From Promethearchaeota archaeon (lineage in GTDB: Archaea > Asgardarchaeota > Odinarchaeia > Odinarchaeales > JBHLKK01), in contig JBHLPL010000014.1 of the NCBI GenBank assembly GCA_048939465.1, forward strand, positions 1 to 26,200: 26,200 nt of DNA, in the 5' to 3' direction. A program made the position numbers and the translations under genes. The stretch's first letter is position 1; each line of letters starts with the position of its first letter. The notes beneath the pieces are model-generated. The model was not told where the DNA came from, ran no database searches, and saw nothing but the letters and a program-made list of their open reading frames with translations. Shown here piece after piece: positions 1 through 26,200 of the stretch.

Positions 1-8166: not shown

Positions 8167-9246
8167 ATGTTTAGATTTCGGGATAAGAAAACGTCTCAGA
8201 GAATCTCAAGTCATCTCAAAAAGATGAAGCTTGACATAAGGCTGATGCACGTTTGTGGAACCCACCAAGATACTCTTCTGCGTTTTGGATTGGATCAAAT
8301 ACTCTCTGACTGTGGTGTTGAGGTAAGACAAGGGCCTGGATGTCCAGTTTGTGTAACTACCCCAAGAGAAATCGAAGAAGGGATAACTCTTGCAAGAAGG
8401 GGGAAAATCATTGCTACATTTGGGGACATGGTAAGAGTTCCTGGAATAAAAGGTTCTCTTGGCGATGCTCGGGGAGAAGGATGTACCATAAAAATGGTAT
8501 ATAGCATCGAAGATGCAGTTGCTTTAGCTAGAGAAACAAGGAAAGAAGTCATATTCATGGCTGTTGGTTTTGAGACTACTGCCCCAAGTACGGCAATAAC
8601 CCTCCTTGCCAATCCTCCCGATAATTTCTCCATCCTCTGCTGTCATCGATACATTCCTCCTGCCCTAGATGCCATACTTCAAATGGGTGAAGTCAGATTG
8701 GATGGGCTTATTGAGCCTGGACATGTAAGCACAATTATTGGTGTAAGACCTTACGTAGAGATCACCGAAAAGTACGGGATACCTCAAGTTGTTGCTGGAT
8801 TTGAGCCACTGGACATGCTGATGGCGGTTTACATGCTTGCTCGTCAAGTCAAAAGTGGTAAGGCTAAGGTTGAGAATGAATACATGCGCTCTGTGAAGTA
8901 TGAAGGCAATAAACGGGCACTGCAAGTATTGAATGAGGTTTTTACTCCGTCCGAGTTTGAATGGCGTGGCTTTCCTAAGATTCCGAACTCAGTAATGAGT
9001 CTGAGAACTGAATTTGAGAAATATGATGCTAGATTGTTGTATGAAGATGAACTTGAAGATTTGGAACATGTCCAATTCGAGGAACCAGAAGGCTGTTTGT
9101 GTAGTGAAATATTGCGGGGAGTGGCCGAACCTAATGGATGTCCCTTGTTCGGAAAAGTCTGTACACCACAACGACCTATCGGACCTTGTATGGTCTCGGT
9201 GGAAGGCTCGTGTAATATCCTGTTCAAGTATAACAAGCGAGTCTAA
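8167..9246 (+). CDS. hypD: Hydrogenase maturation protein HypD
   Basis: CGTH, GPGCPVC, GFETT, PGHVS and a C-terminal 4-Cys cluster ending PCMVSVEGSC; ATG at 8167 preferred over GTG at 8155. Confidence 0.96.
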   Translation: MFRFRDKKTSQRISSHLKKMKLDIRLMHVCGTHQDTLLRFGLDQILSDCGVEVRQGPGCPVCVTTPREIEEGITLARRGKIIATFGDMVRVPGIKGSLGDARGEGCTIKMVYSIEDAVALARETRKEVIFMAVGFETTAPSTAITLLANPPDNFSILCCHRYIPPALDAILQMGEVRLDGLIEPGHVSTIIGVRPYVEITEKYGIPQVVAGFEPLDMLMAVYMLARQVKSGKAKVENEYMRSVKYEGNKRALQVLNEVFTPSEFEWRGFPKIPNSVMSLRTEFEKYDARLLYEDELEDLEHVQFEEPEGCLCSEILRGVAEPNGCPLFGKVCTPQRPIGPCMVSVEGSCNILFKYNKRV

Positions 9247-10355
9247 CATATCCTCGGGATTGGATCTCCGACAGGCGGAGGCAGTATCCTCCTTCCCCCA
9301 ACGCTCGTTTCGATTACTACACCACGAAATTCTTTGGTAACCTCTCCTATTATTCGAGCTTCTCTGCCTTTTGGATCTTCTTTCAAAGCGTTTAGAACTT
9401 CTTCTGCTTTCTGGGGTATCACCGCTATTGCCGCTTTTCCTTCGTTTCCAATTTCTAAAGGATCGATCCCCATCATTTCGCATGCGGCGCTGACCCCCTC
9501 TCTTATGGGAATCTCCTCCTCATATACTAAGATCCCAATATTCGATTTCTCACTCCACTCATTAAGTAGGTTCGATATCCCTCCTCGTGTTGGATCTTTC
9601 ATACTTACTATACCGCCAACTTCCAAAGCACGCATAACCATTTTGTTTAATGGAGCTACATCAGAGACAATTCTACTGTCGAATCCGTACCCCTCTCTAA
9701 AAGATAGCAAAGCCACACCATGGTCGCCTATTGTTCCAGATACAATTATCTTGTCCCCCTCCCTCAGATTGGAGTCAAGAATCCAACGGGCATCAAATTC
9801 ACGATACTTCTTAATCTCTGAGATGTTCTTATCTAATGCTTTACTTCTTCGACCAATCCCTGACGTATTTATTACAAACTTGTCTAACCCACCTTTTTCA
9901 ATGACCTTGGTATCTCCAGTAATGATATAAACGCCTGCCTTCTTACACGAGTCCTGCATACTCTTGAGAATCCTTTCTAAATCATCCATTGGCAAGCCTT
10001 CCTCGATCACAAATCCTGCAGCAAGCGCGATAGGCTCACCACCGACCATAGAAATATCGTTGACAGTACCGGCTACGGATAGGCTTCCGATGTCTCCGCC
10101 AGGGAAAAAAAGTGGTTTTACTGTATGAGAGTCTGATTTCAATATAATCCCATCAATAACGGCCGAATCATCAAGAGCTTCCAAAGGAACTTCGGCCCTG
10201 CTTCCGCCAAGATATTTCAATATGTAGTTGCTTATCAAATCCTGCATAACGGTGCCACCTGCACCGTGTGCCATAGTTATTCGATTTGTATCCAACTTGA
10301 GCACCACAAAATCATCTTTATTCTCTGTTGCGAGTTTCTGAATTCCTAGACCCAT
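9243..10355 (-). CDS. hypE: Hydrogenase maturation carbamoyl dehydratase HypE
   Basis: AHGAGG, DSHTVKPLFFPGGDIG, TGDTKV, DPTRGG and terminal PRIC; convergent with hypD with a 4-nt overlap. Confidence 0.96.
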   Translation of the reverse strand: MGLGIQKLATENKDDFVVLKLDTNRITMAHGAGGTVMQDLISNYILKYLGGSRAEVPLEALDDSAVIDGIILKSDSHTVKPLFFPGGDIGSLSVAGTVNDISMVGGEPIALAAGFVIEEGLPMDDLERILKSMQDSCKKAGVYIITGDTKVIEKGGLDKFVINTSGIGRRSKALDKNISEIKKYREFDARWILDSNLREGDKIIVSGTIGDHGVALLSFREGYGFDSRIVSDVAPLNKMVMRALEVGGIVSMKDPTRGGISNLLNEWSEKSNIGILVYEEEIPIREGVSAACEMMGIDPLEIGNEGKAAIAVIPQKAEEVLNALKEDPKGREARIIGEVTKEFRGVVIETSVGGRRILPPPVGDPIPRIC

Positions 10356-10389
10356 AATTTTAAATTAAATCTTTCCATTTAAATTAATA
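10356..10389. promoter_or_regulatory. Interleaved divergent TATA boxes for hypE and the transglutaminase gene
   Basis: TTTAAA at about 10359-64 and 10378-83, each 23-28 nt upstream of the start codon of the gene on the far side. Confidence 0.5.
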
Positions 10390-11613
10390 GTGAGTCCAAT
10401 GCCGAATAAAAGATGTGGCAAACTCTTACTTCTTGCTTGTCTCTTGCTAGTCTCAACGGTTCCAACAGTGGACTCTTTGGCATCTCCGTCCATCAACCCG
10501 ACCGACGCGTACTCTTCATTATATACAAAGAGATATGACATGACTTTCAGTCTAAATGTGGCAAACGGAGGTCCTACTGATATTAACAATCTGAAAGTAT
10601 GGATTTCGATCATAAGCAACTGGACAGACACTTTTTCACCCTATCTCCCCAATCTTCAGTATTCTAATCTAACTTCCATTAATCCCGAACCAAATGATAC
10701 ATTGGTAGACGAAAACGCAGGAAACGTGATTGCTTTTTACAACTTTTCTTCGCTGCCCTCTGGTGGATCCATCACCATTCAAATGAGTTACTCGATTCGG
10801 CTAGTAGAGGGACGCTGGCTAATTAATGAGGAAGCCGTCGGGACATATAACACATCTGACCCTGTTTATCAAAAATACACACAGCCTGACACAAATATCG
10901 AATCCGATGATTATCAAATCGTGTCTAAAGCAAGTGAAATAGTTGGATCTGAGACTAATCCTTACATCAAGAGCAAGCTGATCTATGACTGGGTTGTAAG
11001 TAATATCGCCTATACTGTTCAAGGGACTGAACGGGGCGCATTATGGGCCTTGATTAACCGGCAAGGCGACTGTTCAGAGTTTGCAGATCTCCTAATAGCA
11101 CTTTGTAGAGCCTCCGGAGTTCCTGCTAGAAAAATCATAGGCTGGGCTTTCGATGAGTTATTGTACGCATCAAAAGGCTCAAGTAAATCGTACACGGACT
11201 TCCCTGGTCATGCCTGGGTGGAGATACTAATACCTGCTTATGGTTGGGTTCTTGCAGATCCTACGTGGGCCAATGCTGGATACAATTACTGGGCATATAT
11301 GGATGCTGTTCATGTTGTTTGTATCCGGGGGCAAAATGTGACCGTATCCAACAAACCTGAACCAATTATCGAGTTTAGTTCTCTTTACTACCAGTACGAA
11401 TATTCAGGAGGATCTCCGTCAGTTACTGACTCATACACCTTTGATATTACTGTGGTTGAGCTAAACACCTTCCTGATTATTCTAGACCTACAACTAATGG
11501 CGATAACGATCGGTATTATTGCGATAATCTCAGTAGCTATCGCAATGTTCTCTAAGCGCAAAACCAAGGTTGATAACAGCTGGCACAGCACCGATAGCTT
11601 TGATAACAGTTGA
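10390..11613 (+). CDS. Secreted, membrane-anchored transglutaminase-like (TGc) domain protein
   Basis: Signal-peptide-like N-terminus; GDCSEF...CRASGVPAR, GHAWVE and W..DPT give an intact Cys-His-Asp triad; C-terminal TM helix and basic tail. Confidence 0.88.
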   Translation: MSPMPNKRCGKLLLLACLLLVSTVPTVDSLASPSINPTDAYSSLYTKRYDMTFSLNVANGGPTDINNLKVWISIISNWTDTFSPYLPNLQYSNLTSINPEPNDTLVDENAGNVIAFYNFSSLPSGGSITIQMSYSIRLVEGRWLINEEAVGTYNTSDPVYQKYTQPDTNIESDDYQIVSKASEIVGSETNPYIKSKLIYDWVVSNIAYTVQGTERGALWALINRQGDCSEFADLLIALCRASGVPARKIIGWAFDELLYASKGSSKSYTDFPGHAWVEILIPAYGWVLADPTWANAGYNYWAYMDAVHVVCIRGQNVTVSNKPEPIIEFSSLYYQYEYSGGSPSVTDSYTFDITVVELNTFLIILDLQLMAITIGIIAIISVAIAMFSKRKTKVDNSWHSTDSFDNS

Positions 11614-11629
11614 GGTGCGGTATAAGCTC

Positions 11630-11812
11630 GTGAACTACCCCGCCCCTTCCGATGGGCTTCCTGTTTCACCTATTCTCCAAAGGCGTATGTCTAACAGCTC
11701 TACGCGCAGTTCCTGCCCCCAGGTGATTCAAAACTTGGTTACCAGAGGAGTATTTAAGCGTGACGCAATTCATCTCCACCCTCCCGCATGGAGTCTTCTC
11801 GCGGGAAAAAGG
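11630..11812 (-). mobile_element. Non-autonomous IS200/IS605-family (TnpB-type) miniature element, degenerate
   Basis: Minus strand reads left-end-like GAAGACTCCA..GGGTGGAGATGAATTGC, then an internal CTTAAATA, then GGGGCAGGAACTGC...GTGAAACAGGAAGCCC..GGGCGGGGTAGTTCAC. As I recognise it, this is the tnpB 3'-end/right-end pattern (its translation starts MKQEA). No transposase or nuclease ORF is present. Confidence 0.75.
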
Positions 11813-11914
11813 ACAAACTAACGAACTAATATCTTTAATCTTCCGTGTAGAAGTTGCCTGCCTGAAACACCTTCAGGGAATGGTTGGTGGATCTTCCCAT
11901 TGTATCTAGGAGAT

Positions 11915-12688
11915 TTACAGACCTTTTAACTCTCTCTCGTACTTGTCTCTTAACTCAAAGAATCTCGCTGGTGAAATTGTCTTTTGTAGCAGCTGTTTCT
12001 CTAGCGAAGTAATCTTTTGCTTAATCATAGATGATCTCATTCTCTTGGTAACAGAAGGGTTGACCGTCACCGGAGCAATTATTTCCTCTTCAAGATCTCT
12101 AATCTCCTGATCATAGCCCCGTTTTTGCGAGTAGTAACCGCTTTTGCTGATCTCTCCTAAGACAAGTTTTGCCTGAAGGTTCCTGACTTGCGATCTAAAT
12201 TGGGCCATTTCTCTTCTTCTGGCCATCAGTAGGGCCTCTCTAAATGTAGCCGCTGTTTCTTCCTCCTTTCTAAATTCCTTGATTGGCTCAACTACTCTCT
12301 CTTCCTTGATTGGCTCAACTACTCTCTCTTCCTTGATTGGCTCAACTACTCTCTCTTCCTTGATTGGTTCAACTACTCTCTCTTCCTTGATTGGTTCAAC
12401 TACTCTCTCTTCCTTGATTGGTTCAACTACTCTCTCTTCCTTGATTGGTTCAACTACTTTCTTTTCGTTTGCGCCCAAGTAGTAATTTGCCTCGTATACC
12501 AGCCTGATTGAGATCTTTGGACCAATGCCTGGTATCTCTTGAAGTCTTTCAGGTTTAGCCTTAGCTAGAGTTTCAATACTGTTGTAACCAGCTCTCACTA
12601 GCTTCTTAGCAGTTTTGGAACCTATACCTTTGAGTATAGGCAGTTGAGTCTTTTTGCCTTCTACTGGAGCTCCCTCATACTCAATCAT
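11915..12688 (-). CDS. Helix-hairpin-helix protein with a 9-aa tandem repeat and two C-terminal SHOCT-like helical motifs
   Basis: LKGIGSKTAKKL..AGY..IETLA...LQEIPGIGPK (tandem HhH); (VVEPIKEER)x6 plus VVEPIKE; then LVLGEISKSGY and LLQKTISPARFFEL. Confidence 0.8.
   Translation of the reverse strand: MIEYEGAPVEGKKTQLPILKGIGSKTAKKLVRAGYNSIETLAKAKPERLQEIPGIGPKISIRLVYEANYYLGANEKKVVEPIKEERVVEPIKEERVVEPIKEERVVEPIKEERVVEPIKEERVVEPIKEERVVEPIKEFRKEEETAATFREALLMARRREMAQFRSQVRNLQAKLVLGEISKSGYYSQKRGYDQEIRDLEEEIIAPVTVNPSVTKRMRSSMIKQKITSLEKQLLQKTISPARFFELRDKYERELKGL
12275..12458. repeat. 27-bp in-frame tandem repeat, about 6.8 copies
   Basis: Unit TTCCTTGATTGG(C/T)TCAACTACTCTCTC starts at 12275, 12302, 12329 (C variant) and 12356, 12383, 12410, 12437 (T variant, last copy partial). 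Confidence 0.97.
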
Positions 12689-12853
12689 ACCTTCCCACTC
12701 CTCTCTATTTACTTTGACAAACCTCTTATAATAGTCTTATGATGCTTATCATATTTATAATCTTTATTGTTGATAGAGATGTGATACCAGCAAAAATCTT
12801 AATAGGAACCTAGAATCTTCAGACCGACTGAGGCAAAATAAGAGGAATTAGCT

Positions 12854-13636
12854 ATGGGAGAATTATTATCTGACAAAATCGCAGTAAAGGCGGTCAATCT
12901 AACAAAGAAGTTTGGTGACATTTTAGCGGTTAACGATTTTAACCTGGAAGTCTACAAGGGTGAAACATTTGGATTGCTGGGACCTAATGGCGCCGGCAAA
13001 ACTACTACCATACGAGTTTTAAATTGCATAATACGCCCAACTTATGGCGACGCACTAGTAAATGGTATCAGTATCTTAGAAAGACCGGATGATGTGAAGC
13101 AGATTTGTGGCCTTTTACCTGAGACTCCAGGTGTTTTTGAAAAGCTCTCAGCTGAAGAATTCCTAGACTTCATAGGCGCCTTATACAAAGTACCTCCGCA
13201 GACCCGCAAAAACAGAATAGATGAACTGTTTGGTCTTTTTGGCCTGCGGGACAGAAGAAATGATTTGTTAGAGGGCTATAGTAGAGGAATGAAGCAAAGA
13301 ATACTGCTCGCAGCAACCCTTGTTCACGATCCGGAAATTCTATTCCTGGACGAACCCACCAGCTTCCTAGATCCACAAGCCGCCAGAATGGTAAAGGATC
13401 TTATTAAAATGATGGCCGAAAAGGCAAAGAAGACCATGTTTATATGCACGCACATACTTGAAATAGCTGAAGAAATCTGTGACAGAATCGGTATTATTGC
13501 AGAAGGAAAACTGATTACAACCGGTACCCCCAAAGAGCTCATGAAACGAACCGGTACATCAAGCTTGGAGAGTGCTTTCATTGAGATTACGGGCGGAAAG
13601 ATTTCTATCGAAGAACTCCTCGCTTGGAGGGAGTAA
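12854..13636 (+). CDS. ABC exporter ATP-binding subunit
   Basis: Walker A GPNGAGKTT, signature YSRGMKQR, Walker B LFLDEPT, H-loop CTH. Confidence 0.95.
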   Translation: MGELLSDKIAVKAVNLTKKFGDILAVNDFNLEVYKGETFGLLGPNGAGKTTTIRVLNCIIRPTYGDALVNGISILERPDDVKQICGLLPETPGVFEKLSAEEFLDFIGALYKVPPQTRKNRIDELFGLFGLRDRRNDLLEGYSRGMKQRILLAATLVHDPEILFLDEPTSFLDPQAARMVKDLIKMMAEKAKKTMFICTHILEIAEEICDRIGIIAEGKLITTGTPKELMKRTGTSSLESAFIEITGGKISIEELLAWRE

Positions 13637-13638
13637 TC

Positions 13639-15249
13639 CTGTCCACATGGCTAGTTATCGCAAAGAATGAGGTTCGTCTTTGGTCGAATAGATTTAGGAG
13701 GAATCGAAAAGCATTCTTCATTGGTTTAATCATTTTTCTTGGTGTCTATGCATTTTTCCTTGTTCCGTGGCTGTACAACGCGCTACTACCCGGACTCATA
13801 ATAGACATTATAGTGATTTACGGTCCGCTCATTTCGCCAACAATTGCTTCCTTCATGTTCTTGATTTTTCTCGTACTACTAATCTGGCCGCTAAACCAAG
13901 CACTTCAGGATGTTCGAGTAGGGCAAGTAGAGGTTATGATGGCAGCACCGATACGGCCACATCACATACTCTTTGGCAAATATGTCGGTAGGTTACCGAC
14001 TTATTTCATAGCCATAGCAGCAATCGCACCTTGGATTCTAGGGTTCCTCGTTACTGCGTTCAGTATCAATATTCTCGGTCAAGTAATAATTCTCTTCTCG
14101 ATTTGCTTGTTATTTCTTTTGTCCACGTGGATCGGCACGTTAATCTCTTCACTAGCTGAATCAAGGTTGGCCCGAAACCCGAGAGGTCGTGATATTGGCA
14201 GGGCAATACTCTTCATCGTACCAACAATATTCTTTATTTTCCTCTATCTGGTATTTCCTCTAGCGATTCAATCCCCTGAATTCTTAAGTGTGATAAAATT
14301 CTTTCCAAGTTCTTGGGCGACCAACGTAATATTACATCAAATAGGGAGTATTTTTACCTTAGATTTGCTACCTGCTCTAGGTAGTACCTTCAACATTATT
14401 TTCAACTTCGCACTCCTCGGTATTGTTGCTATCTCAACTCTGATTTTGGGCTATCGCATTGCAGGCAAAGCATATTCTCTGGAACCTACGGCGATAGCAA
14501 AAGCCAAGATAGTAGGTGAAAAAAGAGTATATGCGCTGGTTAGGAGGATTATTCCTGGCTCTTTCGGTGAAATTGTGGCAGCAAACCTCAAAGGCTCTGC
14601 AAGGCGACTGGAGGTCCTCTCAAGATTGGGATATGTCATAATAATGTCTGTTGTTGTTACAATCATGGTCCCGCTTACAACTGGAGAACTCTTTGCCGTG
14701 GAACCTGAATGGTTTATCTACATGATGAGTCTGGAATATTCAGTGTTTCAAGCACTTATGTTCGGAGCATTTGTATTATATTTCAACAAAGATACTATTT
14801 GGCTTTATCGAAAGGTTCCACATGGCATAAGAACATTTGTGGCTGCAGTTTTCGTTCAAAATGCGTTGATACTTGTCCCAGTGGGCGTGATACTAATGCT
14901 GGTTATGGGACTAATATTCAATTTTGGCATATGGACGGCTCTGGGTGTAGCCACTGTAGCTATATTCACGTTATATGCCCTCGGAATTTCAATCGGAGTA
15001 AATTGCATATTCCCGACATTTGAAGAGAAGGGAGCAAAGGTAGCATTGATAATATTCGCTTCAATGCCTTTAATTCTGCTACCATTCATGCTACCGATCT
15101 TTCTCATTGTTTTTGGCATAGGGGCCTACTTACCTGCTATTCCAGGTCTGGCTGAATTGGGGGTTGGTCTTCTTCTGTTCCCCGTCTGGATCTTACTTGA
15201 ATTGTGTATCCTCTACATTGGTGTGCAAAAACTATATAGTCTGGAGTGA
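13639..15249 (+). CDS. ABC-2-type exporter permease (about 12-14 TM)
   Basis: Long polytopic ORF coupled to the ATPase. The track start is TTG 13624; CTG 13639 (giving MSTW..) lies 8 nt after GGAGG and is preferred here, though the start is uncertain. Confidence 0.8.
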   Translation: MSTWLVIAKNEVRLWSNRFRRNRKAFFIGLIIFLGVYAFFLVPWLYNALLPGLIIDIIVIYGPLISPTIASFMFLIFLVLLIWPLNQALQDVRVGQVEVMMAAPIRPHHILFGKYVGRLPTYFIAIAAIAPWILGFLVTAFSINILGQVIILFSICLLFLLSTWIGTLISSLAESRLARNPRGRDIGRAILFIVPTIFFIFLYLVFPLAIQSPEFLSVIKFFPSSWATNVILHQIGSIFTLDLLPALGSTFNIIFNFALLGIVAISTLILGYRIAGKAYSLEPTAIAKAKIVGEKRVYALVRRIIPGSFGEIVAANLKGSARRLEVLSRLGYVIIMSVVVTIMVPLTTGELFAVEPEWFIYMMSLEYSVFQALMFGAFVLYFNKDTIWLYRKVPHGIRTFVAAVFVQNALILVPVGVILMLVMGLIFNFGIWTALGVATVAIFTLYALGISIGVNCIFPTFEEKGAKVALIIFASMPLILLPFMLPIFLIVFGIGAYLPAIPGLAELGVGLLLFPVWILLELCILYIGVQKLYSLE

Positions 15250-15266
15250 GAAACCTAATCAAACAA

Positions 15267-16175
15267 CTATCCCGTATAATATGGCTTTCGAAGATCAATG
15301 GCCTTCAAAAAGAGTTCCTTTAGTTCCTTATCGCTTGCATCTTCTCTCAGTGGAGAAAGGATATCAACCAAGTTGTTGTTTCTCATAAGGCAGGGCTTAA
15401 GCTTTCCGTCACTTGTGAGTCTTATTCTGCGGCAACCCATACAGAACTCGCTATTATGAACAGGTTTGACCGTCTCCACCTCGCCACAAGGAGAAAGGAA
15501 ATATTTCTTTCGTCTGTGAAAACTGCGTGTTCTAATATCCTCTGCCCGTTGAACCAGCTCTTCCTCCAATCGTTGCAGGTCAACATGATACTCTGAAAAA
15601 GACGCAGCTAAGGGTACGAATTCAATAACTTGAAGTATGATTCCCAGCTTTCCGGCAAAATCAATCATATCCCATACTTCATTATCATTTATGCCCTTCA
15701 GCAAAACCATATTCATTTTTATGGGGGTTAAATTGGCCTTTGCTGCGTTTTTTACGCCTTCTATCACTTGGTCTAATCTTCCTCCTGTTATGCGCGAAAA
15801 CTTTTCCGGGTCAAGTGTGTCTAAACTTACGTTTACGCGTTTGAGCCCTGCCTTCTTCAGTTTATCTGCAAAGAAGGATAGAAGCACACCGTTGGTTGTC
15901 ATAGAGACTTCTTCTATGTTTGACAAGCCCGAAGTCTGTTTAACTATCTCAATTATGTCCTTTCTTAATAGTGGTTCTCCCCCAGTAATCTTTATGTTCT
16001 TAATACCTAGTTCTGCAGCTATTCTGGCAATTCTCGTTATCTCTTCCACAGACATCTCGTCGTTTCCAGTACCACTTTCCCCTTCCCTATGGCAGTATAT
16101 ACAATCTAGGTTGCAGCGTTGGGTAACAGATATCCGCAAGTTATCGACTACTCTTCCGTAAGAATCTGTGATCAT
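15267..16175 (-). CDS. moaA: GTP 3',8-cyclase (molybdo/tungstopterin biosynthesis radical SAM enzyme)
   Basis: DSYGR..LRISVTQRCNLDCIYCH, ITGGEPLLR, TTNG and CMGCRRIRLTSDGKLKPCL; ATG at 16175 preferred over TTG at 16190. Confidence 0.93.
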   Translation of the reverse strand: MITDSYGRVVDNLRISVTQRCNLDCIYCHREGESGTGNDEMSVEEITRIARIAAELGIKNIKITGGEPLLRKDIIEIVKQTSGLSNIEEVSMTTNGVLLSFFADKLKKAGLKRVNVSLDTLDPEKFSRITGGRLDQVIEGVKNAAKANLTPIKMNMVLLKGINDNEVWDMIDFAGKLGIILQVIEFVPLAASFSEYHVDLQRLEEELVQRAEDIRTRSFHRRKKYFLSPCGEVETVKPVHNSEFCMGCRRIRLTSDGKLKPCLMRNNNLVDILSPLREDASDKELKELFLKAIDLRKPYYTG

Positions 16176-16255
16176 AGCCGCTACCCTCAAGTGATATTAC
16201 AGACACTGTAAAACTAAAACTATTAATAAGCTTATTCTGATTGGCTCAATGAACT

Positions 16256-16275
16256 ACTACTCAAGATTGAGTAGT
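16256..16275. promoter_or_regulatory. Palindromic operator candidate between moaA and the ECF S-component gene
   Basis: ACTACTCAA-GA-TTGAGTAGT (9-bp perfect arms), 4 nt upstream of TTTAAATA at 16280-87. Confidence 0.5.
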
Positions 16276-16296
16276 TACCTTTAAATAGGTAGGTGA

Positions 16297-17055
16297 ATGA
16301 AAGCTCATCGATCTGGAATGATTAATCCTATGCCGTTTAGAGAGACTCCAACAACCTTGAGAATTGCCGGTGCTGCACTATTCGCAGCTCTCTCTACACT
16401 CCTCCAGTTTGTACCTATATACGTAACTCCCTGGGGAATGGCCATAGATTTGGTTGCAGTTCCTTGGGTAATTTGCTATTTCGTATTCGGTTTTGAATCT
16501 GCACTAGTTTGCTCTCTAATAAGTTTGCCTACTGTAGGGCTCGTCGGAGGAGGCGGCTTCGTGGGTGCAATAATGAAATTTGTTGCCAGTGTATGGATGT
16601 TTGTAATTCCAACCGCTCTGGTGTTAAGAATCCGAGAAGGCCGCTATGCTATCGTGAAGCGAGTTCTGATCTTCATACTTGTATCAATAGGGGCAATAAT
16701 AATACGGGATCTTGTGGCTGTTTTATTCAATTTCTACTTTGCAATTCCTGTGTTCTTTGGGATAAGCATAGAAGAGGGAGCCAGCTGGGTTGTAGGTGTA
16801 TCTGAGGCATTTTTGACGGGGCTATTTGGAGAATTGAATTTGCTGCTGACTTTTGCTTTAATCATCGCGTTCTGGAATACTGTGCAGGGAGCGATAGACC
16901 TTGTTGTTTCGTGGGTTTGTGCCCGCGTTTGGTTTGCCGTTTCTACCGAGTCAACTTCGATTTCAAAAGATACTCAAACCGCCGACCCCTCTTCCGGGAA
17001 CGTGGCTCCCGTACAAAAAACTGAGCAGCAAGGTAACGGCAGAATCGACTCTTGA
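16297..17055 (+). CDS. ECF transporter S component, substrate unknown
   Basis: ALFAALSTLL....IDLVAVP pattern and about 6 TM helices; true start may be 16318 or 16330. Confidence 0.75.
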   Translation: MKAHRSGMINPMPFRETPTTLRIAGAALFAALSTLLQFVPIYVTPWGMAIDLVAVPWVICYFVFGFESALVCSLISLPTVGLVGGGGFVGAIMKFVASVWMFVIPTALVLRIREGRYAIVKRVLIFILVSIGAIIIRDLVAVLFNFYFAIPVFFGISIEEGASWVVGVSEAFLTGLFGELNLLLTFALIIAFWNTVQGAIDLVVSWVCARVWFAVSTESTSISKDTQTADPSSGNVAPVQKTEQQGNGRIDS

Positions 17056-17059
17056 GAGT

Positions 17060-17533
17060 CTAAAGCGTACTCTGCATGATGATCATATAGTCCTCGAAGC
17101 CAAACTTTTGATAAAGCTTTCTAGCTGTCTTATTGTTGACCCAGACTGTCAATCTTACATGAGTGACATTCTTGGATTTGAGATACTCAAGACTTCTTTC
17201 GATCAATTCCGTGGCAATTCCTTTGCCCCTGAAATTAGAGTGAACGTAAACATCATAAATCGTCGCCCACCGATAGCGTGTTTTAAGGCCGGTTCTTGTG
17301 TGAGTGAAGAATATGATGTAGCCAACAATCCTTTCCTCGATTTCTGCAACAAGAACTTGGTTTTCATCCTCAGCGTAAGTCTCCATAACGAATTTTCGCC
17401 AGTTCTTAACATTTGAGTCGTTGGAAAGTATGTGAAGATCACTAGCAGAAGGGTCTGACATGAAAGTCTTCCACAGTTTTGCCACTTGTTTGAAGTCTTC
17501 CATTTCAAACGGGCGGATATTCAAAACTATCAC
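17060..17533 (-). CDS. GNAT-family N-acetyltransferase
   Basis: VYVHSNFRGKGIA acetyl-CoA motif A and NKTARKLYQKFGF motif B. Confidence 0.92.
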   Translation of the reverse strand: MIVLNIRPFEMEDFKQVAKLWKTFMSDPSASDLHILSNDSNVKNWRKFVMETYAEDENQVLVAEIEERIVGYIIFFTHTRTGLKTRYRWATIYDVYVHSNFRGKGIATELIERSLEYLKSKNVTHVRLTVWVNNKTARKLYQKFGFEDYMIIMQSTL

Positions 17534-17744
17534 CCCGGGATACCGAGTGGAATGCTCTTGATGAGAATACTTTATTCTTTCAGAATATATCTCTATTTCT
17601 TTGAGGAATCCGCATCTTCAATAGCTTTATTACTGGTGGTTCTTTTCAAAATAGTGGATGGATGATCAGTAACGGGATTATGAATCAATTAGACTTAAAA
17701 AACATGAAAGCAGAAAAATAGACAACAAACGATATTTCGTACGA

Positions 17745-17854
17745 GCGGGGGTAGCCAAGTGGTTTACGGCGCAGGCCTGCTAAGCCTGTAACCCTTGCGG
17801 GTTGCGCGGGTTCGAAACTTCTGCAGAGTCGCGAAAATCCCGCCCCCCGCGCCA
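17745..17854 (+). tRNA. tRNA-Ser(GCT) with encoded CCA and a 21-nt T-loop intron
   Basis: Acceptor stem GCGGGGG/CCCCCGC; anticodon stem CAGGC/GCCTG with GCT at 17779-81; long variable arm AACCC-TTGC-GGGTT; T-stem GCGGG/CCCGC; discriminator G plus CCA. Confidence 0.95.
17817..17837 (+). other. Non-canonical tRNA intron at position 59/60
   Basis: Removing ACTTCTGCAGAGTCGCGAAAA restores the TTCGAAT T-loop; central helix TTCG/CGAA is flanked by 3-nt bulges AAA and AAT (BHB). Confidence 0.88.
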
Positions 17855-17898
17855 TTAAATTCTTTGGGCTAACAGGCACCCCACGCCCTGTATGAAAC

Positions 17899-17920
17899 TA
17901 TTAGAACATATGTTCTAATA
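17899..17920. repeat. Perfect 22-bp palindrome TATTAGAACATATGTTCTAATA
   Basis: Identical to its own reverse complement; 45 nt downstream of the tRNA and about 25 nt upstream of a TTAAAA box. Confidence 0.9.
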
Positions 17921-18213
17921 AAGCACTACGGGTGACGGCAAAAACTTAAAAGAACCGCAAAGCTTTATCGACTGGCGATATTGATTCCCTTATTGTGGAT
18001 TCGGATCTCCTCTCGGTGATTGAATGTTAGAGGTCTCATAATATCAGAAGAAGACCGGTATGAATGGAAGGAGTGCCCAGAAAACGAACGGGGAAGGAAA
18101 TCCGAAAATTCGGATCAAGAAGCGGGCATTCAGAATGGAAGGTCAAGAACGAGTATCAGGAATAGAAAGGTTTGTAAGAATACTCAATTACTCTGAGAAT
18201 CAGAAATAGCAAT

Positions 18214-19290
18214 ATGAGAGAGATTGACATGGCAAGAACAGCGATAATTTATGACAAAGCTTATCTTAAGCATGATTCTGGACGAAACCATCCTGAACGA
18301 AAGGAAAGGCTAATTGCCATAATGAGTGCTCTAGAAGAACGAGGATTGCTTGCAAACCCAGAAGTTAGACTTATCAAACCCAAACAGGCAGTTGAAGAAG
18401 ACCTTCTCCTAGCGCATACCAGAGAGTATATCAATGAGATCAAACGATTCAGCGAACTCGGAGGCGGACCCCTTACCGTGGATACGGCTGGATCAAAGGA
18501 TACCTTTGATGTTGCTCTCTTGGCAGTAGGGGGCGCTCTAAGTGCGGCAGATCTTGTAATGAGGGGAGAGGTGAAAAATGCCTTTGCTTTTATTAGACCT
18601 CCTGGACACCATGCCAGCAGCGCCATGGCACGCGGCTTTTGCTTTTTTAACAATATTGTCATACTGGGCGAGTATCTTCGTAAAAACCACGGGTTGAAGC
18701 GAATTCTGTGTGTTGATGTAGATGTTCATCACGGCAATGGAACTCAGGATCTTACGTACGACAAGAACTATTTTCTGTATCTGGGTTTGCACCAGGACGG
18801 CCGTACACTCTATCCTGGAACCGGGTCTATCCATGAAATAGGTGCTGCCAAAGGAAGAGGATACAATATTAATATTCCTTTCCCTCCAGGAACAGGTGAT
18901 GAAACATATCTCTCTGCATTAAAGGAAGTGCTCATCCCTCTTTCTGAACAGTATAAGCCTCAAATTATACTAGTATCCTGGGGATTCGACACTCATATTT
19001 TTGAACACCTTGCGTCCTTGAATCTGACCAGTCAAGGATGTAGTCGAGTGGCCGAAGTCCTCTTAGAGGTCGCAGACAATCATAGCGATGGTAGGCTAAT
19101 CGCATTGCTTGAGGGGGGGTATAATCTGGACGCATTGTCTCGCGGCGCTGTCAACGTGGTTTCCAAAATGGCTGGAATTAATAACCAAATACAGGACAAT
19201 ACTGTTGAAGAACCTTCTTCTGTGAGGGAGTATATGAAAAAGGTCTTGGAACAACTCAAACAAAACTTAAAGGATTTCTGGACATTCTGA
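18214..19290 (+). CDS. Zn-dependent histone-deacetylase-family protein (AcuC/AphA-like)
   Basis: HPE..ERL, RPPGHHA, GFCFFNN, DVDVHHGNGTQ, GFD and LEGGY motifs; start may be 18229. Confidence 0.95.
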   Translation: MREIDMARTAIIYDKAYLKHDSGRNHPERKERLIAIMSALEERGLLANPEVRLIKPKQAVEEDLLLAHTREYINEIKRFSELGGGPLTVDTAGSKDTFDVALLAVGGALSAADLVMRGEVKNAFAFIRPPGHHASSAMARGFCFFNNIVILGEYLRKNHGLKRILCVDVDVHHGNGTQDLTYDKNYFLYLGLHQDGRTLYPGTGSIHEIGAAKGRGYNINIPFPPGTGDETYLSALKEVLIPLSEQYKPQIILVSWGFDTHIFEHLASLNLTSQGCSRVAEVLLEVADNHSDGRLIALLEGGYNLDALSRGAVNVVSKMAGINNQIQDNTVEEPSSVREYMKKVLEQLKQNLKDFWTF

Positions 19291-19466
19291 TTTATGCCCT
19301 CATCTCTATTTTTCAGTGTTTCTCAATCATCTCGATTTTTACGTTCCGTTTTTCAAAAAACAAAATAAGGGGAAAGACACAATCTACTATAGTTTCATAT
19401 GATTTGATTCATCCCGGCACAGAAAGCAGGGCGTGAGACTGACTCAGAACGCTTAGGGTGAGATAA

Positions 19467-20672
19467 ATGCTAGTTGGAATAGTTGGAAAGCCAAGCTCTG
19501 GGAAGAGTACTTTCATGAACGCTGCATGTTTGACGACATATAAAACCGCAGAGTACCCATTCACTACCATCGAGCCCAATCCTGGAGTGGCCTACGTTCG
19601 AAAAGAGTGTGTTTGCAAAGAACTTGATGTCAAAGATCATCCCAGAAATTCTTTATGCGTTGAAGGTGTTCGATTAATCCCGATAAATCTATTGGATGTG
19701 GCAGGCTTAGTTCCAGATGCGTGGAAGGGTAGGGGGCTTGGAAATAAGTTCTTGGACGATCTACGGAGGGCAGATGCTTTTATTCATGTCGTAGATGCGT
19801 CAGGTTCACTAGATGCGGAGGGAAAACCAGTAGAACAAGGGTCACGAAATCCAGTTGATGATGTCAAGTTCTTGGATAGGGAGATTAACATGTGGCTAGC
19901 TGAAATAATAAAAAGAGACTGGGGTAGATTAGCCAGACGGGTTGAAACAGAAAAGACGCCCTTTGCTGAAACGCTGGCAGATCGTCTTTCAGGACTGAGT
20001 ATGACTCGGATTCACATATTAAACGCAGCGCGAAAAACTCAACTGAACTTAGACAAACCATCAAAGTGGAGTGATGATGACCTCTACAGGTTTGTGGATA
20101 TGCTCAGAAGAATCGCAAAGCCTACGTTGATTGCAGCAAACAAGATGGACAGACCTACAGCTGAAGAAGGACTGAAACAGCTGAAAGATGTCGAATATCC
20201 TGTAGTACCCACGTGTTCGCTTGCGGAATATCACCTCAGAAAGCTGGCAGAAGAGGGAATTGTCAAGTATCGTCCAGGAGATCGTAGCTTTGAAATGGCT
20301 GCTGTCGATAGATTACCTGAAAAAGATAAAACTGCTTTAGAACGGATTAGATCAAATATCTTTGGGAAGTACGAGGGTACTGGGGTTCAACAAGCAATAG
20401 ATAAAACTGTTTTTGAATTGCTGGAGCTCGTTGTAGTATATCCCGTTGAAGATGCAAACAAGTTCTGTGACCACGAGCAGAGAGTATTGCCTGATTCTCT
20501 CCTGGTACCTAGAGGAACCACTTCCCGGGAGCTTGCATATAAGATTCACACAGATTTAGGAGAAACATTTATCCATGCAATTGATGCGAAAACCAAACAA
20601 AGGCTCAGTGAGAACTATGAACTCAAGGATGGAGATGTAATTAGGATAGTCAGCGCGAAAGCTCTGAAGTAG
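19467..20672 (+). CDS. ychF: YchF/Obg-family NTPase with C-terminal TGS domain
   Basis: GKPSSGKST, YPFTTIEPN, DVAGLV, GLGNKFL, ANKMD and a TGS region ELAYKIHTDLG. Confidence 0.93.
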   Translation: MLVGIVGKPSSGKSTFMNAACLTTYKTAEYPFTTIEPNPGVAYVRKECVCKELDVKDHPRNSLCVEGVRLIPINLLDVAGLVPDAWKGRGLGNKFLDDLRRADAFIHVVDASGSLDAEGKPVEQGSRNPVDDVKFLDREINMWLAEIIKRDWGRLARRVETEKTPFAETLADRLSGLSMTRIHILNAARKTQLNLDKPSKWSDDDLYRFVDMLRRIAKPTLIAANKMDRPTAEEGLKQLKDVEYPVVPTCSLAEYHLRKLAEEGIVKYRPGDRSFEMAAVDRLPEKDKTALERIRSNIFGKYEGTGVQQAIDKTVFELLELVVVYPVEDANKFCDHEQRVLPDSLLVPRGTTSRELAYKIHTDLGETFIHAIDAKTKQRLSENYELKDGDVIRIVSAKALK

Positions 20673-20691
20673 ACCTACATCCGTAAAGGTT

Positions 20692-21987
20692 TCAAAGCAT
20701 ATTGATGAGCCTTCTTAGAATCTCTTCGTCTGTTAAGCAGTTTTCGGGGGGCTCTATGACTTTCTTGAGTCGTTTTGCTGTCATATCCATTCCTATGACG
20801 GTTCCTTCAACTTCTGTTCCTGTTATCGCAACGGGGATGATTACGTCTGCGTTTCTTGCCGTGAGGGTGTTGTTAGGGTCAATAACAATCAGAGGGACTT
20901 CTCTAAGGTTTTTGACCATTTGATGCGGGAGGTTTGCAAAAGGATCTGAACCTACGATTAATGCTGCATCGCAGATCATGTCGGATAGAGCATCTGTAAC
21001 TGTAACGTGAGCAGTTGATTTCTCAGAAAAATCAACACCGTAAGGGAATCCTGTTAACTCTTTCATACTGCTTATTAATCCCATCATGTTTGCGTGACCA
21101 ATCATCGGCATTAAGAAAAACCGATTTCCGTTCTTGTTTAATTGTGATGTAAATCTTACGAGAGATCTTATTGTATCCTCTCCTCCGACTTGGAGTATGC
21201 CCAGTCCAATGAAGATTACACCATACTGAGCAGACCTAATCGCATTAGCAAATCCCTTCACGTCCTCCGGATTTGCCCCGCCCAGATTATTAGGCAAATC
21301 ATTGCCGGACAGGTACTCAGAGAGCCCCTCTATGAGCTTTAGGTCCCCATTTGGCCTCACTTGGACAAAGATATTGGCGGTTCTTGCTGCTCTTGTTTTT
21401 CTAACGTCTATCAAGATGATACTTCTGCTTTCTCTTCCACTTTGTGTTAGCTTACCTCTTGGAAAGGCAGTATACTTGCTGAGATGTCTACTGTGGGAAT
21501 CTGCTGGGTTACTTCCCCAGTAGACGATAAGATCTGCTTCATCAAGGATCTCGTTTAAGGTTGGAGATTTGAACCCTTTCCCAAGTTCCTCTTCAATTAT
21601 CTTGAGAGTAACACCATGACATATGCTAGCCGTCCCGTCTATAACTCCACCTAGTTTTTCTGCAAGTTTAATACCTGCTTTCTGAGCCTCGCAGGAAGAT
21701 GTACCCCAACCGTACATAAGTGGCTTTTTTGCGTTAAAGAGAATCTCAATAGCGGCCTCCAGTGCCTTATCAAGACTCACAGACCTAAATCTACCTTTGC
21801 TTTTTATAGCAGGCTTCTGAATTCTATTCTTGCCCTTTGGACTTCTGAAGATCTCTGCACCTCTAAGACAGGCACCGTATGTATGAGTGATCTCTCCATT
21901 CTTCGTGACAACAATTATATCGTCACACAAGACTGCACACCCTGTGCAAATAACATCTTCAATAGTTTTTTCATCTTCAGCGCCCAG
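20692..21987 (-). CDS. fwdB: Formylmethanofuran dehydrogenase subunit B-like molybdo/tungstopterin protein, divergent
   Basis: Extending the track ORF upstream in frame recovers CTGCAVLCDD...ACLRG ([4Fe-4S]); also ASICHG and WGSNP..HSRHLSKY. The only plausible start after the upstream stop is CTG at 21987, 6 nt after GAGGTGA. Confidence 0.85.
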   Translation of the reverse strand: MGAEDEKTIEDVICTGCAVLCDDIIVVTKNGEITHTYGACLRGAEIFRSPKGKNRIQKPAIKSKGRFRSVSLDKALEAAIEILFNAKKPLMYGWGTSSCEAQKAGIKLAEKLGGVIDGTASICHGVTLKIIEEELGKGFKSPTLNEILDEADLIVYWGSNPADSHSRHLSKYTAFPRGKLTQSGRESRSIILIDVRKTRAARTANIFVQVRPNGDLKLIEGLSEYLSGNDLPNNLGGANPEDVKGFANAIRSAQYGVIFIGLGILQVGGEDTIRSLVRFTSQLNKNGNRFFLMPMIGHANMMGLISSMKELTGFPYGVDFSEKSTAHVTVTDALSDMICDAALIVGSDPFANLPHQMVKNLREVPLIVIDPNNTLTARNADVIIPVAITGTEVEGTVIGMDMTAKRLKKVIEPPENCLTDEEILRRLINML

Positions 21988-21993
21988 CTCTTC

Positions 21994-22464
21994 TCACCTC
22001 AGAATCTTGATTGCTTCGGTGAAACAATATACTTCGCAAACTCTACAAAGTGTGATGGGTGGCTCATACCGACGGCATCTGGATAGGTTAGCAATCTCTG
22101 CTTTACCATCTTTGACGACAAATATCGAATCCTTTTCATTATTCGTACTCAATCCCTTTGCACTTCCAGGGTTGACAAAGACATTAGGCGGACATGCTAC
22201 AACGCAGTTTCCGCAGCCTATGCACTTGTCTTGGTCAAGAACGATCCCAGTTTCTCTGGCTTCCGCCAGTGGTGCAACGATGTCTTGAAGCTCAGCAAGA
22301 TTTCTTTTGTATTTAGCTTCTTCAAAAAGCGGTGTGCACCTGTCTAACGTTATCTTTTGACTTACGAGTTTTACTGCAAATGCCATGCAGTTAGTTTCCC
22401 CACATTTTTTGCAGTTGGTTTGGGGCAACAATTTATACACTGAAAACGCATTGAACCCAGGCAC
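21994..22464 (-). CDS. fwdG: FwdG-like ferredoxin with an extra N-terminal Fe-S domain (RnfB/AcsC-type)
   Basis: LPQTNCKKCGETNCMAFA..L...C domain, then CIGCGNCVVACP and C..LCRVCEVYC; adjacent to fwdB. Confidence 0.7.
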   Translation of the reverse strand: MPGFNAFSVYKLLPQTNCKKCGETNCMAFAVKLVSQKITLDRCTPLFEEAKYKRNLAELQDIVAPLAEARETGIVLDQDKCIGCGNCVVACPPNVFVNPGSAKGLSTNNEKDSIFVVKDGKAEIANLSRCRRYEPPITLCRVCEVYCFTEAIKILR

Positions 22465-22527
22465 TATTGATCCACACTCCTACAGCATCTTATGACTTAC
22501 AAAAATTTAAATGATTAAGTTGTATAA

Positions 22528-22541
22528 GCCTCATATGAGGC
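22528..22541. promoter_or_regulatory. Perfect 14-bp palindrome GCCTCATATGAGGC at the fwdG / hdrA divergent promoter
   Basis: Lies 15-30 nt downstream of ATTTAAAT (22505-12), over the expected hdrA transcription start. Confidence 0.45.
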
Positions 22542-22584
22542 CTGGTTCTTACTCCTCGCACCATTCGTATTACTTCCCGGAAAT

Positions 22585-24957
22585 GTGGTGACCTTGGTGA
22601 AAATTGGGGTCTTCGTATGTCACTGCGGTTTTAACATTGCCGAGACTGTTGATATAAAAAAAGTCTTGAAAGAGGTAGGCAAAGAACCAAACGTGGTATG
22701 CTATGATCACGATTACTTGTGTTCGGATAGTGGTTTAAACGCAGTCAAAGAACGTATCAAGGAGGACGGACTTGATCGTGTCGTAGTTGCCTCCTGTACA
22801 CCCAAGCTTCATGAAAATCTCTTTCGTAAAACCGTTGAAGAGGCCGGTCTAAATCGTTTTCTTCTGGAGATCGCAAACATACGGGAACAATGCAGCTGGG
22901 TTCACCATTATGACCCTGCTAGAGCAACCTTAAAAACCATTGATTTGATCAAAATGGCCATTGAACAGGCCAAATATCTTACGCCTCTTTCAACAAAAAC
23001 CGTGCAGGTTGAAGGAAGTGCTCTTGTTATTGGGGGAGGTATTGCTGGAATAACAGCCGCCCTCAATCTGGCGAATGCAGGAATAAAAGTTTACCTAGTT
23101 GAACGCGGACCAAGCATAGGCGGACATATGGCGATGTTTGATAAGGTCTTTCCTACGCTGGATTGTAGCATTTGTGTTCTTGCTCCGTTAATGGTGGAAG
23201 CGAATCAACATCCGAACATTTCAGTGATGACCTATTCGGAAGTCAAAAGCGTAAACGGGTCAATTGGGAACTTTGAAATAGAGATTCTGAAAAATCCTCG
23301 TTATATTGATGAAGAGAAATGTGTGGGTTGCTATCAGACATGTACAGAAACCTGCCCCGTCCAAGTTCCAAACGAGTTCAACCAGAATATAGGAACTAGA
23401 AAAGCCATTTATGTGCCCTTTCCGCAGGCCGTTCCTCTTATTCCCGTGATAGATGAACAAGCATGTACAGGTTGCAGAGTATGTGAGACCGCTTGTGATA
23501 GGGAGGCCATAAACTTCAAAGACGAGCCAAAAAGCGTTAAAATAAAGGCTGGGGCGATAATTGTTGCTACTGGATATGATGTCTATGATGCAACTCGAAA
23601 GTCAGAATATGGTTATGGAAGATATGGAAATGTAGTAACTACTCTTGAGTTTGAACGGATACTCAATCCCACAGGCTCTACCGAGGGTCACATAGCAAGG
23701 CCCACTGATGGGAAACAGCCCAAAAGAATAGCATTTATACAATGTGTAGGAAGTCGAGACGAGGTAGATGGAGCACTCTACTGCTCAAGAGTATGTTGTA
23801 TGAATGCCATCAAACAAGCACAAGAAATCAAGGAACGAATTCCAGACGCAGAAATCTATATCTTCTATCAAGATATACGTGCGTTCGGTAAAGGCTACGA
23901 AGAGATGTATCGTCGCGCTCTCGAGAAGGATCGCATCCGGTTCATTCGGGGGATAGTGGGCAATGTCATTGAAGACACAAAGACCAAGAATTTGTATCTC
24001 CGAGTGGAAGACACTCTTGCTGGACAGCCAATCGAAGTGGAAGCAGATCTAGTTGTTCTATCTGTAGGGATGAGAAGCTCCGATGGATTAGACAAGCTTG
24101 CTTCGCTGCTAAATCTTGCCAGGAGCTCGGATGGCTTCTTGCAGGAAGCGCATCCTAAATTAAGGCCCTCTGAGACCATGATTTCAGGAATATATCTCGC
24201 TGGCTGTGCCCAAGGTCCCAAAGACATTCAGGACACCGTCTCTCATGCAGGAGAGGCAGCAGCCAAAGTTATCGCATTACTGACCAAAGGAGTAATTGAA
24301 GTTGACCCCATCACACCAATGGTCAGCATAGACGATTGCACTGGTTGTGGGTTATGTGAAAACGCTTGTTCTTACAGTGCGATCACGATCAATGACAAGA
24401 AAGCCACTGTTAGAGAGGCTGCTTGCAGGGGGGGAGGGGCGTGTGCCGCCGCCTGTCCTGTTTCTGCAATTGATATTCCATTATTTACGGATCTCCAGAT
24501 ATCATCGGCAATTCAAGCTATCCTCAAGGAGAGGCAAGAATATCCGCTTATCATAGGGTTTCTCTGCAACTGGTGTGGGTATGCTGGGGCGGATATGGCC
24601 GGCGTTAGCAGATTCCAATATCCTACAAACATTCGACTAGTTAGGGTTATGTGTTCTGCTCGGGTCAGTCCGCTTTTTGCCTTGAGGGCTTTGACTGAAG
24701 GAGCCGACGGTGTTCTCATAGCCGGTTGCTACCCACAAGATTGCCACTATGGAGATGGATTTGAAAAGACATCACAGAGAATTGATTTTCTAAAACACGT
24801 TCTGAGTGCCTTTGGTTTTGACGACAAACGTATAAGATTGATTAGCGTTTCTGCCTCAGAGGGGGAGAAATTTGCCAGGGAAGTCGGAGATTTTGTAAAG
24901 ACATTAAGTCCTCTCGGACCGGTAGGCTCTGAGTTTGAGAAGGGGGTAAAAAGATGA
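22585..24957 (+). CDS. hdrA: HdrA-MvhD fusion (flavin-based electron-bifurcating subunit)
   Basis: CHCG..I, VASCTPKLHE, IREQCSWVH, GGGIAG, FPTLDC, inserted 2x[4Fe-4S], FIQCVGSRD, CSRVCCM, AGCAQGPKDI and a C-terminal ferredoxin; MvhD part from about 24541 (CNWCGYAGAD, VMCSARV, GCYPQDCHY). Confidence 0.95.
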   Translation: MVTLVKIGVFVCHCGFNIAETVDIKKVLKEVGKEPNVVCYDHDYLCSDSGLNAVKERIKEDGLDRVVVASCTPKLHENLFRKTVEEAGLNRFLLEIANIREQCSWVHHYDPARATLKTIDLIKMAIEQAKYLTPLSTKTVQVEGSALVIGGGIAGITAALNLANAGIKVYLVERGPSIGGHMAMFDKVFPTLDCSICVLAPLMVEANQHPNISVMTYSEVKSVNGSIGNFEIEILKNPRYIDEEKCVGCYQTCTETCPVQVPNEFNQNIGTRKAIYVPFPQAVPLIPVIDEQACTGCRVCETACDREAINFKDEPKSVKIKAGAIIVATGYDVYDATRKSEYGYGRYGNVVTTLEFERILNPTGSTEGHIARPTDGKQPKRIAFIQCVGSRDEVDGALYCSRVCCMNAIKQAQEIKERIPDAEIYIFYQDIRAFGKGYEEMYRRALEKDRIRFIRGIVGNVIEDTKTKNLYLRVEDTLAGQPIEVEADLVVLSVGMRSSDGLDKLASLLNLARSSDGFLQEAHPKLRPSETMISGIYLAGCAQGPKDIQDTVSHAGEAAAKVIALLTKGVIEVDPITPMVSIDDCTGCGLCENACSYSAITINDKKATVREAACRGGGACAAACPVSAIDIPLFTDLQISSAIQAILKERQEYPLIIGFLCNWCGYAGADMAGVSRFQYPTNIRLVRVMCSARVSPLFALRALTEGADGVLIAGCYPQDCHYGDGFEKTSQRIDFLKHVLSAFGFDDKRIRLISVSASEGEKFAREVGDFVKTLSPLGPVGSEFEKGVKR

Positions 24958-26200
24958 AGGTTGAACAGAGCCTGGAGTTTACTGACAGCGAGATGAAGCT
25001 TACTTGGAAAATGGACAAACTGAAGAAGAGATTGGTATACGTAGCAGATCATTGCTTTGGCTGTATTCTGTGCGAGGTTTCATGTCCAGAGCTAGCTATC
25101 CAACTAGGTCCAATACCCGAAATTGCTACTGGCGAACTTAAAGCCCCCCCAATCCTAATCGATCAAGATAAGTGCATTTATTGTGGAATATGTGCAAACG
25201 TCTGTCCTCCACACGCAATTGATTTTACTTTCAACGATCAATCCGTAACAGAGATGGAAGAGTATCCACGGCTCTTGGGATCGATCAATATTAAGGATGA
25301 TTGTATTCCCTGTCTCCTTTGTGAAAAGGTATGCCCGAGAGAGGCCTTCAAATTAGATCTCAAAGTTGAAAAGAAGGATAATTTAGTGGTTTACAAGACC
25401 GAACCGGGCAAGGTAGAAGGAATCATCGAGATAGATAAGGAAAAATGCACTTATTGTGGTCTCTGTGAAGAGTTGTGTGACGCAATCAGAATAAACTGGA
25501 TTGAACCTTCAGGTGAATCACTTATACCGGCTGATGATATCGTTGTAGACGAGGAGAAGTGCGACTATTGTGGTCTTTGCGAAAAGATTTGTCCATCCGA
25601 GGCAGTTAAGGTAGAATGCAAAACTGAGACGGATCGCGAAGTAAAAGAGCTGGTAATAGAGGGAAGTTTAGAGCTGGATGAAGAGAAATGTGTGTACTGC
25701 GGTTGGTGTGCTCTTGTGTGTCCTGTCGATGCTGTTGAGTTCGATAAACCGTTGAGAGGAGACATCTCCATCACAGAACTGGAAAAATGTGATCCAATGG
25801 GATGTAAGGCCTGCATAAACATATGCCCCTCAAAAGCTTGGTATATCCCCAAGACTCCTGAACACAAGCGAAAGCACGGGAAAATCGCAGTAAATAAAGA
25901 CGTTTGCATATTCTGTGGTTCATGTCAAAATGCCTGCCCTGAAAATCTAATTGCCGTTGTTCGAGACGAAATCAAAGCAACGAAGGTGCCAAAAGCCCCG
26001 TGGCTTAATTCTTGGAAATGTGCTTTTGATAAAATCATCGGTAAATCCTCTTATGCTCCACAGATCCGTTTGATTCCCTTGAAGATTTCTAAGCCAGTAG
26101 AGAAGCCGATGCCAATTAAGCCACTGCCAAGGATAAGTCCAAAGGCTAGAGAAACCCTAAAAAACATAGGCGATATTCTTTACAAAGAGCTAAGAACTGC
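24954..26200 (+). CDS. fwdF: FwdF-like polyferredoxin (8x[4Fe-4S]), 3'-truncated by the window edge and absent from the ORF track
   Basis: ATGA overlap with the hdrA stop. Manual translation (MKVEQSLEF...) is open to the window end with eight motifs: CFGCILCEVSCP, CIYCGICANVCP, CIPCLLCEKVCP, CTYCGLCEELC, CDYCGLCEKICP, CVYCGWCALVCP, CDPMGCKACINICP, CIFCGSCQNACP. Confidence 0.88.
   Translation, partial: MKVEQSLEFTDSEMKLTWKMDKLKKRLVYVADHCFGCILCEVSCPELAIQLGPIPEIATGELKAPPILIDQDKCIYCGICANVCPPHAIDFTFNDQSVTEMEEYPRLLGSINIKDDCIPCLLCEKVCPREAFKLDLKVEKKDNLVVYKTEPGKVEGIIEIDKEKCTYCGLCEELCDAIRINWIEPSGESLIPADDIVVDEEKCDYCGLCEKICPSEAVKVECKTETDREVKELVIEGSLELDEEKCVYCGWCALVCPVDAVEFDKPLRGDISITELEKCDPMGCKACINICPSKAWYIPKTPEHKRKHGKIAVNKDVCIFCGSCQNACPENLIAVVRDEIKATKVPKAPWLNSWKCAFDKIIGKSSYAPQIRLIPLKISKPVEKPMPIKPLPRISPKARETLKNIGDILYKELRT

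What the first reader, a model, noticed from the sequence alone, without database searches (positions are those of the whole stretch)
11610..11817. Protein-less IS200/IS605 mini-element that looks like a stand-alone TnpB omega-RNA cassette with its own promoter
Seen on the minus strand: TTTGT|CCTTTTTCCCGC, a left-end hairpin (CTCCA..TGGAG), CTTAAATA (11758-51), then about 25 nt later GGGGCAG-GAA-CTGCGC...GTGAAACAGGAAG, a right-end hairpin and GTAGTTCAC|GAGCTTATACCGCACCTCAA. Known: TnpB guide RNAs derive from the tnpB 3' end plus the right end, the guide comes from flanking host DNA, and the TAM abuts the left end; ends in TTCAC/TTCAA and T-rich TAMs are typical. Inference: tnpA and tnpB were deleted, placing the left-end promoter directly on a scaffold of about 100 nt. 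That could yield a guide RNA (spacer 11629 to 11610, antisense to the TGc gene 3' end) usable in trans by a TnpB or TnpB-derived repressor, guarding against its own excision (empty site TTTGT+GAGCTTATACC). Caveat: both hairpins carry mismatches, so this copy may be decayed, and the boundaries are inferred.
Basis: partly seen in the sequence, partly recalled or inferred. Interest (0 to 1): 0.8.

Follow-up and report, generated by a model that had tools for sequence, protein, structure and literature searches.

The report
Decayed gene-less IS605 mini-transposon (PATE)
This 183-base stretch is a gene-less miniature of an IS200/IS605 transposon in an Asgard archaeon: it keeps the transposon ends, a promoter and the core of the guide RNA used by the TnpB nuclease, but this kind of element is already known and this copy is visibly decaying.

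Summary
Window 11812-11630 (minus strand) is a 183-nt protein-less IS200/IS605 derivative, a PATE. It was inserted 3' of TTTGT and ends in TTCAC.

- **Insertion:** two same-genus genomes have the syntenic site empty.
- **Parent:** its last 94 nt match the conserved guide-RNA (omegaRNA) core. That core overlaps the 3' end of an intact 383-aa TnpB elsewhere in this genome (contig C2, about 85% identity).
- **Promoter:** its left end carries the family's hairpin and an archaeal TATA-like box, CTTAAATA. The box ends 27 nt before the core.
- **Family:** the genome holds at least 19 such cores and at least 44 related left ends, but only one cognate tnpB and one Y1 tnpA.
- **Origin:** the same left-end/right-end junction occurs at a different locus in a congener. 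The deletion therefore predates this insertion, and the short form itself moved.
- **Decay:** this copy is the most degraded member in the genome. Only 14 of 21 consensus pairs survive (17-21 in the others). It folds no better than shuffles (z -0.44, against -2.6 to -4.2). Its right-end hairpin is eroded.

Such guide-bearing PATEs were described by Dyall-Smith (2011) and Meers (2023), and this scan already reported the family on other windows of this genome. The find is real but ordinary.

The parts
11813..11817 (-). Target/transposon-adjacent motif (TAM) TTTGT, just 5' of the left end. It is flank, not element.
   Evidence: Left flanks of family members read TTTAT, TTCAT, TTTAC or TTTGT. The empty site of the C130 copy in G001 keeps TTTAT and lacks everything from the next base to TTCAC.
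11630..11812 (-). The whole 183-nt protein-less IS200/IS605 derivative (short-form PATE).
   Evidence: It is missing from the syntenic intergenic region of G001 and G002. Both halves are repeated in the genome. No conserved ORF is present.
11774..11793 (-). Left-end subterminal hairpin: arms CTCCATGC and GGGTGGAG, loop GGGA, 7 of 8 pairs.
   Evidence: It aligns with the left-end hairpin of all family copies and of full-length tnpB elements in Hodarchaeota-like and Borrarchaeum genomes.
11751..11758 (-). Archaeal TATA-box-like motif CTTAAATA (family consensus TTTAAATA). It is the inferred promoter of tnpB in the parent and of the scaffold RNA here.
   Evidence: It is conserved at a fixed distance from the left-end hairpin in almost all copies, and lies upstream of the tnpB ATG in C2 and L048. 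Promoter activity is inferred, not shown.
11727..11733 (-). Deletion junction (TTTTGAA) between the left-end 5'-UTR and the tnpB 3' end. It lies in a short TTTTG stretch shared by both parents. The predicted transcription start is about here.
   Evidence: Upstream sequence matches the 5'-UTR of full-length and long elements, and downstream sequence matches the tnpB 3' end of C73 and C2. The identical junction occurs in G001:C40.
11630..11723 (-). OmegaRNA (reRNA) scaffold core, decayed, ending in GTAGTTCAC.
   Evidence: Model R1 scores it 57.8 bits over positions 1-96. It keeps 14 of 21 consensus pairs against 17-21 in 18 other copies. MFE is -25.8 kcal/mol and z is -0.44, with a non-consensus fold.
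11630..11656 (-). Right-end hairpin remnant (11656-11638) plus the terminal cleavage motif TTCAC (11634-11630).
   Evidence: It aligns with the strongly covarying right-end hairpin of the family. Two of its six pairs are non-standard here.
11610..11629 (-). Predicted guide segment, which is flank DNA transcribed after the right end. Bases 11613-11610 overlap the stop codon region of the + strand gene.
   Evidence: The position is inferred by analogy with TnpB omegaRNAs. Among the genome hits printed at up to 3 mismatches in 16 nt, only the site itself matched closely.
10390..11613 (+). Flanking gene for a transglutaminase-like protein. It is context, not part of the element.
   Evidence: Pfam Transglut_core, E 1.4e-23. 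The ORF is listed.
11915..12688 (-). Flanking gene for a helix-hairpin-helix protein. It is context, not part of the element.
   Evidence: Pfam HHH_5, E 1.1e-13. The ORF is listed.

Best explanation
Window 11812-11630 (minus strand) is a short-form PATE, a 183-nt non-coding derivative of a tnpB-only IS200/IS605 (IS1341-type) element of an Asgard archaeon. An internal deletion across a short TTTTG microhomology removed the tnpB ORF. It fused the left end (guide region, subterminal hairpin, TATA box, start of the 5'-UTR) to the last ~100 nt of the element, which hold the conserved 96-nt omegaRNA core and the right-end hairpin ending in TTCAC.

This short form was then mobilised as a unit, presumably by a Y1 TnpA acting in trans. 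It inserted 3' of TTTGT, without target duplication, between the 3' ends of two convergent genes, after this species split from its two sequenced congeners.

As built, the TATA box would start transcription about 23-25 nt downstream, at the 5' edge of the scaffold. The RNA would be scaffold plus a guide copied from the flank, which is the design expected for a trans-acting guide of the genome's TnpB that re-cuts the empty donor site.

In this copy the scaffold helices and the right-end hairpin have eroded. It is most likely now an immobile, non-functional relic. Any read-through transcript would be antisense only to the extreme 3' end of the neighbouring gene.

Shown here: identity, boundaries, parentage, insertion polymorphism and decay. 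Inferred: promoter use, the RNA product, trans use by TnpB, and mobilisation by TnpA.
For: - **Repeat family:** the genome has 44 left-end and 17 right-end BLAST hits. Model R1 finds 19 cores in this genome, 6 and 8 in the two congeners, and 32 and 13 in two other Asgard families.
- **Parent:** C2:25969-27281 carries an intact 383-aa TnpB whose 3' end and downstream sequence align with the window's right half. It matches Pfam OrfB_IS605, TNB and HTH, and ISDra2 TnpB at E 1e-60 with the GVDVG, FENL and DRDVN motifs kept.
- **RNA structure of the family:** 13 of 21 pairs show compensatory changes across Asgard and methanogen elements. 92% of cells are paired against 35-53% when the partners are slid, and no shuffle reaches the covariation score.
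- **Empty sites:** the window's site is empty in G001 and G002. For two sister copies the empty-site joints are TTTAT followed directly by the right flank.
- **Conserved left end and TATA:**
- **Shared junction:** it is present only in the window and in G001:C40, a non-orthologous locus.
- **Transposase:** a Y1 transposase gene lies at C105:1180-1545.
- **Decay:**
- **No coding potential:**
Against:
- The TATA box is a consensus match only.
- The TAM of this copy (TTTGT) departs from the commonest TTTAT/TTCAT at position 4. Two other copies share it.
- The only tnpA found belongs to a different IS, whose TnpB is 30-33% identical. Whether it recognises these ends is untested.
- MAG assembly may hide further tnpB and tnpA copies, so copy ratios are rough.
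- Decay is judged from a consensus model. A minimal scaffold might tolerate the changes.
Confidence: 0.85

Rival explanations
1. The copy is still a working stand-alone guide cassette. The left-end promoter makes a ~115-nt RNA (truncated scaffold plus flank-derived guide). The C2 TnpB uses it in trans to cut the TTTGT-GAGCTTATACC joint if the element is excised, so restoring it by recombination.
For: - The architecture is exactly right: the TATA box ends 27 nt before the 96-nt core.
- The core is the only part conserved between distant TnpB elements, so it may be the essential scaffold.
- A catalytically intact cognate TnpB is present.
- The concept is accepted for PATEs (Meers et al. 2023, PMC10055086).
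Against: - The copy scores lowest in the genome, and 7 of 21 consensus pairs are lost, including 3 of 4 in the inner hairpin and a deletion in the long-range helix.
- It has no thermodynamic signal and a non-consensus fold.
- Conserved single-stranded bases have changed (UGGAUGAA to UAGGUGAA).
- It lacks the ~60-nt 5' stem-loop region kept by the 12 copies of the ~222-nt family.
- With an eroded right-end hairpin the element probably cannot be excised, so there is nothing to guard.
Confidence: 0.12
2. The element has been co-opted as a host regulatory unit. Its promoter drives an antisense or read-through RNA into the 3' end of the transglutaminase-like gene, or a TnpB/TldR-like protein uses the guide to repress transcription.
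For: A TATA-like box points into the convergent gene's 3' end, and no T-run follows until about 11560. TnpB-derived repressors are known (my own knowledge, not tested here).
Against: - The insertion is absent from both congeners, so it is not a conserved regulatory feature.
- The guide overlaps the ORF by only 4 nt.
- Among the printed genome hits for the guide, only its own site matched closely.
- The cognate TnpB keeps its catalytic motifs.
- The scaffold is decaying rather than conserved.
Confidence: 0.03
3. The region is not a mobile element at all. It is chance hairpins, a bidirectional terminator between convergent genes, or a small protein gene on the plus strand (the 83-aa TTG ORF at 11570-11821).
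For: It lies between two convergent 3' ends. A stop-free frame runs through the element on the opposite strand.
Against: - The repeats are family-wide with sharp ends, and empty sites exist.
- The open frames fall in different frames in different copies, the translations are not alignable, and 17-20% of shuffles are also fully open.
- Rfam finds nothing here.
Confidence: 0.01

Closest known systems
PATEs (palindrome-associated transposable elements) of Haloquadratum walsbyi and related haloarchaea (Dyall-Smith et al. 2011, PMC3119063)
   Same: Both are protein-less derivatives of IS605/IS1341-type elements made by internal deletion. Both keep near-terminal palindromes and a conserved terminal oligonucleotide, have a 4-5-nt target and cause no target duplication. 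Both are heterogeneous in sequence, outnumber the parents, and differ between strains or species. 52-bp terminal-only forms also exist there; this genome has ~47-nt ones, for example at window 7121-7167.
   Different: The host is an Asgard archaeon rather than a haloarchaeon. The 2011 work predates omegaRNA, so no guide-RNA content or promoter was assigned. Here the retained part is shown by covariation to be the TnpB scaffold core.
PATE-like ISGst elements carrying omegaRNAs in Geobacillus stearothermophilus (Meers et al. 2023, PMC10055086)
   Same: Both are minimal IS200/IS605 elements without protein genes. Both share left and right ends with tnpB elements, encode omegaRNAs that would need TnpB in trans, and need TnpA in trans. 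The TAM/TEM logic and the donor-joint re-cutting model are the same.
   Different: That system is bacterial, and its omegaRNA expression, TnpA excision and TnpB cleavage were shown experimentally. Here nothing is shown experimentally, the promoter is an archaeal TATA box in the left end, and the copy under study is degraded.
ISDra2 TnpB with its omegaRNA/reRNA (PDB 8BF8, 8EXA, 8H1J)
   Same: The cognate C2 TnpB aligns over residues 2-362 at E 1e-60 with the three RuvC motifs kept. The guide RNA derives from the tnpB 3' end plus the right end, and the guide comes from the flank.
   Different: Protein identity is only moderate. The RNA has no Rfam family and no detectable sequence similarity was sought or found with the ISDra2 RNA. 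The TAM is TTYAT-like rather than TTGAT (the latter from my own knowledge). The window has no TnpB gene.
TldR (nuclease-dead TnpB-like repressors with adjacent guide RNAs; my own knowledge, not checked in a paper here)
   Different: No nuclease-dead TnpB was found linked to this family. The cognate protein keeps its catalytic residues, and the guide has no host target other than its own flank.

Membership tests
IS200/IS605 family, non-autonomous PATE derivative | Subterminal imperfect palindromes at both ends instead of terminal inverted repeats | tested here: met
   The left-end hairpin at 11793-11774 keeps 7 of 8 pairs. The right-end hairpin is homologous to the family's covarying hairpin but eroded in this copy.
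IS200/IS605 family, non-autonomous PATE derivative | Insertion 3' of a short conserved target motif, with no target-site duplication and a conserved right terminus | tested here: met
   The window's site is empty in G001 and G002. The C130 sister copy gives an exact joint in G001, TTTAT followed directly by the right flank. Left flanks are TTTAT, TTCAT, TTTAC or TTTGT, and the right end is TTCAC.
IS200/IS605 family, non-autonomous PATE derivative | Ends shared with a protein-coding parent element in the same or related genomes | tested here: met
   The C2 full-length tnpB element and L048 (Hodarchaeota MAG) share both the left end and the right end.
IS200/IS605 family, non-autonomous PATE derivative | No protein-coding capacity | tested here: met
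   No tnpA or tnpB similarity lies inside the element. The opposite-strand open frames are not conserved in frame or sequence.
IS200/IS605 family, non-autonomous PATE derivative | A Y1 (HUH) TnpA able to mobilise it in trans | tested here: inconclusive
   One Y1_Tnp gene is in the genome (C105:1180-1545, 126.7 bits), but it sits in a different IS. Recognition of these ends was not tested. Species-specific insertion sites show past mobility.
TnpB omegaRNA / reRNA | Scaffold homologous to the 3' end of tnpB plus the right end, ending at the transposon boundary | tested here: met
   Window 11723-11630 aligns end to end with C2:27186-27281, which overlaps the last 56 nt of the tnpB ORF.
TnpB omegaRNA / reRNA | Conserved secondary structure supported by covariation | tested here: inconclusive
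   The family meets this clearly. This copy keeps only 14 of 21 pairs, folds differently and has z -0.44.
TnpB omegaRNA / reRNA | Transcribed, and bound and used by TnpB for TAM-dependent DNA cleavage | not testable with these tools
TnpB omegaRNA / reRNA | Match to a curated RNA family | tested here: not met
   Rfam 15 gives no hit at gathering score, or at E up to 10, on 11550-11900. No curated model covers this scaffold.
TldR-type nuclease-dead TnpB repressor system | Associated TnpB homologue lacking RuvC catalytic residues, with a guide matching a host promoter | tested here: not met
   The C2 TnpB keeps the D, E and D motifs when aligned with ISDra2 TnpB. Among the printed genome hits for the guide, only its own flank matched closely.

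The most novel reading that the evidence does not exclude
In this Asgard genus, and in at least two other Asgard families, a single TnpB may be served by a dispersed library of self-promoted, protein-less guide cassettes. Each would carry its own TATA box, a natural minimal ~96-155-nt scaffold and its own flank-derived guide. That would be a naturally multiplexed, trans-acting guide system. The 183-nt short form would be the smallest natural promoter-plus-scaffold unit, and some copies might be co-opted for host regulation.
Probability: 0.15. Interest if true: 0.5.

Novelty: new member of a known kind. Interest (0 to 1): 0.25.

Why it matters
The find documents that Asgard archaea (a Hodarchaeales-like genus, with Sifarchaeum/Borrarchaeum-type relatives) carry active-looking families of guide-bearing PATEs. 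In these the transposon's own left-end promoter is placed directly on the omegaRNA core.

The family gives a covariation-supported 96-nt scaffold model, a TTYAT-type TAM and an intact 383-aa TnpB. These could be of practical use for compact genome editors and for annotating Asgard MAGs, where such repeats are otherwise unexplained intergenic sequence.

The particular copy in this window adds little. It is a decaying member, useful mainly as a dated insertion (absent from two congeners) and as evidence that a very short form could transpose.

Tried and rejected
- **Rfam:** no family matched at gathering score (whole window) or at E up to 10 (11550-11900).
- **Exact-protein look-ups:** look-ups of both flanking proteins, run in the hope of strain-level empty sites, found nothing on record.
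- **Left-end scans:** a loose regex scan gave mostly noise. A stricter one still held about a third spurious rows, so the TAM is given as a consensus rather than a statistic.
- **Small protein gene:** rejected. The opposite-strand frame that is open through most copies lies in different frames, is not alignable, and also occurs in 17-20% of shuffles.
- **In-situ deletion at this locus:** rejected, because G001:C40 has the same junction elsewhere. My first junction query started just past the junction and was uninformative.
- **Membership of the ~222-nt family:** rejected. The sequence after the TATA box follows the 5'-UTR of full-length and long elements instead.
- **TldR-like repressor reading:** no support.
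- **ARAGORN:** it finds no tRNA in the window, although Rfam reports one.

Full report
**What is there**

The stretch lies in a ~300-nt spacer between two convergent genes. One is a transglutaminase-like gene (10390-11613, +). The other is a helix-hairpin-helix gene (11915-12688, -). Rfam finds nothing here at gathering score or at E up to 10.

**It is a repeat with two modules**

- Searching the window's own 1.96-Mb, 152-contig assembly shows two independently repeated ~89-nt units.
  - Unit A, the left part (11817-11729), has 44 hits.
  - Unit B, the right part (11718-11630), has 17 hits.
- Twelve copies have A and B at a fixed 136-138-nt offset. They form a ~222-nt family with a sharp 3' end (GTAGTTCAC) and a sharp 5' end that follows TTTAT-like flanks.
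- Other families share the left part but carry different, longer interiors.
- Some ~47-nt copies consist of one hairpin between the two termini.

**Parent element**

- At C2:25969-27281 units A and B are 1.2 kb apart and enclose an intact 383-aa ORF.
- The ORF has the Pfam domains HTH_OrfB_IS605, OrfB_IS605 and Cas12f1-like TNB.
- It aligns with ISDra2 TnpB (8BF8, 8EXA, 8H1J) at E 1e-60 and keeps the GVDVG, FENL and DRDVN motifs. The equivalence of these motifs to the RuvC D/E/D residues is my own knowledge of ISDra2.
- Unit B overlaps the last 56 nt of this ORF and runs to the element end.
- The genome also has one Y1 transposase gene next to a second TnpB that is 30-33% identical (C105), plus tnpB fragments.
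- The closest TnpB relatives are in Candidatus Hodarchaeota (83%), Sifarchaeum and Borrarchaeum (64-69%) MAGs. The host is therefore an Asgard archaeon.

**The right half is the omegaRNA core**

- I aligned the 96 nt before the right end from 32 elements: this genome's copies, Asgard full-length elements, and Methanosuratincola and Methanoculleus elements.
- The alignment gives a three-domain fold: helix P1, a long-range helix enclosing an inner hairpin, and the right-end hairpin. Of its 21 pairs, 13 show compensatory changes.
- On a second alignment, 92% of cells pair against 35-53% with slid partners, and no shuffle reaches the covariation score.
- The model (R1) finds cores and cognate full-length TnpB genes as follows:

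| Genome | R1 cores | Cognate full-length TnpB genes |
|---|---|---|
| This genome (G000) | 19 | 1 |
| Congener G001 | 6 | 1 |
| Congener G002 | 8 | 1 |
| G014 (another Asgard family) | 32 | not tallied |
| G024 (another Asgard family) | 13 | not tallied |

- MAG assembly may under-count the 1.3-kb elements.

**Boundaries and insertion**

- Both congeners have the same two flanking genes at 75-83% identity, with a ~118-nt spacer. The alignment lacks exactly the block from the base after TTTGT-equivalent flank to TTCAC.
- Two sister copies were checked in the same way.
  - At the C130 copy's site, G001 reads TTTAT followed directly by the right flank.
  - At the C39 copy's site, G001 reads TTTAT where this genome has TTTAC.
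- So the element starts after a 5-nt TTYAT-type motif, ends in TTCAC and makes no duplication. These are the hallmarks of IS200/IS605.

**Promoter**

- All families keep TTTAAATA at a fixed distance after the left-end hairpin; the window copy has CTTAAATA.
- In full-length elements of this genus the box lies ~55 nt upstream of the tnpB ATG. Borrarchaeum elements have a TATA-like box further downstream.
An archaeal start ~23-25 nt downstream would fall at about 11728-11726.
- This is inference from the known geometry of archaeal promoters. No transcript data could be obtained.

**How this copy arose**

- After the TATA box the window follows the 5'-UTR of full-length and long elements, not the ~222-nt family.
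- At TTTTGAA (11733-11727) it switches to the tnpB 3' end, as seen in C73 and C2.
- The same junction occurs in G001 contig C40, at a non-orthologous locus (the true orthologous site in G001 is on contig C3 and is empty). It occurs nowhere else in five genomes searched.
- The deletion therefore predates this insertion, and the ~183-186-nt short form itself transposed.

**State of this copy**

| Measure | Window copy | Other copies |
|---|---|---|
| R1 score | 57.8 bits | 82-113 bits (copies that trained the model); 68.9 bits (one untrained copy) |
| Consensus pairs kept | 14 of 21 | 17-21 of 21 |
| MFE of the core | -25.8 kcal/mol | -35 to -44 kcal/mol |
| z-score of the core | -0.44 | -2.6 to -4.2 |
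| Fold | non-consensus | consensus |

- The window copy also has a 1-nt deletion in the long-range helix, and conserved loop bases have changed.
- With the guide appended, z is 0.06.
- The right-end hairpin, which TnpA needs, is eroded.
- The G001:C40 short form is much better preserved.

**Guide**

- The 20 nt after TTCAC (11629-11610) overlap the neighbouring ORF only at its stop codon plus one base.
- Among the genome hits printed at up to 3 mismatches in 16 nt, only the site itself matched closely.

**Rivals**

- A small protein gene is excluded.
- A TldR-type repressor reading has no support.
- A still-functional guide cassette cannot be excluded, but it is unlikely for this copy.

**Comparison with the literature**

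- Dyall-Smith et al. 2011 (PMC3119063) defined PATEs as IS605/IS1341-derived, protein-less elements with near-terminal palindromes, made by core deletions. These include 52-bp terminal-only forms.
- Meers et al. 2023 (PMC10055086) state that PATE elements often encode omegaRNAs that would need TnpB in trans.
- The window element is therefore a new member of a known kind.
- Earlier notes of this scan reached the same reading on other windows of this genome. I reached mine before reading them.

**Verdict**

Noticed in passing
window 7116-7167 (+): A ~47-nt 'terminal-only' PATE. TTTAT (7116-7120) is followed by the family's left-end sequence and hairpin, then a degraded terminus (TGGTCAGC instead of TAGTTCAC). 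It has about 25 similar copies in the genome and resembles the 52-bp terminal-only PATEs of Haloquadratum.
   Followed up: partly
window 6916-7040 (-): A right-end-like remnant ending in GAGTAGTTCAC at 6916. It gives a weak R1 hit (15.3 bits) and is 64% identical over 126 nt to the sequence just downstream of the second TnpB (C105:2720-2845). It is probably a fragment of the other IS family's guide-RNA region. It lies head to head with the 47-nt element in the 6803-7324 spacer.
   Followed up: partly
window 17745-17799 (+): Rfam reports a tRNA match (33.8 bits, gathering 29) of only 55 nt, with 19 model positions missing after the anticodon arm. ARAGORN finds no tRNA in the window. It may be an intron-containing, split or truncated archaeal tRNA, and the anticodon loop would read GCU.
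   Followed up: no
own genome, 13 copies of the R1-type mini-elements (e.g. C39:12673-12893, C130:5158-5380): Nine of the 13 copies have a frame with no stop (or only one at the very first codon) across the whole element on the opposite strand, against 17-20% of mononucleotide shuffles. The open frames differ between copies and the translations do not align. This looks like composition (few TTA, CTA or TCA on the element strand) plus shared ancestry, but the excess was not fully explained.
   Followed up: partly
own genome C105:991-2845: A tnpA (Y1) plus tnpB IS605-type element sits immediately 3' of a ~47-nt terminal-only PATE that ends in TAGTTTAC. This suggests insertion next to another element's right end, which resembles the target motif.
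   Followed up: no
window 8155-10355: Hydrogenase maturation genes lie next to the locus: HypD (8155-9246, +, E 1.4e-133) and an AIR-synthase-related, HypE-like gene (9243-10355, -).
   Followed up: no
G024 (another Asgard family), e.g. G024:C104:7234-8412: Several close TnpB homologues (67-71% identity) in this genome each show one in-frame stop (mostly TGA) inside an otherwise full-length match. This could mean pseudogenes, recoding or the search reading slightly past the gene end. It was not examined.
   Followed up: no
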